In this document: positions 1 to 34,150 of the stretch, piece after piece
Layout: each line of letters begins with the position of its first letter
Position numbering within the stretch: the stretch's first letter is position 1
Translations under genes and position numbers: made by a program
IMG/VR virus record: IMGVR_UViG_2706794688_000010
Source: a virus
Lineage: Duplodnaviria > Heunggongvirae > Uroviricota > Caudoviricetes
DNA: 34,150 bases
Reading direction: 5' to 3' (one strand)
Notes under the pieces: generated by a model
The model's input: only the letters and a program-made list of their open reading frames with translations
What the model was told of the DNA's origin: nothing
Database searches by the model: none

Positions 1-610
1 CTCAGTTGTTCAGGAATATGGTGCAGCAGCTCGCCGTCACCACAGTAAATGGCGGCATGATTCGGCACCGATGAACCAAAACAGCACAGCAGCACATCGC
101 CCGGCTGCGCCGTTGACAACGGCACCTGATACAGCCCTGTAGCCTCCAGATTATCCAGATAGAGATTCTGACCATTACGCCACCAGTCGTCCTCACGATG
201 AAAATCTGGCATCTCAATTCCCGCCAGATGGTAAGCGTCCCGGAACAGCGTGTAACAGTCCGTCACCCCGTGCTCAAAGCGCCGCCCGGTGAGATGCGGC
301 ACACAGCGGAACTTATGAATCGCCCCCCGGCAGACCAGCCACCACGGCAAATCACTCTGCACCTGCAGCCGCCGGTCGGCCTCACTCAGCCAGGGCAGAC
401 CACCGGGGTGGCTGTGGACCAGCGCCACAATCTCACCCTGCATCTCTGCCTGCAGCCAGTCCTCCGGAGCCATCCGGAAATACTCCTCCGGCTCACCGGA
501 AATATTCACGCAGGGAAAATATCTTTCCCCCTCCGGCGTTCTCACCACGAAGCCGCACGACTCCGCTGGCGCACATCGCCGGGCGTGCGCCAGAATCGCT
601 GATTCTGTCT
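1..610 (-). CDS. K: Tail assembly protein K-like, partial (N-terminus lost in N-run, C-terminus beyond window start)
   Basis: Minus-strand frame translated by hand gives ...AHARRCAPAESCGFVV...ALVHSHPGGLPWLSEADRRLQ...GVTDCYTLFRDAYHLAGIEMPDF...CCFGSSVPNHAAIYCGDGELLHHIPEQL, which matches my recollection of lambda gpK (HSHP metalloprotease-like motif plus NlpC/P60-like Cys/His region); sits downstream of L as in lambda. Confidence 0.85.
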
Positions 611-860
611 NNNNNNNNNNNNNNNNNNNNNNNNNNNNNNNNNNNNNNNNNNNNNNNNNNNNNNNNNNNNNNNNNNNNNNNNNNNNNNNNNNNNNNNNNN
701 NNNNNNNNNNNNNNNNNNNNNNNNNNNNNNNNNNNNNNNNNNNNNNNNNNNNNNNNNNNNNNNNNNNNNNNNNNNNNNNNNNNNNNNNNNNNNNNNNNNN
801 NNNNNNNNNNNNNNNNNNNNNNNNNNNNNNNNNNNNNNNNNNNNNNNNNNNNNNNNNNNN

Positions 861-1402
861 TCATCACCGCGATAGGTCCAGGTGCAGGTATTAGCAAGCA
901 TGATGCGCCCCGGAAAAACAGCGCCGTCCGTTTCCGTCGGCGTGGACAGTACAAAGGAGGCACTGACCGCGCTCAGTTCGCTGCACTGCTCAATACGCCA
1001 GCGGCTGATCACCTCCTGCTCCGGATCGGCGTCACTGTTTCCGTTGACGAAGTTCACCGCATCCAGAAAACGGGCGTAAACCTTACGCCTGACCACCGTT
1101 CCGCCGACCAGACTCTGCAGGTCTTCCGCCATCCCGGTGACCATGCCGTGCAGATTAGAGACTTTCAGCGTTGGCCTTGCACTGGCACCTTTGCCGTTCA
1201 TCTCAAATCCACTCCCCTGAATGGGATAGGCCTGATACTGCCGACTCTGCCAGGTGACAGACTCTCCTTTCTCGTTCTGCTCATTGCAGAAAAAGTAGCG
1301 ATCCCCGCCTACCTCGGTCAGGTCGATTTCCCAGAGCACCACGCTGGCCGACTGCTCCGCACGAATGCATTCATTCAGCGTTTCCTGTTGTATGTCCTGC
1401 AT
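861..1402 (-). CDS. L: Minor tail protein L (C-terminus lost in N-run)
   Basis: Translation [72 protein letters not shown]... is near-identical to lambda gpL as I recall it; order H-M-L-K is conserved. Confidence 0.9.
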
Positions 1403-1740
1403 CAGATCACCACTTCGTCAAACTGACACGAAAAATCGGTATAGGTGATATGTTCTGTCGCTGACCACGTTCGACACACCACTCTGATTTTTCTGTTAAT
1501 ACCCGGCGGGCGCCAAAAAAAAGATTTATAGCCTTCATGCCGGGCTAAAAATTTTTCAAATGAATCACGTTCATTCGCCTCAACTTTGAAATCACAGGTG
1601 AAAACGCGCAGAGAATGATTAAGTCCATTTGGACTTCGTTGCTCATAACCATCACCAAATCTTACAGTTTTTATCGATGGTTTATTTTCTGTTTTCATTC
1701 CATCCTCTGGTAACCAGTGAAATTCTTCCGTATTAGCCAC
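1402..1740 (-). CDS. M: Minor tail protein M
   Basis: 112 aa, GTG start overlapping the H stop; ...[35 protein letters not shown]...KSFFWRPP... aligns with lambda gpM (FRWKVKPGM...VRFGDGYSQRAPAGLN...KSFLWTPP). Confidence 0.85.
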
Positions 1741-4700
1741 TTAACATTCCCCCATCACGTCGCATATTTAACAGATTGCCCTGCACCCGCTGATCAACCA
1801 TCCCCATAAGTGCTTTTATTGCCTGAGGGCCAATCTCTCCATTCTGGCCGTCATTTTGAATAGTGATTTGGTATACAGGGGCATAGGTAATATCTCCGCC
1901 TCCATTACCACTTTTACTATTAATAGCTCTGACACCAAGAGAACCATCGGAAGTTCGTGTTAATGGCATAATGGCTTCCGGTCCAGCCTCACCAAAAACA
2001 CCAGCCCCTTTTGCAAAAGCAAAAAATTGCGGGGAATCATAAATACCGTTCGAATACGTGCTCAATGACGGAGACTCATAAACACCGCCCTTTGCATTCG
2101 GAATAAATTTACTAATAGCACTCCCGATAGTTCCTAAAATCCCCCCAGAAGAACTGTTACTAATGCTGTCGAAAATCCCAGTAATTGAAGCCTTTAATGC
2201 TATTCGACTAAGATCCGAAATCACGGAAGTAGCGAAAGAACGAAAATTTGCCTTGCCTGTCGTGACAAAATCACCCAGCGCATCGGTCATCCCATCAAAC
2301 ATCTGAGTCGTGGTTGATTTTATCTGCTCACTGATATCCTTAGTGTCATCCAGCCAGTTATTGAATCCCTGGGAGGCACCACTAACCCAGTCTCCTGCCT
2401 GAATATCGAGCTGCTCGTTTTTCTGTCTGACAATTTCTTTTTCCCGTTCCAGAGCATCATTCAGAGCCTGCATTTTCTCTTGAAAAACATGATCTGACAT
2501 TCCACGGGATTTATCTGCATAGTCACGTTCAAGTTGCAGACGCTGATTGTTATATCCATGTTCAATCCGCAGTAATTCCTGCTGGCGTTGCTGATTTTTA
2601 TCGCCAACCCCATAACCAGCAATCTGAATATCATACCCCTGCTGACGATTATCAATCGAAGCCTGCAATGAATCACGCCATGCTGTTATTTCGGCGGATT
2701 CCTTGATTAGCCTGTTATTTTTTTCAATCGCAACATTTTTCTCCATCAACGTGGTTATTTCTTCCCGGTGTAAGAGAAGCGATTTCTGATCCTGGGTTAA
2801 TTTCGATGATGGTCGTGACTCTAGGTCGGCAATCCGCTGACGCCACTTAACCAGTTCCTGTTCAGAGGAACTTAATTTAACGGTCAACTCAGCTTGTGAA
2901 CTTAGTAACGCATTCTGTTGATTCAGATGATCAATCATTCGTTGGGCTGCATCATCAGAATAACCTTTCGCCTTTGGTTGCTTTGGATCTTTATAACGCT
3001 CATTTATTTGAGCGATAAGATTATTATATTCTTCCTTTGAATACTGATTCTTTAGCTTTTCCAGTTTTGCAAGTTCACTAGCTCTCTGCTGCTCCCGGGT
3101 CTGATATTGTTTTGAAAAGGCATCTGCTCTCTGTCTGAGTTCAATTCCTTCCTGTTGTCGCTTGTTGTAATCGTTTATTGATGAATTTAGTACGTCCTGA
3201 GCAATTTTTTCTGCTTGAAGTACGCCCAATTGCTGCTTTAATCGTGCCAGCCTTTTATTTTGAGCTCCGCCATCTCCAATGCCACCTAACCCGAAAACTC
3301 CGGGTCGGGTATTTTTTTCTATTTCATCAATTTGACGGAGAACATCTGAGATTTTTTGATCAAGGGAGGCCTCACGGCCAATATCCAGCATGGAATCCCA
3401 TGCCCATTTTGCGGAGTCTGCGACAGCTTTCCATGCAGTCTCAAGATAACCAAGATTTTCTTTAATCTGGTTGGTGCGCTGGATCATTGAGGATGAGTAT
3501 TCTTCTGTCGCAATGCGGGCGGCCTCCTGCTGGTTCCCTTCATCCTGTAGCGCCTTAATCTGGTTATAAGTCGCAAGTGTCAGAAAATGGTACTGATCAT
3601 TAAGTTTTGATATGGCACTGACAGGATCCTTTGCAATTTCATTGAAGTCATTAACCAGTTGTTCGGTTGATATTCCTGTTACTTCGCTCGTTTTTACTAT
3701 CGCTGTCGTCACTTGCTCCAGCGAACTGCTCGCTACCTTTCCCGAACGCACAAGCTGATTTAATACTGCCGCCGCAGCACCAGTTGTCGAATCAGCCGCA
3801 TTCCCGGCACGTTGAGCTATATCGCCCAATTGCCCGCTGGTTGTCCCCAACTGATTTCCGGTAAGAATAAGAGATTTATTAAATTCGTCCTGCTCCTGAG
3901 AGCCTTTATAGTAAGCCAGTCCTAAGACCCCAACGGCTGCTGCGGCCAGGGTAAAAGGATTAATTAATCCCAGCACATAAGAACCTACACCTTTGATCGC
4001 CGGGCCAATCCCACCGAACATATCTTTTAGCTGGCCGCCCTGCTGCATTAACACCATAAATGGCGACTGACCAGTGGACAACCCAACAACAATATCCGTC
4101 ATTTGTACAGGCAACATGCGCATAGCAAAAGCCGTTTGTTTTGCCGACATTCCGGTTTTGCTTAATTGTGATTGAGTAACCTCAAGCTCACTCCGCATAG
4201 CACGAAGTTTTCCAGAAAGCTCCTCATACATTTCAGGAGAAAGCATCCCCTTAGCTTTTGCTTCATTGAGCTGTTTCTGTTGTTCTACCAGACGATTAAA
4301 AGCAGTTCCGACAGGATCAAGTTGAGCAATCAGACGTTGCAAAGCAACAACCTGTTCATCATGCGCTTTTGCTGCTTCTCGCTCTGCCTGAGCCTCTCCG
4401 GTAAGCTCTCGCCGTGTTTCCTGTATTTTTCGGCTATAATTCTCAAACTGAGAACCATTTATTTTCCCGGATGCAAACGCAGCATTAAGTTCATCATGCT
4501 GTTGTTCAAGATTTCTTAGCGCCGCAGCCAGAGGGTCGATCTTGTCCAGCATTCTTTGAAAGGCCTGAGCCTGCGCTTCCTGCTGGGCGGCAGCAAGTTT
4601 TCCGGCCTTCTCGGCTTCTCTCTGCGCTTGCGCAACCCCGCTCAATTCCTCTGTGGTTTCATTAAGTTTACGGACAAGAAATTCATATTCTTCTTTATCA

Positions 4701-4966
4701 ATAAGCCCTTTATCGAAAAATTTCTTTAATTCAGAATAGCGTCGACCGACAGTATCAATTGCGGCACCAACTGGATCAATAGCTGCTTTTAATTTTGCGA
4801 GCGCGTTCTTCTCATCTTCTGTTGCCTTAGTCACTTTCCCTGCGCTATTTGCAGCAGTTTCCCCAGCCTGCGTCATTTTGACTAATGAGGAGGTCAGATT
4901 GTCAGCATTATTTTTCGCTCCAGTGCTATCAATAATTATTGCGAGACGCGAGGTTTGCTCTGCCAT
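1733..4966 (-). CDS. H: Tail tape measure protein (H-like, 1077 aa)
   Basis: Very long ORF between the chaperone genes and M; N-terminal coiled-coil repeats, central hydrophobic segment ([24 protein letters not shown]...), lambda-H-like C-terminus; AGGAG RBS 8 nt before the ATG at 4966. Confidence 0.9.
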
Positions 4967-4980
4967 TTATTAAAACTCCT

Positions 4981-5011
4981 GACAACAAAAAACCCACCGC
5001 GAAGTGGGTTT
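4981..5011 (-). terminator. Stem-loop plus U-run immediately upstream of the H ribosome-binding site (attenuator/terminator-like)
   Basis: Minus strand reads AAACCCAC-TTCGCG-GTGGGTTT followed by TTTGTTGTC, then AGGAG and the H start codon; 8-bp perfect stem. Confidence 0.4.
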
Positions 5012-5131
5012 CAGGCGACATAATAGTAGATATAGCGATTACGAGGCCACGCAATGCTTTTCTCCAGGAGCATCATCGATTTAATTAAAGACACCATCAC
5101 ATCTCTGTAACAGAGTGTACGTAATTAACAA

Positions 5132-5452
5132 CTACACACACTGCTCCTGAAAATACTGGTCATCCAGTGCAAAGATCACTGCTTCAAATTCATCGCGCTC
5201 AATCAATACCGGATGAGTGGCTAAATATTCATTTATCTCTGTCAGAGATAAAGGCAAAGGCACCCCAGCCATTCCAGCATAACGTCGGGCACGGGATATT
5301 ACCGAATAGGCGTACAACAACTCCTTAAGCACCGGGTCTATTTCTGGTTCCGGTATCGGTGGCAACCTGAGTTTTTCTCGCTTCCATCTTGCCTTTTCCC
5401 CCCTTTCTCCCCCGAACTCCGATAACCACCGCTGGGCAGCTATGGCTTTTTT
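5132..5452 (-). CDS. T-segment of the tail assembly chaperone G-T fusion (reached by -1 frameshift)
   Basis: The -1 frame is open from the slippery site at the end of G down to the stop at 5132 (…KKAIAAQRWLSEFGGERGEKARWKREKLRLPPIPEPEIDPVLKELLYAY…); position between G and H is canonical. Confidence 0.6.
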   Translation of the reverse strand, partial: KKAIAAQRWLSEFGGERGEKARWKREKLRLPPIPEPEIDPVLKELLYAYSVISRARRYAGMAGVPLPLSLTEINEYLATHPVLIERDEFEAVIFALDDQYFQEQCV

Positions 5453-5901
5453 ATCGTATCCTGCTTCTGCTGCTCTTTACCCTGGGCGATGCTGGCTGCT
5501 TCTGCAAGGATCTGCCAGTACAACTCTGGATTCTGCTTAAGCAGCGCGATCCCTCGTTCTGCCGTATATTCCAGTGCAACCTCAACACCATTAACCAGTT
5601 CACCAACCCCTTTCCAGTCTTTCAGCAGATAACGAGCGGCATTATCAATGAGTAAATCATCAACAGAATCCACCTCGGAAACCTTTGAAATATCAAACTC
5701 CTTCGTTCCGACGTGCAAACTGGCATCCATTTTCTCAATGTGGCGACGGATTAATGCATTACGGGAGCGATACTGATCGTTATCGCTGCTTGCCACCAAC
5801 AGTTTTAACCCGTCTACAGGTTTTAAGTCCTTCATTGGCGTAAACCAGCGTTCTCCACCAATGATAATTTTCTGATTAAGAATAAACATCCATAACCTCA
5901 T
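5440..5901 (-). CDS. Tail assembly chaperone (G-like)
   Basis: 153 aa ORF directly upstream of the tape measure gene and downstream of the major tail gene; terminates 2 codons after a slippery heptamer. Alternative ATG at 5889 has a GAGG RBS. Confidence 0.7.
   Translation of the reverse strand: MRLWMFILNQKIIIGGERWFTPMKDLKPVDGLKLLVASSDNDQYRSRNALIRRHIEKMDASLHVGTKEFDISKVSEVDSVDDLLIDNAARYLLKDWKGVGELVNGVEVALEYTAERGIALLKQNPELYWQILAEAASIAQGKEQQKQDTIKKP
5446..5452 (-). other. Programmed -1 ribosomal frameshift slippery heptamer A_AAA_AAG
   Basis: G ends ...GAT ACG ATA AAA AAG CCA TAG; the heptamer A AAA AAG is in the X_XXY_YYZ register 2 codons before the G stop, and the -1 frame continues open into the T segment. 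Confidence 0.6.
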
Positions 5902-5949
5902 TCAATGCGTCCCCCTGTAGGGCAGTACCACAGGAGGAATAACGGAAAA

Positions 5950-6912
5950 TCAACTAATCGCCTCAGCACTGGCTTTTGCGATCACGGCAGCCGGGGAATT
6001 TTTTTTTCTGGTTATCGTAGGTGCTTCATCTGCTGCGGTAATGCTCAATTGAACCTGGATAATGTCGCTATTACCCCCATCAGGCCATTCACCTGACACC
6101 TGAACCTTCGGGAAACTGAAAGTGTATGCCCCCTCTCCATTCGAAAGCGTGAAGCTGAACGGAACTGTTTCTCCAGTCAGTGTTTTACTCCAGATTTCCC
6201 ACGCGGCTTTAGACCATGAAAGCGTCACCGTACCGGACGGTGTAAAAGTAGTCGGAATATTTGCTCCTGCATAAGGCGAGCCAGTCCCGATACAACGCTG
6301 TGTCTGGAGTTTGTTATCGAACTGAATATCAAAACTGTCGATACAAAAACCGTTACCTCCGGCAACACCATTCAGGCTTACTGCTGAAACCTCCTTAAAC
6401 GAATAACGTAGCTTTCCTGCACTATCCACAGGTTCGCCTTTGATAAAATTCGTATCATCGGCCTTTGATTCCCAGTCCAGTCCGGCAAAGGTTACGGTCG
6501 CTGTAATATCGCCGTCGTTAGGGATCTGCATTTTCCATGAGCCAACCTGCGCTCCTCTGACGACAGAGGCAATTCCGACATCGGACGCATAGGTCGCCAG
6601 AGAAAATGTTATTCGCTCATTCCCCATTGTCAGAGAATCGCCTGACCATTCCGCGCCGAAACAGGATGCAAGAAAATCATCATGTTGACCCCAGCGAAAT
6701 TTGGTACCAACATCACCGCCGACATCCACAGTGCCAGGCGTCGCCCCCTGAGCCATCCGGGAGCCACCAATCTCATTATTTTCGCCTTTATTCTGGGTGG
6801 GTTTTACTCCCCAGCTTGTGCGTTTTAATAAACTCCAGTCACCACTTGCTGGCGTAGTGCCTGCAACCGTCTCCCGGATAAATGCCGAGATAACCTTTGC
6901 ACCTGAACTCAC
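5950..6912 (-). CDS. Major tail (tube) protein with C-terminal Ig-like extension
   Basis: 320 aa, GTG start with AGGAGG RBS 6 nt upstream; occupies the V position (after U-like, before chaperones); Thr/Ser/Gly-rich beta-type composition. Confidence 0.75.
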   Translation of the reverse strand: MSSGAKVISAFIRETVAGTTPASGDWSLLKRTSWGVKPTQNKGENNEIGGSRMAQGATPGTVDVGGDVGTKFRWGQHDDFLASCFGAEWSGDSLTMGNERITFSLATYASDVGIASVVRGAQVGSWKMQIPNDGDITATVTFAGLDWESKADDTNFIKGEPVDSAGKLRYSFKEVSAVSLNGVAGGNGFCIDSFDIQFDNKLQTQRCIGTGSPYAGANIPTTFTPSGTVTLSWSKAAWEIWSKTLTGETVPFSFTLSNGEGAYTFSFPKVQVSGEWPDGGNSDIIQVQLSITAADEAPTITRKKNSPAAVIAKASAEAIS

Positions 6913-6938
6913 AGGAGCCTCCTATGTCATTAATTGCG

Positions 6939-7331
6939 CTAGAGCGCGCGATATGGAATTTGAAGATTAAGCTGGAACCAGCCATTCTTTTCGCCAACGG
7001 CTATTGAGGAAACAGCCTGGTAACTGAGACGATCGTCATCCTGAAACTCAAACAGTTCCCGCAATTTATCGGCTGTCTCAGTAATGAGTTTTGAACCAGA
7101 ACCTGCGGGGACAAATAACTGAATAATGATTATCCCCGTGCGATAAACAACCGGCCCCGCGCCAATTTCATTAACTCCAGCCTGCCCGGGAATATTACTT
7201 AACCGCGCCCAGATTAACTTACCGGAAGGATCGAACGTTGGCCCGTTCGGATACAATACGTCTTTTCCATCAATAATCGTCTGTGCCGTCATTCTGGAAA
7301 TAACCGTATTTCTGATTTCAGTAAACTTCAT
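6939..7331 (-). CDS. Tail terminator protein (U-like position)
   Basis: 130 aa ORF between Z-like and major tail genes; start overlaps the upstream gene by 4 nt (translational coupling). Confidence 0.55.
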   Translation of the reverse strand: MKFTEIRNTVISRMTAQTIIDGKDVLYPNGPTFDPSGKLIWARLSNIPGQAGVNEIGAGPVVYRTGIIIIQLFVPAGSGSKLITETADKLRELFEFQDDDRLSYQAVSSIAVGEKNGWFQLNLQIPYRAL

Positions 7332-7708
7332 TTGTAAGCCTGTAAAACACCATGAAAAGCGTTGGCATACACGCCAGTTGGCGCTTGTTGTGAATGACCG
7401 TTTTCAAGAGCCTCTGCATAAGGAAGGTTATTCTGGATATAAATAACCCCGTAATTTGCAGCTTTCGAAATAACCCCGATCCCACGCTGAACAGCAATCG
7501 TACCGTTCGGATCCACGTTATCAGATATACCAAAATCGGGATGCTGTAACGACACCAGGTTGTTATTTCTGAAACGTCCGGTATCAACCGGAGCAGCAAT
7601 ATCAATAGCAGTAAGAATCTGCATAGCGATGTAGCGAATCTTCAGCCCTACATCTTCCTCAATCATCCCGGCAAATATTGACGGTTCTATATCCCATGCC
7701 TTTGCCAT
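7328..7708 (-). CDS. Tail completion / neck protein (HK97 gp10-like, Z position)
   Basis: 126 aa; position and size; motif ...NNLPYAEALENGHSQQAP... resembles the HK97 gp10 family as I recall it. Confidence 0.5.
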   Translation of the reverse strand: MAKAWDIEPSIFAGMIEEDVGLKIRYIAMQILTAIDIAAPVDTGRFRNNNLVSLQHPDFGISDNVDPNGTIAVQRGIGVISKAANYGVIYIQNNLPYAEALENGHSQQAPTGVYANAFHGVLQAYK

Positions 7709-8092
7709 TTACGCTCTCCTTAACTGGATAGAGTAAACTGATGCGGAAGGATCTACACTTGCTGTAATTACCTCGTATCGTTGTAACTGCCTTGATACAG
7801 GATCATAAATCTCAATAATATGGTCGACAGCTGGTTTATCCGTAACCTCGCATACCAGAGCGGTTAATTTAAGGTCACCATGCAAAATATTAATCCCATC
7901 AATTCTGCCCAGCTTATAACGTGTCAACACGCCTCGCCCGGTATAGATTGCGGTTGATTCGCCGCCAGTTTCCGTCACAGGATCCCAGTGCCGGTGCGTA
8001 ACGTAAGAACCAGAAAAATCACTCACGGCGTCCGCTAAATCCTCATCAAAAGCAGCGGCAACCTCTGACTGAATCTCTTCACGAAGCCCCAT
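7709..8092 (-). CDS. Head-tail joining / head closure protein (FII position)
   Basis: 127 aa ORF in the head-tail connector block; tightly packed with neighbours. Confidence 0.5.
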   Translation of the reverse strand: MGLREEIQSEVAAAFDEDLADAVSDFSGSYVTHRHWDPVTETGGESTAIYTGRGVLTRYKLGRIDGINILHGDLKLTALVCEVTDKPAVDHIIEIYDPVSRQLQRYEVITASVDPSASVYSIQLRRA

Positions 8093-8487
8093 TATCCCCC
8101 CCTCACAACCCTGACTTGTGAGCGACTAAGTCCGTACGGTTTCAGCAGTGCTATCGCAAGCTGTAAATCGGGTTCAAGCAATGCAGTGCTGTTTGCTGGC
8201 AACTCAGAAAATGATTTCGATACACTGACCCCGTCAGCCGACACGGCTTTACTGATAACAACGCCAGAATCATTTTTCTGCTGAAACAACTTACCGAATG
8301 AGGCAATTCTGGCTGCATATGCTCCCGCAAGTTTTACCTCTTCCGGAATACGGGATGGGTTAATTTTCAGGTTGAAGCCATTAAGCCAGGCATTAGCCAT
8401 TAAAACAGCTTTATTTTTAGCGTTCTCACTCGTCCAGGCGTTCCCAAACGCATTATCAACGTCATCACAGGTCACGTAAGTGATCAT
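8092..8487 (-). CDS. Head-tail connector protein (gp6-like)
   Basis: 131 aa ORF, first gene of the connector block downstream of the capsid gene. Confidence 0.5.
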   Translation of the reverse strand: MITYVTCDDVDNAFGNAWTSENAKNKAVLMANAWLNGFNLKINPSRIPEEVKLAGAYAARIASFGKLFQQKNDSGVVISKAVSADGVSVSKSFSELPANSTALLEPDLQLAIALLKPYGLSRSQVRVVRGG

Positions 8488-8490
8488 GTG

Positions 8491-8667
8491 TTACTCCTGA
8501 GTTTTCCAGCCCATAGCCTTCCAGTTGTCAACTTCATCAGGATGAACATTAGCGATAGTTGGTGCGCCGGGAAACATCTGATAATCGGTCACCATAACCA
8601 CTAACTCAATTTGCGTTTTTTGTGCGGCTTCACGCTGTGCTCTTTGCTCTTTAGTTAATCCGGCCAT
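8491..8667 (-). CDS. Small hypothetical protein (58 aa)
   Basis: Hand-translated MAGLTKEQRAQREAAQKTQIELVVMVTDYQMFPGAPTIANVHPDEVDNWKAMGWKTQE; G-rich RBS before the ATG; not in the ORF track because under 60 aa. Confidence 0.4.
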   Translation of the reverse strand: MAGLTKEQRAQREAAQKTQIELVVMVTDYQMFPGAPTIANVHPDEVDNWKAMGWKTQE

Positions 8668-8676
8668 ATGCCCCCC

Positions 8677-8699
8677 ATTAAAAATGGGGCCGAAGCCCC
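8677..8699 (-). terminator. Rho-independent terminator after the major capsid gene
   Basis: Minus strand GGGGC-TTCG-GCCCC followed by ATTTTTAAT; lies between the capsid stop (8710) and the small ORF. Confidence 0.6.
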
Positions 8700-8709
8700 G
8701 TTTGAATGT

Positions 8710-9849
8710 TTAACCAAGAATCAGACAACCATGTGCCGGCTTCACTGATGAAACACCCCATGCCAGTCCAACTTCATAGCGCACCTGGCGATACTGACGA
8801 TACAGTGCAATCTGGAACGTAATCCCTGAAATCGGGTCCGTAACATTCATTACATCATCAGCATTATCGCCACCTTCCGGCATTGCCGGAGTACGGGATG
8901 CCAGCAGAAACGCGTTGCGATCAAACGCCATATTTGCAGTAAAGGCCCCAACAACTGTGATGGCAGTATCATCGGCCAGATCCTGACGCAGTCCGGGCGC
9001 TGCAAGAGTAATCAGATTGCTGGTCGCTGCTGCCACAACATACTGATTCGGATCACCAGCGAACGTAACAATCTGACCTGCAGAAATACTCCCCGAACCA
9101 GTATCAATGGAAATAAGAACATCGCCTTCTTTTTTCTCTCCATTCACGAGATAACCAGTTGCAGCAACCTTTGGCGCTCGTTTCACACCTGCCGAACTGT
9201 GAATATTGAATCCCTCCAGACGCCCCAACACGCCCTCACGCAGTAGCTGTTCAGTGCCGGATTCATTCACTTTAAACAATACAGACTGTTTTCCGCGCAA
9301 ATTAGCAATGGCAGTGGAGCCAAGCACCATCTGCAGATCGGTTGTCGGTGCGCCGTTATCCTCCAGAACCTGACGAGCCAGAGCAGCATCAGAAAGATCA
9401 TCTTTAACACCAAACGGCGTTGTCCCTGCGGTTCCCACGGCGCGGGAAGCACCGAAATACAACGCACCAAGATCAGCCTCAACCTCGTTTGCAAGGGCGC
9501 GAAAAGCCTGCTTGAACTGATCAGCCAGAATGGTGTTGTAAGTCCCTGAAGGGCCAAGAGCCAGTTGTTCTTCACCATTCCATTTAACCGGTGCCATTTT
9601 GGATTTAGTAATTTTTACATCAACAGTGCCAATATTTTGATCACCGGTATTCGGAGCTGACGGCCCCGGTACGATATCTTCGGTTTTCGCCTCAGGCGCA
9701 ACTGGCGCGGTTACCGTCTGATCTTTTGCTGCGGCGTCAGCTTTTGCGTTTTTTGCTACCGCAGGGATAAAACCTACCTGCTCACGGGATACAACATCCA
9801 GGGCGGTATAAATAGTCGGGATCAACCCGGTCAGGGTATTTCCAGCCAT
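8710..9849 (-). CDS. Major capsid protein
   Basis: Large ORF directly downstream of the scaffold gene; likely start MAGNTLTGLIPTIYTAL... at 9849 (the track ORF extends to 9942 but its first 31 codons lack an RBS); strong terminator follows. Confidence 0.75.
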   Translation of the reverse strand: MAGNTLTGLIPTIYTALDVVSREQVGFIPAVAKNAKADAAAKDQTVTAPVAPEAKTEDIVPGPSAPNTGDQNIGTVDVKITKSKMAPVKWNGEEQLALGPSGTYNTILADQFKQAFRALANEVEADLGALYFGASRAVGTAGTTPFGVKDDLSDAALARQVLEDNGAPTTDLQMVLGSTAIANLRGKQSVLFKVNESGTEQLLREGVLGRLEGFNIHSSAGVKRAPKVAATGYLVNGEKKEGDVLISIDTGSGSISAGQIVTFAGDPNQYVVAAATSNLITLAAPGLRQDLADDTAITVVGAFTANMAFDRNAFLLASRTPAMPEGGDNADDVMNVTDPISGITFQIALYRQYRQVRYEVGLAWGVSSVKPAHGCLILG

Positions 9850-9947
9850 AATTAAATATTCCTTAAAAATTTGCGTAATTGTGAATAGATGGAGTAATGA
9901 GCTATCCAGCCCTGACACCAGCTCCCATCCGGAAGCTGACAAATGTG

Positions 9948-10712
9948 TTAATCAACGATTGTGATACCGTCTTTCAATGCGTTTTGCTTACCTGCAACAT
10001 CCAGTGCATCAAAAGCAGAGCGTTTCATCGTTTTCTGACCAATATCATGCTGTGTCGGACGGGAGCCGCCGCCATTGTTGCCACTGGCTTTCAGGATGTA
10101 GTCTTTCTGAGGGTAATTTTCGACAAGGAACTCCAGCGCCTCATCAAACTGCGCCAGTTCGCCAGGCTTCGCGCGGGAATAAATTTTGTTGCCGGAAGCG
10201 TCATAAGCAACGATCCTCCCTTCTTCCACTTTGAATGCCTGCCCGAAGCGGGCTTGTAATAAATCTGCCGGAATCGCAATTTTATCGGCAATATATTTTG
10301 AACCCGCAAAACTACCGCCAATCATAGAATCGTAAAGCTGCTTCTCCAGCATCTGAGAGCGTTGCTTTTCTTCATCTAATTGCTGCTGAAAATTTTTCGT
10401 AATTTCTGCCTTAACCTGGTCAACCTGTCCCGCATCGAGCAGCTTTTTCTGGTCGATTTTTGACAGCATTTCCAGTGCCTCGATCGCCTTCTTCGGGTCT
10501 TCGATAGCGGCAAACTTAGCCAGTTTTTCCTCTGCAGCTTCTTTAGCCAGGCGATGATTTTTTGCCTCGCCATTAAGCTCTGTAATTTTTTTTGTCGCCA
10601 GCGGTGCATCGAAGCCAATTTCTTTACCATCGTCGTGCACATAAACTGGCAGGCCAGCAGTATCAATTTCTGCGTATTGTTTTCCGTTAATCTCGACCGT
10701 TTTCAGTTTCAT
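9948..10712 (-). CDS. Capsid scaffolding protein
   Basis: Start MKLKTVEINGKQ... at 10712; Lys/Glu/Ala/Gln-rich coiled-coil composition; between the MuF-like and capsid genes. Confidence 0.7.
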   Translation of the reverse strand: MKLKTVEINGKQYAEIDTAGLPVYVHDDGKEIGFDAPLATKKITELNGEAKNHRLAKEAAEEKLAKFAAIEDPKKAIEALEMLSKIDQKKLLDAGQVDQVKAEITKNFQQQLDEEKQRSQMLEKQLYDSMIGGSFAGSKYIADKIAIPADLLQARFGQAFKVEEGRIVAYDASGNKIYSRAKPGELAQFDEALEFLVENYPQKDYILKASGNNGGGSRPTQHDIGQKTMKRSAFDALDVAGKQNALKDGITIVD

Positions 10713-10770
10713 ATTAGTACCTGGTTTAAGTCTTCCGACAGTTACGCTGCTCACCATCCGGATCGCAGCA

Positions 10771-10796
10771 ATAAAAAAGGCCACCCGAAGGTAGCC
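10771..10796 (-). terminator. Intrinsic terminator after the MuF-like gene
   Basis: Minus strand GGCTACC-TTCG-GGTGGCC (one mismatch) followed by TTTTTTAT. Confidence 0.5.
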
Positions 10797-10816
10797 TGTT
10801 GTAATAAATGATTTAT

Positions 10817-11932
10817 TTAAATCCCTGCTTTTCTGAATACCTGTGCATCACGCTCACGGAGCTGCTTCAGCGTCAGCCATTCGCCTTTATCGGTGTAAAA
10901 TTCATCTGGCGACATACCACCATCCCGAATCAGCTTTGCTCGGCTTTCCCCCACAATCTGTTTTTGTCTGGTGTAAGGCTGACGCAAAAACCATTCCCTG
11001 TAGGTTGTATCTCCGGCCACCACGCCATCCATGCTGGCCCGCTCAGCCGGGGAAATATCGCGAACATCAATACCCAGTTCCTTCGCTGATTTCAGAATGA
11101 ACGTTTCCGTTGAGCGGCAGCAGAAATGAATTTTTCCCGGCCCCTGCAAATAAGGCACGCTGTGACCTACAGGTTTATTATTCAGCGTATATTTGAGGCG
11201 ATCCCTGATTCGACATTGTGGCGTAGTACGATTATCAAGCGTTGATAACCATTGCTTACCCTTAATCAAATCATTATTCGCGCTGGCAAAACTCTCACGG
11301 GCAGTAGCAGCAAGATGTCCAACCGCTGTTTTTGCAATGCTGGCCGCATTAGCCCGGCTCATCTGCAATGCACCATCCTGAAATCCCTTACTGACATGTC
11401 CCCGAATTTTTCTTGCGATCTGCTCATTGGTATCCCCCAGCAAAAAACCCTGACGCACTGTATTTGTTATGCGTCTGAGCCGATCCGCCTCAAGATCTGA
11501 GGCCCACTCACTGAGCAGTCGTCCCTGGAATGGTCGCGCCATTGCAGCGGCATAAAGTGCATCAGGAGAGATACCAACCAGAGGGTGAACATCAGCAACA
11601 AAATCAGGTAGCATAGAATCAAACAGACTTAACTGATAACCAGCCTCATAAATTGCCAGCTCGTTCAGCTCTCCGGAGAGACTGGTAAACATGCTGTTAA
11701 TAGCAGTGCGGTTAACCTCTCTGACGCTCGCCAGAAGTGACTCCAGGCGCTTAACGGTAAAACTACCTGGATCGAGGCTGTCCAGTGCTATCAGCAGGCG
11801 AGCAGTAAGTTCCGCATCGCTGTCATTCAGTATTTTCACCATTCTGGCAGCCACGCCAGTGCTATAGCGGGATATCCAGACTGCATGAGCAATTGATTCA
11901 TCACGCAGCCGTTCATTCACGGTTTGCATCAT
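10817..11932 (-). CDS. Head morphogenesis protein (phage Mu F-like / SPP1 gp7-like)
   Basis: 371 aa ORF directly after the portal gene, overlapping its end; contains ...LDNRTTPQCRIRD..., which I recall as typical of the Mu gpF family. Confidence 0.7.
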   Translation of the reverse strand: MMQTVNERLRDESIAHAVWISRYSTGVAARMVKILNDSDAELTARLLIALDSLDPGSFTVKRLESLLASVREVNRTAINSMFTSLSGELNELAIYEAGYQLSLFDSMLPDFVADVHPLVGISPDALYAAAMARPFQGRLLSEWASDLEADRLRRITNTVRQGFLLGDTNEQIARKIRGHVSKGFQDGALQMSRANAASIAKTAVGHLAATARESFASANNDLIKGKQWLSTLDNRTTPQCRIRDRLKYTLNNKPVGHSVPYLQGPGKIHFCCRSTETFILKSAKELGIDVRDISPAERASMDGVVAGDTTYREWFLRQPYTRQKQIVGESRAKLIRDGGMSPDEFYTDKGEWLTLKQLRERDAQVFRKAGI

Positions 11933-13319
11933 TGATTTCCATCAGCATTACACTCTGATTTTTTAATTCATCGATCACTTCCTCTGGACGGGAATCCTGA
12001 TCGATAAATTTCAACGCCTGCAACACCCGAACCGCATCAATCTGACGTATATCACCGCCCTGACGCAATGACTGAACAGCCAGCGCGGAGGATGAGTCAA
12101 ACACCTGGGCAGATACATCCAGTTCAGTGCGCACATCCACATTGCCACCGCAACTCTCTCCGATCCATTCCGCCATTATCTGGAGAATATTATCGAGGGC
12201 ATCTTCGAGGGAGTTCGCCATTGTATAAAGCGGCGAGTTTTCCTGCATTCGCTCTTCATTAGTCTGATCAACAGATTTGGTGGATGTATTTTCAGCACGC
12301 AGAAGTTTAGCGCCGGCATGACGCATCTGATTTTCCAGCTTCTCAAGTGATGTTTCGCCAGATTCTATCGCTGCGCCACTATGTTCAACATATTCGAGGC
12401 CATTTTTTGTTCTGTCCTCAAAAATCGTAGCGGTGGATGCACCAACCGTCAGTTCTTCATTCCTGTCCAGCCCGTAGGCCACCAGCAATGGAACGCGGGC
12501 AACATGAAGAATATTGTCCTGCTCGCTCTGGCTTTGCCAGTGCTTGATATTCAGCAAGCCAAGATTAAGCAATGGCGGTGTACCACGCATAAATCCTGTT
12601 TTCTTCGTGTACAGTGTTACCAGAGGAATATCATCACGGCTGGTATTCCATGACTCATGAAGCGTCCAGACAGATTCGCCATTAGTGCCTTCGCTACGTC
12701 GATAAATTTCAACTCGACGGGGCATAATATGGCGGATCTGCTCCACCTTCTTCTGCCCGAAATCATCACCATCAATAATGATGACCTCTTTTATACGCAA
12801 ATCAGTGAGAACAACTTTCCCTTTTTCAACTTTCGATTTCCATCCAATAACCTGGCGTGGATTCAGCATCGTAACGTACGGACGACCACCGGTCGCGTTT
12901 TCATCGGCTTTTGTCCGAATCTCTTTCATATCCGTTCGTGGATAGTCCACCAGCGCATGTGCCACACCATACTGAAATGCGAGGCTGAAAAATTGCTGCG
13001 CCCACACATCCAGTCGGCTCCCCTCCATGTCGATATTTTCTGCATATTCCCTGATTTTTGCCGGCGTTTCCTCACTCAATACTGTCGGCTCTGCAAATAT
13101 GCGCCCAATATTTTGCTTGATGCTTTCTTCATACACAGGAAGTAGCGTAGCCACAGACAGGCGTTTTTTATAAGCGTCTTCATCTTCGTTAGGCCATTTT
13201 GGGAGATAATTTTCCCCCTGCCTGCGCATTTCAAGCGTACCGCCCATCAGTGCGTCGTTAATATCCCACGCCTCCAGCATATCGTTATAGTCGAGGTTGG
13301 GTGTTGATATATCAGCCAT
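11913..13319 (-). CDS. Portal protein
   Basis: 468 aa ORF immediately downstream of the large terminase gene, acidic C-terminus; canonical position. Confidence 0.8.
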   Translation of the reverse strand: MADISTPNLDYNDMLEAWDINDALMGGTLEMRRQGENYLPKWPNEDEDAYKKRLSVATLLPVYEESIKQNIGRIFAEPTVLSEETPAKIREYAENIDMEGSRLDVWAQQFFSLAFQYGVAHALVDYPRTDMKEIRTKADENATGGRPYVTMLNPRQVIGWKSKVEKGKVVLTDLRIKEVIIIDGDDFGQKKVEQIRHIMPRRVEIYRRSEGTNGESVWTLHESWNTSRDDIPLVTLYTKKTGFMRGTPPLLNLGLLNIKHWQSQSEQDNILHVARVPLLVAYGLDRNEELTVGASTATIFEDRTKNGLEYVEHSGAAIESGETSLEKLENQMRHAGAKLLRAENTSTKSVDQTNEERMQENSPLYTMANSLEDALDNILQIMAEWIGESCGGNVDVRTELDVSAQVFDSSSALAVQSLRQGGDIRQIDAVRVLQALKFIDQDSRPEEVIDELKNQSVMLMEINDANRE

Positions 13320-13321
13320 AA

Positions 13322-14632
13322 TTAAATCCGAAGTGATGTGACTCTTCCGGTCGGTTTGACAATAGGGAATTGCTTAACGATGAAATAACCTCCGGCATCA
13401 TTCGGGTGATCATTGCCAGATTTTTTATCAGGCTCCCCCTTCTCATCCCAGACCTGTTGCTCCAGAGATTCGGCATATAACGGGCAACGCTTCACATTAA
13501 CTTTATAGCGACGCTCACCATTGGCATTGCAGAACATTGCATTCATTGAGTTAACGCGATCTTTTACTGGCGGGTTCGAGCTGTTCACCACAACGTTAAA
13601 ACCAGCCTGCTTAAGCTGGGCTATATCCGTCGTACTTGCGTTACTTGATTTTCTGGAATCCCCGGAAGCATCTGGATAAATATAAATTTCCCTCACTTTC
13701 CGGTAATCATTCCCATCATACAGCCAGAAGCGTTCTTTAATGATGCGGATCATATCCGGCGTATCGTAGGCATTGATGATTTCAGTTACCGCACATGGAA
13801 GCCCCAAACGCAGCACATGGACGATTCCCGCCATCTTTCCAACGTTAAAATCCATCCCAATATAAATCGGCTCCCCTGGCTGCTCCACTTCTTCGCAATT
13901 ATTCAGTTTCCGGTCAAACTGATGGTAAACAGTACCACTTGTCAGGTTAGTAAACTGTCCTCGAAGATAGGCTTTAATCAGCTCTGGAGGGTATGATTCA
14001 AGAAGCGAAGGAATGTAATCTGCTGGCAGGTTCTTTTCATTATCGAAAGTAGATGCCTGCACCAGACCATACAGTGAGGCCAGCTCTGTTTTTTCACGCA
14101 CGGCTTTAACAAACTGCTCGTAGACAAATTTGAATCCTTCCGGCGTGGTTGTAACGTCAATACCGTTGCGAAGTCCATCAATCTTATAACGCATACGTGC
14201 AATTATCTTGCGCCACGCCGTTCTGGCTTTTTCCTTCGGCAAAATGTCCAGTTCATCCACCAACGCATTACCAATTTTGAAACCGACGATCGTTTGTGGC
14301 TTCTCCATCGATCTGCAGATAGTGGTTCCCCGATACTGGCGTCCGTAATAAAAGTGAACCTCTTTATTTCCCTCATTAATTTTTACGTTCAATCCCCAGT
14401 CAGCAGCAACTTCTTCCACTGTAGGGTAAAAAATATCGCGAATTTGGGGATACGTTGGCGCAAAATATCCCTGATTTATACCTGGATGCTCCCAAATCCC
14501 CTTGCATATGCCGCCACACCCAACCCATGTTTTGCCCGAGCCAAAACCAGCAATATAGGCTTTAAATTTATGGGGCATTGAAAGAAATCGCGCCTGAGGC
14601 ACATTAAGCGTCGGAGAGATCATCTTCATCAC
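13322..14632 (-). CDS. Terminase large subunit
   Basis: 436 aa; N-terminal Walker A-like motif AGFGSGKTWVG; overlaps the small terminase gene end; followed by portal. Confidence 0.85.
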   Translation of the reverse strand: MMKMISPTLNVPQARFLSMPHKFKAYIAGFGSGKTWVGCGGICKGIWEHPGINQGYFAPTYPQIRDIFYPTVEEVAADWGLNVKINEGNKEVHFYYGRQYRGTTICRSMEKPQTIVGFKIGNALVDELDILPKEKARTAWRKIIARMRYKIDGLRNGIDVTTTPEGFKFVYEQFVKAVREKTELASLYGLVQASTFDNEKNLPADYIPSLLESYPPELIKAYLRGQFTNLTSGTVYHQFDRKLNNCEEVEQPGEPIYIGMDFNVGKMAGIVHVLRLGLPCAVTEIINAYDTPDMIRIIKERFWLYDGNDYRKVREIYIYPDASGDSRKSSNASTTDIAQLKQAGFNVVVNSSNPPVKDRVNSMNAMFCNANGERRYKVNVKRCPLYAESLEQQVWDEKGEPDKKSGNDHPNDAGGYFIVKQFPIVKPTGRVTSLRI

Positions 14633-15698
14633 TCCTTACTCTGGCATCAACCACATTAATATTGATCGCCACAGGCTGGGGATGTTCATTATCTTCCACC
14701 GTTTCGATCTCTTTGCGCAGCTTCTGGTTTTCCATTCTGCGCCGTTCAATTTCCAGTTCCCGTAGCCGCTTATCTGCACATAAAGCCCCGCCAGCAGAAA
14801 ACAAACGCAACAATTCACGCCGGGCGGCAGCCTTATCCTCCAGCAGGATCTCAACGCCGAATTTTCCGAATTTTGCCCCTGCATATAATTGCCGCGCATC
14901 CCCATCAAGCAGAGTGGTATCAGCCATATAAAGCTGTCCCGTTCCCTCACCGCAGCACTTCGGGCAGTCCGGATTGGGTATGGCGTTATCAACAAAGCCG
15001 AGGCCTCCATATTCCGGTTCGGGTTTGCCATCTCTGGAAGCCTGCGCCGCTGCCTTGTCGAATTCTGCTATATCGCGCCACTGGTAGAGATGATTCTCGC
15101 CCCAGCAATAACGGCAGTTAACACGGCGAAATTGTGCAAGCTGATTGGGGTCGGCCAGGACAATAGCCATCAACTGACTCACTAGTAAATCCAGGTCTGC
15201 GGTATAGCGTTTCTGGTACTGATTGCGGAAGTAGCTGATAGCGCGAAAAACCCTGGCATTTCTAAGCATACGACTGGCGTTGCTGTTAGCTGTCGCACCT
15301 TGCCCCTCATAACCGGCTAGTCGGTACGCCTCTGTCGGCTTTTTACCCTGAGCAACAAGCATCGCAAACTTAGCCTGCTGGTCAGAAATGCCGAATTCAT
15401 CGGGACAGAACGAAAATTCCTCCGCGTCGCCCTCATTCAGGCCCGCATCGAATACTGGCTTTTTTTCCTGAGATTTTTCGTTCCGCTTTTGTGCAGTCTG
15501 CGCAGATTTTTTCTGCGCACTTTTTTGCGCAGTTTTGCACATTTCTGTCTGCGCATTTTTCGGAGTTTTTTTGATGTAACGACGGGCTGTTGCGTAATTC
15601 AGTCCCCTTGCTTCACACCATGCCACCGGAGATATACCGGAGCGGGTGTATTCAGCAATATACTCCTGCTGCAACGCCCCCCAGTCCGGTCTGCTCAT
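14604..15698 (-). CDS. Terminase small subunit (N-terminal HTH)
   Basis: 364 aa ORF immediately upstream of and overlapping the large terminase gene; basic N-terminal segment ...GLNYATARRYIKK... Confidence 0.65.
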   Translation of the reverse strand: MSRPDWGALQQEYIAEYTRSGISPVAWCEARGLNYATARRYIKKTPKNAQTEMCKTAQKSAQKKSAQTAQKRNEKSQEKKPVFDAGLNEGDAEEFSFCPDEFGISDQQAKFAMLVAQGKKPTEAYRLAGYEGQGATANSNASRMLRNARVFRAISYFRNQYQKRYTADLDLLVSQLMAIVLADPNQLAQFRRVNCRYCWGENHLYQWRDIAEFDKAAAQASRDGKPEPEYGGLGFVDNAIPNPDCPKCCGEGTGQLYMADTTLLDGDARQLYAGAKFGKFGVEILLEDKAAARRELLRLFSAGGALCADKRLRELEIERRRMENQKLRKEIETVEDNEHPQPVAININVVDARVRSDEDDLSDA

Positions 15699-15701
15699 CA
15701 G

Positions 15702-15953
15702 TTAGTCCTGATTTTTATCCACCCTGAGTAGTTCGCGCAGAGCAAAGGCATCCCCTTTTCTGGCAAGCTTAAACAATGCCGCTCGTAACTCGGCTTCACC
15801 TTTCGCTCTGCCCTTACGGATGGCCGCATAAAAATCTGTCATTGCTTCCCGATTTTCTTTCAGTCGGTTCAGATCAACATCCAGAACGTCAGCGATTTGT
15901 TGTGCAGTCATCCGGCACGCTGCCAGAGACTCGACTTTCGAATACGGAATCAT
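15702..15953 (-). CDS. Small hypothetical protein (83 aa), possible DNA-binding
   Basis: ATG at 15953 preceded by GGGGGTGA; overlaps the 3' end of the upstream gene by 65 nt; Arg/Lys-rich helical composition. Confidence 0.45.
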   Translation of the reverse strand: MIPYSKVESLAACRMTAQQIADVLDVDLNRLKENREAMTDFYAAIRKGRAKGEAELRAALFKLARKGDAFALRELLRVDKNQD

Positions 15954-16839
15954 TTGTCACCCCCATTGATATGCAGGGTGTCTTCTTCCTGTATTTTTCG
16001 TGAAGGATTTTTACTGCAGCGTTGTTCCAGGTGACCTGATGGTGAATGCGTTTATGACTGGCACCCATAAGTGAGATTTTTACGCACGACGGCGCATACA
16101 TGACGGAGTAAAAACTTTTAACGTAGGTTCCGGAATCCAGATACAGCTCGGTCATTCCGCCGCTGTTTTTCTGCGTCTGTTTCTGCCCTAACTGGACAGC
16201 ACCGATCGTCATAAACAATTCACCACAGCGACCGAGATTCGTGTACGTATTCACATCCTCGTTAATGCGCCCCATGAATGAGAACGGTCGATCAACCGAA
16301 CAGATAAAGCTGTTCATTGCCTTGCGTTTCACCCACGAAGCATGGCCGCCATTGTCACCAAGAAAATCCCCGCCCTGCGACATAGCGATGGAAAGAGCAG
16401 GTATTGATTCGTAGTACGCAAGCATTTCAGAAAGGATCTCATCCAGTTTCCTTATCGGGAAATAGGCCTGGTCATAGTTGCGATCCACCCGAAACTGGAA
16501 CTCGTGATAATCATCATCGAGCTGAATGAAGTATTTACACCCGACCAGTTTTGCCTGGTCGAAACAGGCATTACGGGCGTAAAAAATTGAGCGGCGGTCA
16601 CTAAAATTATCGGCTTCGTCAAAACGACTAGCAATATCGGCTTTGGAAAATACCAGCACCTGTTCACCAAATTCAGCCATGTACTGATGCCGTGTCTTAT
16701 CTTCATCATCAACAACGATAAAAATTTTCCCGGTATAGCCAGCACGACGCAACGTCCGGTAAGTCAGAACTTTGTCCGGTCGCCCGTGAGTCAGAATAAA
16801 GGCGCAAAAATCATCACGCATATTCCTCCTCCCCGCCAT
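15889..16839 (-). CDS. GT-A fold (GT2-like) glycosyltransferase-like protein
   Basis: 316 aa; motif order CAFILTHGRP ... KIFIVVDDED ... FIQLDDDY mirrors the GT2 pattern (IIPTYNR ... IIVVDDGS ... DxD) with similar spacing. Alternative start at 16821. Confidence 0.5.
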   Translation of the reverse strand: MAGRRNMRDDFCAFILTHGRPDKVLTYRTLRRAGYTGKIFIVVDDEDKTRHQYMAEFGEQVLVFSKADIASRFDEADNFSDRRSIFYARNACFDQAKLVGCKYFIQLDDDYHEFQFRVDRNYDQAYFPIRKLDEILSEMLAYYESIPALSIAMSQGGDFLGDNGGHASWVKRKAMNSFICSVDRPFSFMGRINEDVNTYTNLGRCGELFMTIGAVQLGQKQTQKNSGGMTELYLDSGTYVKSFYSVMYAPSCVKISLMGASHKRIHHQVTWNNAAVKILHEKYRKKTPCISMGVTNDSVFESRVSGSVPDDCTTNR

Positions 16840-17602
16840 GCATGATCTCCACCATGCGCTGCGTCATTCGGACAAATCCATTTTCAATAGCCTGCTGATA
16901 ATCAATGATCACCAGCGCCGACTCCTCGAAAAGGCACTGAATTTCAGCGGGGGCATGAGCGTAATAGTCCGCAATTCTGCTGAAATTAAACACCGTGTGA
17001 CGTTCTGCTGCACACAGGAGGAATTTCTCAATATCAGGATCAAGGGACGCCGAACGTATCCGGCTGATCAGCTCCTGAGTTTTCGTATCGTCGTACAGTT
17101 CACTGATATCCGGTTTACCGCCTGACGGCTCATAAACAGGCGTATCAATTTTCGTCGTATACGGCTCCTCCTCATTTCCTGTACCGGGCAAAACATCCGT
17201 CAACAGTTCATCAATTTCTGCCGGGATGAAGCCTGTCAGGGAGACATCAAAATCAGCATTGATTAGGTCCGACAGCTCCATCCGCAACAGATCTTCATCC
17301 CAGCCAGCATTCATCGGCAGGCGATTATCTGCCAGGCGGTACGCCTTTTTCTGCTCATCCGTCAGGCCAGACAGAACAATGACCGGAACAGAATCCATTT
17401 TGAGCATTTCAGCCGCCATAACACGACCGTGACCCGCAATAATTTCGCCCTTTTCGTCAATCAGCACCGGATTAGTCCAGCCGAATTGCTTAATACTTTC
17501 TACCAGTTGTGCCACCTGCTCAGTACTGTGCGTCCTGGCGTTGTGCGCATACGGTGACAATTCTTGTAATGGGCGATAGACTATCTTTAATTTCTCGCTC
17601 AT
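16814..17602 (-). CDS. ParB-like nuclease domain protein
   Basis: N-terminus KLKIVYRPLQELSPYAHNARTHS...PVLIDEKGEIIAGHGRVMAA matches the ParB N-terminal domain pattern; acidic C-terminal half. Confidence 0.7.
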   Translation of the reverse strand: MSEKLKIVYRPLQELSPYAHNARTHSTEQVAQLVESIKQFGWTNPVLIDEKGEIIAGHGRVMAAEMLKMDSVPVIVLSGLTDEQKKAYRLADNRLPMNAGWDEDLLRMELSDLINADFDVSLTGFIPAEIDELLTDVLPGTGNEEEPYTTKIDTPVYEPSGGKPDISELYDDTKTQELISRIRSASLDPDIEKFLLCAAERHTVFNFSRIADYYAHAPAEIQCLFEESALVIIDYQQAIENGFVRMTQRMVEIMHGGEEEYA

Positions 17603-17616
17603 ACAGCCTTGCTTTA

Positions 17617-17652
17617 TGAATAAAACGCACCCCAGCAGCCAGTGCTACTGGG
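17617..17652 (-). terminator. Terminator-like hairpin after trkG, just upstream of the ParB-like gene RBS
   Basis: Minus strand CCCCAG-(12 nt loop)-CTGGGG followed by TGCGTTTTATTC. Confidence 0.45.
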
Positions 17653-17739
17653 GGCGGAGGTGTTGCTGGTAAAGTTAGGTATTGGATCAATGAGTGAGTC
17701 AACATAATATTAAACTCACAATTATAAATCAGCCATATA

Positions 17740-19042
17740 TTAGGAGCGCCAAAAAAAACCTGAAAACAATATAATAACAGGATAAATTTCAAGGCGACCA
17801 AGAATCATAGCTATGCACATTAAATATTTTGCAATGTCATTAAGCACTCCGAATGACGATGCAGTAGCCCCAAAACCTAATCCCATATTATTAATACATG
17901 CAGCCACTGTTGCAAATGATGTAAGAAAATCATATCCCATACCATTTAACACCAGTATAAAAAACACCGTGAAGAGAGTATAAAGAAAAAAGAAACTCCA
18001 TACAGACCTCATTACACGATCTGTAACTATCTTCCCTCCTACATTTACACTCAACAACGCTCTGGGATGAGAAAGCTGATTTATCTCGTGTTTGCTTTGT
18101 TTGAAAAGTATAAGAAATCGAAGTGACTTAATTCCACCACAGGTTGAACCTATACATCCCCCAAAGAAACTTGACAACAGCAAAAACACTATCGTGTGCG
18201 TGGGCCAGTTTGCATAATCCTGCGTAGCTAAACCATTATCAGTGAGCATGGAGCTGGCAAGAAAAAACGAATGAATAAAACTTCCATGCAAGTCATACAT
18301 ACCTATATGCCAGACCTGGAAAGAGGTAACAATGATCACCCCTAAGGCTATTAACAGAAAGAAACGAAGTTCAATATCTCTGATTAAAGGTTTTATCGTT
18401 TTTCTGCTAATAACAATATACCAAAGAGTGAAGTTGAAAGCCGATAGCAGGGAAAAAGAACCAGCCACCAGCTCAACCAAATAGTTATTAAAATATCCGA
18501 TACTCTCNNNNNNNNNNNNNNNNNNNNNNNNNNNNNNNNNNNNNNNNNNNNNNNNNNNNNNNNNNNNNNNNNNNNNNNNNNNNNNNNNNNNNNNNNNNNN
18601 NAACAATAACTCCTAAACCACCTATAAAATTTAACTGTGACCGATAGTACAAATATGCCCGAGGTAATGAACTAACATCATCAATTACAGTTGCTCCTGT
18701 TGTTGTTATTCCAGAAACCCCTTCAAACAGAGCATCAATGAACGTTAAATTAAGTTCTGAGTCAATCCATAAAGGGAATGCACTAATAACAGAAAACAAA
18801 ATCCAAAACATTACAATTATAATAAACCCATCACGGGTACGTAATTGAATGCCAGATTTCTTAGTTGTATACCACGCTCCGCCACCAATGCAAAAAAATA
18901 TAACGAAAGTTATAAAGAAAACGAACAGGCTTTTTTCTTTATAAAACAATGCTACAACCATTGGTGGCAACATTGAAAGACTATAGAGCCAAACCAGGAA
19001 CCCACACATATGAGTAACAACTCTTACATGAGATGTATTCAT
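17740..19042 (-). CDS. trkG: Trk-type potassium uptake protein TrkG (interrupted by N-run 18508-18601)
   Basis: N-terminus MNTSHVRVVTHMCGFLVWLYSLSMLPPMVVALFYKEKSLF... and C-terminus ...ILGRLEIYPVIILFSGFFWRS match the Rac-prophage TrkG as I recall it; multi-pass membrane protein; AT-rich gene directly downstream of Rz as in Rac. Confidence 0.85.
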
Positions 19043-19179
19043 ATCTAAATATTCTTTCAATTATAACCACCTTGCTGCAATATTATGATTATACTGTATA
19101 AAATTTAACTCCTCTTAGATCTTACTTCACTGTTCCTTATGAAACAATCATCAAAATGAATCATATTGTAGTTAAGATT

Positions 19180-19644
19180 TTACTTTAAACACTGCTCGGT
19201 TATGTATTGCTGAGCACCTTCAAGTTGGGCCTGCATCATTACCAGTCGTTCCCGGAGGGTGAAATAATCCCGTTCAGCGGTGTCTGCCAGTCGGGGGGAG
19301 GCTGCATTATCCACGCCGGAGGCGGTGGTGGCTTCACGCACTGACTGACAGACTGCTTTGATGTGCAACCGACGACGACCAGCGGCAACATCATCACGCA
19401 GAGCATCATTTTCAGCTTTCGCATCAGCTAACTCCTTCGTGTATTTTGCATCGAGCGCAGCAACATCACGCTGACGCATCTGCATGTCAGTAATTGCCGC
19501 GTTCGCCAGCTTCAGTTCTCTGGCATTTTTGTCGCGCTGGGCTTTGTAGGTAATGGCGTTATCACGGTAATGATTAACAGCCCATGACAGGCAGACGATG
19601 ATGCAGATAACCAGAGCGGAGATAATCGCGGTTACTCTGTTCAT
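19180..19644 (-). CDS. Rz: i-spanin Rz
   Basis: [101 protein letters not shown]... is near-identical to lambda Rz. Confidence 0.9.
19239..19424 (-). CDS. Rz1: o-spanin Rz1 (embedded in Rz, +1 frame)
   Basis: [52 protein letters not shown]... lipobox and proline-rich, as lambda Rz1. Confidence 0.85.
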
Positions 19645-20138
19645 TGCTGACCCCACAAACAGATTTCACGCTCAATCTCACGACGAGTCATGAGACCTTT
19701 CCATTGCTTACCGCCAGCATATGTCCAGCGACGTAGCTGATCACATGCGCCTTTGATATCGCCCTGGTTTATTTTGCGAAGAAGCGTCGATGTTCTGAAA
19801 TTACCAGCACCCACGTTGTAAACGAACGAGTAAAGAGCGCCGCGCGTTGTTTCCGGTATATCGACTTTGATGTACGGGTTAATTTGTCTGGCGACAGTGG
19901 CAAGGTCTTTATTCAAGAGTGTTTTGCATTCTGCTTTGGTATACGTTTTACCGAGCATGATGTCTTTTCCTGTATGCCCGTGACATACAGTCCATACACC
20001 AACAATATCTTTGTATGGTATGTAGCTGACACCTTCCAGACCATCGTTACCACTTGGGCCAGTGATTAACACTGATGCTATAGCAATTGCTCCGCCACCA
20101 ATAGCAGCAGCAACGACTTTTCGTAATGATGGAGGCAT
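19641..20138 (-). CDS. R: SAR endolysin (phage 21 R-type lysozyme)
   Basis: 165 aa; N-terminal signal-anchor-release segment [19 protein letters not shown] followed by a lysozyme domain; matches my recollection of R21. Confidence 0.85.
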
Positions 20139-20353
20139 TATTCACCTCTCGCAGCCTTGCGCTTATCTTCTTTAATCTTGAAATAAAGGTTTGTCAGGTA
20201 CGTCAGCAGGCCAAATACCAGACTACCCAGCACACCGATTGCAGCCCACTGTGACGGAGTTACTCTATCGAGCAACTGTAAAAACCAGTAGCCAGCACTG
20301 CCTGCGGAGGTGCCGTAGGCAATGCCTGTTGAAATTTTGTCCATGGATTTCAT
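20138..20353 (-). CDS. S: Pinholin (phage 21 S-type holin, dual-start MKSMDK)
   Basis: 71 aa from the ATG at 20353 (GGAGGTGA RBS): [71 protein letters not shown], two TMDs and dual start as in S21. Confidence 0.85.
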
Positions 20354-20454
20354 AGCCTCACCTCCGCACGGAACGGATGGCATAGTTATTATGTGTAGGC
20401 TTTCAGACACATCAATCAGAGCCTTAATTGATATATATGCTGGAGACGATGCAA

Positions 20455-20479
20455 TATAAAAAGCTCGCCGTAGCGAGCT
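20455..20479 (-). terminator. Rho-independent terminator after the lipoprotein genes
   Basis: Minus strand AGCTCGC-TACG-GCGAGCT followed by TTTTTATATTGC; between the lipoprotein gene stop and S. Confidence 0.6.
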
Positions 20480-20604
20480 AATAAAATGTATTTCTCTGAT
20501 ATTATGTTTATTTGTATTAGCTCAGACTTGACATCACAGGTTTCGTATATAGAACATCATCAAATCTGTCAGTTTGCTATGAATGAGATATAGTAATTGA
20601 AGAG

Positions 20605-21000
20605 CTAACCTCGCATGTCAAAGCCAGATTTCTGAAAATCTCTGTAGACTTCCGGATTGTTGAAGGCCGGAAATTTGGCTTTATGAGCTGCGGACTTTAT
20701 CGCTTCGCAATAGGCTTTATCACCGTTACTGGTAGATATTTTTAACGCCGTGCCATCCTGAGAGAATTCCATATGCAACCTGCATTTTTTCCCTTTCCAG
20801 TTATGCGGCTCATCAAGTTTGGCATTAATTGCAGCTCTGATTCCCCGCGCTTGCGCCCCCCATTCATCCTGATCATCCCAGCGTCCTGAACTGCAACTAC
20901 CTGTAGCAGTAGTTTTGTGGCAATCTGAAGGGTGTAAAGGTGTGCATCCCGCAACAAAACCGACCCAAAAAGTCAACATAACGATTTTCTTTAATCCCAC
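20605..21000 (-). CDS. Lipoprotein with TolA C-terminal domain (domain III)-like region, copy 2
   Basis: GTG start with GAGGAG RBS; signal peptide plus lipobox (…VGFVAGC); C-terminal ...GKKCRLHMEFSQDGTALKIS...GDKAYCEAIKSAAHKAKFPAFNNPEVYRDFQKSGFDMRG parallels the other copy. Confidence 0.6.
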   Translation of the reverse strand: MGLKKIVMLTFWVGFVAGCTPLHPSDCHKTTATGSCSSGRWDDQDEWGAQARGIRAAINAKLDEPHNWKGKKCRLHMEFSQDGTALKISTSNGDKAYCEAIKSAAHKAKFPAFNNPEVYRDFQKSGFDMRG

Positions 21001-21150
21001 TTCTTGCTCCTCAATCCATTAAAATCTCAGCAATAGTAGTTGTTACGTCCGCCACTGGCTCAGAGCTGACTATCCGCTAAATTTAGCTCAGTGCCGTAGC
21101 TGTGTCAGAACAAACCTAAGCCGAAACCGTTTATTACAAAACAATAAATA

Positions 21151-21579
21151 TCAGGGTTTAAAATCCAGCACCCCATTTTGAAATACTTTATATACTTCCG
21201 GCGAAGGGGGGGCAGGTATATCAGCATTCTTTATCGCATTCATCGCTTCACGACATAAATCGAGGTCTCCACTTTCTCTTTTAACCTCCAGTAGAAGGCC
21301 ATTCGGGGCCATATGCATTCTCAGTGTACACTCTTTTCCTGAATACTTACTCGCATCCCCGAACTGTTTTTCGATGGCGCTCTTGATTTGATGGGCATAC
21401 AGACGGATATCCTCACTAACATCAGAAGTACGTTCAGATGAACTCACATACTGTGTCTCTATTGCTTTATCGGAGTAATATGATGTACGGTCATGATAAT
21501 TTGTCGATACAGCATCAGTGCACCCGATAATAATCCCACTAATAATCAACGTAAGAATTGATGCGCTACGAAAACCCAT
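21151..21579 (-). CDS. Lipoprotein with TolA C-terminal domain (domain III)-like region, copy 1
   Basis: Signal peptide plus lipobox (…IISGIIIGC); C-terminal HQIKSAIEKQFGDASKYSGKECTLRMHMAPNGLLLEVKRESGDLDLCREAMNAIKNADIPAPPSPEVYKVFQNGVLDFKP closely resembles my recollection of the E. coli TolA C-terminus (…GKTCTLRIKLAPDGMLL…PPSQAVYEVFKNAPLDFKP). Confidence 0.7.
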   Translation of the reverse strand: MGFRSASILTLIISGIIIGCTDAVSTNYHDRTSYYSDKAIETQYVSSSERTSDVSEDIRLYAHQIKSAIEKQFGDASKYSGKECTLRMHMAPNGLLLEVKRESGDLDLCREAMNAIKNADIPAPPSPEVYKVFQNGVLDFKP

Positions 21580-22164
21580 TTTTCCTCACATATGTCATAT
21601 AGTAAAGGATTATATATACCGTTGTTTTGGACGCTCAAACAGCGAATCAGATCAAATAAAACGCACATTTGTTAACATTTACACAAAGTCTGCGTGGGAT
21701 ATTCTGAAAGAATATCCATAATGTGGAGAGAATCTATTGAAGTGCATGGTGCCGGGTGCCTCCCGGTGAACAAAATGTTCGTGATACCTGTCGGCGACAG
21801 AAAAGGTTAATGGTATCACCCCACCGCACAGGGGGATTCACCATGCAGGAGTTTTCTTAGCAAACTCACTGCGCGCCCGGCAACTCCCAACCACATAAAA
21901 TGCGGAGTTTGTGGCATTTATGCATATAACTCGCAGGAATTATCTTAAAAAACTGATGTCGATCCGGATTAAAAAGAAGCAGGTCATCATCAGATGACTG
22001 GAAAAAAGGAAAACAAAAAATACTCATCATACAGTTTTGATTGCAGGGATGAGCCTGCTATGCACAATATGCAGAATATAAGCAAGATAAAAATATGCAG
22101 GCATATTATTTCGGATCTTGTTATTAACACAACCTTTTTAATAATCATTTGGCATACAATAAAC

Positions 22165-22196
22165 CAGCCCAAAAAGAACCGCCTAAACAGGCGGTT
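22165..22196 (-). terminator. Intrinsic terminator (tR'-like position downstream of the Q-like gene)
   Basis: Perfect 7-bp stem AACCGCC-TGTTTA-GGCGGTT followed on the minus strand by CTTTTTGGG. Confidence 0.6.
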
Positions 22197-22646
22197 GGTC
22201 AATACAAAGGATGCTTCGTCTTTATTATAGTAATCTGAGGCGTCGGGTGTCTTGTATCAGACAACATATTGTCCCGCTAAACAGCGAATTACAAACCACC
22301 CTNNNNNNNNNNNNNNNNNNNNNNNNNNNNNNNNNNNNNNNNNNNNNNNNNNNNNNNNNNNNNNNNNNNNNNNNNNNNNNNNNNNNNNNNNNNNNNNNNN
22401 NNNNNNNNNNNNNNNNNNNNNNNNNNNNNNNNNNNNNNNNNNNNNNNNNNNNNNNNNNNNNNNNNNNNNNNNNNNNNNNNNNNNNNNNNNNNNNNNNNNN
22501 NNNNNNNNNNNNNNNNNNNNNNNNNNNNNNNNNNNNNNNNNNNNNNNNNNNNNNNNNNNNNNNNNNNNNNNNNNNNNNNNNNCAATCCGCCTCGCGATAC
22601 AGCTTTGCGAAGCATAGCAAAATTGAAGCAGTTTATACGTAAGAAA

Positions 22647-22984
22647 TCAAGCCATTTTCTCAGCAAATGATTCACGCATGGGAATATATAGGGCATACTC
22701 AGCAACAGCTAACCAATTAGCAATCCGTTTTTCGCATGTGCTAAAACACCACTCTGGGTGTGCATCATTTAGCAATTCAGCCATTTTGCGCTTAGTCATC
22801 CCCCGCCCTTCATAGCGTTGCCGGAGAATGCAAATCAATCCTGGATGCTCTGCCAGCACCTCACTTATGACTCGATCAATACATAACGCCTCTGCATCAG
22901 TACAATGCGCCAGCCAGCTCTTTTGCTTGCCGTTGATCATCTCTCGCAAAAACGCTTCCAGCTCAGCTTTCTCTATTCCCGCTT
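22647..22984 (-). CDS. Putative late-gene regulator (Q-like antiterminator position), N-terminus in N-run
   Basis: Frame stays open from 22949 into the gap; located between nin-region genes and a tR'-like terminator upstream of the lysis cassette. Assignment is positional only. Confidence 0.35.
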
Positions 22985-23234
22985 NNNNNNNNNNNNNNNN
23001 NNNNNNNNNNNNNNNNNNNNNNNNNNNNNNNNNNNNNNNNNNNNNNNNNNNNNNNNNNNNNNNNNNNNNNNNNNNNNNNNNNNNNNNNNNNNNNNNNNNN
23101 NNNNNNNNNNNNNNNNNNNNNNNNNNNNNNNNNNNNNNNNNNNNNNNNNNNNNNNNNNNNNNNNNNNNNNNNNNNNNNNNNNNNNNNNNNNNNNNNNNNN
23201 NNNNNNNNNNNNNNNNNNNNNNNNNNNNNNNNNN

Positions 23235-23479
23235 CCTTCAGCATGCATCAGGCGCAATTCTTCTTTGGTGTAATCGCTGGTTTTTACCCGCCCGTCGATT
23301 AGATCGTGGCATGAGCTACAGGCTATCGCCGCCTGCATATCATGTGGTTTTGTCGCTGTTCCGCACGTCCCCGCCAGCCTGTAATGCGCCAGCACAGAGG
23401 TTTCGGGATTGTGATTGCAGTAGCCAGGGATTCTGATCTGGCACATCTGGCCTTTAGCCGCTTTACGTAAATTCACCAT
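23235..23479 (-). CDS. DUF1364 / YbcO-like putative nuclease (C-terminus in N-run)
   Basis: MVNLRKAAKGQMCQIRIPGYCNHNPETSVLAHYRLAGTCGTATKPHDMQAAIACSSCHD... matches my recollection of the DLP12 YbcO family (Cys-rich, nin region). Confidence 0.6.
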
Positions 23480-24078
23480 TACGCAAACTCCAGTAGTTGT
23501 GCGGCCACATTTTCAACTTCCTCCTGAGAGGAGAATTTACGGAACAGAATCCAGTTCCACAGCACATTCAGTACAGATTTATAAACCTGCTGAAACTCGA
23601 CTTCGTCCATATTCGCAAAAGCGATGGATTTTGCCCGACGCCCACGGCTACCGTCCGGATAAATATGCTCGGTGTAAAATCCGGCCTGAATGGTTACCCA
23701 CTCGCGGAAAGCCTCAAACGACTTTAGCAACGCCGTATCCCGGGTTCTACGAGTCGCAACGGTGTTAAGGTATTGCTCTGCGGCATCACTCAGGGCTGGC
23801 GTGTGTTCCCGACCAACTGATTCGCACAGGTAATCAACGAAACCAGACAGCAGTTCTCGTTCGCGAGGCGTGATCGCCCCACCGACCGGAGTCCAGTAAT
23901 CGAATCCCAGTTGCAGGAGTTTGAAAAAACGCTTGTGGAATGCGTAGTTACGCACACGCTTAAAGTCTGCGTGTATCCACTCACCTATTTTGATTTGATG
24001 CAGAAAATCGCAACTCTCCGGCGTCGCCGGGAGAAGTAAACCAGAAGAGGTTTGTTTGACCAGTTGTATATGCGCCAT
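23479..24078 (-). CDS. nin-region hypothetical protein (199 aa)
   Basis: ORF immediately upstream of and coupled to the YbcO-like gene; family not assigned. Confidence 0.5.
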   Translation of the reverse strand: MAHIQLVKQTSSGLLLPATPESCDFLHQIKIGEWIHADFKRVRNYAFHKRFFKLLQLGFDYWTPVGGAITPRERELLSGFVDYLCESVGREHTPALSDAAEQYLNTVATRRTRDTALLKSFEAFREWVTIQAGFYTEHIYPDGSRGRRAKSIAFANMDEVEFQQVYKSVLNVLWNWILFRKFSSQEEVENVAAQLLEFA

Positions 24079-24881
24079 TTCTCAATCTCTCGATGGCGCA
24101 GCGCAGCAGATGCCAGTTGTTCAGGCTGACGAATAAAGTATAAATAAACTGGCTATGGTGTAAAGCCCCACATAGCATGAACAAACACTACATATCAAAT
24201 AGCTGGTACAAGGATAGAAATACGACACTTATTATTAAAANNNNNNNNNNNNNNNNNNNNNNNNNNNNNNNNNNNNNNNNNNNNNNNNNNNNNNNNNNNN
24301 NNNNNNNNNNNNNNNNNNNNNNNNNNNNNNNNNNNNNNNNNNNNNNNNNNNNNNNNNNNNNNNNNNNNNNNNNNNNNNNNNNNNNNNNNNNNNNNNNNNN
24401 NNNNNNNNNNNNNNNNNNNNNNNNNNNNNNNNNNNNNNNNNNNNNNNNNNNNNNNNNNNNNNNNNNNNNNNNNNNNNNNNNNNNNNNNNNNNNNNNNNNN
24501 NNNNNNNNNNACTCAAGTCATTAACATTTGATAAGATATATCTAAAAGGACGCCTTTACATTATTTATGCGTATATAATTTATTTATATACACAGTAAAG
24601 GTATCCTGGGAAAATATTTATCGTTAAAAAATACATCATAAATAATTAAGCTGAAATTTCAGAACACAACTAATACACACAATAAGGTTCAGTAACAGTA
24701 ATCTATGTGGACTACATCGAGATTTTTTGATTAAACTTTAATAACTTATTCCTAACACACAGAATGCATAAACTAAAAGTAAAACAAATAGTTATACGAA
24801 AAACAACCATATTTATTCTATCTTCTCCTCTAATCAACATATCAATTATGTGTTTCATAACAGCTTGACATAACCCTCCAA

Positions 24882-24904
24882 AAGATGCATTTTTAATGCA
24901 TGTT
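24882..24904 (+). promoter_or_regulatory. NsrR-type operator (11-1-11 inverted repeat) overlapping the promoter of the YeaR-like gene
   Basis: AAGATGCATTT-T-TAATGCATGTT; left half matches the NsrR half-site I recall (AAGATGCATTT), right half has 2 mismatches; a TTGACA hexamer sits at 24865-24870 and a GGAGGAGG RBS precedes the ATG at 24920. Confidence 0.5.
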
Positions 24905-24919
24905 TTGGAGGAGGTGGTT

Positions 24920-25258
24920 ATGACACACAAGAGAATTCCTAAAGATTGGGTAATCAAACGCTCAACTCCGTTCTTCACAAAAGAGAACGTACCTTCAGCG
25001 TTATTAACACATCATAATACAGCAGCAGGTGTTTTTGGGCAGTTGTGCGTAATGGAAGGCACTGTAACATATTATGGTTTTACTGATGAGAATGCTACTG
25101 AACCGGAGATAAAAGTAGTCATTAATGCTGGCGCTTTTGCAACAAGCCCACCACAATACTGGCACCGTGTTGAACTAAGCGATGATGCTCAGTTTAATAT
25201 TAACTTTTGGGTCGCTCCAGACTTTTCGGGCGAAAAAGTCTATAGCACCAAAAAATAG
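24920..25258 (+). CDS. YeaR-like protein (DUF1971, TehB N-terminal-like)
   Basis: 112 aa from the ATG with a strong RBS; ...RSTPFFTKENVPSALLTHHNTAAGVFGQLCVMEGTVTYYGFTDEN...YWHRVE...FNINFWVAPD resembles E. coli YeaR as I recall it; chromosomal yeaR is NsrR-regulated, consistent with the operator. Confidence 0.5.
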   Translation: MTHKRIPKDWVIKRSTPFFTKENVPSALLTHHNTAAGVFGQLCVMEGTVTYYGFTDENATEPEIKVVINAGAFATSPPQYWHRVELSDDAQFNINFWVAPDFSGEKVYSTKK

Positions 25259-25286
25259 ATGATCATATTAAAAATGCTTTAACAGT

Positions 25287-25326
25287 CAGACCCGGCAGGG
25301 CTATCCCCGACGGGTCTCATTTTTGT
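25287..25326 (+). terminator. Intrinsic terminator after the YeaR-like gene
   Basis: AGACCCG...CGGGTCT stem followed by CATTTTTGT. Confidence 0.5.
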
Positions 25327-25878
25327 AAATATATTGGTTCTACATTGACAGGAGACTTCAACCATAAGAAGTAATCTGAATACTTGAGCAATAAATTTAC
25401 TTAAGATTAATGAGCGCACCTTGCCGGACAAAGATAAACCAAGGTAACACCTTTTTTCTAGCCAGTATGTAATCAATCAGAAAGCCGCTCCATAAGAACA
25501 ACAGCAAGACAATAAATTGCCATTACAGCCGCAATAGCCAGCGCACATTTGAGAACCAGCACGACAACCCCCTGTATTAGACGCACACCAGTCCTGATAA
25601 ATATGAGGCTGTCTCGTCAGTGATTCAATACAACTATTGGGTATAGTTTCTGTGATTTTATTCTGTAGAAATGGAACACAACAACCAGTCACCACCAGCA
25701 CTTCCTTAAATGCTCTAAGTCAGAAACAAGCCAACATTTTAGTCCGCTTTGAGCGATCTGCAGACATTGCTAGCAGCCTTCTGTGTGAATTCTCAGGGAG
25801 CAGGTCGGCATAGCATCACGTTGAGGCTCTTACCCTACTTGTTCACACCAACCCTAACTCCACAGACTGATTCATAAA

Positions 25879-26880
25879 TTAGTAATCTGCGTGTTTCGCA
25901 CTTTTCAGAAATGCTTTCATATTTTCATTAGGTCGCTCAATTTCGAAGTTACTTCCATATAACTCTTGTAATTTTGGCCATAACTTACTTAATAACCCTC
26001 TCCTGCGATAAAATGGATGTATCCAAACGGTAGATAGGTACGGAGAATTTGCATTTGAATTGTTTATTGTGACCAGCCCAACTAAACATTGTCGATAACC
26101 ACTATTATCCATTGATTGTATTTCTTCGACGAATGGATACGCGATTACATCAGTCCAACCATGATCGGTTGTATCCCATTGCATTCCGTCATGACATTCC
26201 TTCGACTGATAGCGGCGTAAAGCTACACACGCGAGCTTTTGCCAATCTGGAGAATTAATTGTGATCTCTTCATCGTATGACGCGCCTATTGGAGCGGGTA
26301 TTGGTCTGATTAATCCAGCATGGCATTCATCATAGAACTTCATGTTTCCCTCAGAAACGTTGTGTACGTTGGGTTGCTCCATGTGTGCGCCATTCAAAAA
26401 TAGCTCTGATAGTAGTGTATCTACACTGTAATCTTTATTGATTATTGTCGGCTTAGAGTTTTTCTTATTAAGGCCGCGAGTAACGATTTTTTGATCAATG
26501 TTAACAACATGGAATAATCCGTCGGGGAGGCTAGCGAACCACGATGGGGCATCGGACCAGAATAGCATGCCTTTTGTACTTCTTAAGAGTTTAATTAAGT
26601 TAATACAAGCTTCTTCACTAGTCTTGCCGTTGATGCGAAGTATGTTAGGACTAAAGTAATATTCATCCATATCAGGGAATGCAGCTTCGCAAAACTCCTG
26701 TACATAATTTAGCACCTGGATTCTACAGAGATCATCATAGCTGGTAATAACTAAGGGGGTATCTTCATTACTATTATGATTATCAATAATGCAATCTATA
26801 GCGAGACTTACTGCTTTGCGTATCACTTCAGTTGAATCTAACGACTCTAAAAATTTTGTCTTTCGTGTGCGAATATCCAT
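25879..26880 (-). CDS. Hypothetical protein, 333 aa, possible C-terminal GNAT-like acetyltransferase motif
   Basis: Second gene of an AT-rich two-gene cassette, 16 nt after the upstream gene; C-terminal ...CLVGLVTINN...YLSTVWIHPFYRRRGLLSKLW... resembles GNAT motif A (h-x-V-h-P-x-Y-R-x-x-G); motif-level only. Confidence 0.55.
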   Translation of the reverse strand: MDIRTRKTKFLESLDSTEVIRKAVSLAIDCIIDNHNSNEDTPLVITSYDDLCRIQVLNYVQEFCEAAFPDMDEYYFSPNILRINGKTSEEACINLIKLLRSTKGMLFWSDAPSWFASLPDGLFHVVNIDQKIVTRGLNKKNSKPTIINKDYSVDTLLSELFLNGAHMEQPNVHNVSEGNMKFYDECHAGLIRPIPAPIGASYDEEITINSPDWQKLACVALRRYQSKECHDGMQWDTTDHGWTDVIAYPFVEEIQSMDNSGYRQCLVGLVTINNSNANSPYLSTVWIHPFYRRRGLLSKLWPKLQELYGSNFEIERPNENMKAFLKSAKHADY

Positions 26881-26895
26881 GTATGACCTGCGCTA

Positions 26896-27918
26896 TTAAA
26901 ATTCATGAATGAACGGTTTGTCATCTGGTTGCAAAATGGTGGTTTTATTCGTTGCTACATTTAAACTGTTGTAGAGCATAATTGCCAGGTTCGATGCATT
27001 TTCAATCAGCGTTTCAAGATCCTGGTCTGTAATCACTACGAGGTTCCCTTCTTTATCCTTTCCACCACGATGCACTAAGTGATTTCGATTGAGGGTTGCC
27101 AATTCAATAGCTTCTATCGGACAGTCTTTTTGTACTTTTATATCGAATGTAGCTTCATAGCGGTCGATTACCTTTTTAGTGCTATGCCAGCTTGCACTGA
27201 TCAAGTGTTCCTTGATTGACCTGATTAGCTCTCCCCTAATTTTCTCGATGGGTTCACCCTTGAAAGGCAACGCAGCAATATCTTTGCTTACTTTAAATTC
27301 AGTCTTACCTTTTTCTATACAATTGGCTATGTAGACATCATCTTTCTCTATAGAATTAATGAATAGCTCAACATAAAGCGTTTCCAAAGCTGTAATAACA
27401 TTCGTGTAGAGCAAACTAAGCAAGTGGTTTTTTTGCTGTTGTTCAGTTTTATCTTTTGCAAGTTTTTTTATTTTATCGATATTATCAATGAATTTTAAAT
27501 ACGGATTACCGGAAGACGTTACAGCGTCGTAGATATCATCATCGTACCAATCATCTATATTATTTGAGTTTCCAGACCAGTCAAAACATTGTGTTTGTAA
27601 TTCATCTACTAATTCCTCAATATACTCAGATTTAACATATTGACCGAAGATGGATTGTAGTTCTTCGCTCGCATCATACGGCCCGCCATATATGTAAGCA
27701 TAGCCACCTTCTCTACTTTCATACGGACAAGCATTTGCCGGATCTTCAAAGTTTTCAAAGAACCAGTTTTTCATTACTTCGAGTTGATCTTTTTTGCTTA
27801 TGTATTTTAAAGATTTTAGTGGAACTTTCTTTCCATTAACCTCGAAAACAATTTTCACGATGTAACGCTCCCTTGTATCAATTGCGCAACTATTATACCA
27901 CAGCGAAATACAGGGCAT
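26896..27918 (-). CDS. Hypothetical protein, ~341 aa, possible HEPN-like Rx4H motif
   Basis: ATG at 27918 preceded by AAGGAGG (6-nt spacer); an alternative GTG at 27855 follows an internal TGGTATAAT and AAGGGAG; C-terminal ...ATLNRNHLVHRGG... contains R-N-x3-H; acidic central region; low GC. Confidence 0.55.
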   Translation of the reverse strand: MPCISLWYNSCAIDTRERYIVKIVFEVNGKKVPLKSLKYISKKDQLEVMKNWFFENFEDPANACPYESREGGYAYIYGGPYDASEELQSIFGQYVKSEYIEELVDELQTQCFDWSGNSNNIDDWYDDDIYDAVTSSGNPYLKFIDNIDKIKKLAKDKTEQQQKNHLLSLLYTNVITALETLYVELFINSIEKDDVYIANCIEKGKTEFKVSKDIAALPFKGEPIEKIRGELIRSIKEHLISASWHSTKKVIDRYEATFDIKVQKDCPIEAIELATLNRNHLVHRGGKDKEGNLVVITDQDLETLIENASNLAIMLYNSLNVATNKTTILQPDDKPFIHEF

Positions 27919-28056
27919 AACCTGCCTCCTTAAACTAACATACCATGAGCCAGCAATGTCCGCTATTGGCACAAAGCGGACAACCACGCTAGCTCTCCCC
28001 TGTGCCAGAAAAATGTCAATTTACATATGAACTAATGCTCTTTGATCTAGTAACGT

Positions 28057-28473
28057 CTATAAATACCGAAGATTTCCTTGATAAAATGCCAGTACACGTT
28101 TCATAACTTCACTCTTCCGGCACTCGCGACAGATTATGTTCTGACGCCTGTCATAGCGGCGTATTTCTCCGTCTGGTAATGACCAGATAAGGTCAGGATC
28201 AACCACAACCGTTTTTTTCACCTTTGCCCTGGATAGTTTTTTGCGGGCGTTTTTCCAATCCTTACGAGCCTGTTCAGACGGGAATAACCCATAGCCAGAG
28301 TTGTATACATCGCCACTGGCAACCAACTCTCTGGCAAGAATGCTCATCAGATATCTTGTCGCACCTGTCTTGGCCTCCAGTTGCCTTAACGTCTCGCGCC
28401 CACTCTGGCGTACCAACTCAACAACCTGCTCCTTAATTTTTTCACGCTCTTCCTGTGTAAAAACTTTTGCCAT
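28057..28473 (-). CDS. Winged-helix-like small protein, paralog of the gene at 30795-31217
   Basis: Start MAKVFTQEEREKIKEQVVELVRQ... with GGAGG RBS; about 85% nucleotide identity to 30800-31040 over the C-terminal two thirds (…GDVYNSGYGLFPSEQARKDW…DPDLIWSLPDGEIRRYDRR.NIICRECRKSE…). Confidence 0.6.
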   Translation of the reverse strand: MAKVFTQEEREKIKEQVVELVRQSGRETLRQLEAKTGATRYLMSILARELVASGDVYNSGYGLFPSEQARKDWKNARKKLSRAKVKKTVVVDPDLIWSLPDGEIRRYDRRQNIICRECRKSEVMKRVLAFYQGNLRYL

Positions 28474-28488
28474 AAGCGCCTCCGGCAA

Positions 28489-29250
28489 TCACTTTTCCGA
28501 CACAATACGACTGGAGGAATCGACAATCTGTCGGACAATATCCCGGTGCTTGTTCAGCTCCCGCAGCGCGGCGCAGACTCGCTCCCACTTCTGGACATGA
28601 TTTTTCGCCCGACGCAGTTCGCGGTTTGCCATATGCAGCGATGGTAAAACTAGGTCATCCGCTTGCGTTTCAGTAAACGATGGCAGCGACTGCACAATGT
28701 CCGCCACAGTTTCTGTTTTAATATCTTCCTGTGTTGCCGCTTCCTGTACTGGTAACGCAACACCGGCTGGCTGAGGAAAGGCTTTACCATCAGTTTCCGC
28801 TACCGATGCAGCTTTCGGCTCTGCTGGTAAATTATCGCCCGGCATGCAGTAACGAAATTTACTGTTCTGGTTTACGCGAATCAGGCGTCCTTTGCTGATT
28901 GCCATTGCCAGCGTTGAAGCAACTTTGCGGGATGTTGTACCGAACAGCGTAGCCAGTTCATCCGCCGTTTGTGGTCCGCGTTGTTCAATCGTCGCGGTTA
29001 AATCGCACTCTGAGATTTTCACTACAGTTGCCGTGGTGGTTTCTTCCGGCAGTTCTGCCTGCATTGGCTGTTCCTGCTGAACGTTGTTATCAGCCACACG
29101 CCAGGTGTACGCGCTTTTATCAACGAAACCAGCTTTTTTCAGTTCCCATAGTTCGTTCAGCACTTCTTCACGACTGATATCAAGTCGCGCAGCAAGTTCT
29201 ATGGATGTGGCTTTTCCCATTGCTTTCAGTGCGTCAAAAACAGTCTCCAT
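28489..29250 (-). CDS. Hypothetical DNA-binding protein with two winged-helix-like segments
   Basis: Start [43 protein letters not shown]... (GGAGG RBS); a second similar segment ...[29 protein letters not shown]...; acidic linker and basic C-terminus. Confidence 0.5.
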
Positions 29251-29272
29251 AAAAATTTCCTCCCGGTAAAAA

Positions 29273-29338
29273 TTACTTCTCAATTCCTGGCTGGACGACA
29301 TTCGGACGCCAGCTCTCCCAGTTAAAATTCACCCATCG
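29273..29338 (-). pseudogene. 3' fragment of a second DnaC-like (YdaV-like) gene, remainder in N-run
   Basis: Encodes ...[21 protein letters not shown]; about 37 nt identical to the 3' end of ydaV at 31255-31300. Confidence 0.4.
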
Positions 29339-29588
29339 NNNNNNNNNNNNNNNNNNNNNNNNNNNNNNNNNNNNNNNNNNNNNNNNNNNNNNNNNNNNNN
29401 NNNNNNNNNNNNNNNNNNNNNNNNNNNNNNNNNNNNNNNNNNNNNNNNNNNNNNNNNNNNNNNNNNNNNNNNNNNNNNNNNNNNNNNNNNNNNNNNNNNN
29501 NNNNNNNNNNNNNNNNNNNNNNNNNNNNNNNNNNNNNNNNNNNNNNNNNNNNNNNNNNNNNNNNNNNNNNNNNNNNNNNNNNNNNNNN

Positions 29589-30233
29589 GATAAGAGGGCG
29601 TCCCTGAGATTTGCGGTGTAGATTGGTATCGCGCAGAGAATACACACAGCCACAATATTCCTGCTGATAGAATTTTTCGCGCTTGCTGATTTCAATCATA
29701 CGGGACGAGCCGCCCTGCTTGCGCCAGTTATAATCCCAGTACACCATGCCCGGATAATGCGCGACGGCTCGCCGCCCACAGTCGTTAACCTGCTGCATAT
29801 TTTTCCAGCGTGAAATGCCCAGTGAACTGCTGATCACACTGAAACCATTTTCAGCGGCGTACAGCGCTGTCCGCTCAAAACGCATGTCAAAACACATGGT
29901 GCAACGGATCCCTCGTTCGGGCTCCCATTCCATTCCTTTGGCTCGTTCAAACCAGTTGTCTGTGTCGTAATCAGCATCAATAAACGGCACGCCGTGTTGT
30001 TCAGCAAAGCGAATATTCTCATCCTTACGAATTAAATACTCTTTCTGAGGATGAATGTTCGGGTTGTAGAAAAAGATGGTGTAGTCGATTCCCGAGGCCT
30101 GAAGCGCCTCCATCACCTCACCGGAACATGGAGCACAGCAAGAGTGCAGTAGTAGTTTGTTTGCCCCGTTTGGGAGCTCCAATTTGGGCCGTTTGAAATC
30201 AGCAACTGTCATAAATATGTTTATTGGGGTCAT
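29589..30233 (-). CDS. QueH-like (DUF208) epoxyqueuosine reductase-like protein, C-terminus in N-run
   Basis: N-terminal [17 protein letters not shown] plus downstream Cys motifs ([17 protein letters not shown]) fit my recollection of the DUF208/QueH Fe-S family; weak RBS. Confidence 0.5.
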
Positions 30234-30380
30234 AAAAATATCAAAGAGTGTAGCATTAGAACGGGGCTATCGGAAACAGATGTGTGACTGCTCCCCGCCC
30301 TTTCGGGTGGTCTCCTGATGATTTGAGGGTGCAGAAATCCCTCCGGTTAAGGATTAAATTTTTAACAGTGCTAAATTTAA

Positions 30381-30737
30381 TTATTCAGTTCTGGATTTTG
30401 TCGCCCTGCGTATCCGCGCTTTCGCGTTACGCTCAATCTGTATCAGCTTTTCTATATTTCTCCGCCTTTCCTGTTCCTCCTGGCGCAATAGCCTTACATC
30501 ATCTGCCAGTCTGGTTTCTCTTTTTGCCACAGAGAGCATCCAGTCAAACGGCTCCACAACCGCACCGCAGATTTTACAGCGGACCTGACGCTCTTTTTCG
30601 TCAACCCGTACAGAGGCGTGATGGCAATATGGTCTTTCCGATGGCTCATAAAGAAAATTAACCTGATTACGAGGGTCATCCTCTTTTACCGGAAATAAAA
30701 CGATATTGCTTAACTCATCTTCTGGTTTTATTTCCAT
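30381..30737 (-). CDS. Small Zn-ribbon-like hypothetical protein
   Basis: Start MEIKPEDEL... with AAGGAG RBS; C..HH...C..C cluster (YCHHASVRVDEKERQVRCKICG); basic coiled C-terminus. Confidence 0.5.
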   Translation of the reverse strand: MEIKPEDELSNIVLFPVKEDDPRNQVNFLYEPSERPYCHHASVRVDEKERQVRCKICGAVVEPFDWMLSVAKRETRLADDVRLLRQEEQERRRNIEKLIQIERNAKARIRRATKSRTE

Positions 30738-30794
30738 GCTCCTCTCCTTTGATGCGAATGCCAGCGGTAATTGAAGCCTGATAGCTAATTTCAT

Positions 30795-31217
30795 TCACAG
30801 TATCGCCTCCTGAAAATTACCCTGATAGAAAGCCAGTACACGCTGCATAGCTTCGCTCTTCCGGCACTCGCGACAGATTATATTCAGGCGCCTGTCGTAG
30901 CGGCGTATTTCTCCGTCAGGTAATGACCAGATAAGGTCCGGATCAACAACAACCGGTTTCCTCACCTTTACTCTCGAGAGTTTTTTGCGGGCGCTTTGCC
31001 AGTCCTTGCGAGCCTGTTCAGACGGGAATAAGCCGTAGCCAGAATTATATACATCACCACTTGCGACCAGTTCTATGCATAAGCGACCGACAGACGCACG
31101 ACTGATACCTGTTTCATCTGACAACTGCCGAATCGTGACCCGACCGTCCTGATGCACGAGTTCCACAATTCGCGTCTTCAGTTCTTCCCGCTGTTCGGGA
31201 GTAAAAGGTTTCGCCAT
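30795..31217 (-). CDS. Winged-helix-like small protein (likely the intact counterpart of Rac ydaW), paralog of 28057-28473
   Basis: 140 aa, AGGAGG RBS; immediately downstream of ydaV; paralogous to the second copy. Confidence 0.55.
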   Translation of the reverse strand: MAKPFTPEQREELKTRIVELVHQDGRVTIRQLSDETGISRASVGRLCIELVASGDVYNSGYGLFPSEQARKDWQSARKKLSRVKVRKPVVVDPDLIWSLPDGEIRRYDRRLNIICRECRKSEAMQRVLAFYQGNFQEAIL

Positions 31218-31231
31218 AAATCCTCCTGAAA

Positions 31232-31978
31232 CTACTTAACAACCCTCGAATGGCTAACATTCGGACGCCAGCTCTCCCAGTTAAAATTCACCCAGCGCCC
31301 GCCGTTCATGACCATGCGATCCATCACCCGCTCGCCGAGCAATGTTTTCATCACCTCATAGTTCAGGTTTGTCAGCATCCCCACGCTGCGCATCGACGCT
31401 GTCCGGCGATCAACAATCTGGTGCAGCACCACCTGCTCGTTTTTCGTCTCGCGCTGAATGCCAATTTCATCAAGAACCAGCAGATCCACTTCGCATAGTT
31501 CCCGCAAAAATTTTTCGCCTGACTGCCCATCGTCATAGCTGGCGTGCAGGGCACTCATAACATCAGCCACGGTAACCACAATCACTGTCTGACCGTCTTT
31601 CAGCAGGCGATTCCCGATAGCTGCCGCTAAGTGGTTCTTCCCGGTACCAGGTTTTCCGCTGAACGCAAAATTTGTACACCCGGTCATCAGTTCATCAGCG
31701 ATGGATTTCGCCTGACTCAACGCGTATCGCTGCGCTTCGTTCTGCACCTGGTAATTCGAAAACGAGCATTTGCGGTGCAATGGCTGGATGCCAGAGCGAT
31801 TCAGAATTTTTTCCACCCGCAACTGACGATTCTGACGGTTGATCTCCTCACAACGTTTCTGGCCTTCGGAAAGTTGCCACTCGCGCCACTCCGCTACCGT
31901 CTTGAATGGCGCGGTTACATGTGACGGGGCCAGTCTGCGGATACGTTCAAGAACGTCGCCTGTCGCAATATTTTTCAT
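31232..31978 (-). CDS. ydaV: DnaC-like replication helicase loader (IstB-like ATPase)
   Basis: Walker A FSGKPGTGKNHLAAAIG and Walker B LLVLDEIG; follows ydaU as in Rac. Confidence 0.8.
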   Translation of the reverse strand: MKNIATGDVLERIRRLAPSHVTAPFKTVAEWREWQLSEGQKRCEEINRQNRQLRVEKILNRSGIQPLHRKCSFSNYQVQNEAQRYALSQAKSIADELMTGCTNFAFSGKPGTGKNHLAAAIGNRLLKDGQTVIVVTVADVMSALHASYDDGQSGEKFLRELCEVDLLVLDEIGIQRETKNEQVVLHQIVDRRTASMRSVGMLTNLNYEVMKTLLGERVMDRMVMNGGRWVNFNWESWRPNVSHSRVVK

Positions 31979-31984
31979 GGTCAG

Positions 31985-32842
31985 TTACCCCCTGAAGCCT
32001 GGCGGGATCGCACTATCCGGTAACGAGACGGTGTTAACCTGTCGGAGTAACGTCTCAGGTCGAACACCTTTCGGCGCGAACAAGCCCTGGTATTCATTGG
32101 CGATGCTGTGTCGAATCACCTGCTCAGGTGAAAAACCCTGCTGGCGGAATTTTTCCAGCTCCCGTATCGCCCCGTTAGCGCCCTGCTCCGTTCGAATCGG
32201 TTTTCGCAATGCCTGGCGAAATTCAACCCACTCACGCCAAAGCGAGACAGAAATCCAGTTCGGCAAAGCAATATCCAGAGGGTCAAACTTTTTGACACCT
32301 CGATTCCCCCGGGGGGGATTTAGGGGGGGATCTGTTTTTAGATCTTTATCTGTATCTTTATTAGTTGCCTTTGTGTTGACATCATGTTCAAACACCACTT
32401 CAACATCTGTTTGAACACCTGTTAAATTTCTCTCTTGTTTTGTTTGAACATCTGCTTCCTTTCTGCTTCTTCTGGCCTGAACAGATGCTTTTCCTGCGGC
32501 TGATTTTTTGGTTAATTTTTCCCTGACTGATGCCAGATCTTCCTCAATCCGAAGATGCACCCATTCCTCGCCGTTATCGCAAAAAAACTCCTGCAAGGAT
32601 GGTTCAACATCAGCCCATCGCTCGTTAGTCAGACGGGCAATTTTTGCCAGCCTGTTTTTAGGTATTGGCTTTCCTGTTTGCCAGTAATTGAACATCAGCA
32701 ACAAATACGCACCATGCTCCTCTGCTGACAAATGCATGGTGTCAGCCAGGTAATCAGCTATGTACAGTTGCATGTATGGTAATGCGGCCATAATTGCCCC
32801 GTATGATGCTGCCCGGTGGCTTAGAATAAGCACAAACAGCAT
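31985..32842 (-). CDS. ydaU: Replication initiator-like protein (DUF1376, YdaU-like)
   Basis: 285 aa ORF as in Rac ydaU; alternative start MAALPYMQLYIADYL at 32791; contains an internal ori-like repeat cluster in a linker-coding region. Confidence 0.65.
   Translation of the reverse strand: MLFVLILSHRAASYGAIMAALPYMQLYIADYLADTMHLSAEEHGAYLLLMFNYWQTGKPIPKNRLAKIARLTNERWADVEPSLQEFFCDNGEEWVHLRIEEDLASVREKLTKKSAAGKASVQARRSRKEADVQTKQERNLTGVQTDVEVVFEHDVNTKATNKDTDKDLKTDPPLNPPRGNRGVKKFDPLDIALPNWISVSLWREWVEFRQALRKPIRTEQGANGAIRELEKFRQQGFSPEQVIRHSIANEYQGLFAPKGVRPETLLRQVNTVSLPDSAIPPGFRG
32281..32455. repeat. Candidate replication origin: G-tract palindrome, GATC-containing AT-rich repeats and GTTCAAAC/GTTTGAAC iterons inside ydaU
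   Basis: GGTCAAACTTTTTTGACACC, CCCCCGGGGGGG, GATCTGTTTTTAGATCTTTATCTGTATCTTTATT, then ATGTTCAAACACC (32384-32396), CTGTTTGAACACC (32408-32420), TTGTTTGAACATC (32440-32452). Confidence 0.45.
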
Positions 32843-32854
32843 GGAAACTTTTGC

Positions 32855-33277
32855 TTAATGAACAATGACAGAATCGTCGGAAGACCCGCCGCCGCTGAAA
32901 TGCGCTTTCCGGTAAACGGCTTGGACTGCATCATCATGCGCATCAATTGCCGTACTTAACGCTTCCTGCGCCGCCAGTAATGCACGGCGTTCCAGGGTAT
33001 CGAAGATGCAGAGTCGGTGACGCAGCTCGCGCGGAAGGATTGCCAGAATTGCTGGGATCAGCTTCTGAATTTTTTCTCTTTGCGTTTTCGTTTCACCTTT
33101 CAACCAACGGTGATAGATATTCTGCTGATTATTCCAGTCCTTGCCTGGTACCAGGGGCAATTCGCCGCCCCCCTGGCGCAGATATTCTTCAGTAATGGCA
33201 TTGGCTACCCATGCCTGCCCTTTTTCGGCTGCCAGGGCTAACAACACTGACTCGATGTGCTCATGCTTGATTTTCAT
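32855..33277 (-). CDS. ydaT: YdaT-like protein (Rac ydaT family)
   Basis: 140 aa, same length as Rac YdaT; ATGA overlap with the upstream ydaS-like gene; divergent from the repressor gene. Confidence 0.65.
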   Translation of the reverse strand: MKIKHEHIESVLLALAAEKGQAWVANAITEEYLRQGGGELPLVPGKDWNNQQNIYHRWLKGETKTQREKIQKLIPAILAILPRELRHRLCIFDTLERRALLAAQEALSTAIDAHDDAVQAVYRKAHFSGGGSSDDSVIVH

Positions 33278-33528
33278 GAATCAACTCCCATCAGCTTTTT
33301 CGTAGTAGTTTTATTTCTGCCAATAGTTAAAATTACATCAGCAGAAAATAATCCGTTTGATGCATGAGCGATTTTTTCAGCGTAATTTGTTTCGCCGGTA
33401 TATTCTGTGCGAGGCAATTTTCCGTTATCCATCCATTTGTAGATTGCTCTTTGGCTGACACCACAAACGTCGGCCACAACAGAAACGCGAACAGTTTTGA
33501 TTACATCTTCAAGTGTTTTCTGGTTCAT
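33274..33528 (-). CDS. ydaS: Cro/YdaS-like HTH protein
   Basis: Start MNQKTLEDVIK... at 33528 with GAGGGTGAT RBS (the longer ORF to 33600 would run into the racR start); HTH ...VADVCGVSQRAIYKWMDNGKLP... Confidence 0.6.
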   Translation of the reverse strand: MNQKTLEDVIKTVRVSVVADVCGVSQRAIYKWMDNGKLPRTEYTGETNYAEKIAHASNGLFSADVILTIGRNKTTTKKLMGVDS

Positions 33529-33551
33529 ATCACCCTCACAATGTGAACTTT

Positions 33552-33584
33552 GAGTACATGCTATAACAGAACTGACAGTACATT
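33552..33584. promoter_or_regulatory. Two AGTACAT operator-like sites in the ydaS/racR divergent control region
   Basis: GAGTACATG (33552-33560) and CAGTACATT (33576-33584), 24 bp centre to centre, each centred on the palindromic GTAC. Confidence 0.5.
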
Positions 33585-33589
33585 CAAGA

Positions 33590-34027
33590 GTGAATATCAT
33601 TGAACTTATGGTTCATGAAGATAAAGCGCGTAAAGAGTTCGCCAGTAGGCTTGCGCTAGCCTGTGAAAACGCTGGTTATGAACAACATGGAAGGCAGGCA
33701 GAAATTGCCCGTCGAATGAAATTAACACCAAAAGCGGTTAGCAAATGGTTTAATGGCGAAACAATTCCTCGCCGAGAGAAATTAAGGGAATTAGCAACAC
33801 TCATTGGAACAACACCAACCTATCTTTTGGGAGAGGATACAGAAGAAAGTGGACAGGTACGTTTCTATCAGGAGTTAAATCCAAGACAAAAAATCATCAT
33901 TGACCTTCTGGACGAGCTCCCTGACAGTGAGACAGATGAACTTTTAAAAACTCTTGAGGAGAAAAAACAGAAGTACAATGCAATTTACGAAGAGCTAGCA
34001 CGAAAGAAAAAACAAAAAGCCTCTTAA
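33590..34027 (+). CDS. racR: XRE-family HTH repressor (RacR-like)
   Basis: GTG at 33590 or ATG at 33608; HTH GRQAEIARRMKLTPKAVSKWFNGETIP; divergent from ydaS-ydaT as in Rac; Lys/Glu-rich C-terminus. Confidence 0.7.
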   Translation: MNIIELMVHEDKARKEFASRLALACENAGYEQHGRQAEIARRMKLTPKAVSKWFNGETIPRREKLRELATLIGTTPTYLLGEDTEESGQVRFYQELNPRQKIIIDLLDELPDSETDELLKTLEEKKQKYNAIYEELARKKKQKAS

Positions 34028-34100
34028 ACCAGCATAAATCCGGTAGCGTCCCCCTCCGGGTTTGTGCTTCACTTTATCCCATCTCATTTTTTTACACACA

Positions 34101-34144
34101 AAATGTACTTATAGTACTTTACATCAATGAACACAAAGTACATT
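34101..34144. promoter_or_regulatory. Second cluster of GTAC-centred operator-like sites downstream of racR
   Basis: ATGTACTT (34103-34110), TAGTACTT (34112-34119) and AAGTACAT (34136-34143): the same motif as in the ydaS/racR intergenic region. Confidence 0.4.
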
Positions 34145-34150
34145 ATATAC

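Follow-up and report, generated by a model that had tools for sequence, protein, structure and literature searches.

Organization of the locus

The window analyzed here, a 34,150-nucleotide stretch of Caudoviricetes DNA (IMG/VR record IMGVR_UViG_2706794688_000010), represents a Rac-like Escherichia coli prophage. It carries, at the head of its packaging operon, an intact gene for a ParB-like protein followed by an intact gene for a glycosyltransferase of the TAGT (TET-associated glycosyltransferase) family. A first-pass annotation of the same DNA described two overlapping genes between trkG and the terminase genes, and both open reading frames (ORFs) lie exactly where it placed them, on the minus strand. 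The features of the locus are as follows.

13322..14632, minus strand, terL (Pfam Terminase_6N/6C)
14604..15698, minus strand, terS (Pfam Terminase_2)
15702..15953, minus strand, small conserved ORF of 83 aa (69 aa in PGAP) between the glycosyltransferase gene and terS (PHROG 309 terS-like segment)
15889..16821, minus strand, TAGT-family GT-A glycosyltransferase gene, 310 aa from Met7 (Pfam PF20691, PHROG 842, AF2)
16814..16834, minus strand, translational-coupling junction (read directly from the sequence)
16814..17602, minus strand, ParB-fold partner gene, 262 aa, the full-length form of K-12 ynaK (ORF, Pfam ParB_N, PHROG 620)
16817..17194, minus strand, linker with YTxKIxxPxYEP and helical C-module, partner residues 137-262 (alignments, TAGT linkage)
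17195..17602, minus strand, ParB/Srx-fold N-domain with helical extension, partner residues 1-136 (HMMER alignment, Foldseek, invariant columns)
17630..17653, minus strand, terminator-like hairpin following trkG and 28 nt before the ParB start (consensus scan only)
17740..19060, trkG, broken by a masked N run (annotation)

The two genes of the pair overlap by 8 nt. The SD GGGGAGGAGG at 16834-16825 precedes the Met7 ATG (16821-16819) of the glycosyltransferase, and this start overlaps the ParB stop codon TGA (16816-16814) as ATGCGTGA. An alternative ATG at 16839 lies upstream and yields a 316-aa glycosyltransferase ORF (15889..16839, minus strand). Met7 is probably the real start, judging from the junction, and the 310-aa Met7 form is the version given by PGAP and most database entries. 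The 83-aa ORF, which overlaps the non-conserved C-terminal tail of the glycosyltransferase, is conserved only in enterobacterial loci whose TAGT proteins are at least 73% identical and is context outside the portable pair. Scans for promoters, terminators and repeats around the pair returned only the trkG hairpin and coding-region repeats in terS, and the repeat scan found no parS-like element there. Antiterminated late transcription presumably reaches the pair.

The glycosyltransferase

The glycosyltransferase matches the Pfam TAGT profile (PF20691) at 118.8 bits against a cutoff of 27.5 (E = 4.1e-34) over profile positions 4-205 of 205, and it matches PHROG 842 with an E value of 8e-104. By these profile matches the 316-aa protein is a strong member of the specific TAGT family and not a generic GT2 enzyme. 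The first-pass annotation had proposed a GT-A (GT2-like) protein; the GT-A assignment is upheld by the Pfam TAGT match, the AF2 model and the DxD motif, while the GT2-like label gives way to the TAGT family. The AF2 model (pLDDT 90.4) has GT-A-fold nucleotide-sugar enzymes as its top PDB neighbours, glycosyltransferases for the most part, among them TarP/TarS and AvpGT with Ara-A (a nucleoside glycosyltransferase). Profile and fold searches with the 316-aa protein thus both place the enzyme inside the GT-A fold. Its structural neighbours in BFVD are TAGT proteins, including a T-even-type member that aligns near-full-length with a TM score of about 0.6.

Phage GT-A enzymes of the TAGT type glycosylate 5hmC in DNA and carry the motif series R..DDD..EDY/F, and the same series is present in the window enzyme. 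The motifs singled out in the earlier reading (THGRP, VVDDED and QLDDDY) all occur in the 316-aa translation and occupy columns that are invariant or almost so in an alignment of 85 family sequences. Such columns include R14, D41, D102-D104/Y105 and N187/D189 (Met7 numbering). The DxD motif is intact and every family-invariant residue is kept.

The enzymes of T2/T6 and the TET-associated enzymes have the Pfam and PHROG families, the GT-A fold and the motif series in common with the window protein, and the T6 beta-glucosyl-HMC-alpha-glucosyltransferase belongs to the same two families. Direct comparison with the T6 enzyme gave no significant BLASTP similarity and an hhalign probability of 0.15%, values on which close orthology to the T2/T6 beta-glucosyl-HMC-alpha-glucosyltransferase was rejected. 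The relationship of the window enzyme to the T6 enzyme is one of family profiles and fold.

Both genes of the pair are under strong purifying selection. The TAGT gene has a dN/dS of about 0.06 (pN 0.04-0.17 against saturated pS) and evolves more slowly than terS; for the partner, pN is 0.11-0.28 against saturated pS. TAGT proteins are neutral to basic (pI of about 7-9.4 in non-halophiles). Neither the TAGT protein nor its partner has a transmembrane segment or a signal peptide. ParB-TAGT fusions, sought as Rosetta-stone evidence, were not found among the TAGT representatives. The long ones are joined instead to a SAM-methyltransferase, sulfotransferase or P-loop kinase-like domain or to a second TAGT domain.

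The ParB-like partner and its C-module

The partner scores above the gathering threshold for Pfam ParB_N (PF02195; 29.3 bits, cutoff 26.3, E = 8.7e-7) and matches PHROG 620 (E = 1.7e-90), in agreement with the ParB N-terminal domain assigned in the first-pass annotation. Foldseek matches of the N-domain include Noc, ParB-CDP, PadC and KorB (E values of 4e-7 to 1e-5 over about 137 columns) as well as ATP-using enzymes, namely sulfiredoxin and a serine kinase. ParB folds are known to bind CTP, ATP or GTP. In the HMMER alignment to Spo0J/ParB structures, box II of the partner reads A-G57-H58-G-R60, and N21, R60 and N93 are invariant in the N-domain. A canonical partition ParB of a ParABS system was considered and rejected: the TIGR00180 score is 38.1 bits against a cutoff of 58.45, box II is AGHGR instead of GERRxR, and the alignment to ParB structures covers only about 137 columns at the N terminus. 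No parA is annotated by PGAP in the prophage.

The N-domain shares 30-50% identity with those of phage adenine methyltransferases and matches PADLOC MTase_II (E = 1.5e-38) and PHROG 498 (E = 6e-51). Fusions of ParB to N6/N4 DNA methyltransferases have the same N-domain subtype and also lie just upstream of terminase genes, and in these fusions the enzyme occupies the place of the C-module after the ParB N-domain. The effector is covalently attached in the fusions, whereas in the window the N-domain is carried by an adaptor and the effector is a separate, coupled glycosyltransferase.

The C-module is helical, spans residues ~147-245 and follows a linker with the invariant motif YTxKIxxPxYEP. 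Comparison with Pfam and the PDB gave noise only. The family has 3,700 database members, and no TAGT fusion was present among the best 120 of these. Among ParBs, the module is restricted to the TAGT-linked ones, and stand-alone ParBs do not carry it. It is a previously undescribed, unannotated domain dedicated to this partnership, and it is proposed to act as a docking or activator domain for the glycosyltransferase. The partner as a whole is acidic, with a pI of about 4.5, and shows no evident DNA-binding domain in the structural model, the alignments or the Foldseek matches; these two properties count against a DNA-modifying module.

Spread and coupling of the pair

The pair is found in viruses of E. 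coli, Lactobacillus, Nocardia (phage NTR1) and Haloarcula (the haloarchaeal virus HHTV-2). The ParB-like gene lies immediately upstream of TAGT in 41 of 42 IMG/VR loci (TAGT identity 55-92%), and the same order is seen in three further loci (L163-L165), the Lactobacillus phage phi jlb1 and HHTV-2. Overlapping or abutting junctions recur in the 41 of 42 related loci, in phi jlb1 and in HHTV-2. As is the case for the ParB-like activators discussed below, a protein with a ParB N-domain and a C-terminal domain adjoins its cognate enzyme.

The co-occurrence of the C-module with TAGT is strict and very wide. The module was found in 28 phage records, all 28 with TAGT directly downstream, and the ParB N-domain in 432 records. 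Free-standing C-module genes adjoin TAGT in Vibrio phage pv27, where they lie inside the replication cluster, and in all five sampled metagenomic loci. Locus L169 encodes the ParB N-domain and the C-module in two adjoining genes, and a nucleotidyltransferase/phosphatase fusion is inserted between the C-module and TAGT; locus L170 adjoins NAD-salvage genes. Since the C-module co-occurs strictly with TAGT, the adjacency of ParB and TAGT is not accidental, and since the module is free-standing in many lineages, the ParB N-domain is not an obligatory catalytic partner. The pair adjoins at least four terminase families (in distant loci Terminase_3, Terminase_4/TerL and GpA), and some pair loci lie inside replication clusters with polymerase, primase and helicase genes. 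N6/N4 DNA methyltransferases neighbour the pair in some loci.

Prevalence in E. coli and the K-12 remnant

At least 80% of a 2.2-kb query spanning the pair is matched in 867 of 5426 complete E. coli genomes, a count of coverage and not of ORF integrity, so that up to about 16% of these complete genomes have Rac-like prophages with the pair. Truncations and deletion fusions affect many E. coli copies, that of K-12 among them. In the Rac prophage of K-12, an 11.6-kb deletion joins window position 17349 to 5791, and ynaK therefore consists of the first ~85 ParB codons and the glycosyltransferase gene is entirely gone. YnaK (b1365) has 87 aa, sits after trkG as the window ParB gene does and shares 96.6% identity with residues 1-89 of the window protein. 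The earlier statement that this region survives in K-12 only as fragments thus holds for the ParB gene but not for the glycosyltransferase gene, of which no fragment is left. As a deletion remnant without the glycosyltransferase, YnaK is uninformative about what the intact pair does.

PGAP labels the intact partner gene a truncated ynaK pseudogene, and RefSeq and PHROGs name the enzyme by the T2/T6 activity. Both labels are misleading.

Comparison with known DNA modification systems

ParB-like proteins have been linked experimentally to another phage DNA modifier. O'Toole and coworkers showed that a phage ParB-like protein (ParB176), which has an N-domain of the nucleotide-binding type, a C-domain and no recognisable DNA-binding domain, is required for the activity of 5mYOX176 on double-stranded DNA (O'Toole et al., PNAS 2026, PMC13229309). 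The genes that most often co-occur with phage 5mYOX in metaviromes are those for glycosyltransferases, ParBs and terminases (PMC13229309). The window pair resembles 5mYOX176/ParB176 in combining an enzyme of DNA-modification type with a ParB-like protein that has N- and C-domains, often beside terminase or glycosyltransferase genes. In contrast to 5mYOX176, the window enzyme is a glycosyltransferase and not an Fe/2OG dioxygenase, and no dioxygenase was found. The C-terminal domain of ParB176 is a dimerisation domain; the C-module of the window protein goes with TAGT-linked proteins alone and is also encoded as a free-standing gene. In the same study, the ParB-dependent 5mYOX subclass is linked to kinases and amino-acid transferases, and glycosyltransferases occur mainly with the ParB-independent subclass (PMC13229309).

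Other ParB-fold proteins accompany DNA-modifying enzymes. DpdB is the ParB-fold partner of DpdA, which functions in 7-deazaguanine DNA modification, and DndB is likewise a ParB-fold partner of DNA-modification machinery. In DpdA/DpdB and DndB systems, as here, a ParB-fold protein lies beside a DNA modifier; the chemistry and the partner enzymes differ.

The window enzyme falls in the class of "solitary TAGT" proteins, which in a 2026 study were present in 288 of 753 glycosyltransferase-encoding phages and whose role was undefined there. The animal protein GREB1, which is derived from TAGT, has been reported to glycosylate protein (O-GlcNAcylation of ER-alpha) and not DNA. This protein target, the lack of direct similarity to the T6 enzyme and the missing source of hydroxymethylated bases (see below) are observations that run against a DNA-modifying module.

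Search for a source of a hydroxymethylated acceptor

The DNA glycosyltransferases described in this literature all take as acceptor a hydroxymethyl- or hydroxy-pyrimidine or a sugar that such a base already bears. The acceptor is the glucose of glucosyl-5hmC for the T6 enzyme, which extends it, and 5hmC for the TET-linked enzymes; the window prophage is without the genes of either pathway. In T6 the gene for the enzyme adjoins a gene annotated as thymidylate synthase, presumably a thymidylate-synthase-like dCMP hydroxymethylase, and the alpha-glucosyltransferase gene lies about 12 kb away in the same genome.

No TET/5mYOX enzyme, hydroxymethylase or C5-methylase was detected among the window ORFs scanned (with Pfam and PADLOC) or in the PGAP annotation of an identical prophage, and neither an alpha- or beta-glucosyltransferase nor a dCMP hydroxymethylase was found in the prophage. 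A source of hydroxymethylated bases was likewise absent from the complete 38-kb genome of phi jlb1, from eight Pfam-annotated loci and from the 25 of 67 families listed for 150 neighbour clusters, the other 42 families being singletons. The association of TAGT with TET/JBP and a C5-methyltransferase, or with a pre-replicative hydroxymethylase, is not seen. The Pfam TET/JBP model can miss divergent phage 5mYOX enzymes (PMC13229309), and for this reason it is conceivable that the prophage encodes a divergent dioxygenase. A QueH-like ORF 12 kb away was rejected as a functional link, as prophages that are otherwise identical lack its segment and still have the pair. A literature search found no report of modified DNA in any pair-carrying phage (HHTV-2). 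As the search for 5hmC- or 5hmU-producing enzymes was negative, no acceptor group is assigned.

It is conceivable, though rather unlikely, that the pair attaches sugar straight to a canonical base that bears no hydroxymethyl group, or to another position in DNA, with the C-module as an obligatory activator. If so, this would be an as yet undescribed chemistry of DNA modification, present in Rac-like prophages of E. coli and in viruses, both temperate and lytic, that infect Firmicutes, Actinobacteria and haloarchaea.

A candidate DNA-glycosylation module and its alternatives

From sequence and by analogy, DNA modification is the best-supported direction for the pair, because the TAGT family glycosylates phage DNA, because ParB N-domains of the same type are fused to DNA methyltransferases and because ParB-like proteins have been shown experimentally to be required activators of another phage DNA modifier. 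We consider it just on the probable side that the pair is a late-expressed phage module for DNA glycosylation with two components. The enzyme of 310 aa, a TAGT-family GT-A glycosyltransferase, would be soluble and metal-dependent and would take its nucleotide-sugar donor from the host. The N-domain of the partner, a ParB/Srx fold of the type that phages fuse to DNA methyltransferases, would probably act as an NTP-binding switch. It would be followed by the linker and by the C-module, which may dock or activate the glycosyltransferase on double-stranded DNA, a role modelled on that of the ParB-like activators on which phage thymine dioxygenases depend when they act on such DNA. Translational coupling would ensure that both proteins are made together, just before or during packaging by the terminase. 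The packaged DNA would then leave the cell with sugar groups that hinder the nucleases of the next host. We infer in this scheme a physical interaction of the ParB-like protein with TAGT, DNA as the substrate, the group that accepts the sugar and a protective role of the modification.

It is unlikely, but less so than the readings that follow, that the glycosyltransferase modifies a protein (capsid, portal, terminase, the ParB-like partner or a host protein) rather than DNA. The capsid and tail proteins of mycobacteriophages are glycosylated by GT-A enzymes, the window gene heads a structural and packaging operon, and one related phage has four GT2 genes directly after its capsid gene. A protein target would agree with the activity reported for GREB1 and with the missing hydroxymethyl-base source for the classical DNA reaction, and the TAGT fusions to methyltransferase and sulfotransferase domains (sugar-tailoring activities) would suit any glycan-building role. 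However, in lytic phages the C-module/TAGT pair lies among replication genes and not structural genes, and the partner carries the type of N-domain that is fused to DNA methyltransferases. The terminase, portal and capsid proteins encoded after the pair also belong to unrelated families, which leaves the partner itself as the only evident conserved protein substrate.

A further reading, which we regard as improbable, is that the pair acts on a small molecule or nucleotide, either to make a signal or to counter host defence by depleting a metabolite, with the ParB/Srx domain as an NTP-binding or kinase-like catalytic partner. This would fit the ATP-using sulfiredoxin and serine kinase among the neighbours of the N-domain, the binding of CTP, ATP or GTP by ParB folds, the nucleotidyltransferase/phosphatase fusion of L169, the NAD-salvage genes beside L170 and the presence of AvpGT (Ara-A), a nucleoside glycosyltransferase, among the PDB neighbours of the enzyme. 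However, the closest relatives in the family act on DNA, and the persistent place of the pair at packaging and replication genes would be left unexplained.

The first-pass annotation had argued against O-antigen conversion, and our results agree. An enzyme of lysogenic conversion that changes host receptors by modifying a surface glycan (O-antigen, teichoic acid or capsule), with the ParB-like gene as an unrelated packaging or partition neighbour, has TarP/TarS among its structural neighbours in its favor, and prophage GT-A enzymes such as TarP do modify wall teichoic acid. This reading is highly improbable in view of the absence of transmembrane segments, a signal peptide, a flippase and Gtr-type partners, the strict tie of the C-module to TAGT and the position of the gene in the late operon, away from the integrase/immunity region. 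The pair is also kept across unlike envelopes in viruses of Gram-negative and Gram-positive bacteria and of archaea (E. coli, Lactobacillus, Nocardia and Haloarcula).

Least probable of all is that the pair is a decaying, functionless remnant of a methyltransferase/TET/glycosyltransferase cluster in Rac-like prophages, as the naming of the TAGT family after its TET association, the co-occurrence of ParB, glycosyltransferase and terminase genes with 5mYOX in metaviromes and the many broken E. coli copies might suggest, since purifying selection is strong (synonymous sites are saturated and TAGT is slower than terS), all invariant residues are intact, the pair is conserved without TET across bacterial phyla and in an archaeal virus, and the pair query is matched in the 867 complete E. 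coli genomes counted above.

Implications

In the current scheme, post-replicative sugar modification of phage DNA proceeds from a methylase or hydroxymethylase to a dioxygenase and then to a glycosyltransferase. The locus described here gives the solitary TAGT class a concrete and testable architecture, in which a dedicated partner domain is strictly coupled to the enzyme. Should the DNA-glycosylation reading be true, the role of ParB-fold activators would extend from dioxygenases to glycosyltransferases, and modification of DNA by the pair with no hydroxymethyl precursor would amount to a new modification chemistry. The commonness of the prophage in E. coli makes the pair easy to test genetically. 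The pair could affect restriction evasion, sequencing signals and the transfer of prophages.

Organization of the locus

The stretch is a Rac-like lambdoid prophage, 99.7% identical to a prophage in E. coli EC2, in which the genes are arranged in the order tail genes, capsid and terminase genes, trkG, lysis cassette and ydaSTUV/immunity region. The two overlapping genes that the first-pass annotation placed between trkG and the terminase genes are both intact, and a conserved small ORF follows them.

16814-17602, minus strand: ParB-like partner, intact ORF, 262 aa
15889-16839, minus strand: glycosyltransferase, intact ORF, 316 aa
15702-15953, minus strand: conserved 83-aa ORF, the start of which overlaps the C-terminal tail of the glycosyltransferase by 65 nt

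Upstream of the partner gene are trkG and then a terminator-like hairpin, while terS and terL follow the 83-aa ORF. The junction of the pair reads GGGGAGGAGGAAT-ATG-CGT-GA. Codon 7 of the glycosyltransferase gene (ATG at 16821-16819) has a strong Shine-Dalgarno sequence and an 8-nt overlap with the partner stop codon, and the 310-aa form that starts there is used by PGAP and most database clusters. The Rac-type tail of ~25 residues (~286-310; window 15889-15965) is absent from 288-aa homologues, has low confidence in the structural model and is probably a read-through extension without a structural role. Six runs of N mask the window (611-860, 18508-18601, 22303-22582, 22985-23234, 24241-24510 and 29339-29588); they cover the middle of trkG and part of a QueH-like ORF, where ORF calls are unreliable.

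The 5' part of terS (15508-15564) contains three near-adjacent copies of a ~21-nt repeat (TTTTTCTGCGCA...) encoding a KTAQKSAQKKSAQTAQK repeat. The repeat may represent a pac-site-like element, given that P22-type phages carry their pac sites within terS.

The glycosyltransferase

The 310-aa protein covers the whole Pfam profile PF20691 (TAGT, TET-associated glycosyltransferase; E 4e-34) and matches PHROG 842 (E 8e-104); PGAP names it 'GREB1-related protein'. The closest PDB structures to its AlphaFold2 model (85 homologues as input; pLDDT 90.4) are all GT-A-fold nucleotide-sugar enzymes, so that profile and structure searches both uphold the fold first proposed. The majority of these neighbours are glycosyltransferases (SpsA, TarP/TarS, chondroitin polymerase, ppGalNAc-T2 and GpgS) and the rest are ADP-glucose pyrophosphorylase chains. 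In a viral structure library the strongest matches are TAGT-domain proteins (TM up to 0.87), and a T-even-type beta-glucosyl-HMC-alpha-glucosyltransferase aligns over nearly the full length (285 columns, TM ~0.6).

The motifs noticed at first reading (THGRP, VVDDED and QLDDDY) are present and fall on conserved columns of the family, which comprises 1,325 clusters at 50% identity. All family-invariant residues are kept: the HGR arginine, the DDED aspartate, ARN, the LDDDY DxD motif, QGGD and NEDVN. The same motif series has been described in the phage GT-A enzymes that attach sugar to 5hmC of DNA. Like the window TAGT, the T6 enzyme, which puts a second glucose onto glucosyl-5hmC, is a member of PF20691 and PHROG 842. 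No direct sequence similarity was detected between the two proteins, so the RefSeq/PHROG name 'beta-glucosyl-HMC-alpha-glucosyltransferase' represents family-level transfer rather than orthology.

Some TAGTs are naturally fused to another domain, which may be a SAM-methyltransferase, a carbohydrate sulfotransferase, another TAGT-like domain or, at the N-terminus, a P-loop kinase-like domain (GxxxxGKS). Examples are the family proteins P0248, P0252, P0278, P0290, P0268, P0266, P0269, P0302 and P0312 and locus L147 (10001-11719). Such fusions suggest that the glycans of some lineages are methylated, sulfated, phosphorylated or extended.

The ParB-like partner and its C-terminal module

The partner begins with a ParB/Srx-fold domain, in agreement with the ParB N-terminal domain of the first-pass annotation. 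It is recognized by Pfam ParB_N, and its PDB relatives are Spo0J, ParB, Noc, KorB and PadC, with Foldseek E values as low as 4e-7 across ~137 columns. It scores under the TIGR00180 cutoff, and a canonical partition ParB is ruled out. The protein contains no HTH or known dimerisation domain, its box II is AGHGR as opposed to GERRxR in canonical ParB, and the prophage has no parA gene. The N-domains of phage adenine methyltransferases are 30-50% identical to that of the partner, and Streptococcus phage Javan422 has a ParB-methyltransferase fusion directly upstream of the terminase.

The partner was aligned with TAGT-linked proteins (from E. coli, Lactobacillus, HHTV-2 and metagenomes), stand-alone ParBs and one ParB-methyltransferase fusion. 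A ~135-residue N-domain is common to all of them, whereas a C-terminal helical module (C-module; YTxKIxxPVYEP...RHxVFD...IAxYYAHA...SALVIIDxxxAxxxGF) is confined to the TAGT-linked proteins. Stand-alone ParBs encoded before terminases (Yersinia phage vB_YpM_39 and Vibrio phage R19R) lack the C-module, and in the fusion the methyltransferase occupies its position. Of the phage collection, 432 records contain the N-domain and only 28 the C-module; all 28 have a TAGT directly downstream. The eight TAGT records that lack a C-module hold either fragmented copies or TAGTs that are very distantly related.

The C-module matches no Pfam family and has no credible PDB relative. A profile search for it returns 3,700 proteins, in which it is free-standing (115-200 aa) or follows ParB_N (230-290 aa). 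The 191-kb lytic Vibrio phage pv27 encodes a free-standing C-module of 139 aa, 53% identical to partner residues 136-244, directly upstream of a TAGT in a replication cluster, and no ParB N-domain is found at that locus. A TAGT adjoins the free-standing C-module in five of five sampled metagenomic loci. The N-domain and C-module are separate neighbouring genes in one metagenomic viral locus (L169), where a fusion of a CTP_transf_like nucleotidyltransferase with a His_Phos_1 phosphatase (2603-3556), possibly for donor-substrate synthesis, sits between the C-module and the TAGT. In another (L171, 8105-10387) one C-module gene is flanked by two TAGT paralogues straight after DNA polymerase A, and in L170, L172 and L173 N6/N4 DNA methyltransferases adjoin the module. 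In these phage records and sampled loci the C-module, whether fused to the ParB N-domain or encoded on its own, is accompanied by TAGT. The system is therefore tripartite and modular ([ParB N-domain] - [C-module] - [TAGT]), with the C-module and TAGT as its constant core.

Conservation and distribution

A set of 42 IMG/VR loci encodes a TAGT with 55-92% identity to the window protein. Every locus also has a ParB-like ORF, and in 41 this ORF is directly upstream, with stop and start overlapping or abutting. Rac-type terS/terL are kept only in the closer loci (TAGT at least 73% identical); the more distant ones carry terminases of the Terminase_3, Terminase_4/TerL or GpA type together with unrelated portals. 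Lactobacillus phage phi jlb1 has the order late activator, ParB, TAGT (11-nt overlap), terS, terL and portal. The genome records of Nocardia phage NTR1 and of the L. delbrueckii phages c5 and phiLdb have the pair at their left end, that of PMBT4 at its right end. In the haloarchaeal virus HHTV-2 the pair forms genes 21 and 22, with terL 2.9 kb downstream. Purifying selection is strong on both genes (pN 0.04-0.17 for TAGT and 0.11-0.28 for the partner, with synonymous sites saturated at pS ~0.8), and terS evolves faster than TAGT. By megablast, a 2.2-kb query spanning the pair matches 1,619 of 5,426 complete E. coli genomes, 867 of them with at least 80% query coverage.

K-12 Rac and ynaK

The first-pass annotation held that this region survives in K-12 Rac only as fragments. 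This is correct for the ParB gene, but the glycosyltransferase is wholly gone. K-12 Rac has lost 11.6 kb between window 17349, within the ParB gene, and 5791, in the tail region. The glycosyltransferase is missing together with the terminase, portal and capsid genes, and ynaK corresponds to the first ~85 codons of the ParB gene. The 87-aa product of ynaK (MG1655 1425377-1425640) has the ParB N-domain only, without the C-module and its enzyme. In a genome-wide antibiotic-survival screen, ynaK increased MICs 3- to 6-fold for six antibiotics (PMC12924614, 2026).

Although EC2 matches the window with 100% identity over this region, PGAP marks only a 258-nt 'ynaK pseudogene, missing C-terminus' (EC2 locus 21746-22003, window ~17345-17602). 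The call leaves ~520 nt without annotation and the full-length partner missing from NCBI protein sets. It looks like an annotation artefact, probably stemming from the reference proteins used.

Other genes of the prophage

A 303-aa ORF in the early region (29322-30233, minus strand), part of which is hidden by the N run at 29339-29588, matches QueH (epoxyqueuosine reductase, PF02677; E 4.6e-65) and PHROG 3217 (unknown function). The EC2 prophage, 99.7% identical elsewhere, lacks the ~1.9-kb segment that contains this ORF. Queuosine-pathway enzymes are unusual in prophages, and this one might be linked to tRNA-Q or 7-deazaguanine chemistry. Two large low-GC ORFs (25879-26880 and 26896-27987, minus strand; 333 and 363 aa) show only faint signals for GNAT and HEPN/RES-NTD, and each has a PHROG of its own, 16994 and 17908, with no assigned function. 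PADLOC gave no match to them; they resemble a moron and may be a defence or toxin system. Two further minus-strand ORFs (20605-21000 and 21151-21579), annotated in EC2 as well, encode TolA C-terminal domains. They are situated between the lysis cassette and the Q-region and may be superinfection-exclusion or colicin/phage-entry decoys.

Acceptor and proposed mechanism

The DNA glycosyltransferases described in the literature consulted all act on a hydroxymethyl- or hydroxy-pyrimidine, or on a sugar already attached to one. No TET/5mYOX (TET/JBP-type) dioxygenase, C5-methyltransferase or thymidylate-synthase-like hydroxymethylase was found in the window, in the annotated identical prophage of EC2, in the complete 38-kb phi jlb1 genome (where unassigned ORFs are too small for such enzymes, except one 722-aa tail-region protein), among the families listed for 150 neighbour clusters or in eight Pfam-annotated loci. 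Divergent 5mYOX can evade Pfam (PMC13229309), so the absence from the window prophage is not absolute, but an overlooked 5mYOX is unlikely as a general explanation because the genomes are compact. This leaves either a new kind of acceptor in DNA or a non-DNA target.

The main rival to DNA modification is that TAGT modifies a protein. The animal protein GREB1, which derives from TAGT, has been reported to glycosylate a protein, and one related phage that carries the pair (metagenomic loci L163, 17837-20316, and L164, 8659-11138) has four consecutive small GT2-family genes just downstream of the capsid gene, which suggests an elaborate glycan on DNA or virion. Surface-glycan conversion and a decaying remnant are both poorly supported. 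DNA modification rather than O-antigen conversion, as first proposed, is the best-supported reading and is unproven.

O'Toole and coworkers showed that a subclass of phage thymine dioxygenases needs a ParB-like protein for activity on dsDNA (PNAS 2026, PMC13229309). That activator needs both its nucleotide-binding-type N-terminal domain and its C-terminal domain and has no DNA-binding domain; mutations in its NTP-binding residues had little effect. The commonest neighbours of phage 5mYOX in that study were glycosyltransferases, ParBs and terminases. A 2025 survey describes phage ParB folds that are fused to DNA methyltransferases and bind CTP, ATP or GTP, with glycosyltransferases unmentioned. 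By analogy with the dioxygenase system, and given the strict coupling of C-module and TAGT, we infer that the partner docks onto the glycosyltransferase and activates it on DNA, with a protective role for the modification. The DNA contact would be supplied by TAGT, which in non-halophiles is neutral to basic; the partner is uniformly acidic (pI ~4.5). Being translationally coupled and placed first in the late packaging operon, the pair would act just before encapsidation; in lytic phages, where it sits within replication modules, its action would be tied to DNA synthesis. The analysis establishes fold, family, coupling, context and selection; the interaction, DNA as substrate and the protective role belong to the proposal.

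The TAGT family, 'solitary' TAGTs lacking an assigned function and the statistical co-occurrence of ParB annotations with phage glycosyltransferase/5mYOX clusters were already known. Judging by the literature searched, the strict two-gene (three-module) architecture, the dedicated unannotated C-module with its breadth over bacterial and archaeal viruses, and the consistent occurrence without a recognisable precursor-making enzyme are new. Since the pair is carried by a common E. coli prophage, it is directly testable.

Follow-up and report, generated by a model that had tools for sequence, protein, structure and literature searches.

Tandem predicted lipoproteins carrying a TolA domain III module upstream of the lysis genes of an Escherichia coli lambdoid prophage

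Why does a lambdoid prophage of E. coli carry, just upstream of its lysis genes, two small proteins that end in the C-terminal domain of the host protein TolA (TolAIII)? We addressed this question in a window of 34,150 nucleotides, the whole stretch of viral DNA that was analysed (IMG/VR record IMGVR_UViG_2706794688_000010), by comparing the two proteins with TolA, with known exclusion systems and with their relatives on chromosomes and plasmids.

A probable cargo cassette between a pR'-like promoter and the holin gene

The features of the locus, from upstream to downstream, are as follows.

22224..22253, minus strand: pR'-like late promoter, AAGACA-18-TATAAT (consensus scan, 10/12 matches)
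22177..22196, minus strand: tR'-like intrinsic terminator, 8-bp stem then T run (terminator scan)
21690..21876, minus strand: element of the STnc100 family, upstream of the copy 1 gene (Rfam RF02076; 86.6 bits, gathering score 47)
21609..21638, minus strand: candidate sigma-70-like promoter of copy 1, TTGAGC-18-TATAAT (10/12 consensus matches)
21579..21151, minus strand: copy 1 gene, 142 aa, ATG start, GAGGA Shine-Dalgarno
21001..21150, minus strand: spacer between the copies, including the GAGGA Shine-Dalgarno of copy 2 and a weak promoter-like site (21108..21080)
21000..20605, minus strand: copy 2 gene, 131 aa, GTG start, GAGGA Shine-Dalgarno
20462..20479, minus strand: intrinsic terminator ending the cassette, between copy 2 and the holin gene (terminator scan)
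20138..20410, minus strand: holin gene, essD-like, first of the lysis cassette (ORF call and RefSeq)
20138..19641, then 19656..19180, minus strand: endolysin and Rz genes (ORFs) downstream of the holin gene

ORF calls and the terminator scan agree with the earlier note on this DNA, which had placed two ORFs between a tR'-like terminator and the holin gene S, with the correction that both genes lie on the minus strand. The terminator that it had assigned to the pair is also found, at 20479..20462, where both the scan and the fold energy identify a 7-bp stem with U5 (UUUUU; -13 kcal/mol, z -3.25). No terminator was detected by the scan between copy 1 and copy 2. The host element is an E. coli lambdoid prophage with the two genes just upstream of its lysis genes, which are annotated essD, rrrD and lysis protein in the identical E. 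coli locus in RefSeq. In that locus a Q-like DUF1133 gene lies upstream of the promoter at 22253..22224, which would correspond to pR'. The tR'-like terminator sequence is conserved in the related prophage L128, and the candidate promoter of copy 1 differs there by one base in the -10 hexamer. The scan gave 9 promoter-like sites for the region against 5.7 +/- 2.3 expected from shuffles, which is no enrichment, and the consensus match at 21638..21609 is at most a candidate for a promoter active in the lysogen. Up to four STnc100-family elements occur in one related prophage locus, flanking the copy-1 gene on both sides.

The two genes are placed between a phage Q-like gene and the holin gene, outside the tol-pal operon, and in related prophages copy-1 variants without copy 2 occupy the same slot. 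Lambdoid prophages carry cargo genes between Q and S, for example stx. The cassette shares with them the position between pR'/tR' and the holin gene, as well as two properties of lambdoid cargo ('moron') genes, namely a terminator of its own and variable presence among related prophages. Cargo elsewhere in this slot is a toxin or porin, whereas here it would be an envelope lipoprotein imitating a host protein. The best explanation of copy 1 and copy 2 is that they make up a cargo ('moron') cassette within the prophage's late region.

Domain architecture of the two proteins

The residue assignments of the two proteins are as follows.

Copy 1: residues 1-20, signal peptide and lipobox (Cys20 at 21522..21520); about 21-53, tether; 54-142, TolA domain III
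Copy 2: residues 1-19, signal peptide and lipobox (Cys19 at 20946..20944); 20-45, tether; 46-131, TolA domain III

Against the Pfam family PF06519 (TolA C-terminal, gathering cut-off 25 bits), copy 1 scores 82.6 bits (E 2.4e-23) and copy 2 scores 54.6 bits (E 1.3e-14). Copy 1 aligns ungapped with residues 334-421 of E. coli TolA at 59% identity over 88 residues, reaching TolA's own C-terminus, and matches the PDB chains 1S62, 3QDP and 1TOL at E 5e-28. The identity of copy 2 to TolAIII is 31%, and that between the two copies is 29% (E 2e-18). The AF2 models of both copies have a domain pLDDT of about 90 and disordered N-terminal parts. Their best Foldseek matches are the TolAIII structures 3QDP, 2X9A and 1TOL (target-normalised TM 0.84-0.94, rmsd 0.6-1.7 Å), with the TolAIII order of helix-helix-strand-strand-helix-helix-strand, and the match is specific to TolAIII rather than to TonB or other adaptors. 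The disulfide cysteines of E. coli TolA (C363 and C388) align ungapped in copy 1, in copy 2 and in both Klebsiella plasmid homologues described below, and they are predicted to form the same disulfide pair in both prophage proteins. Pairwise alignment with TolA and structure prediction, the checks proposed by the earlier note, therefore bear out its identification of TolA domain III and of the two copies as paralogues, and the C-terminal peptide that it quoted is the exact C-terminus of copy 1. The likeness to TolA that it had ascribed to the pair is close for copy 1 and much weaker for copy 2.

The resemblance is confined to this domain. NCBIfam TolA models match both proteins only over the last ~100 positions (profile 293-386 of 387). 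The scores for the full-length TolA model NF007065 (107.8 for copy 1 and 53.7 for copy 2) fall below the cut-off of 213, and only copy 1 exceeds the TIGR02794 cut-off (75.6 against 59.45), owing solely to its C-terminal part. Neither protein contains TolA domain I or II, and neither is a full-length TolA. Where E. coli TolA has a transmembrane domain I and a long helical domain II, the prophage proteins have a lipoprotein signal peptide and a short tether. Both N-termini comprise a basic n-region, a hydrophobic h-region and then a lipobox, which reads IIGC in copy 1 and VAGC in copy 2; the signal sequences, MGFRSASILTLIISGIIIGC followed by TD in copy 1 and MGLKKIVMLTFWVGFVAGC followed by TP in copy 2, agree with the lipobox pattern [LVI][ASTVI][GAS]C. 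We infer that both proteins are lipidated at the lipobox cysteine. The residue at +2 after this cysteine is Thr in both, not Asp, which by the +2 rule predicts Lol-dependent sorting to the outer membrane. Among the best 150 cluster representatives, 95 are of at most 190 aa and 61 of these 95 have a lipobox, with Asp at +2 in none; the lipobox is preserved throughout the copy-1 and copy-2 families. Signal peptides, lipoboxes and disordered N-terminal parts uphold the previous description of the pair as lipoproteins. Its term 'membrane-anchored' has to be qualified, since the membrane predicted by Thr at +2 is the outer and not the inner one. E. coli TolA, in contrast, is an inner-membrane protein energised by TolQR, and the prophage proteins, in which a signal peptide and tether take the place of domains I and II, could not be energised in this way.

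The tether of copy 1 is disordered, and that of copy 2 contains a conserved C-x8-C motif, which is also present in representatives from other 50%-identity clusters. The conserved copy-2 tether segment SSGRWDDQDEWG was likened to the two-Trp TolB-binding epitope of colicins E9 and A, DG[ST]GWSSE...PWG. As a TolB-box mimic it was rejected, since the key D/S/W register is unmatched and the Trp spacing is off by one, and the resemblance may serve as a lead.

Ligand-binding edges and the proposed competitive mimic

Two ligand-binding edges of TolAIII have been mapped. The colicin A site comprises TolA residues 375-380 together with K368, K379 and K396 (PMC3365938). Strand beta3 is the site for TolB, g3p and ColN, and binding is abolished by D418P and K420P (PMC4339652); the TolA-TolB affinity is weak, at 40 uM (PMC4339652, PMC7391070). 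At the colicin A site, the segment LLDIKP of TolA is replaced by LLEVKR in copy 1 and ALKIST in copy 2; copy 1 keeps K379 and K396, whereas copy 2 loses K368, K379 and K396. In beta3, PLDFKP of TolA corresponds to VLDFKP in copy 1 and GFDMRG in copy 2. Read from the alignment, copy 1 retains the beta3 edge (TolB N-terminus, g3p-N1 of Ff and If1, colicin N) together with the greater part of the beta2 edge (colicin A), and copy 2 is diverged at both mapped edges. Copy 2 probably serves a different ligand set, because both edges are changed and the tether carries the conserved, disulfide-type C-x8-C motif.

We consider it probable that the prophage proteins act as competitive mimics of TolA. Each protein would be exported and lipidated at its lipobox cysteine. 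Having neither domain I, the TolQ/TolR-coupled anchor, nor domain II, it would bind TolAIII ligands without transmitting force to them or importing them. Tethered to the outer membrane, the copies would compete with TolA where invaders first reach the periplasm. Lysogens, as well as carriers of plasmid or chromosomal homologues, would thereby become tolerant of Tol-dependent bacteriocins and shut out filamentous phages that depend on TolA, and partial interference with TolB-Pal would follow as a side effect. Whether tolerance to these invaders, Tol-dependent colicins and filamentous phages, is the benefit that has been selected seems to us evenly poised. The decoy idea fits the lack of domains I and II, the retention of both edges in copy 1 and the differences between the copies at exactly those edges. 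It also fits the finding that soluble periplasmic TolAIII makes the outer membrane leaky: a signal peptide-TolAIII fusion causes E. coli to leak periplasmic proteins and is used for outer-membrane leakiness (PMC6195910).

Several known systems resemble parts of this proposal. In the superinfection immunity of Ff phages, periplasmic g3p (pIII)-N1 sequesters TolA through the same TolAIII-g3p interface, leading to colicin A resistance and 4-log lower phage uptake (PMC10424213). That arrangement is the reverse of the one proposed here, since there the invader's ligand saturates host TolA, whereas the proposed mimics would saturate that ligand with copies of host TolAIII. In recombinant periplasmic TolAIII, an isolated domain in the periplasm competes with native TolA, as we propose for the prophage proteins. 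Levengood-Freyermuth, Click and Webster reportedly observed in 1993 that periplasmic TolAIII gives tolerance to colicins E1, E2, E3 and A, leakage and deoxycholate sensitivity, and Wan and Baneyx are said to have worked with recombinant periplasmic TolAIII in 1998. Those constructs were soluble and overproduced in the laboratory, whereas the prophage proteins are natural, predicted to be lipid-anchored, borne on a mobile element, diverged from TolA and present as two paralogues. Cor (phi80, N15, HK022 and mEp phages), Llp (T5) and TraT (F) are small outer-membrane lipoproteins that shield their carrier from phages, and Cor and Llp also protect against colicin M. Their cargo-gene logic is similar, but they are unrelated in sequence; furthermore, Cor and Llp block the surface receptor FhuA, whereas the TolAIII lipoproteins, as imitations of a host hub domain, would intercept invaders during translocation in the periplasm. 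Neither protein matches the anti-phage defence models of PADLOC, and the sole PHROGs match is phrog_5772 ('unknown function'), so that by these searches the pair falls outside the Cor/Llp-type and other described exclusion families. No functional study of TolAIII lipoproteins was found in the literature searched, in which incidental mentions concern chromosomal tolA or unrelated 'TolA' annotations.

Since the TolA-TolB contact uses the same beta3 edge, a tethered mimic should disturb Tol-Pal as well; this observation runs against the mimic, as such a disturbance could be a heavy cost or the real purpose. We judge it rather unlikely that the proteins deliberately weaken Tol-Pal by capturing the N-terminus of TolB at the outer membrane and keeping TolA from stripping TolB off Pal, that they loosen the outer membrane late, when Q-antiterminated pR' transcription reads through the cassette, and that lysis is thereby eased, more vesicles form, or virions or periplasmic cargo leave the cell more readily. 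The position of the cassette directly between pR'/tR' and the holin gene, where strong co-transcription with the lysis genes is expected, speaks for such a role. So do the retention in copy 1 of the exact LDFKP beta3 edge used by TolB (PMC4339652), the leakiness of cells with periplasmic TolAIII (PMC6195910) and the predicted placement in the same leaflet as Pal, where local concentration may offset the 40 uM affinity. However, the copy-2 family is conserved in ~30 Enterobacterales species and on plasmids, away from lysis genes, where a constitutive Tol-Pal poison would be costly. The cassette also ends in a terminator of its own and is preceded by a promoter-like site, features usual in genes that a lysogen expresses, and most lambdoid phages lyse without such genes, a homologue being found in 1 of 50,697 phage records.

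Distribution, selection and carriers

Of 5426 complete E. coli genomes, 774 (about 14%) carry the pair, with copies at least 99% identical, and it also occurs in phage mEp460_ev081, which is the only match of a tblastn search with copy 1 against the 50,697 phage genomes. An IMG/VR scan yielded 80 E. coli prophage copies, essentially identical to one another and adding no diversity. The pair had been called phage-encoded, which describes the prophage locus but is too narrow for copy 2, whose family extends to Enterobacterales chromosomes and conjugative plasmids under strong purifying selection. In the ~30 species it is a single chromosomal gene without lysis genes nearby. About 600 F- and I-type plasmids, including pO157-size plasmids with toxB, carry copy-2 orthologues, which lie in the leading region of IncF plasmids and adjoin the relaxase gene on IncI plasmids. 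The pili of IncF/IncI-type plasmids are receptors for the TolA-dependent Ff and If1 phages. Ff phages have no obvious target in many other carriers, for instance F-minus lysogens and Enterobacter chromosomes, an observation that runs against the mimic.

Clustering of the flanking ORFs of 30 species-level loci revealed no neighbour of copy 2 common beyond the genus level; in Serratia, the gene adjoins a GmrSD/HEPN pair. On Klebsiella cloacin (Col) plasmids, a TolAIII lipoprotein (LTAC followed by K) and a TonB C-terminal domain with a signal peptide lie beside the cloacin operon, and the partner of a TolAIII lipoprotein on Klebsiella MPF_I plasmids is a thioredoxin-fold protein. The combination of lipoprotein and TolAIII is common to four separate lineages. 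The cloacin-operon neighbourhood, the IncF and IncI locations, the Serratia neighbour and the lipobox counts in the family speak in favour of the competitive mimic, as does the purifying selection on both copies.

For gene pairs spanning dS 0.17-1.35, dN/dS of copy 1 is 0.26-0.39 over the whole gene and 0.09-0.35 in the domain; that of copy 2 is 0.04-0.14, with 0.10 for the tether alone, equal to the whole gene. The tether of copy 2 is therefore as constrained as its domain, which is not required of a simple decoy. Copy 2 also lacks the colicin A lysines and has a changed beta3, another observation against the mimic, and its ligands may be unrelated to colicins or phages. An envelope function of another kind, mostly for copy 2, in which the TolAIII/TonB-C fold serves as a general beta-strand-augmentation adaptor, is in our view unlikely. 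Such an adaptor would have as its partner, for example, a different protein of the outer membrane or periplasm, or a component of a conjugation system or phage, with the C-x8-C tether as a second module. It would account for the low identity of copy 2 to TolAIII with both mapped edges altered, for the constraint on its tether and the C-x8-C kept across clusters, for the orthologues beside the IncI relaxase gene and in the IncF leading region, and for the pairing with a thioredoxin-fold protein on MPF_I plasmids. Nevertheless, no conserved neighbour points to another ligand, the fold match is to TolAIII specifically, and the TonB C-terminal domain paired with TolAIII beside a bacteriocin operon points to import hubs.

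That the genes are inert, decaying fragments of a captured tolA is highly improbable and was rejected on selection and architecture: PGAP labels copy 1 'tolA, incomplete; missing N-terminus', a pseudogene flag that arises because the full-length TolA model matches the C-terminal domain alone, but both reading frames are uninterrupted and have strong Shine-Dalgarno sequences, the proteins have newly gained signal peptides and lipoboxes, dN/dS lies well below 1, nearly identical copies recur in hundreds of genomes, and four lineages share the design. RefSeq also cuts short the signal peptide of copy 2, and its annotation of both genes conceals their lipoprotein nature.

The competitive-mimic reading may also be extended beyond this prophage, though only tentatively and with some doubt, to a widespread 'translocation-step' immunity class of outer-membrane-tethered copies of import hubs. 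The TolAIII lipoproteins and the Klebsiella Col-plasmid pair of a TolAIII lipoprotein and a secreted TonB C-terminal domain would be its members, and prophages, conjugative and Col plasmids and chromosomal islets its carriers. Such proteins would stop Tol-dependent (and Ton-dependent) bacteriocins, as well as filamentous phages specific for pili, short of the energised host machinery. On this reading the paralogues copy 1 and copy 2 would each suit different invader ligands, and copy 2 would have an additional binding module in its conserved C-x8-C tether.

When bacteria resist colicins and filamentous phages, the usual explanations are loss of the receptor, immunity proteins and mutations in tol. 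If true, a TolA-hub decoy that can be transferred would be a different layer, giving broad tolerance at the translocation step that is gained in one step with a prophage or plasmid. With the pair in about 14% of complete E. coli genomes and the orthologues on about 600 plasmids, such a decoy could affect bacteriocin-based competition in the gut. Further consequences could arise for antimicrobial use of colicins or engineered filamentous phages, for the permeability of the outer membrane and for the formation of vesicles. For Tol-Pal research, the two proteins offer natural, evolution-tuned variants of TolAIII, which may separate TolB binding from invader binding.

Organization and domain architecture of the cassette

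The two paralogous genes (copy 1 and copy 2, together the cassette) lie on the minus strand in a lambdoid late region, in the following order.

Upstream of the pR'-like promoter, minus strand: DUF1133-type Q-like gene, first in order
22253..22224, minus strand: pR'-like promoter
22196..22177, minus strand: tR'-like terminator
21876..21690, minus strand: STnc100-family element (Rfam), upstream of copy 1
21638..21609, minus strand: promoter-like site, a consensus match of a type not enriched in the region
21579..21151, minus strand: copy 1, 142 aa, ATG start with GAGGA 5 nt before
150 bp, minus strand: spacer from copy 1 to copy 2
21000..20605, minus strand: copy 2, 131 aa, GTG start with GAGGA 7 nt before
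20479..20462, minus strand: strong terminator after copy 2 (-13 kcal/mol, z -3.25)
Downstream of that terminator, minus strand: holin, endolysin and Rz genes

The earlier note had placed the pair between the tR'-like terminator and S, followed by its own terminator; both were found, and the terminator evidence is solid. Six N runs of 94-280 bases (611-860, 18508-18601, 22303-22582, 22985-23234, 24241-24510 and 29339-29588) mask parts of the window, among them a portion of the Q-like gene region immediately upstream of the cassette, and ORFs crossing them are unreliable.

The same note read both products as lipoproteins with a module like TolA domain III (TolAIII), and profile, alignment and structure prediction bear out the module in both copies far beyond chance. 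Against a Pfam gathering threshold of 25 bits, PF06519 (TolA C-terminal domain) scores 82.6 bits for copy 1 (E 2.4e-23) and 54.6 bits for copy 2 (E 1.3e-14). Residues 334-421 of E. coli TolA align with copy 1 without gaps at 59% identity, reaching TolA's own final residue, and the peptide quoted in the note matches the copy 1 C-terminus exactly. Copy 1 also matches the solved TolAIII chains 1S62, 3QDP, 2X9A and 1TOL at E ~5e-28; copy 2 shares 31% identity with TolAIII and 29% with copy 1. AlphaFold2 leaves an N-terminal part disordered (residues 1-53 of copy 1 and 1-39 of copy 2, pLDDT <50) and predicts a confident C-terminal domain (pLDDT ~90) in helix-helix-strand-strand-helix-helix-strand order; both models match TolAIII crystal structures in Foldseek (target-normalised TM 0.84-0.94, rmsd 0.6-1.7 Å). 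The signal sequences that the lipoprotein claim called for are present in both copies, running from basic to hydrophobic to lipobox (MGFRSASILTLIISGIIIGC followed by TD in copy 1, MGLKKIVMLTFWVGFVAGC followed by TP in copy 2), and the +2 residue after the lipobox cysteine is Thr, not Asp, in each. By sequence rules, both are predicted lipoproteins.

Score, fold and disulfide place both copies in the TolA C-terminal domain family. Neither is TolA itself: transmembrane domain I and helical domain II are absent from both, and the operon context is not that of TolA. NCBIfam full-length TolA models match only over their last ~100 positions, with NF007065 scores of 107.8 (copy 1) and 53.7 (copy 2) far below the cut-off of 213.

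At an identical E. coli locus (L002; annotations at 8206-8580 and 8752-9012), PGAP/RefSeq labels copy 1 'tolA, incomplete, missing N-terminus', a pseudogene, and places the copy 2 start at an internal Met, so that the basic n-region of the signal peptide is lost; both calls arise because full-length TolA models match the C-terminal domain only. The GTG start with its GAGGA Shine-Dalgarno gives copy 2 a normal lipoprotein signal peptide. The RefSeq name 'cell envelope integrity TolA C-terminal domain-containing protein' is already in use, and the domain assignment of both copies is therefore not new.

Ligand-binding edges

According to published structures and mutagenesis, two edges of TolAIII bind ligands. 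The colicin A site comprises the beta2 edge, residues 375-380, plus K368, K379 and K396 (PMC3365938). At the beta3 edge, residues 415-420, the TolB N-terminus, phage g3p-N1 and colicin N bind by strand addition (PMC4339652; review PMC7391070); either of the TolA substitutions D418P and K420P eliminates binding and confers a full tol phenotype (PMC4339652). In an ungapped comparison, copy 1 reads LLEVKR at beta2 (TolA LLDIKP), with K379 and K396 kept, and VLDFKP at beta3 (TolA PLDFKP). In the same comparison, copy 2 has lost K368, K379 and K396 and reads GFDMRG at beta3, and in two Klebsiella plasmid proteins beta3 retains LDFR whereas the colicin A site is not conserved. The disulfide cysteines are kept in all four proteins. 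With its ligand edges largely kept, copy 1 is predicted to mimic almost the entire surface of host TolAIII while having no link to the TolQR motor.

Distribution of the two copies

The two copies differ in history. The 1.3-kb cassette occurs at >=99% identity in 774 of 5426 complete E. coli genomes and in the sequenced phage mEp460_ev081, the sole carrier of homologues among 50,697 phage records. IMG/VR holds 149 related loci, the best 80 of which show 99-100% protein identity to copy 1. Nearly all named copy-1-type members come from E. coli, and the gene always occupies the interval between antiterminator gene and holin, in a number of distinct lambdoid prophages; variants of 91% and 66% identity sit in this slot without copy 2.

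In the prophages with the 66% variant (L123-L126, 3826-4721), an AraC-family regulator gene (HTH_18) lies immediately upstream, as do tRNA genes (hits checked in L124 and L125 only), and a DUF1737-SASA esterase gene follows in L125 only. A 142-aa variant, P0023, combines an N-terminal half of the 66% type with a C-terminal domain identical to that of copy 1, which suggests intragenic recombination between signal peptide plus tether and domain. STnc100, an 'sRNA' in Rfam, recurs as an element of ~200 nt between Q and holin in lambdoid prophages (2589-2802, 4704-4877, 5599-5803 and 5854-6061 in prophage locus L127; the last three also in L128). The window has one, upstream of copy 1; related prophages have one upstream of the copy-1 gene and two downstream, in place of copy 2. 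The element may mark a cargo-gene exchange junction rather than a single sRNA gene.

The copy-2 type is not phage-specific. The earlier description of the pair as phage-encoded does not cover the whole of this type, which is also found on chromosomes and plasmids. At E <=0.001 the type comprises 370 clusters (90% identity). Identity is 78-99% among the 120 listed, with Citrobacter, Enterobacter, Serratia, Raoultella and Klebsiella represented. Across the 30 species-level genomes that carry it, no neighbour is conserved beyond genus level. The Enterobacter orthologue has a housekeeping context. In Serratia marcescens (L009-L012, 8001-10736), the orthologue lies downstream of nrdD-nrdG and adjoins a gene pair of GmrSD_N and HEPN (RiboL-PSP), which resembles a defence context. 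Orthologues of roughly 88% identity occur on ~600 E. coli and Shigella plasmids: in the leading region, after psiB-psiA-hok, on IncF plasmids of pO157 size with toxB, and, on IncI plasmids, immediately following the relaxase gene.

Klebsiella plasmids carry two further lineages of the same design. On the 10-kb ColRNAI plasmid p1_090045 of K. pneumoniae (L004, 3687-4420), a TolAIII lipoprotein gene (LTAC followed by K, ending ...NAPLDFRP) shares 4 nt with the gene after it, which encodes a TonB C-terminal domain behind a signal peptide (PF03544, 42.5 bits), and the pair adjoins a cloacin, immunity and lysis operon; these two proteins would cover both bacteriocin import hubs. On an MPF_I conjugative plasmid (L131, 5229-6258), a thioredoxin-fold (Thioredoxin_2/DsbA-like) gene directly precedes a TolAIII lipoprotein (ITAC followed by S), and its product may be a dedicated oxidoreductase for the TolAIII disulfide.

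Searching 1.84 billion cluster representatives with a profile gave 589 matches. Among the best 150, 95 are <=190 aa, and 61 of these bear a lipobox, none with Asp at +2; the named family members looked up are Enterobacterales throughout. Collectively, these matches and the spread over plasmids, prophages and chromosomes indicate that stand-alone TolAIII lipoproteins form a large, diverse and largely mobile family.

Proposed mechanism, benefit and alternatives

Copy 1 would bind TolAIII ligands without moving them. Levengood-Freyermuth et al. reportedly found in 1993 that periplasmic TolAIII confers tolerance to colicins E1, E2, E3 and A, and not to the TonB-dependent colicin D. Periplasmic TolAIII is dominant-negative and is employed to release periplasmic proteins from E. 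coli by leakage (PMC6195910). In the mirror case, cells become resistant to colicin A and phage uptake falls by 4 logs when periplasmic g3p-N1 sequesters TolA (PMC10424213). With the ligand edges kept in copy 1, the motor link absent and these precedents, a competitive-mimic mechanism is probable.

The likeliest selected benefit, at about an even chance, is tolerance to Tol-dependent bacteriocins together with exclusion of TolA-dependent filamentous phages. This reading draws on the occurrence of a TolAIII lipoprotein and a TonB C-terminal domain as a pair next to a bacteriocin operon, on the persistence of the copy-2 family as a solitary gene on chromosomes, and on the residence of homologues on F- and I-type plasmids, whose pili are receptors for the TolA-dependent Ff and If1 phages.

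The main rival takes the same binding to another end: TolA capture of TolB would be blocked, loosening the outer membrane shortly ahead of lysis, in the late phase driven by pR'. The placement of the cassette in the late region and the TolB-binding edge that copy 1 retains intact fit this reading, but as the main purpose it sits poorly with the chromosomal and plasmid-borne occurrence of copy 2 and with the cassette's own terminator. Tolerance and loosening are compatible: the first could come from low expression in the lysogen, and leakiness from high late expression.

Alternatively, and chiefly in the case of copy 2, the strand-augmentation fold and the conserved tether might serve an unrelated ligand. 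This tether (20866-20943, minus strand; residues 20-45, PLHPS-C-HKTTATGS-C-SSGRWDDQDEWG) is given no structure by AlphaFold, yet across the family it has an invariant C-x8-C pair, kept in representatives from other 50%-identity clusters, and a GRWDDQDEWG-like stretch. Its median dN/dS (0.10 vs 0.115 for the whole gene) makes it equally constrained, which would not be expected of a passive linker. By pairwise Nei-Gojobori estimates, dN/dS is 0.26-0.39 for copy 1 (0.09-0.35 for the domain alone) and 0.04-0.14 for copy 2 (dS 0.5-1.35); these values indicate that both genes are functional, and a dead-remnant reading is rejected.

No PADLOC model covers the copies, their PHROG (5772) is of 'unknown function', and by sequence they are unrelated to the entry-blocking lipoproteins Cor, Llp and TraT. 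A full-text literature search found no description of the lipoprotein-plus-TolAIII design, of its spread over prophages, plasmids and chromosomes, of the conserved binding edges of copy 1 or the divergence of copy 2, or of the TolAIII/TonB C-terminal domain pairing on Col plasmids, and no account of the function of these lipoproteins. In conclusion, the two proteins would join the envelope lipoproteins by which mobile elements protect their carrier, here through imitation of a host hub domain.

What the first reader, a model, noticed from the sequence alone, without database searches (positions are those of the whole stretch)
24865..25326. Plus-strand YeaR-like moron controlled by a near-consensus NsrR operator: a likely nitric-oxide-responsive prophage gene
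The only plus-strand gene in the nin region has a strong RBS, its own terminator and low GC. Its promoter is overlapped by AAGATGCATTT-T-TAATGCATGTT, which fits the 11-1-11 NsrR site, and the product resembles YeaR, a chromosomal NsrR regulon member. The prophage appears to have captured a host stress gene together with its operator, giving the lysogen an NO-inducible function expressed independently of the phage programme.
Basis: partly seen in the sequence, partly recalled or inferred. Interest (0 to 1): 0.55.

Follow-up and report, generated by a model that had tools for sequence, protein, structure and literature searches.

The report
Prophage gene under host NO sensor
A small gene carried by an E. 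coli lambda-like prophage is a copy of a nitric-oxide-stress gene known from the Salmonella chromosome, still attached to the binding site of the host's NO-sensing repressor NsrR, so lysogens probably gain an NO-inducible stress protein that standard E. coli lacks.

Summary
ORF 24920-25258 (+) encodes a 112-aa DUF1971 protein (Pfam E=2e-26). The 23-mer AAGATGCATTTTTAATGCATGTT (24882-24904) scores about 27-28 bits on an NsrR matrix built from published CFT073 sites. Only ytfE scores higher, the next best hit in the window is 12 bits, and about 1e-6 to 4e-5 such hits are expected by chance.

The interpretation needs one correction. The gene is not a copy of E. coli yeaR (41% identity). It belongs to the separate DUF1971 subfamily of Salmonella STM1808 (79%), Kluyvera/Leclercia (80-82%) and Vibrio fischeri PDB 3DL3. 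In 52 of 53 enterobacterial species the chromosomal orthologue has a 20-30-bit NsrR site centred 26-38 bp before its ATG, and in the representatives aligned the -35 sits at the same spacing. Gene and operator were therefore captured together, and the E. coli K-12 chromosome has no copy at the corresponding position.

The gene sits in a variable cargo slot upstream of ninB in Rac-type prophages, in 466 of 5,426 complete E. coli genomes, and is under purifying selection.

NO and NsrR dependence is inferred, not shown. This is a new member of a known kind and of moderate interest.

Unexplained extras: the inverted repeat extends to the start codon, and the operator region is more variable than synonymous sites.

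The parts
24865..24870 (+). -35 hexamer TTGACA
   Evidence: Read directly from the sequence. Invariant in 40 prophage alleles, pi=0. Chromosomal orthologues have TTTACA at the same distance, 11 bp, from the operator.
24882..24904 (.). NsrR-type operator, 11-1-11 inverted repeat AAGATGCATTT-T-TAATGCATGTT
   Evidence: Scores 27-28 bits on the matrix from 26 published sites, second only to ytfE. Chance expectation in the window is 1e-6 to 4e-5. An equivalent site lies upstream of 52 of 53 enterobacterial orthologues.
24888..24893 (+). Inferred -10 hexamer CATTTT (17-bp spacer), inside the left half-site
   Evidence: Inferred from spacing. Orthologues have TATTTT or TATATT at this position. Not called by the generic promoter scan. 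The transcription start is unmapped.
24910..24915 (+). Shine-Dalgarno GGAGGT
   Evidence: GGAGG ends 5 nt before the ATG. GGAG is conserved in orthologues.
24920..25258 (+). CDS, 112-aa DUF1971 (TehB-like cupin) protein of the STM1808 subfamily
   Evidence: Pfam PF09313, E=2.3e-26. PDB 3DL3 at E=3.5e-59 and YeaR 3BB6 at 1.6e-24. 79% identical to the Salmonella dsbB-adjacent protein. pN/pS is 0.09-0.2 against the diverged alleles.
25288..25326 (+). Intrinsic-terminator-like hairpin (25288-25317) followed by a T-run
   Evidence: Fold of -17.1 kcal/mol, z=-2.5. The diverged allele L001 keeps an equivalent hairpin plus TCTTTT although DNA homology stops at the stop codon.
24869..24922 (.). Extended inverted repeat enclosing the operator: CATAACC+CTCCAAAA ... 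TTTTGGAG+GGTTATG, reaching the SD region and start codon (unexplained)
   Evidence: As RNA it folds at -25.5 kcal/mol, z=-6.3. Covariation among 13 alleles is not significant. Symmetry beyond the 23-mer also appears in Citrobacter and Salmonella orthologues.

Best explanation
The finding is a self-contained lysogenic-conversion cassette in the variable cargo slot upstream of the ninB-like gene of a Rac-type lambdoid prophage. It consists of a sigma-70 promoter, an NsrR operator, an SD sequence, a 112-aa DUF1971 cupin protein and a terminator. It is transcribed against the direction of the phage early and late genes.

The cassette is orthologous to the chromosomal STM1808-type unit of other Enterobacteriaceae, and promoter and operator came with the gene.

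Proposed mechanism (inferred):
1. In the lysogen, the host's [4Fe-4S] NsrR dimer occupies the 23-bp operator. The operator covers the -10 and the start site, so RNA polymerase is excluded.
2. Nitric oxide nitrosylates the cluster and NsrR leaves the DNA.
3. The gene is then transcribed independently of the phage repressor.

By homology to STM1808, the protein is a small metal-binding (reported as zinc) cupin that helps growth under nitrosative stress. Its biochemical activity is unknown.

What is shown here: the sequence features, family membership, orthology, conservation of the operator, cargo-slot polymorphism and purifying selection. What is inferred: NsrR binding, NO induction and benefit to the lysogen.
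For: - Family: DUF1971 profile match.
- Subfamily: 75-82% identity to the STM1808-type subfamily against 41% to YeaR. PDB 3DL3 is the closest solved structure.
- Salmonella copy: it sits at dadA-ycgB-fadR-nhaB-dsbB-[gene], which I recall (from memory) as the position of STM1808 in LT2. STM1808 is cited as an NsrR-regulon and virulence gene (PMC7527575). A 'tehB homolog' was predicted in the enterobacterial NsrR regulon in 2005 (PMC1274295).
- Operator strength: 27-28 bits, above nearly all validated sites, and P of about 1e-9 or lower per position.
- Operator conservation: 52 of 53 enterobacterial orthologues have a site of at least 20 bits at 26-38 bp from the ATG. Only 6 of 3,731 background windows reach 17 bits. 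The operator is the most conserved block of the upstream alignment, and the -35 spacing is conserved.
- Gene neighbourhood elsewhere: in Neptunomonas the gene lies downstream of an NsrR-type site, behind an Fe-S protein gene, between ytfE and sufB. In Parendozoicomonas it follows a SAM methyltransferase behind two NsrR-type sites.
- Phage context: NinB-like, DUF1364 and Q-like genes on one side and Ren-like and replication genes on the other, all on the opposite strand.
- Cargo slot: it holds hokD, or an ATPase plus O-methyltransferase, in prophages whose NinB-like protein has the same RefSeq accession. The ninB flank is found in 1,330 genomes and the cassette in 466.
- Real phages: the cassette is present in three deposited phage genomes.
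- Selection: pN/pS of 0.09-0.2 against the diverged alleles.
- All 13 promoter alleles keep a site of 17.7-28.6 bits at the same position.
Against: - No experimental datum on this E. coli gene was found in the searchable literature.
- The -10 (CATTTT) is weak, and the generic scan did not call the promoter. The transcription start is unmapped.
- The commonest prophage allele has a weaker left half-site (AACACGCATTT, 20.7 bits).
- The operator region is about three times more variable than synonymous sites, which is not what a strictly conserved operator would show.
- The 28%-GC upstream region could be H-NS-silenced (inference).
- The primary STM1808 paper could not be read. Its details (zinc binding, H32/H82) rest on my memory.
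Confidence: 0.8

Rival explanations
1. The cassette is intact, but in E. coli lysogens it is not meaningfully NsrR- or NO-controlled. The weak -10, the AT-rich (H-NS-prone) surroundings or the degraded half-site of common alleles would leave it silent or constitutively low. The operator would then be an inherited relic.
For: The -10 is only CATTTT, and the promoter is not called by the scan. The commonest allele has two substitutions in the left half-site, giving 20.7 bits. Diversity in the operator is higher than at synonymous sites. The upstream DNA is 28% GC.
Against: Every allele keeps the core GCATT..AATGCAT/AATACAT and scores 17.7-28.6 bits, within the range of validated sites such as hmp (19.1) and yeaR (22.8). 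The -35 is invariant. The protein is under purifying selection, which implies that it is expressed.
Confidence: 0.12
2. The palindrome is primarily a nucleic-acid structure rather than a protein operator. One possibility is an RNA fold-back that hides the SD and AUG in read-in transcripts; another is a cruciform.
For: The inverted repeat extends 15 bp per arm beyond the 23-mer and includes the start codon. As RNA it folds at -25.5 kcal/mol, z=-6.3. Excess symmetry at flank positions +1 to +7 across 66 operator regions. Two compensatory-looking changes among alleles.
Against: Kluyvera, Leclercia and Klebsiella orthologues keep the NsrR consensus bases without extended symmetry, so base identity is what is conserved, not only pairing. 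The formal covariation test is not significant. The left arm starts inside the -35, so the gene's own transcript cannot form the hairpin. The two roles are not mutually exclusive.
Confidence: 0.05
3. The site is bound by a regulator other than NsrR, such as another Rrf2-family protein or a phage-encoded protein.
For: Only sequence evidence links the site to NsrR. Rrf2 proteins share similar operator architectures (general knowledge).
Against: The site matches the E. coli NsrR matrix better than almost all validated NsrR sites. The Salmonella orthologue is reported as NsrR-regulated (PMC7527575). None of the window ORFs scanned against Pfam or PHROGs matched an Rrf2-type regulator.
Confidence: 0.03

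Closest known systems
Salmonella enterica STM1808 (NsrR-regulated DUF1971 protein; Karlinsey et al. 2012, Mol Microbiol 85:1179, not readable here; cited in PMC7527575)
   Same: 79% identical, with the same length class of 112-113 aa. His32 and His82 are invariant. It is a single-gene unit with an NsrR 11-1-11 site just upstream: AAGGTGTATATTAAATACACCTT, 25.6 bits. It has the same SD-ATG layout.
   Different: The Salmonella gene is core-chromosomal, between dsbB and the min operon, not phage-borne. Its operator centre is 38 bp from the ATG rather than 26 bp. It has GC3 of 58% against 34% here. There is no extension of the palindrome to the start codon.
E. coli K-12 yeaR (yeaR-yoaG operon)
   Same: The same Pfam family, DUF1971. 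It is a known NsrR regulon member with an 11-1-11 site (PMC5320621).
   Different: Only 41% identity. It forms an operon with yoaG. Its NsrR site lies well upstream, more than 60 bp before the ATG, and scores lower at 22.8 bits. It is reported to be NarL-activated (title of Lin 2007, cited in PMC5320621). Its promoter shows no evident similarity to this one.
Vibrio fischeri 'tellurite resistance protein B', PDB 3DL3
   Same: The closest solved structure, E=3.5e-59, aligned over residues 1-111. It belongs to the same subfamily.
   Different: It is chromosomal, and there is no NsrR-type site upstream in A. fischeri ES114 (best score 7.4 bits). It is a structural-genomics entry with no assigned function.
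Haemophilus influenzae TehB (PDB 3M70; NCBIfam PRK12335)
   Same: Its N-terminal domain is DUF1971.
   Different: There the domain is fused to a SAM methyltransferase, which is absent here. The match scores 49 bits against a cut-off of 303, so this gene is not a TehB.
Phage morons regulated by host factors (for example lambda bor/lom, Gifsy-2 sodCI, Fur-controlled stx; from my own knowledge)
   Same: An autonomous promoter-gene-terminator unit inserted between phage modules, differing in composition, and presumed to be expressed from the prophage under a host regulator.
   Different: Here the host regulator would be the NO sensor NsrR, and the cassette has clear chromosomal orthologues that carry the same operator.
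IS10 'fold-back inhibition' of read-in transcripts (Davis, Simons & Kleckner 1985; from my own knowledge)
   Same: An inverted repeat whose 5' arm lies upstream of the element's own start site, so only externally initiated transcripts could pair and hide the SD and AUG.
   Different: This is purely an analogy for the extended repeat at 24869-24922. No read-in promoter was demonstrated, and covariation is not significant.

Membership tests
Pfam PF09313 (DUF1971 / TehB-like) | Full-length profile match above the gathering score | tested here: met
   92 bits against a cut-off of 23.1, profile positions 1-80 of 80. Solved relatives are 3DL3, 3BB6 and 3M70.
STM1808-type DUF1971 subfamily | Orthology-level similarity to the Salmonella dsbB-adjacent protein, clearly above similarity to YeaR | tested here: met
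   79% against 41% identity. In an NJ tree it groups with enterobacterial chromosomal copies, sister to the Kluyvera/Leclercia clade; the tree has no support values. The Salmonella context is dsbB-[gene].
STM1808-type DUF1971 subfamily | Conserved His32 and His82 (reported zinc ligands; this attribution rests on my memory of Karlinsey 2012) | tested here: met
   H32 and H82 are invariant in 12 aligned sequences, including YeaR.
STM1808-type DUF1971 subfamily | Metal binding and contribution to growth under nitrosative stress | not testable with these tools
   Needs purified protein (ICP-MS) and mutant phenotypes.
NsrR regulon (E. coli / enterobacteria) | An 11-1-11 inverted repeat matching the NsrR weight matrix at the level of validated sites | tested here: met
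   27-28 bits. Among the training sites only ytfE is higher. P is 4e-11 to 1e-9 per position.
NsrR regulon (E. coli / enterobacteria) | Operator overlaps the core promoter (repression by occlusion) | tested here: inconclusive
   There is a consensus -35 at 24865-24870, 17 bp before CATTTT inside the operator, and orthologues keep the same spacing. However, the -10 is weak, the generic scan does not call the promoter, and the transcription start is unmapped.
NsrR regulon (E. coli / enterobacteria) | Operator conserved upstream of orthologues (phylogenetic footprint) | tested here: met
   52 of 53 enterobacterial species have a site of at least 20 bits at 26-38 bp from the ATG. The one exception has a 1-bp deletion in the spacer. 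In the background, 6 of 3,731 windows reach 17 bits.
NsrR regulon (E. coli / enterobacteria) | NsrR binding in vivo or in vitro, and derepression by NO or in an nsrR mutant | not testable with these tools
   No data on this gene were found in the searchable literature. K-12's Rac remnant is not known to carry this region (Rac gene content from memory), so K-12 ChIP studies could not see it.
Phage moron / lysogenic-conversion cassette | Lies inside a prophage, between conserved phage modules, on the opposite strand | tested here: met
   It sits between the NinB-like/DUF1364/Q-like genes and the Ren-like and replication genes, all on the - strand. It is also present in three deposited phage genomes.
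Phage moron / lysogenic-conversion cassette | Presence/absence polymorphism among otherwise near-identical phages | tested here: met
   The ninB flank is in 1,330 genomes and the cassette in 466. The same NinB protein accession is found next to hokD, or next to an ATPase plus O-methyltransferase. The 3' homology breaks at the stop codon in one allele class.
Phage moron / lysogenic-conversion cassette | Own promoter and terminator | tested here: met
   Promoter elements as above. The terminator hairpin plus T-run at 25288-25326 is kept in a diverged allele. Function is inferred from sequence only.
yeaR-yoaG operon (orthologue of E. coli yeaR) | Orthology-level identity to YeaR and a downstream yoaG | tested here: not met
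   41% identity. No downstream + strand ORF precedes the terminator. The promoter shows no evident similarity to yeaR's.

The most novel reading that the evidence does not exclude
The cassette may be more than cargo. It would be an NO-gated promoter that fires head-on into the prophage's early (pR-type) transcription path, between the replication genes and the Q-like antiterminator. An extended fold-back (24869-24922) would silence translation of any read-in transcript. Under this reading the phage uses the host NsrR signal in one of two ways. It could couple inflammation-derived NO to the lysis-lysogeny outcome through transcriptional interference. Alternatively, on replication, the amplified high-affinity operator could titrate the scarce NsrR and derepress the host NO regulon. 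The unusually fast evolution of the operator region would then reflect tuning of that switch.
Probability: 0.07. Interest if true: 0.7.

Novelty: new member of a known kind. Interest (0 to 1): 0.42.

Why it matters
It would be a documented case of a temperate phage carrying a member of the host's nitric-oxide (NsrR) regulon with the operator intact. That plugs a horizontally acquired gene straight into an existing stress circuit.

About 9% of complete E. coli genomes, and at least one Shigella genome, carry it. Through the phage they gain the STM1808-type protein, which is reported to aid Salmonella growth under nitrosative stress and in mice. E. coli K-12 has no copy at the corresponding chromosomal position.

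K-12's Rac remnant is not known to carry this region (my recollection of its gene content), so K-12-based NsrR regulon maps would have missed the site.

The claim is easy to test with a reporter fusion in an nsrR mutant. The many natural operator alleles, from 17.7 to 28.6 bits, form a ready-made affinity series.

Tried and rejected
- **yeaR origin, rejected.** The protein is 41% identical to K-12 YeaR, and the promoter shows no evident similarity.
- **Vibrionaceae donor, rejected.** This was suggested by the 75-80% hits. The NJ tree puts the prophage clade with enterobacterial copies, and only 2 of 27 non-enterobacterial loci have an NsrR site directly upstream.
- **Primary STM1808 paper.** It is not held under DOI, PMC id or PubMed id. 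The mBio 2018 zinc paper does not mention the gene.
- **Literature on the E. coli gene.** Searches by protein accession, by PHROG id and by 'DUF1971' found nothing relevant.
- **Generic promoter and terminator scan.** It called neither the promoter nor the terminator. Both were assessed by hand, by folding and by orthologue alignment instead.
- **Covariation test of the extended hairpin on 13 alleles.** Not significant: 2 pairs with changes on both sides against 1.2±0.8 in shuffles.
- **Rfam on the 2-kb region.** Only a chance miRNA-like hairpin hit on the palindrome, E=0.13.
- **PADLOC on the protein and the two neighbouring unknown genes.** No hits.
- **The 5' homology break at 24856 in two genomes.** It turned out to be IS3-family insertions, not a mosaic joint.
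Full report
**Observation.**
- TTGACA lies at 24865-24870.
- The 23-mer AAGATGCATTTTTAATGCATGTT lies at 24882-24904.
- GGAGG lies at 24910-24914, 5 nt before an ATG at 24920.
- An ORF runs to 25258 (112 aa).
- A hairpin at 25288-25317 is followed by CAUUUUUGU (-17.1 kcal/mol, z=-2.5).

I built a palindromised weight matrix from the 26 distinct 11-1-11 NsrR sites listed for E. coli CFT073 (Mehta et al. 2015, PMC5320621, Table 4). The 23-mer scores 26.95 bits with the window's base composition as background and 27.8 bits with a uniform background. Among the training sites only ytfE (30.3) is higher. hmp scores 19.1 and yeaR 22.8. The next best position in the 34-kb window scores 12.25. The exact probability of such a score is 4e-11 to 1e-9 per position, depending on background composition. 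That gives 1e-6 to 4e-5 expected hits in the window. The site is not a chance match.

**The protein.** The ORF matches Pfam DUF1971 over the whole domain (92 bits, cut-off 23.1). PHROGs holds it as an unannotated family, phrog_34268. It is only 41% identical to E. coli K-12 YeaR. It is 75-82% identical to a distinct subfamily:
- Kluyvera, Pantoea, Enterobacter and Leclercia at 80-82%;
- Salmonella at 79%;
- Klebsiella, Raoultella and Citrobacter at 76-81%;
- many Vibrionaceae at 75-80%, including the Vibrio fischeri protein solved as PDB 3DL3 (E=3.5e-59).

The Salmonella enterica copy sits in the core chromosome in the order dadA-ycgB-fadR-nhaB-dsbB-[gene]-...-minCDE. I recall that position as LT2 locus STM1808, though the locus numbering is from memory. 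STM1808 is cited as an NsrR-regulon gene with a role in virulence (PMC7527575).

From memory of the Karlinsey et al. 2012 abstract, STM1808 is a zinc protein that needs H32 and H82. That paper could not be opened here. Both histidines are invariant in my alignment.

Rodionov et al. 2005 had already predicted a 'tehB homolog' in the NsrR regulon of enterobacteria and Photobacterium (PMC1274295). Gilberthorpe et al. 2007 tested the genuine tehB and found no regulation (PMC2884951).

**Comparative test of the operator.** I fetched 80 species-representative loci and scanned the DNA upstream of each orthologue, first over 250 bp and then over 150 bp.
- In 52 of 53 Enterobacterales loci there is an NsrR-type site of at least 20 bits (median 29). 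Its centre lies 26-38 bp before the ATG.
- The single exception has a 1-bp deletion in the central spacer.
- Only 2 of 27 non-enterobacterial loci have such a site directly upstream.
- In control 153-bp windows from the same loci, 6 of 3,731 reach 17 bits.

Some of those control hits are informative. In Neptunomonas the gene lies behind an NsrR-type site and an Fe-S protein gene, between ytfE and sufB. In Parendozoicomonas it follows a SAM methyltransferase behind two sites.

In the upstream alignment the operator is the best-conserved block. A -35 (TTTACA or TTGACA) lies exactly 11 bp upstream of it in both the prophage and the Kluyvera-type copies. That places a -10 (TATTTT, or CATTTT here) inside the left half-site. 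The Kluyvera and Leclercia copies lie among ordinary chromosomal genes (murQ/PTS/RpiR, fimbrial genes, DUF554, an Orn/Lys/Arg decarboxylase) and not in prophages.

The prophage cassette is therefore an orthologue of a chromosomal gene-plus-operator unit. The source was not yeaR, however, and K-12 is not known to have a DUF1971 gene beside dsbB (K-12 gene order from memory).

**Phage context.** The window is a Rac-type lambdoid prophage; an identical copy is integrated next to ttcA. All neighbouring genes are on the - strand:
- on one side, NinB-like DUF1367, DUF1364, a Q-like DUF1133 protein, TolA-like proteins and lysis genes;
- on the other, two unknown genes (333 and 363 aa), Ren-like DUF977, DUF1627, a DnaC-like loader, a replication initiator and YdaT.

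The 901-bp region occurs in 466 of 5,426 complete E. coli genomes, in at least one Shigella genome, in 35 near-identical IMG/VR viral contigs and in three deposited phage genomes. The adjacent ninB flank occurs in 1,330 genomes.

Prophages whose NinB-like protein has the same RefSeq accession carry other cargo in this slot. One has hokD. An O157:H7 strain has an ATPase plus an O-methyltransferase. On the 3' side, homology between alleles breaks at the stop codon, at about 25632 or at about 25756. These are the marks of a moron in a cargo hot spot.

The ORF's GC is 41% (GC3 34%), against 46% for the window and GC3 of 44-69% in most enterobacterial orthologues.

**Population data.** Between the window and the diverged alleles pN/pS is 0.09-0.2, so the protein is under purifying selection. 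Thirteen promoter alleles were seen. All keep the core GCATT..AATGCAT (or AATACAT) and score 17.7-28.6 bits. The commonest has AACACGCATTT on the left and scores 20.7 bits.

Unexpectedly, nucleotide diversity from -49 to -1 (spacer, operator and 5' UTR) is 0.09-0.13. It is 0.032 at third codon positions and 0 in the -35. The window and allele L085 differ at 1 of 339 coding positions but at 5 of 62 promoter positions.

**Mechanism.** The most likely reading (confidence about 0.8) has three steps.
1. Host NsrR occupies the operator across the -10 and the start site and blocks initiation.
2. NO destroys its cluster and relieves repression.
3. The lysogen then makes a small metal-binding cupin that helps it cope with nitrosative stress, independently of the phage programme.

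The binding, the induction and the phenotype are inferred from homology and conservation, not shown here. The main rival (about 0.12) is that the cassette is intact but effectively not NsrR-controlled in E. coli, because of the weak -10, the AT-rich surroundings and the weakened common allele. A purely structural role for the palindrome, or control by a different regulator, are minor rivals.

**Unexplained feature.** In the prophage alleles the inverted repeat runs well beyond the 23-mer. CATAACC (24869-24875) plus CTCCAAAA (24876-24883) pairs with TTTTGGAG (24903-24910) plus GGTTATG (24916-24922, which includes the start codon). As RNA this folds at -25.5 kcal/mol, z=-6.3.

The left arm begins inside the -35, so the gene's own transcript would lack it. 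Only read-in transcripts could fold, which recalls IS10 fold-back inhibition. Two allele pairs look compensatory (C-G to A-T at two positions), but the formal test is not significant.

Citrobacter, Salmonella and Yokenella orthologues also extend the palindrome by 8-11 bp, each with a different flank sequence. Kluyvera and Klebsiella do not. Across 66 distinct operator regions, flank positions +1 to +7 show more symmetric complementarity than column shuffles. That control ignores phylogeny. Palindrome-driven template-switch mutation is an alternative to selection, and it could also explain the high local diversity.

**Novelty.** The family, its NsrR control in Salmonella and host-regulated morons are all known. 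A phage-borne copy that carries the operator into E. coli appears not to have been described in the literature I could search. I class it as a new member of a known kind, with interest of about 0.4.

Noticed in passing
window 24869-24922: The inverted repeat extends 15 bp per arm beyond the NsrR 23-mer, from inside the -35 to the start codon (CATAACC/GGTTATG outer helix). As RNA it folds at -25.5 kcal/mol, z=-6.3. Only read-in transcripts could form it. There are two compensatory-looking allele changes, but the covariation test is not significant.
   Followed up: partly
window 24871-24919 (positions -49 to -1), against loci L001, L002, L004, L084-L117 and L120: The spacer, operator and 5' UTR are about three times more variable (pi 0.09-0.13) than third codon positions of the gene (0.032). 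The -35 is invariant. The window and L085 differ at 1 of 339 CDS sites but at 5 of 62 promoter sites. Regulatory tuning, recombination or palindrome-driven mutation could explain this.
   Followed up: partly
L027, L030, L033, L044, L048, L050, L060, L121 (operator regions upstream of position 4001 or 6001): Citrobacter, Yokenella and Salmonella enterica chromosomal orthologues have 39-43-bp near-perfect palindromes around the NsrR site, and the flanks differ between species (ggcatctat/atagatgcc, ggcatttat/ataaatgcc, ggcacctat/ataggtgcc, gtgattaa/ttaatcac). Symmetry beyond the 23-mer exceeds column shuffles at flank positions +1 to +7.
   Followed up: partly
L005, L009, L012, L021, L026, L057 (about 45-65 bp upstream of the operator); window 24843-24862: A Fur-box-like sequence (for example GATAATGAGATTCATTATC in Kluyvera) abuts the -35 in Kluyvera, Leclercia, Buttiauxella, Pseudescherichia and Photobacterium orthologues. 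The prophage copy has only a degenerate remnant. This suggests dual Fur and NsrR control of the chromosomal genes.
   Followed up: no
window 24241-24510 (N-masked), equivalent to L002 19642-19911: In an identical genome the masked stretch holds an unannotated + strand ORF with an SD sequence. It encodes a 28-aa hydrophobic peptide, MENNKFAHLAPFLSVILFACCFIWALFL, and could be a small membrane toxin-like gene upstream of the cassette.
   Followed up: no
L124 3681-4909 and L125 3809-4929 (junction equivalent to window ~24856): Two differently annotated IS3-family elements are inserted at the same point, 9 bp upstream of the -35, in unrelated strains (CPww7 and AR_0128). The promoter, operator and gene are left intact. 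In AR_0128 a second IS3 follows the gene.
   Followed up: no
window 25879-27987 (- strand): Two adjacent genes of 333 and 363 aa have no Pfam or PADLOC match and only unannotated PHROG families (phrog_16994, phrog_17908). GC is 38%, and they are replaced by other genes in strain LD39-1. They are probably another cargo cassette, possibly a defence system.
   Followed up: partly
L076 1911-6596; L069 3315-4336: In Neptunomonas the DUF1971 gene lies between ytfE (RIC) and sufB, behind NsrR-type sites and an Fe-S protein gene. In Parendozoicomonas it follows a SAM methyltransferase behind two NsrR-type sites, which echoes the fused TehB of Haemophilus.
   Followed up: partly
window 25484-25538 (- strand): Two terminator-like hairpins on the - strand lie between the 333-aa gene and the DUF1971 gene, so the two convergent units each appear to end in the 25.3-25.5 kb spacer.
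   Followed up: no

What the first reader, a model, noticed from the sequence alone, without database searches (positions are those of the whole stretch)
25879..28056. AT-rich two-gene cassette of unknown function in the replication-to-nin interval: candidate undescribed defence or toxin-type system
Two co-directional genes of ~341 and 333 aa, separated by 16 nt, with clearly lower GC than the flanking phage genes and the first with a consensus AAGGAGG RBS. They occupy a hypervariable moron position between the replication module and the nin genes. I could not place either protein in a known family by eye. The first has an R-N-x3-H motif near the C-terminus (HEPN-like, but chance-prone); the second has a C-terminal GNAT-like core motif after a ~230-aa unknown region. 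Operon structure, composition and location suggest an accessory two-component system, for example abortive infection or toxin-antitoxin.
Basis: inference. Interest (0 to 1): 0.8.

Follow-up and report, generated by a model that had tools for sequence, protein, structure and literature searches.

The report
Portable HEPN RNase plus acetyltransferase cassette
A low-GC two-gene cargo in an E. coli Rac-like prophage encodes a predicted RNA-cutting HEPN enzyme and an acetyltransferase with a previously unseen front domain; the two genes travel as one cassette bounded by short palindromic sites that, in other phages, bracket many different cargos, including a known anti-phage gene.

Summary
Both genes lie on the minus strand, 15 nt apart. 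At 38% GC they form the lowest-GC 2.1-kb stretch in the window (the rest is 46.5%).

Gene B (25879-26880) is 333 aa. Its roughly 190-aa N-domain is found nowhere outside this rare family. Its C-terminal half has a GNAT fold.

The pair is conserved, with the same spacer, in E. coli, Serratia, Aeromonas and one unidentified bacterium from a public sequencing run. Each gene also occurs alone. A was deleted at least twice, leaving B under purifying selection. An obligate toxin-antitoxin pair is therefore not supported.

Relatives sit in the P2 defence hotspot, in a satellite-like element and in defence islands. Neither protein matches PADLOC, and I found no literature on them.

The cassette (25742-27981) is bounded by inverted 24-bp palindromic sites. 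The same sites bracket at least 27 different cargos elsewhere, one containing an AbiH-family gene.

Best reading: a portable, uncharacterised, Abi-like defence cargo.

The parts
25742..27981 (-). The whole mobile cassette, from site to site (2240 bp).
   Evidence: Homology to copies in unrelated flanking contexts stops at 27981/27982 and at 25742/25741/25737. These copies are in Serratia L007, Mangrovibacter L129, viral contig L109 and MDR plasmid L123.
27958..27981 (-). R site: 24-bp palindromic boundary element GTCCGCTTTG-TGCC-AATAGCGGAC. It is the core of a longer hairpin spanning 27949-27994.
   Evidence: The 30-nt pattern occurs only twice in the 34-kb window, with 0 expected by chance. 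The hairpin folds at -26.8 kcal/mol, z = -3.2. The same site precedes 27 different cargos in IMG/VR contigs.
27892..27900 (-). Candidate extended -10 promoter element, TGGTATAAT.
   Evidence: It is conserved (TGnTAYAAT) in E. coli, Serratia, Aeromonas and the A-deleted derivatives. Promoter function is inferred. The consensus scan did not list it because there is no good -35.
27868..27874 (-). Shine-Dalgarno sequence (AAGGGAG) for the GTG start of gene A.
   Evidence: It is conserved in the three A-containing lineages that were aligned.
26896..27858 (-). Gene A, 320 aa. Residues ~1-115 form a HEPN_RES_NTD1-like N-domain. Residues ~120-308 form a RiboL-PSP-type HEPN domain.
27070..27087 (-). 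HEPN catalytic motif R258-N-H-L-V-H263, followed by R264-G-G266-K.
   Evidence: R258, H263, R264 and G266 are invariant in 52 homologues down to 27% identity.
26881..26895 (-). 15-nt A-B spacer.
   Evidence: The spacer is 15 nt in E. coli, Aeromonas (L118) and L126.
25879..26880 (-). Gene B, 333 aa. Residues 1-~165 form a family-specific alpha/beta N-domain. A linker follows. Residues ~190-333 form the GNAT domain.
25996..26007 (-). GNAT motif-A-like acetyl-CoA pyrophosphate loop, R292-R-R-G295.
   Evidence: R292 is invariant and H288 and P289 are nearly invariant. The Pfam Acetyltransf_1 hit covers aa 264-311 at 19.9 bits, just under the 20.7-bit cut-off.
25742..25765 (+). L site: 24-bp boundary element GTCCGCTTTG-AGCG-ATCTGCAGAC, inverted relative to the R site.

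Best explanation
The locus is a self-contained, horizontally mobile cargo cassette, bounded by palindromic sites and carrying its own promoter. It holds two separable single-protein modules that are co-transcribed.

Gene A encodes a latent HEPN endoribonuclease of the RiboL-PSP family, which is distantly related to AbiD and AbiF. Its conserved N-terminal domain most likely senses a cue or restrains the enzyme. On phage infection the HEPN domains would form the usual composite Rx4-6H active site and cut cellular or phage RNA. That would stop translation and abort the infection.

Gene B encodes an acetyl/acyl-transferase whose unique N-terminal domain probably selects its substrate. B acts alongside A, as a second effector or a modulator, rather than as A's obligatory antidote.

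Shown here: the folds, motifs, mobility, separability and purifying selection. Inferred: RNase activity, the trigger, the anti-phage role and B's substrate.
For: - HEPN fold and invariant Rx4H motif.
- Family assignment through homologues.
- Anantharaman et al. [quoted passage not shown]
- The NTD1 domain and the RiboL-PSP HEPN domain each recombine with other partner domains, which is typical of conflict systems.
- Solo A homologues lie in the P2 gpA-portal locus, next to an ApeA_NTD1 protein. Rousset et al. 2022 (PMC9122126) showed this locus is an anti-phage hotspot.
- Other solo A homologues lie in an integrase/AlpA/Rep satellite-like element and next to an Mrr nuclease.
- The Aeromonas A-B pair sits beside TIR_2 and SIR2_2-STALD genes.
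- The same site-bracketed slot holds an AbiH-family gene in other E. coli.
- The pair has co-diverged as a unit: E. coli versus Aeromonas dS is 0.43 for A and 0.48 for B, with the 15-nt spacer kept.
- Both genes are under purifying selection.
- The low GC and the discrete boundaries indicate foreign cargo.
Against: - There is no experimental phenotype.
- Neither protein matches any PADLOC model.
- The window protein's own Pfam hits fall below the gathering thresholds.
- Among the four neighbours nearest each relative, integrases, transposases and phage structural genes were the commonest families; defence genes were a minority.
- The same slot also carries a non-defence cargo, a BCCT transporter with a DUF2254 protein.
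- Neither gene is found in sequenced infective phages, apart from two distant uncultured hits to A.
- B's role is essentially unconstrained by the data.
Confidence: 0.5

Rival explanations
1. Enzyme-neutralised toxin-antitoxin pair (type VII-like). A is a HEPN toxin, and B keeps it inactive by acetylating it, in the way MNT AMPylates HEPN toxins.
For: - The operon is tight, with a conserved 15-nt spacer.
- The best structural matches of A include HEPN toxins of HEPN-MNT systems: 8xdj, 5yep and 7ae2.
- Among close relatives, A was lost twice while B was kept. That is the direction expected when a toxin is lost.
Against: - A occurs without B at 56-77% identity in many elements. In L124 the homology ends at A's stop codon.
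- B stays under purifying selection after A is lost, with dN/dS of 0.06-0.12.
- B occurs alone in distant lineages.
- The gene order is toxin first.
- A carries its own putative regulatory N-domain.
Confidence: 0.12
2. Two unrelated morons lie side by side with no anti-phage role. For example, B could modify a host or phage molecule for lysogen fitness or counter-defence, and A could act in RNA processing or inter-bacterial conflict.
For: - Each gene is autonomous elsewhere.
- The slot also carries a transporter.
- B homologues lie in ICE-like and CP4-like islands next to antirestriction/RadC/CbeA and DUF4400 genes.
- One B-only copy lies next to an Imm11 immunity gene.
- Phage GNATs can be anti-defence proteins: AcrVA5 is an example, recalled from memory and not checked here.
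Against: - The pair has co-diverged as a unit in four lineages.
- A's family is related to Abi genes, and its solo relatives sit in defence hotspots.
- The Aeromonas copy is next to TIR and SIR2 genes.
Confidence: 0.22
3. B is the toxic effector, a GNAT that acetylates aminoacyl-tRNA like AtaT, TacT or ItaT. A is its regulator or partner.
For: - B has a GNAT fold.
- In Psychrosphaera (L016) a B homologue overlaps a downstream SIR2_2 gene by 4 nt. B may therefore pair with other effectors.
Against: - There is no RHH/DUF1778 antitoxin.
- B is twice the size of GNAT toxins.
- B stands alone in many genomes.
- The closest folds are protein and polyamine acetyltransferases, not TacT or AtaT.
Confidence: 0.06

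Closest known systems
Ribo L-PSP-HEPN family (Pfam PF18735; Anantharaman et al. 2013) and the related AbiD/AbiF (Abi_2) abortive-infection HEPN proteins
   Same: Both have a C-terminal HEPN domain with the Rx4H motif. Both are single-chain proteins built as an N-terminal domain plus HEPN. Both are carried on mobile elements.
   Different: The family was defined only in silico, and I found no experimentally characterised member. The window protein itself scores below the Pfam threshold. Here the N-domain is HEPN_RES_NTD1 rather than an L-PSP or HEPN_Toprim_N domain. Here it is linked to a GNAT gene.
HEPN-MNT toxin-antitoxin systems (type VII)
   Different: There is no MNT nucleotidyltransferase. 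A is 320 aa with an extra N-domain. The partner is a GNAT. The pairing is not obligatory.
GNAT toxins of type II TA systems (AtaT, TacT, ItaT, KacT)
   Same: Both have a GNAT fold and are carried on mobile elements.
   Different: B is 333 aa with a roughly 190-aa unique N-domain. It has no RHH antitoxin. It is not detectably related to these toxins by sequence.
Acinetobacter dif modules (pdif-flanked modules) and integron gene cassettes
   Same: All are discrete cargo modules bounded by short palindromic recombination-type sites. In dif modules, as here, the sites flank the module in inverted orientation. Many alternative cargos exist, modules sometimes form arrays, and there are no target-site duplications.
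   Different: The site sequence is unlike dif or attC. The sites are 24 bp and lie at both ends. No XerCD-type or IntI-type recombinase has been identified. The hosts are Enterobacterales prophages and islands. Actual site-specific recombination has not been shown.
P2/P4 defence hotspots (Rousset et al. 2022)
   Same: Both are a fixed position in a temperate phage holding interchangeable low-GC cargos, including Abi genes. Solo A homologues occupy the P2 gpA-portal hotspot itself.
   Different: This slot follows the DUF977 gene of Rac/lambdoid phages, and it is delimited by specific palindromic sites.

Membership tests
HEPN superfamily | Rx4-6H catalytic motif | tested here: met
   R258-NHLV-H263. 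R258 and H263 are invariant in 52 homologues.
HEPN superfamily | All-alpha HEPN helical-bundle fold | tested here: met
HEPN superfamily | Metal-independent endoribonuclease activity | not testable with these tools
   Needs biochemistry.
RiboL-PSP-HEPN (PF18735) | Significant match to the family profile | tested here: inconclusive
   The window protein has no PF18735 hit at E <= 1. Fifteen of 52 homologues match, with a best E of 1e-9. UniRef names the exact sequence a RiboL-PSP-HEPN domain-containing protein. Membership therefore rests on transitive homology.
HEPN_RES_NTD1 (PF18870) | Match to the N-domain profile above the gathering score | tested here: inconclusive
   The window protein scores 22.2 bits against a 27.4-bit cut-off (E = 1.9e-4). 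Thirty-eight of 52 homologues match at E < 1e-3.
GNAT acyltransferase superfamily | GNAT fold | tested here: met
GNAT acyltransferase superfamily | Motif A, Q/R-x-x-G-x-G/A, and a Pfam match above threshold | tested here: inconclusive
   The motif reads R292-R-R-G295-L-L, so the last position is not G/A. R292 is invariant. PF00583 scores 19.9 bits against a 20.7-bit cut-off.
Toxin-antitoxin system (any type) | Obligatory co-occurrence of the two genes | tested here: not met
   A-only and B-only loci are common. Two independent deletions of A left B intact.
HEPN-MNT TA | Adjacent minimal nucleotidyltransferase antitoxin | tested here: not met
   The neighbour is a GNAT, and there is no NTase domain.
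GNAT-RHH type II TA | A GNAT of about 170 aa with an adjacent RHH/DUF1778 antitoxin | tested here: not met
   B is 333 aa, and there is no small RHH ORF in the cassette.
Known anti-phage systems (PADLOC-DB v2.0.0) | Significant match to a system component | tested here: not met
   The best E-value for A is 0.01, and B has no hits.
Integron cassette | A single attC with RYYYAAC/GTTRRRY cores at the 3' end, and an IntI integrase | tested here: not met
   The sites are 24 bp, lie at both ends in inverted orientation and lack attC cores. No IntI gene appeared in the partial annotation of the neighbourhoods. These were not searched systematically for recombinases.
dif/pdif modules | 28-bp XerC/XerD sites flanking the module, mobilised by XerCD | not testable with these tools
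   The architecture is analogous. The sequence is unlike dif, judged from memory of the dif sequence. Recombinase binding cannot be tested here.

The most novel reading that the evidence does not exclude
The A-B unit is an undescribed anti-phage cassette that combines a HEPN RNase with a GNAT acetyltransferase built on a new domain. It is also one of many cargos of a previously undescribed cassette-exchange system in Enterobacterales. In that system, inverted 24-bp palindromic sites (GTCCGCTTTG-N4-CAAAGCGGAC type) bound interchangeable modules in Rac/lambdoid prophages, genomic islands and plasmids. An unidentified site-specific recombinase would move the modules, in a way analogous to Acinetobacter dif modules or integron cassettes.
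Probability: 0.3. Interest if true: 0.85.

Novelty: new variant of a known kind. Interest (0 to 1): 0.62.

Why it matters
- About 4% of complete E. coli genomes carry this cassette (209 of 5426). The same 90%-identity protein clusters include Klebsiella, Proteus, Morganella, Salmonella and Shigella. Its proteins are annotated only as hypothetical.
- If A is an Abi-type RNase, it would be the first characterised member of the RiboL-PSP/NTD1 HEPN group.
- B would define a new acetyltransferase family with a domain seen in only about two dozen sequence clusters worldwide.
- The palindromic boundary sites give a simple sequence handle for harvesting many more candidate cargos from lambdoid prophages. 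At least 27 turned up in one capped scan.
- The sites may also reveal how such morons are exchanged.

Tried and rejected
- Sequence and profile searches of A, B and B's N-domain against the PDB gave nothing meaningful.
- A Pfam scan of B's N-domain in 23 members gave only scattered single hits.
- Rfam and tandem-repeat scans found no RNA antitoxin or repeat array.
- The sigma-70 scan found no more sites than chance.
- The upstream 138-aa gene in Aeromonas is unrelated to DUF977. The 311-aa gene next to the Legionella homologue of A is unrelated to B.
- The roughly 325-aa gene downstream of distant A homologues is a Mu-like protease or scaffold protein, not a partner.
- A classical TIR transposon was rejected because no target-site duplication is present in five contexts.
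- The search for an empty site found one candidate (L209), but its downstream flank could not be matched.
- An exact-match scan for array junctions found only one viral contig.
- Four alternative cargos have no PDB relatives.
Full report
**1. Observation**

Two ORFs lie head to tail on the minus strand: A at 26896-27987 in its longest form, and B at 25879-26880. The gap between them is 15 nt.

Six runs of N mask parts of the window, so I recomputed composition without them. The cassette is 38.3% GC and the rest of the window is 46.5%. It is the lowest of 250 sliding 2.1-kb windows. GC3 is 0.35-0.36, against 0.48-0.53 in the neighbouring genes.

The window is a Rac-like lambdoid prophage of E. 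coli. A cassette copy identical over the 2.5-kb query lies in strain FORC_081, in a prophage integrated next to ttcA. Reading along the minus strand, the order is:
- cI/cro-like genes, YdaT and the replication genes;
- DUF977, a Zn-ribbon protein, QueH, DUF1627 and a second DUF977;
- A and B;
- DUF1971 (opposite strand), DUF1367, YbcO and the lysis genes.

**2. Start of gene A**

The AAGGAGG-ATG pair (27931-27925 and 27918) exists and would give a 340-aa protein. Three things point instead to the GTG at 27858 (320 aa), which has its own AAGGGAG:
- All 51 aligned homologues begin at the residue matching that GTG.
- PGAP annotates the same start.
- In Aeromonas the ATG and AAGGAGG are not conserved, while the GTG, its Shine-Dalgarno sequence and an upstream extended -10 (TGGTATAAT, 27900-27892) are.

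The ATG lies upstream of that -10 element. The promoter assignment is an inference.

**3. Gene A**

- *Pfam.* The window protein gives only a sub-threshold HEPN_RES_NTD1 hit. Among 52 homologues, 38 match PF18870 and 15 match PF18735 (RiboL-PSP-HEPN). UniRef names the exact sequence a RiboL-PSP-HEPN domain-containing protein.
- *Motif.* The alignment has invariant R258, H263, R264 and G266, within RNHLVHRGGK. The N-domain has a strongly conserved core, CPYESREGGYxYIYGGPYDA.
- *Literature.* Anantharaman et al. [quoted passage not shown]
- *Modularity.* In viral contigs the NTD1 domain occurs with other C-terminal regions. The RiboL-PSP HEPN domain occurs behind a HEPN_Toprim_N domain.

**4. Gene B**

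- *Sequence.* Pfam gives a just-sub-threshold GNAT hit at residues 264-311.
- *Motif.* R292 of an R-x-x-G motif is invariant.
- *N-domain.* A profile of the N-terminal 190 residues, searched against 1.84 billion representative proteins, found only 24 clusters. All but one marginal hit (E 8e-4) have the same roughly 330-aa architecture or are fragments of it. The profile matches no Pfam family and no PDB sequence.

B is therefore a rare, gammaproteobacterial, two-domain acetyltransferase family with no assigned function.

**5. Are A and B one system?**

In 5426 complete E. coli genomes, A and B each occur in 209 genomes at 99% identity or more. A is truncated in 4 of them. This is one near-clonal cassette, so it says little about whether the genes depend on each other.

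| State | Where found |
|---|---|
| A and B adjacent, 15-nt spacer where checked | E. coli; Serratia grimesii (97% nt identity); Aeromonas (86%); an unidentified bacterium from a public sequencing run, locus L126 (79%) |
| A alone | L124 (77% aa identity; homology ends at A's stop codon); Dickeya; an E. coli integrase/AlpA/Rep element; eleven viral contigs at 56-74% |
| B alone, distant | 39-62% identity in Shewanella, Serratia, Colwellia, Idiomarina and others |
| B alone, close | 86-91% identity in Rahnella, Enterobacter, Mangrovibacter and viral contigs |

Synonymous divergence between E. coli and Aeromonas is similar for the two genes: 0.43 for A and 0.48 for B.

The close B-only copies are internal deletions of A. 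The leader is joined to the last roughly 40-75 nt of A. There are two different deletion end-points, so A was lost at least twice.

dN/dS is 0.06-0.16 for A and 0.2-0.3 for B. Within one A-deleted lineage, B has dN/dS of 0.06-0.12.

The pair is real and old enough to have co-diverged. Neither gene needs the other. An obligate toxin-antitoxin relationship, in either direction, is therefore unlikely.

**6. Context of relatives**

- Solo A homologues lie between P2 gpA and Ogr/portal, one of them beside an ApeA_NTD1 protein. Rousset et al. showed that this locus is an anti-phage hotspot (PMC9122126).
- Others lie next to an Mrr nuclease or in a satellite-like element.
- The Aeromonas pair is beside TIR_2 and SIR2_2-STALD genes.
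- A Psychrosphaera homologue of B overlaps a SIR2_2 gene by 4 nt.
- I pooled the 145 nearest neighbours of the relatives. Integrases and transposases were the commonest Pfam families, with phage structural genes also present. PADLOC hits were ThsB-like TIR proteins, methyltransferases, a DRT-type reverse transcriptase and a PDC candidate component. These are mobile-element cargo regions with some defence content.
- Neither protein matches PADLOC v2.0.0.
- PHROGs lists both only as unknown function.
- No paper in the library mentions the pair or its accessions.

**7. Cassette boundaries (beyond the original finding)**

*Two sites in the window.* The cassette is flanked by two inverted copies of a 24-30-nt palindromic element, at 25742-25771 (+) and 27952-27981 (-). 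These are the only two matches in the 34 kb, with none expected by chance. Each folds as a hairpin.

*The sites mark the mobile unit.* Homology to cassette copies in unrelated flanks ends within a few bases of the outer edges of these sites. The copies are in Serratia, Mangrovibacter, a viral contig and an IS26-rich multidrug-resistance plasmid.

*The same sites bracket other cargos.* In phage Tritos the site pair brackets a 444-aa hypothetical gene. In phage Evi it brackets an acetyltransferase plus a regulator. Both slots follow the DUF977 gene.

*Census in IMG/VR.* A capped scan for the right-hand site returned 122 sites. Of these, 75 pair with a left-hand site within 12 kb. The paired slots hold 27 distinct cargos of 0.4-5.9 kb, in either orientation and mostly low in GC.

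PGAP names for the commonest alternatives are:
- an AbiH-family protein plus a hypothetical protein;
- a DUF4209/DUF7380 protein;
- a 269-aa hypothetical protein;
- a BCCT transporter plus a DUF2254 protein.

*Where homology breaks.* Sequences flanking different cargos are conserved up to and into the site. They diverge from the cargo-side half-site onward. The backbone-side half-sites are mutually complementary (GTCCGCTTTG and CAAAGCGGAC). Part of their apparent invariance comes from the search patterns I used.

*Arrays and duplications.* In some islands the sites form arrays, with a left site, 18 nt and a right site between successive cargos. No target-site duplication is present in five different contexts.

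*Resemblance and limits.* The architecture resembles recombinase core sites and the pdif-flanked modules of Acinetobacter plasmids (PMC6449649, found; the comparison itself is from my own knowledge). I did not identify a recombinase or show excision. I found no paper describing the site sequence in a bacterial or phage context.

**8. Mechanism and rivals**

Best explanation, confidence 0.5: a portable cargo operon with its own promoter.
- A is an autoinhibited HEPN endoribonuclease. Its NTD1 domain senses a cue or restrains the enzyme. A triggers abortive infection by cutting RNA.
- B is an autonomous acetyltransferase module that adds a second activity or modulates the first.

Only the folds, motifs, mobility, separability and selection are shown. 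The rest is inferred from what is established for the HEPN and GNAT families.

Rivals:
- a type VII-like HEPN/GNAT toxin-antitoxin pair (0.12), weakened by the solo A genes and by selection on orphan B;
- two non-defence morons, or a counter-defence gene (0.22);
- B as a tRNA-acetylating toxin (0.06).

Decaying pseudogenes are excluded by the intact ORFs and the low dN/dS.

**9. Verdict**

Its motif guesses were correct.

Its interpretation as an accessory, defence-type cassette is plausible and unrefuted. The two-component or TA part is not supported.

The cassette is a new variant of a known kind: an Abi-like HEPN protein linked to a novel GNAT family. The site-bracketed cargo slot is the most unexpected result and deserves its own follow-up.

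Noticed in passing
window 25742-25771 and 27952-27981; L130 704-727 and 2505-2528; L131 1086-1109 and 2504-2527; L008, L108 and L127 (arrays): Inverted 24-bp palindromic sites bound the cassette. The same sites bracket at least 27 different cargos after the DUF977 gene of lambdoid phages. In some islands they form arrays, with a left site, 18 nt and a right site between cargos. There are no target-site duplications. No recombinase was identified, and I found no literature on the site sequence.
   Followed up: partly
L123 (NZ_CP069974.1, 136-kb plasmid), locus 7783-10022: The complete site-to-site A-B cassette sits on an E. coli multidrug-resistance plasmid. It lies between IS26 and a relBE/ydfV prophage fragment, near erm(B), mph(A) and qnrS1.
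   Followed up: partly
window 29322-30233 (-): A QueH (epoxyqueuosine reductase, PF02677) gene sits between two DUF977 paralogues (28057-28488 and 30795-31217) in the replication-to-nin interval. It is another cargo, this one related to tRNA modification. Part of it is masked by N.
   Followed up: no
window 611-860, 18508-18601, 22303-22582, 22985-23234, 24241-24510, 29339-29588: Six masked runs of N (94-280 nt) interrupt several ORFs. They also depress the GC values in the raw composition profile.
   Followed up: yes
L039 3338-4693 and 4860-5945; L042 4911-5945: Solo homologues of A (about 70% identity) occupy the P2 gpA-to-Ogr/portal defence hotspot. In L039 the homologue sits beside a protein with an ApeA_NTD1 domain.
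   Followed up: partly
L016 1-951 and 948-2480: In a Psychrosphaera MAG, a homologue of B (43% identity) overlaps a downstream 511-aa SIR2_2-domain gene by 4 nt. This suggests that B-type proteins can be coupled to other effector types.
   Followed up: no
P0139 / L113; H1, H7 and H74 in E. coli genomes: Some E. coli carry disrupted copies. One form of B has residues 1-132 replaced by 119 unrelated residues. IS2, ISSen4 and IS1 insertions occur in or next to the cassette. A is truncated in 4 of 209 genomes.
   Followed up: partly
L002 4025-4960: The distant Legionella pneumophila homologue of A is preceded, 40 nt upstream, by an unrelated 311-aa gene with no Pfam match. This may be a different partner.
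   Followed up: partly
window 21047-21070: GTCCGCCACTGGCTCAGAGCTGAC is a degenerate sequence resembling the left-type boundary site. It could be a relic of another slot or a chance match. The loose pattern finds 6 sites in the window, against 1.3 expected.
   Followed up: no

Follow-up and report, generated by a model that had tools for sequence, protein, structure and literature searches.

QueH is an Fe-S enzyme that converts epoxyqueuosine (oQ) at position 34 of tRNA-Asp, tRNA-Asn, tRNA-His and tRNA-Tyr to queuosine (Q), and its conserved cysteines, as reportedly found by Li et al. in 2021, ligate a [4Fe-4S] cluster and an adjacent iron. E. coli is incapable of de novo cobalamin synthesis. 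Its complete Q pathway is established (PMC9508795), and its QueG enzyme and oQ-to-Q step need cobalamin (PMC4646009, PMC11841063), whereas QueH is cobalamin-independent (PMC5615194, PMC10378866). An E. coli metE deletion strain grew no differently when queG was deleted as well, with either cobamide (PMC11841063). QueG and QueH occur together in S. aureus, with differing expression profiles (PMC13443448). The locus described here resembles that case in that one cell has two oQ reductases which are not homologous and use different cofactors, but the S. aureus paper gives no sign that either gene is phage-borne, whereas the E. coli QueH is strain-variable prophage cargo. A 2019 survey of queuosine-related genes in viral genomes reported no QueH (PMC6884629), and our search of the literature on QueH or DUF208 together with phage or prophage returned no relevant paper and no experiment on any E. 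coli prophage QueH.

The window, by which we mean the whole 34,150-nt stretch of viral DNA analyzed here (IMG/VR record IMGVR_UViG_2706794688_000010), matches the Rac-type prophage of E. coli NCTC10444 at 99.9% identity over 25 kb, which bears out the description of its queH gene as prophage cargo in a preceding reading made from the sequence only. Six N-runs of 94–280 nt together mask about 1.4 kb of the window. A tRNA scan of the whole window revealed no tRNA gene, and thus no phage Q-tRNA, while Rfam at gathering thresholds found STnc100 alone, at a site distant from queH. The features of the queH region are listed in Table 1.

Table 1 Features of the queH region, in window coordinates
Feature	Position	Strand	Basis and remarks
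Direct repeat, right copy	29270..29338		Orphan NCTC10444-type ydaV 3′ fragment, cut by the mask
N-run	29339..29588		Exactly 250 N; covers the 3′ end of queH and the right junction of the block
queH, masked 3′ end (deduced)	29547..29588	-	13 codons plus stop; from the stop codon of the relative
queH CDS, visible part	29589..30212	-	208 codons from ATG 30212; ORF list, Pfam, identical relative
Leader travelling with queH	30213..30283	-	71 nt; homology between prophage contexts breaks upstream
TGCTACACT, extended -10-like motif	30247..30255	-	43-35 nt upstream of ATG 30212
Zn-ribbon and long-helix protein gene	30381..30737	-	118 aa; phrog_1621, function unknown; PHROG E=3e-56
DUF977/Ren-like gene, copy A	30795..31217	-	PF06163 E=1.1e-33; phrog_142; ~99.8% identical to FDAARGOS_944
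Direct repeat, left copy	31229..31297		ydaV 3′ end; repeat search, family D2, spacing 1959 nt
ydaV, DnaC-like ATPase, hybrid	31232..31978	-	5′ NCTC10444-type, 3′ (below ~31400) FDAARGOS_944-type

The gene is real and lies on the minus strand where the sequence-only reading had placed it, and its translation contains the 13-letter N-terminal segment which that reading had singled out. There are two in-frame starts, ATG 30212, which is RefSeq's choice for the identical gene, and ATG 30233; the orthologues, of 214–223 aa, are consistent with the former. The queH of E. coli FDAARGOS_944 (L001 5959-6624) is 100% identical at the nucleotide level over the visible 645 nt, and its stop codon falls 42 nt into the region that is masked in the window. 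Thus, just 13 residues are hidden, which in FDAARGOS_944 read KIGQLHYGKEEKE, and the catalytic domain is wholly visible. Truncation of the gene within the N-run, which had been raised as a concern, is therefore unlikely to matter, the hidden residues being outside the domain. As the recombination junction necessarily lies somewhere inside the masked 250 nt (29339-29588), the last 13 codons of the window gene are taken from the relative.

RefSeq/PGAP names the identical FDAARGOS_944 protein 'epoxyqueuosine reductase QueH', and Pfam, the conserved cysteine set and the fold all place the window protein in the QueH/DUF208 family, as had been proposed. The DUF208 profile search that had been suggested matched PF02677 with an E value of 1.6e-65 (220.9 bits against a cut-off of 23.5 bits, profile positions 1-174 of 175), well above what chance would give, and phmmer aligned the protein with T. 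maritima QueH (7LC5) at E=4.5e-22. Neither QueH nor the Zn-ribbon protein had a match in NCBIfam. The entry for the QueH family in PHROGs reads 'unknown function'. The protein keeps C25, C26, C29, C104, C107, C187 and C189, which form the motifs CCAPC, RCxxC and CGC, and these columns hold a cysteine in 54-79 of the 65-81 diverse homologues that have a residue there. Other conserved positions are also kept, namely N50, N52, E58, Y59, R62, W87, E99, R103, R111 and K137. The AF2 model (mean pLDDT 78) has the adenine-nucleotide-alpha-hydrolase-like fold of the solved QueH structures; the top Foldseek matches are all to T. maritima QueH, with TM scores of 0.83-0.85 normalized to the target, and those to 7LC7, 9D86 and 7LC5 have E values of about 1e-11, TM scores of 0.84-0.85 and rmsd values of 2.4-2.6 Å. 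The window QueH shares the full domain, the fold and the Cys, Arg and Glu positions of the T. maritima enzyme (7LC5, 7LC7, 9DEU). It differs in its CCAPC motif, in an N-terminal extension of ~20 residues and a short C-terminal tail, and in being encoded by a prophage whose host has QueG of its own. CCAPC is the family consensus (68 of 73 sequences), to which the window protein conforms, and the CCAPD of T. maritima is the exception. Judged by these comparisons, the prophage gene very likely encodes an orthodox, functional QueH, which would probably carry out the cobalamin-independent reduction of epoxyqueuosine to queuosine.

The host gene queG is present in all 5426 complete E. coli genomes, so the prophage QueH is redundant with host QueG, in line with the earlier remark that E. 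coli normally uses that enzyme. The two share the same predicted reaction, oQ-tRNA to Q-tRNA, but QueG is unrelated to QueH in fold and cofactor and is a core gene, whereas a gene-only query found queH in 995 of the 5426 genomes (~18%). E. coli B (such as ATCC 11303) has a prophage queH and K-12 is without one. The sequence-only reading had called a phage-borne queH unexpected. This is true only in part, given the frequency of the gene in complete genomes and its RefSeq name. Because the family, the reaction and the protein name are already in databases, the locus does not represent a new kind of system; the unexplored part looks to be the setting, a second, B12-independent oQ reductase carried on lambdoid prophages in nearly a fifth of complete genomes. 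Close relatives of QueH are encoded on at least 188 viral contigs of IMG/VR, and among 50,697 records of sequenced isolates there is one credible cultured coliphage with queH, the viable phage HannyBb. The position and orientation of the gene are constant in several lambdoid lineages and in HannyBb.

Outside Escherichia the gene has a different setting. The protein is 90-96% identical to QueH of Enterobacter, Scandinavium and Kluyvera, all outside lambdoid prophages, and 80-88% identical to QueH of other Enterobacterales (Erwinia, Pantoea, Providencia, Proteus, Photorhabdus and Serratia). These loci have ordinary chromosomal neighborhoods, or no lambdoid marker within 8 kb; queH lies beside tmcA/purC in Providencia, smpB/mgtA in Pantoea, icd/rluE in Enterobacter sp. 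and a small integrase in E. hormaechei B56. The Enterobacterales proteins have the same length as the window QueH, and those of the closest genera also share an upstream TGCTACA(C/A)T, but their genes are chromosomal whereas the Escherichia copies are located in lambdoid prophages. On the best reading, queH would have been captured by lambdoid phages of Escherichia from an Enterobacteriaceae chromosome.

The upstream DNA of queH bears on how the gene may be expressed. In 65 fetched loci the upstream homology ends at position -71, and most E. coli matches stop at query position 695, which is window position 30283. Of 87 prophage loci, 85 have the leader motif TGCTACACT at an identical offset. 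Outside prophages, the queH genes of Enterobacter, Scandinavium, Kluyvera and Symbiopectobacterium have TGCTACA[AC]T or TGCTATATT 40-50 nt upstream, and the remaining upstream DNA shows no alignment to the prophage leader; the motif is confined to the closest clade (12 of 80 species loci). We regard TGCTACACT as a candidate promoter. A scan for the sigma-70 -35/-10 consensus reported no promoter on the queH strand and missed this motif, no intrinsic terminator was found 3′ of queH in the unmasked FDAARGOS_944 locus (the region is masked in the window), and no Shine-Dalgarno sequence is evident upstream of either ATG. Rfam searched at E<=1 found nothing in the leader, hence no preQ1 riboswitch, and the predicted RNA fold of the leader is no better than that of shuffles (z=-1.4). 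The gene resembles lambdoid morons and nin-equivalent accessory genes, being a single host-derived gene between conserved phage modules, with variable neighbors and a putative promoter of its own, but unlike morons it has no detected terminator.

In the explanation we favor, to which we assign a probability of about 0.72 as a blend over functional QueH, expression in lysogens and a B12 benefit, queH would be an accessory cassette in the early-right region, placed between the replication genes and the hok, nin and Q genes, that retains 71 nt of its original 5′ flank with the extended -10-like element. Given this retained leader, the gene probably has its own transcription in lysogens, to which read-through from PR would add after induction. 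Where QueG is the sole other oQ reductase, the prophage enzyme would free the final queuosine step from the cobalamin supply. Enzyme activity in E. coli, the promoter, lysogen expression and the benefit under B12 limitation are the steps that we infer here. That QueH is both expressed in lysogens and confers B12-independence to their benefit is, on this sequence evidence, about an even bet, and the selective benefit in itself is speculative. More tentative still is the fullest version, that QueH is a lysogenic-conversion gene, expressed from the extended -10 element in uninduced lysogens and providing cobalamin-independent Q in about one fifth of E. coli strains, among them E. coli B but not K-12.

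The strongest competing explanation, although an unlikely one, is that QueH serves the lytic cycle only: the lysogen would not express the gene, and induction would start its transcription from PR, so that the tRNA Q/oQ ratio rises to the benefit of phage genes rich in NAU and NAC codons. In every context examined, queH does lie in the early-right operon upstream of the Q antiterminator gene, in the orientation that the replication genes have, and the missing canonical promoter and terminator would fit such a mode of expression. Moreover, phage infection of Shewanella increases queG expression and the Q/oQ ratio (bioRxiv 10.64898/2026.03.05.709803), which indicates that the oQ-to-Q step responds to infection. 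However, the extended -10-like motif is inherited from non-prophage loci and the 71-nt leader always accompanies queH. Although many of the prophages with queH are probably defective, the dN/dS of the gene is about 0.04, which argues for selection in the lysogen. Furthermore, the window encodes no tRNA, and the tRNAs encoded by related queH prophages (Gly, Thr, Arg and Ile) include no Q-tRNA.

The placement of queH in this prophage appears to stem from recombination. Together with the DUF977 and Zn-ribbon genes, queH forms a block of 1,959 bp with a repeat of the 3′ end of ydaV on either side, and mismatch profiles against the loci of both relatives put the left crossover inside ydaV near 31400. 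A PADLOC run on the block proteins gave nothing meaningful. The best explanation of this arrangement is that the block entered a Rac-type prophage through recombination within ydaV. A rather improbable alternative is that the gene is real but its placement is an assembly artefact, in which two co-resident lambdoid prophages were joined via their shared ydaV. In keeping with this, the block arrangement of the window occurs in 0 of 5426 complete E. coli genomes at >=80% coverage, a ydaV fragment comes after queH in none of the 87 prophage loci probed, the bounding repeats are themselves ydaV sequence and the decisive right-hand junction lies under the mask. A simple chimera, however, would switch once from one prophage to the other and would not exit and re-enter at the same Rac-type point, and the hybrid ydaV is an intact ORF of 248 aa with a clean crossover, as expected from homologous recombination.

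It is very improbable that queH is a passenger without function, or a remnant undergoing decay, in a grounded prophage. Redundancy with a universal host queG, the lack of a growth effect of queG deletion in the reported conditions (PMC11841063) and the defective state of many lambdoid prophages would all suit such a fate, but the gene is under strong, housekeeping-level purifying selection. In particular, dN/dS is 0.03-0.06 in every pair of prophage alleles with dS >0.1, over dS values of up to 0.46. The ORF is intact and equal in length in all sampled alleles, none of which has lost a conserved residue, and the one viable phage noted above carries the gene.

The Zn-ribbon gene upstream of queH had also been noted in the sequence-only reading, and its ORF indeed encodes an invariant C-x-H...C-x2-C motif (C38, H40, C54 and C57). 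The protein has a sub-threshold match to the TFIIB Zn-ribbon, and its model consists of a beta-hairpin knuckle followed by one long helix (residues 63-117); a fold search against the PDB returned generic Zn-ribbon matches alone, none significant (best E=0.45). The further suggestion that it may be a partner of QueH finds no support here, and we give almost no credence to a two-gene unit in which the Zn-ribbon protein would act as electron donor, tRNA adaptor or regulator. The genes are adjacent and co-oriented in the window, FDAARGOS_943 and FDAARGOS_944, and among the 87 fetched prophage loci the upstream neighbor of queH is the Zn-ribbon gene in 17 and DUF977 in 64. However, of ~985 complete genomes carrying queH only two have the genes contiguous. 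The Zn-ribbon gene occurs independently of queH in 1680 of 5426 complete genomes, beside other neighbors such as Ea22-like genes; its family is confined to Enterobacterales prophages, non-prophage queH loci have no Zn-ribbon neighbor, and the homology break at -71 falls between the two genes. A 118-aa gene upstream of Pantoea queH was considered as a Zn-ribbon protein and dropped, as it shows no similarity. By these comparisons, the Zn-ribbon gene is a lambdoid gene in its own right and an unrelated neighbor of queH.

Equally far-fetched is the remaining proposal, also raised in the sequence-only reading, of a diverged QueH-like enzyme acting on 7-deazaguanine in phage DNA (Dpd-type) and not on tRNA: phages can carry 7-deazaguanines in their DNA (PMC6884629) and this QueH is phage-borne, but its 80-96% identity to non-lambdoid Enterobacterales QueH, its full set of conserved residues and its strong purifying selection argue against divergence, an epoxy substrate needs QueA acting on preQ1-tRNA, and Hutinet et al. 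found 7-deazaguanine phages to be without QueA, QueG and QueH (PMC6884629). Dpd clusters resemble the window in being phage-borne sets of queuosine/archaeosine-pathway genes, but they combine the DNA transglycosylase DpdA with the preQ0 synthesis genes FolE, QueC, QueD and QueE and others, whereas the window has QueH alone. Outside the block, the window is covered by the near-identical prophage, whose annotation lists no DpdA/TGT, folE, queC, queD or queE (about 1.4 kb of the window being masked), and the block itself encodes DUF977, the Zn-ribbon protein and QueH only, which leaves a DNA-modification role unsupported.

If the lysogenic-conversion reading is correct, this would be the first documented temperate phage to supply a dedicated enzyme of the queuosine-tRNA pathway. 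The Q/oQ status of tRNA and the fitness of the host would then be altered where B12 is scarce, for example in the gut. Expression of queH in lysogens, if it occurs, would mean that strains, the laboratory strains E. coli B and K-12 among them, differ in carrying Q or oQ in their tRNA when cobalamin is absent, which would be relevant to the tuning of host translation by prophages and to the B12 economy in the gut.

The interval 29589-30737 carries two co-oriented genes, both on the minus strand. The sequence-only reading had placed a member of the QueH (formerly DUF208) family there, and a profile search confirmed it, with Pfam PF02677 matching the translation from profile position 1 to 174 (of 175) at E=1.6e-65. 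With phmmer, the T. maritima QueH of known structure (7LC5) was matched at E=4.5e-22 across the whole domain. Numbered from ATG 30212, the start used by RefSeq for the identical gene, QueH keeps every strongly conserved position of an alignment of 79 diverse full-length homologues drawn from 1.84 billion searched cluster representatives. Retained are the cysteine motifs C25, C26 and C29 (CCAPC), R103-C104-x-x-C107 and C187-G-C189, as well as N50, N52, E58, Y59, R62, W87, E99, R111 and K137. The final cysteine of CCAPC is the family norm (68/73 aligned sequences), whereas T. maritima QueH, with CCAPD, is an exception; its Asp13 is mutated in the deposited D13N. In fold searches with an AlphaFold2 model (mean pLDDT 78), the top PDB matches were the five T. 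maritima QueH entries (TM 0.83-0.85, normalised to target), and other PP-loop/AANH enzymes matched at far weaker scores. Thus, by sequence, conserved residues, fold and closeness to ordinary bacterial genes, the prophage gene is an orthodox QueH.

The 3' end of the gene lies under a run of exactly 250 N. E. coli FDAARGOS_944, which is 100% identical to the visible 645 nt, places the stop codon 42 nt into the masked stretch, where the hidden residues read KIGQLHYGKEEKE, which leaves the entire catalytic domain in view. Since this mask is one of six scattered through the window, it is not specific to QueH. In a comparison with E. coli NCTC10444, the six hit unrelated sites, among them a tail gene, trkG, an intergenic stretch and a DUF1133/DUF1364 gene; they resemble masks applied arbitrarily more than gaps in the assembly.

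Features of the window and of related loci discussed in the text
Feature	Coordinates	Strand	Remarks
N-runs (six, 94-280 nt)	611-860, 18508-18601, 22303-22582, 22985-23234, 24241-24510, 29339-29588		scattered in window
STnc100 sRNA (Rfam)	21690-21876	minus	86.6 bits, full length; between lysis genes and Q-like region
363-aa gene	in 25879-27987	minus	phrog_17908; sub-threshold HEPN/RES N-terminal domain match
333-aa gene	in 25879-27987	minus	phrog_16994; sub-threshold GNAT match
DUF977 copy B	28057-28488		Rac backbone
Orphan ydaV 3' end	29273-29338		NCTC10444-type
Direct repeats of ydaV 3' end	29270-29338 and 31229-31297		spacing 1959 nt
QueH ORF	start ATG 30233 or in-frame ATG 30212, down into N-run 29339-29588	minus	from ORF list
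Extended -10-like motif TGCTACACT	30255 to 30247	minus	43-35 nt upstream of ATG 30212, within leader
Zn-ribbon ORF	30381-30737	minus	118 aa from RefSeq-style start; sub-threshold TFIIB Zn-ribbon match
DUF977 copy A	30795-31217		arrived with QueH block
Inserted block	from within ydaV through DUF977 copy A, Zn-ribbon gene and QueH into mask		1,959 bp
Left crossover of block	near 31390-31410		in hybrid ydaV
tRNA genes, related QueH prophages	L001 (FDAARGOS_944) 3060-3370; L009 201-354		Gly, Thr, Arg, Ile; upstream of lysis genes
QueH, E. coli B strain ATCC 11303	L010 3959-4624		in Qin-like prophage
queH locus, E. hormaechei B56	L015 7160-8669		96% identical
queH locus, Enterobacter sp. ECC-175	L018 5677-8669		chromosomal; 91% identical

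As a full-length Rac-type prophage, the window has genes for tail, head, terminase and lysis along with trkG and ydaT/U/V, and its 99.9% identity over 25 kb to the Rac-type prophage of NCTC10444 bears out the description of QueH as prophage cargo. The DUF1627 gene comes immediately after ydaV in NCTC10444 and ten similar genomes, but in the window a further block separates the two. The block shows 3 differences from FDAARGOS_944 in ~1.8 kb, and past the mask the sequence resumes as an orphan ydaV 3' end, so that the block is bracketed by direct repeats. This arrangement was found in 0/5426 complete E. coli genomes (>=80% coverage) and 0/87 prophage loci. Either two lambdoid prophages recombined recently to produce it or, with lower probability, the assembly is at fault; the right-hand junction, which would tell the two apart, lies under the mask. 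The prophage holds two DUF977 (Ren-like, phrog_142) paralogues, 86% identical over 266 nt. Downstream of copy B, the accessory region contains two large co-oriented genes, in whose place strain A10 has a QueH gene; PADLOC gave no matches for either, and the two could form a toxin or defence pair. An STnc100 sRNA was also detected.

In other prophages QueH always occupies the same site and orientation, after the replication module and usually directly behind DUF977. Rac-like and Qin/DLP12-like prophages share this layout with the cultured lambdoid phage HannyBb: hokD, rem, nin-like genes and the Q antiterminator all come after QueH. Its downstream neighbours differ from one locus to another, among them hokD, a DUF1971 gene and an NgoMIV-type restriction-modification pair. 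Related QueH prophages carry tRNA genes, none of them of the queuosine type (GUN anticodon) in the two loci L001 and L009; the window has no tRNA genes.

The adjacent Zn-ribbon gene had been suggested as a QueH partner, a proposal that its distribution does not support. The protein (phrog_1621, function label unknown) belongs to a family limited to Enterobacterales prophages, with some fusions to Ea22-like sequence. Among 36 homologues C38, H40, C54 and C57 are invariant and the C-terminal helix (NIEKLIQIERNAKARIRR) nearly so; the model consists of a small beta-hairpin knuckle followed by a single long helix (63-117), for which a PDB fold search returned no significant match. The gene occurs with varied neighbours in 1680/5426 complete E. 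coli genomes and is contiguous with QueH in 2 of them and in 17 of the 87 fetched prophage loci; in 64 of these 87 the gene upstream of QueH is DUF977. Homology between prophage contexts breaks between the two genes, and the Zn-ribbon gene is absent from the examined QueH loci outside prophages. Judged by gene context, it is a neighbour of QueH, not a partner.

The QueH protein of the window is 90-96% identical to the QueH proteins of Scandinavium, Enterobacter and Kluyvera and 80-88% identical to those of Erwinia, Pantoea, Pectobacterium, Serratia, Photorhabdus, Providencia, Proteus and others. Those non-Escherichia genes occupy ordinary chromosomal neighbourhoods: queH adjoins tmcA and purC-type genes in Providencia, is flanked by a beta-lactamase-family gene and a P-type ATPase in Pantoea, with smpB nearby, and adjoins an apparent icd and rluE plus a chorismate-mutase gene in Enterobacter sp. 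ECC-175. Lambdoid marker genes lay within 8 kb of queH in 0/79 non-Escherichia species loci; the E. albertii locus does have one. In ECC-175 the gene is ~1 kb from the apparent icd. As icd is the attachment site for lambdoid elements such as e14 and phage 21 in E. coli, capture by aberrant excision there is a possible, speculative route. The queH of E. hormaechei B56, level with that of Scandinavium, is one of the two closest non-Escherichia copies. It immediately follows the gene for a 234-aa tyrosine recombinase (Pfam Phage_integrase E=5e-18). The pair is flanked by metabolic genes, whose translations resemble a GntR-type regulator and an oxidoreductase on one side and a LysR regulator and acetoin (bud) genes on the other. 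This arrangement looks like a mini-island of two genes, and queH may accordingly have more than one vehicle. Two records labelled 'Acinetobacter phage MD-2021a' (CAKLQH020000001.1 and CAKLQF020000001.1) encode a QueH 79% identical; given their size (328-379 kb), they are likely contaminated with bacterial sequence.

Across 65 loci, homology upstream of QueH between prophage contexts ends 71 nt before ATG 30212 (window 30283). The leader contains an extended -10-like motif found in 85/87 prophage loci. As TGCTACA[AC]T or TGCTATATT, the motif recurs 40-50 nt before queH in Enterobacter, Scandinavium, Kluyvera and Symbiopectobacterium, in upstream DNA that otherwise cannot be aligned; it was present at 12/80 species loci, compared with a background of 0.01 expected for a stretch this long. 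TGnTAnnnT is an extended -10 promoter form that needs no good -35, which would explain why a promoter consensus scan did not pick it up. We infer that the cassette kept a putative native promoter, which would allow transcription in the lysogen; the position of QueH would also expose it to PR read-through on induction. We found no terminator-like site downstream of QueH in the unmasked relative L001, no evident Shine-Dalgarno before either ATG of the window gene and no Rfam riboswitch in the window or leader.

The ORF is intact and of identical length in six alleles (the window, E. coli A10, ATCC 11303, O157:H7 Z1767 and O103 ML775, and HannyBb). Nei-Gojobori dN/dS was 0.028-0.064 for all pairs with dS >0.1 (dS up to 0.46), which points to housekeeping-grade purifying selection during residence in prophages and excludes a decaying passenger. 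A query with the QueH gene only matched 995/5426 complete E. coli genomes, 985 at >=80% coverage; nearly all copies are chromosomal and usually single, and RefSeq names them 'epoxyqueuosine reductase QueH'. The host queG is present in 5426/5426, so each carrier has both enzymes. At least 188 IMG/VR viral contigs hold a close relative, and PHROGs labels the family (phrog_3217) 'unknown function'. Among 50,697 deposited phage genomes HannyBb is the sole credible cultured coliphage with QueH, annotated 'hypothetical protein'; the genes upstream of QueH there (O-like replication gene, DUF977/Ren-like gene, methyltransferase remnant) come in the same order as in ATCC 11303.

QueA makes epoxyqueuosine (oQ34) on tRNA-Asp, -Asn, -His and -Tyr, and QueG converts oQ34 to queuosine (Q34) with cobalamin, which E. 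coli does not make de novo. In E. coli and Salmonella the step was shown to depend on cobalamin (Frey 1988, as cited in PMC4646009), QueG is among the few cobamide enzymes of E. coli (PMC11841063), and QueH performs the same reaction without cobalamin (PMC5615194, PMC10378866). A B12-independent route to Q is thus the best-supported function predicted for prophage QueH. S. aureus offers a precedent in keeping both QueG and QueH, with differing expression profiles (PMC13443448). That QueH instead serves the phage lytic phase is a rival kept alive by Shewanella, in which phage infection modulates the oQ-to-Q step (2026 preprint, bioRxiv 10.64898/2026.03.05.709803). A role in 7-deazaguanine modification of phage DNA, raised earlier for a diverged family member, is not supported, since this QueH is orthodox, a near-identical prophage has no annotated DpdA/TGT or preQ0 genes, and surveyed 7-deazaguanine phages are without QueA, QueG and QueH (PMC6884629). 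The same survey reported no QueH in the viruses it analysed, and we found no mention of prophage-borne QueH in the searchable literature.

We give the reading of QueH as lysogenic conversion of tRNA modification a tentative probability of about 0.35. Family, reaction and protein name are already in RefSeq, so the system is known as a kind, and QueH is an ordinary enzyme, correctly identified, in the mildly unusual setting of a prophage. E. coli B has QueH, whereas queG alone was seen in the region of MG1655 that was examined, so the B12 dependence of queuosine formation may differ between two common laboratory lineages. The under-explored question is that of a strain-variable, phage-delivered B12 independence of queuosine synthesis.

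Follow-up and report, generated by a model that had tools for sequence, protein, structure and literature searches.

A candidate lambda-type replication origin, most probably oriJ, within the initiator gene ydaU of a Rac-type prophage

Introduction

The replication origin oriJ has been known functionally since the late 1970s. The Rac prophage is described as having a replication origin, oriJ, that is active (PMC3945230), and oriJ is also the subject of Potrykus 2000, as referenced in PMC11014345. In phage lambda, the location of the origin within the O gene is a textbook feature (PMC7466680), an iteron being described as an imperfect inverted repeat (PMC7466680), and motifs of the DnaT C-terminal domain have been noted in O-like proteins by Brezellec et al. 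(PMC5509034). A search of the accessible literature returned passing mentions of oriJ only, with neither a sequence map of oriJ nor a link between ydaU and an origin.

Here, a stretch of viral DNA of 34,150 nucleotides (IMG/VR record IMGVR_UViG_2706794688_000010), hereafter called the window, was analysed. From sequence comparisons, a segment of about 180 bp (32306-32489) in the linker-coding middle of ydaU is considered, with good confidence, to be the lambda-ori-like origin of this Rac-type prophage, most probably oriJ. The placement of the origin in ydaU is well supported and unsurprising; the origin-inside-initiator design and oriJ itself are already known. It provides a base-level candidate for oriJ, which accessible papers do not position in the sequence.

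Gene context and the YdaU protein

At its 3' end, the window carries the region for immunity and replication of a lambdoid prophage of the Rac type (Table 1). The ydaU gene shares 100% identity with the DH5alpha gene and 99.9% with ydaU of MG1655 and BW25113, and was found in 1506 of 5426 complete E. coli genomes. In the DH5alpha record, one flank of ydaU carries genes for a cI-like repressor and a ydaS-like regulator, then ydaT, kilR and recET, while the opposite flank carries ydaV, a DUF1627 gene and a DUF977 gene. This identity and these neighbours place ydaU in the replication region that the Rac prophage has in E. coli K-12. Some relatives of ydaU bear the NCBI name 'phage replication initiator YdaU family protein'.

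In YdaU, the DUF1376 domain covers aa 22-104 and is modelled as a winged helix; a PDB sequence search with the DUF1376 profile gave no significant match. The C-terminal 76 residues (aa 210-285) align with the C-terminal domain of DnaT, the common ending being VNTVSxPDSxIPPGFRG. A first search for homologous proteins returned only sequences of approximately 100% identity, and the usable alignment came from a profile search. The candidate element, reported as aa 118-179, is situated between the N-terminal DUF1376 domain and the DnaT-like C-module, which starts at about aa 173. An earlier reading of the sequence alone (the sequence-only reading) had placed an origin-like cluster at 32281-32455 (aa 130-188). 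This interval does lie within ydaU after DUF1376, but it is too short: weaker repeat copies are found beyond it, and the element therefore extends to about 32489.

Table 1. Coordinates in the window of the genes of the region and of the parts of the candidate origin
Feature	Coordinates	Strand	Remarks
cI-like repressor gene	33590-34027	+	
cro/ydaS-like gene		-	between the cI-like repressor gene and ydaT
ydaT, CII-like	32855-33277	-	
ydaU, initiator gene, 285 aa	31985-32842	-	DUF1376 N-module, linker holding the candidate origin, DnaT-like C-module
ydaV, DnaC/IstB-type helicase loader	31232-31978	-	Pfam IstB_IS21 and Bac_DnaA; PHROG 50 'DnaC-like helicase loader'
DUF977 ren-like gene		-	after ydaV
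Iteron i0, AGCATCTGTTCAGG	32476-32489	-	weaker, upstream; starts 33 bp before i1
Iteron i1, GCAGATGTTCAAACA	32441-32455	-	perfect; read A-D-V-Q-T
Iteron i2, ACAGGTGTTCAAACA	32408-32422	-	perfect; read T-G-V-Q-T; starts 33 bp after i1
Iteron i3, ACAGATGTTGAAGTG	32396-32410	-	weaker copy
Iteron i4, CATCATGTTCAAACA (+ strand)	32380-32394	+	inverted, perfect; in-gene reading V-V-F-E-H
Iteron-like i5, CATGATGTCAACACA	32372-32386	-	weaker copy
AT-rich segment, ACACAAAGGCAACTAATAAAGATACAGATAAAGATCTAAAAACAGATC	32329-32376	no strand	putative unwinding element; GC minimum, low duplex stability
Twin C-tract with C/G palindrome, gene orientation CCCCCCCTAAATCCCCCCCGGGGG	32306-32329	no strand	recurs in initiator lineages
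Palindrome GTCAAA-ctt-TTTGAC	32282-32296	no strand	encodes V-K-K-F-D; 3-nt centre

Anatomy of the candidate origin

Along the direction of transcription, the iterons are followed by the AT-rich segment, by the twin C-tract with its C/G palindrome and, finally, by the GTCAAA..TTTGAC palindrome. The 10-mer TGTTCAAACA, counted on either strand, occurs exactly three times in the 34-kb window (32385-32394, 32408-32417 and 32441-32450); these exact copies span 66 bp (32385-32450) and one of them is inverted. They contain the three spaced, inversely complementary copies already pointed out in the sequence-only reading, namely GTTCAAAC (32386-32393) and GTTTGAAC (32409-32416 and 32442-32449). When the 34 kb were scanned for 10-mers present in three or more non-overlapping copies within 100 bp, this cluster alone was returned, and the same scan detected no further repeat cluster of 9-mers or longer in the whole window. 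A comparable 10-mer cluster was found in 0 of 200 Markov-1 random sequences, and a 9-mer cluster in 1% of them.

With the weaker copies, the array comprises three perfect and three weaker dyad-symmetric repeats between 32372 and 32489. The iteron consensus is ACAGATGTTCAAACA, and each unit displays an internal dyad symmetry, TGTT-CA-AACA, which forms its core. The first three direct copies (i0, i1 and i2) start exactly 33 bp apart. Which of the weaker copies should count is a matter of judgement; just three iterons are perfect, and one of these, i1, varies among alleles. Indeed, i1 is the least conserved perfect copy, ending in ...CAAAAA in some alleles and being degenerate in phage Rac-SA53, a phage in which i2 is kept, as it is in the related locus L083. 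The i2/i4 pair, GTTCAAAC-N15-GTTTGAAC, is kept across Enterobacterales. Further iteron-like sites occur within the DUF1376-coding part of the gene (32600-32614 and 32685-32699).

The AT-rich segment adjoins the iterons downstream, contains the 30-bp duplex with the lowest stability in the ydaV-ydaT coding stretch, ranks in the top 0.3% of the window for duplex instability, and is conserved at the DNA level across Enterobacterales. As described in the sequence-only reading, it consists of AT-rich direct repeats with GATC: two GATC sites (32329-32332 and 32341-32344) lie within a run of (A/C)A(A/C)GAT hexamers. On the + strand, two 13-mer-like units, GATCTGTTTTTAG and GATCTTTATCTGT, can be recognized. 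The combination of GATC sites and 13-mer-like units suggests, as a lead only, a possible influence of Dam methylation or SeqA on firing.

The G/C tract, also noted previously, corresponds to CCCCCGGGGGGG at 32306-32317 followed by ATTTAGGGGGGG up to 32329. It is a twin C-tract closed by a C7G5 palindrome, for which a hairpin is predicted in single-stranded DNA. An element of this type (C5-7 TAWAW C5-7, often with a G-run after it) recurs behind the AT-rich part in many initiator lineages. It is read in two frames, as CTA AAT in YdaU and as CCT AAA TCC in the initiator of Klebsiella phage GZ7, and its proline codons are always CCC or CCT. Even where the C-module has been replaced, a GC palindrome still stands after the AT-rich run (CCCTTCCGGAAGGG in loci L080 and L081, ACGCGCGCGT in L083). 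The twin C-tract may represent a conserved element of lambda-type origins that pair with DnaC-type loaders, kept in two reading frames, and it could act as a putative boundary of the unwound region, or as a helicase-loading or priming signal.

The remaining palindrome was examined as a functional part of the origin and set aside. It is present, as GGTCAAACTTTTTGACACC (32281-32299), but with five T and not the six given previously, and it is not conserved: close alleles differ in its left arm (V to G or I), and the palindrome is absent from relatives. It is probably incidental.

A promoter and terminator scan of the candidate element yielded nothing of note. The motif TTGATTN6AATCAA, which we take from work on the YdaT protein of CP-933P to be a YdaT/CII-type operator, is absent from the element, its sole perfect copy in the window being at 33267-33284. 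A plasmid search with the segment revealed no plasmid-borne relatives; its three matches look like chromosomal or megaplasmid records.

Constraint on the DNA rather than on the peptide

The direct copies encode DVQT and GVQT, whereas the inverted copy encodes VVFEH. Moreover, the reading frame of the motif changes between genera. E. coli reads the core as GTT CAA ACA (VQT), while in other Enterobacterales GTTCAAC is read in a different frame, giving C/R-S-T, as in Citrobacter and Enterobacter, where it is read as xGT TCA ACx (CST/RST). Rahnella has three perfect copies of GACCGTTCAACG in a single gene, of which the first two are 11 bp apart; the three are read as RST, VQR and RST. Across 30 loci, the gaps between successive repeat copies have a mode of 11 bp (25 of 100 gaps), and 41 of the 100 are multiples of 3. 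These different peptides and frames, together with a spacing of 11 bp that does not correspond to whole codons, exclude a peptide repeat; the candidate explanation of the repeats as peptide repeats was thus rejected on frame and orientation, and the constraint as read from these sequences acts on the DNA and not on the peptide. In the sequence-only reading, DNA-level constraints had been considered plausible because the linker is of low complexity. Polymorphism among 37 close alleles is too sparse to reveal constraint at individual sites.

It could still be argued that the repeats have no function at the DNA level and are by-products that result from a repetitive, low-complexity linker and from recombination where gene modules join. 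The region does code for such a linker, which by itself makes repeats likelier by chance, microsatellite-like (GATACA)n runs are found at the same place in relatives, and mosaic joints fall in the region. However, such by-products would not readily account for an inverted copy coding for another peptide, for one DNA motif kept in different frames across genera and even inside one gene, or for a commonest spacing that is no codon multiple. Furthermore, the type of repeat co-varies with the N-terminal DNA-binding module, and genes with a Phage_rep_O (lambda O-type) N-domain have their own iteron arrays at exactly this position. This alternative is regarded as highly improbable.

Modular exchange and co-variation

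The comparison with relatives is the main evidence for an origin. Megablast against E. coli genomes placed DNA joints at nt 491-506 of the gene (32337-32352 of the window), within the AT-rich part. Locus L083 (strain DG341-1) and phage Rac-SA53 share with ydaU the N-module, the iterons and the AT-rich run, but have a different C-module, with a Pfam DnaT domain, which is followed by a lambda-P-type loader in place of ydaV. Conversely, loci L084-L087 have retained ydaV and the C-module, the latter with 86-97% DNA identity where it is matched, but have an unrelated N-module without Pfam match and, at the equivalent place, five GTTAC-type repeats. These two patterns indicate that the repeat travels with the N-terminal module and the loader with the C-terminal module, a pairing that, as deduced from these alignments, follows the logic of lambdoid O/P modules. 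Single-protein and C-module alignment searches of viral contigs returned almost exclusively near-identical E. coli prophages, and served to describe allele variation, not co-variation.

The C-module of YdaU is also found in the O proteins of Gifsy-1, mEpX1, Klebsiella GZ7, phiES15 and Morganella IME1369_01 and in the O-like initiators of Pasteurella Pmp13 and Bordetella PHB09; the Phage_rep_O domain was confirmed by Pfam for the Gifsy-1 and mEpX1 proteins. All seven, used as positive controls, carry an iteron array of their own at the same position; Gifsy-1, for instance, has seven ATCCCCGAAAAGGGGGA-type units and mEpX1 has four to five TGTCTCGAAGTTAGAGACA units. Except in PHB09, the array is followed by a similar AT-rich run (CACAAAAGACA...AAAGATCTAA) and then by the twin C-tract.

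Survey of DUF1376 loci

One genome per species was scanned, which yielded 80 DUF1376 loci, 77 of them usable. A repeat cluster was defined as at least four copies of a 9-mer, with up to one mismatch and microsatellites excluded, in the 320-bp block after the domain. Such clusters were present in this post-domain block in 36% of the 77 loci, versus 4.4% in other blocks of the same loci (8-fold), and GTT(C/G)AAC-type motifs were 5-7-fold enriched there. In close relatives, the units are palindromic and of the GTT(C/G)AAC type, such as CGTTCAACG, of which Alsobacter has six copies with 11-bp spacing and a Pseudomonadales genome has four. A more distant N-module group (27-38% identity) harbours up to seven AAACCCAG units, and the AACCCAG-type motif is confined to this group. 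Conservation in homologous DUF1376 initiator genes was a point on which the sequence-only reading had made its proposal depend, absence of the repeats being counted against it; the repeats are present in these genes and enriched.

It is tentatively proposed, at a rather low level of confidence, that DUF1376/YdaU represents a widespread class of intragenic origins undescribed at the sequence level, and that lambda-type origins pairing with DnaC-type loaders carry the twin C-tract as an additional conserved DNA element. The DUF1376/YdaU class may extend over Enterobacterales, Pseudomonas, Burkholderiales and alpha-proteobacteria, and may be characterized by short palindromic iterons (CGTT-S-AACG or AAACCCAG) with 11-bp phasing. 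Possible novelties are the iteron families specific to DUF1376 and the twin C-tract, which is independent of reading frame. For DUF1376, a domain of 'unknown function', a concrete candidate role emerges, namely that of an origin-binding winged helix with recognizable cognate sites.

Assignment to oriJ and activity of the origin

The segment is most probably oriJ. An alternative is that the repeats are real sites of YdaU or of another phage regulator, involved in autoregulation, transcription control or exclusion, and that the Rac origin is located elsewhere, for example in ydaV. Indeed, the published 'oriJ' primers (De Paepe 2014; PMC3945230 supplement) amplify positions 31568-31722, inside ydaV and about 600 bp from the cluster, although this amplicon encodes the Walker A region and, on reading, has no evident repeats, AT-rich stretch or origin-like features. 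The additional iteron-like sites in the DUF1376-coding part would also suit a regulatory role, as would the replication inhibition phenotypes that plasmid-borne lambda ori fragments are known to cause (PMC3349717). Nevertheless, the window holds no other cluster of 9-mers or longer, the YdaT-type site lies outside the repeats, and both the adjoining AT-rich minimum and an anatomy of the Phage_rep_O type fit an origin, so that a location elsewhere is judged very unlikely.

The segment could also be an origin by descent that is inactive in this prophage, a relic retained only through the coding sequence. Rac is a defective prophage and has been called replication-defective (PMC11014345); besides, in some alleles the C-tract is frameshifted, the AT-rich part is interrupted by an IS3 insertion or i1 is degenerate. 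However, both ydaU and ydaV are intact in this prophage, and conservation across genera is seen for the AT-rich part and for the inverted i2/i4 pair. The ydaU gene is, in addition, identical or nearly so to that of K-12, which is the strain that yielded oriJ plasmids, and the origin of Rac is one that has been described as active (see Introduction). Inactivity is consequently held to be unlikely.

If confirmed, the assignment could be used for annotating prophage replication modules, for predicting replicon specificity and incompatibility among Rac-like prophages and in the design of minireplicons. Should the twin C-tract prove functional, lambda-type origins would have one part more than in their textbook description.

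Proposed mechanism

In the proposed scheme, lifting of the racR-like repressor would allow transcription of ydaS-ydaT-ydaU-ydaV, which would start from the cro-side promoter, traverse the origin as in lambda and produce YdaU. Dimers of the winged-helix (DUF1376) domain of YdaU would then bind the dyad-symmetric iterons, presumably on one face of the helix, these being phased at 33 and about 11-16 bp with one of them inverted. The resulting nucleoprotein complex would destabilize the neighbouring AT-rich, GATC-containing segment and could lead to its unwinding. The DnaT-like C-module may subsequently recruit to the opened DNA the DnaB of the host, which would be bound to the DnaC-like YdaV, and the GC-rich twin C-tract/palindrome would bound the unwound region.

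Comparison with known systems

Compared with oriC, whose 13-mers are of the type GATCTnTTnTTTT, the unit GATCTGTTTTTAG (32329-32341) matches GATCTCTTATTAG at 11 of 13 positions and GATCTTTATCTGT comes directly after it; this likeness may merely reflect AT-richness and GATC. Unlike oriC, the ydaU element has no DnaA boxes near it. Indeed, no DnaA box (TTWTNCACA) is present in ydaU or ydaV, and the three in the window (at 15533, 28454 and 34090) correspond to chance expectation. A DnaA-dependent origin would therefore not fit, and an origin of the oriC type was rejected for want of a DnaA-box cluster beside the unwinding element.

RepA_N-type initiators (pSK41 RepA) and DnaD have no detectable sequence similarity to YdaU; the likeness is one of fold and design only, and hosts and C-terminal partners are different. 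A closer parallel is offered by DnaT and DnaC of the E. coli replication-restart primosome, to which the C-terminus of YdaU and the product of ydaV are respectively similar, and the gene order ydaU-ydaV mirrors dnaT-dnaC. Unlike YdaU, DnaT has neither a DUF1376 domain nor an origin, and it acts at PriA-bound forks, not at iterons.

As in lambda, where ori is located in gene O, the candidate origin occupies the middle of the initiator gene (PMC7466680; PMC5509034), and dyad-symmetric iterons, an AT-rich region and an inverted repeat succeed one another along transcription. The operon likewise lies downstream of cro- and cII-like genes, and, as in O/P, the N-terminal domain and the iterons move together while the C-terminal domain fits the downstream helicase loader. 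The parallel to lambda ori that was drawn in the sequence-only reading thus holds for part order, for position and for the co-variation of N-module with repeat and of C-module with loader. Several differences are nonetheless apparent: (i) the N-domain of YdaU is DUF1376 and not Phage_rep_O, (ii) the iterons are shorter (10-15 bp, core TGTTCAAACA), with fewer perfect copies, one of them inverted, and an irregular spacing (33, 12 and 16 bp), (iii) the AT-rich part has GATC sites, with a twin C-tract after it, and (iv) the loader encoded by ydaV is of the DnaC/IstB type, unlike lambda P.

The O genes of Gifsy-1, mEpX1/N7, Klebsiella GZ7 and phiES15 have a C-module homologous to that of YdaU (38-49% identity) and the same order of initiator then loader. 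They differ from ydaU in the family of their N-domain and in their iterons (e.g. ATCCCCGAAAAGGGGGA, TGTCTCGAAGTTAGAGACA, TTACCCGAATCAGGTAA and TTAGCCAAAACAGCTAA), which in the O-type control arrays form direct repeats at regular intervals (22 bp for Gifsy-1, 24 bp for mEpX1). The AT-rich run and the twin C-tract are common, at the DNA level, to ydaU and to these four origins, and the resemblance of this DNA to the DNA of genes whose N-domain is Phage_rep_O, e.g. O of Gifsy-1 and of mEpX1, bears out the lambda-type comparison made from the sequence of ydaU.

Sequence elements in and near the putative intragenic origin

A twin C-tract of the form C5-7 TAWAW C5-7 is located 3' of the AT-rich part of the putative intragenic origins in many initiator lineages, and is often followed by a G-run, which results in a GC palindrome. 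Two different reading frames are used across this tract among the initiator lineages, with CCC and CCT as the only Pro codons in it; from these sequence comparisons, the tract therefore looks conserved as DNA.

Two more iteron-like sites, GCTGATGTTGAACCA and GCTGATGTTCAATTA, are present inside the DUF1376-coding part of the candidate initiator gene ydaU. In Pseudomonas, Kluyvera and Methylococcaceae relatives, three to four copies of ACGxxCGTTGAA, mostly with 11-bp spacing, occur at +165 to +210 of the ORF, which is approximately the location of the first of these two sites. Elsewhere in the window, the only 8-mer clusters (at least three copies in 100 bp) are those of TCTGCGCA and ATAAATAA.

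Positions of the features (window coordinates unless stated otherwise)
Feature	Position	Strand	Remarks
Twin C-tract	32306-32329		also in compared loci L254, L255, L257, L090, L092, L093, L112, L132, L160, L173
Iteron-like sites	32600-32614; 32685-32699		GCTGATGTTGAACCA, GCTGATGTTCAATTA
8-mer cluster	15497-15555		TCTGCGCA, three copies
8-mer cluster	24561-24645		ATAAATAA, three copies
Inverted repeat TTGATTTTCATGAATCAA	33267-33284		across ydaS stop and ydaT start
Amplicon of the 'framing oriJ' primers	31568-31722		within ydaV
QueH gene	29322-30233	(-)	partly masked by one N-run
N-runs (six)	611-860; 18508-18601; 22303-22582; 22985-23234; 24241-24510; 29339-29588
IS3-family element, L082	locus about 1991-3300		insertion at gene nt about 491-495
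In-frame segment, L080/L081	gene nt about 517-890; locus 2017-2390		starts after ...DLKTD

Variants of the initiator gene

In E. coli 2009C_3996 (L082), ydaU is interrupted by an IS3-family element that has entered the putative origin within its AT-rich segment, and the gene is thereby split into two pseudogene pieces. Two IMG/VR variants (L080 and L081) encode 399-aa proteins in which the PPLNPPRGNRGV stretch is replaced, in frame, by a segment of about 126 aa that exceeds it by 114 aa. This segment contains a PD-(D/E)XK-like pattern, 'GRIDIVV...GIELD', and no Pfam match was found for it; in the DNA of both variants, a 14-bp palindrome, CCCTTCCGGAAGGG, is located 3' of the AT-rich run.

An extra middle segment ('...YFI...IGYSKNPW.RLSEL...') is found after the DUF1376 N-part in relatives from Kosakonia, Phytobacter and Leclercia (L119, L121 and L151), and four repeats of the TAGCTACG type are present in its DNA. 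Of these three loci, L119 was scanned against Pfam, and a DnaT domain then follows there. This arrangement may represent another origin or initiator variant.

Neighbouring genes and comparison with known systems

The prophage also carries a gene coding for the epoxyqueuosine reductase QueH, with the DUF1627 gene on one side of it and the replication-side genes on the other. On the other side of ydaU, a perfect inverted repeat, TTGATTTTCATGAATCAA, fits TTGATTN6AATCAA, the site described for the CP-933P YdaT protein, and is the sole perfect match to this pattern in the window.

As regards the Rac prophage origin, the primers described as 'framing oriJ' in the supplement of De Paepe 2014 (PMC3945230) delimit an amplicon that corresponds to the part of the helicase loader gene ydaV encoding the Walker A region, and the ydaU repeat cluster lies outside this amplicon.
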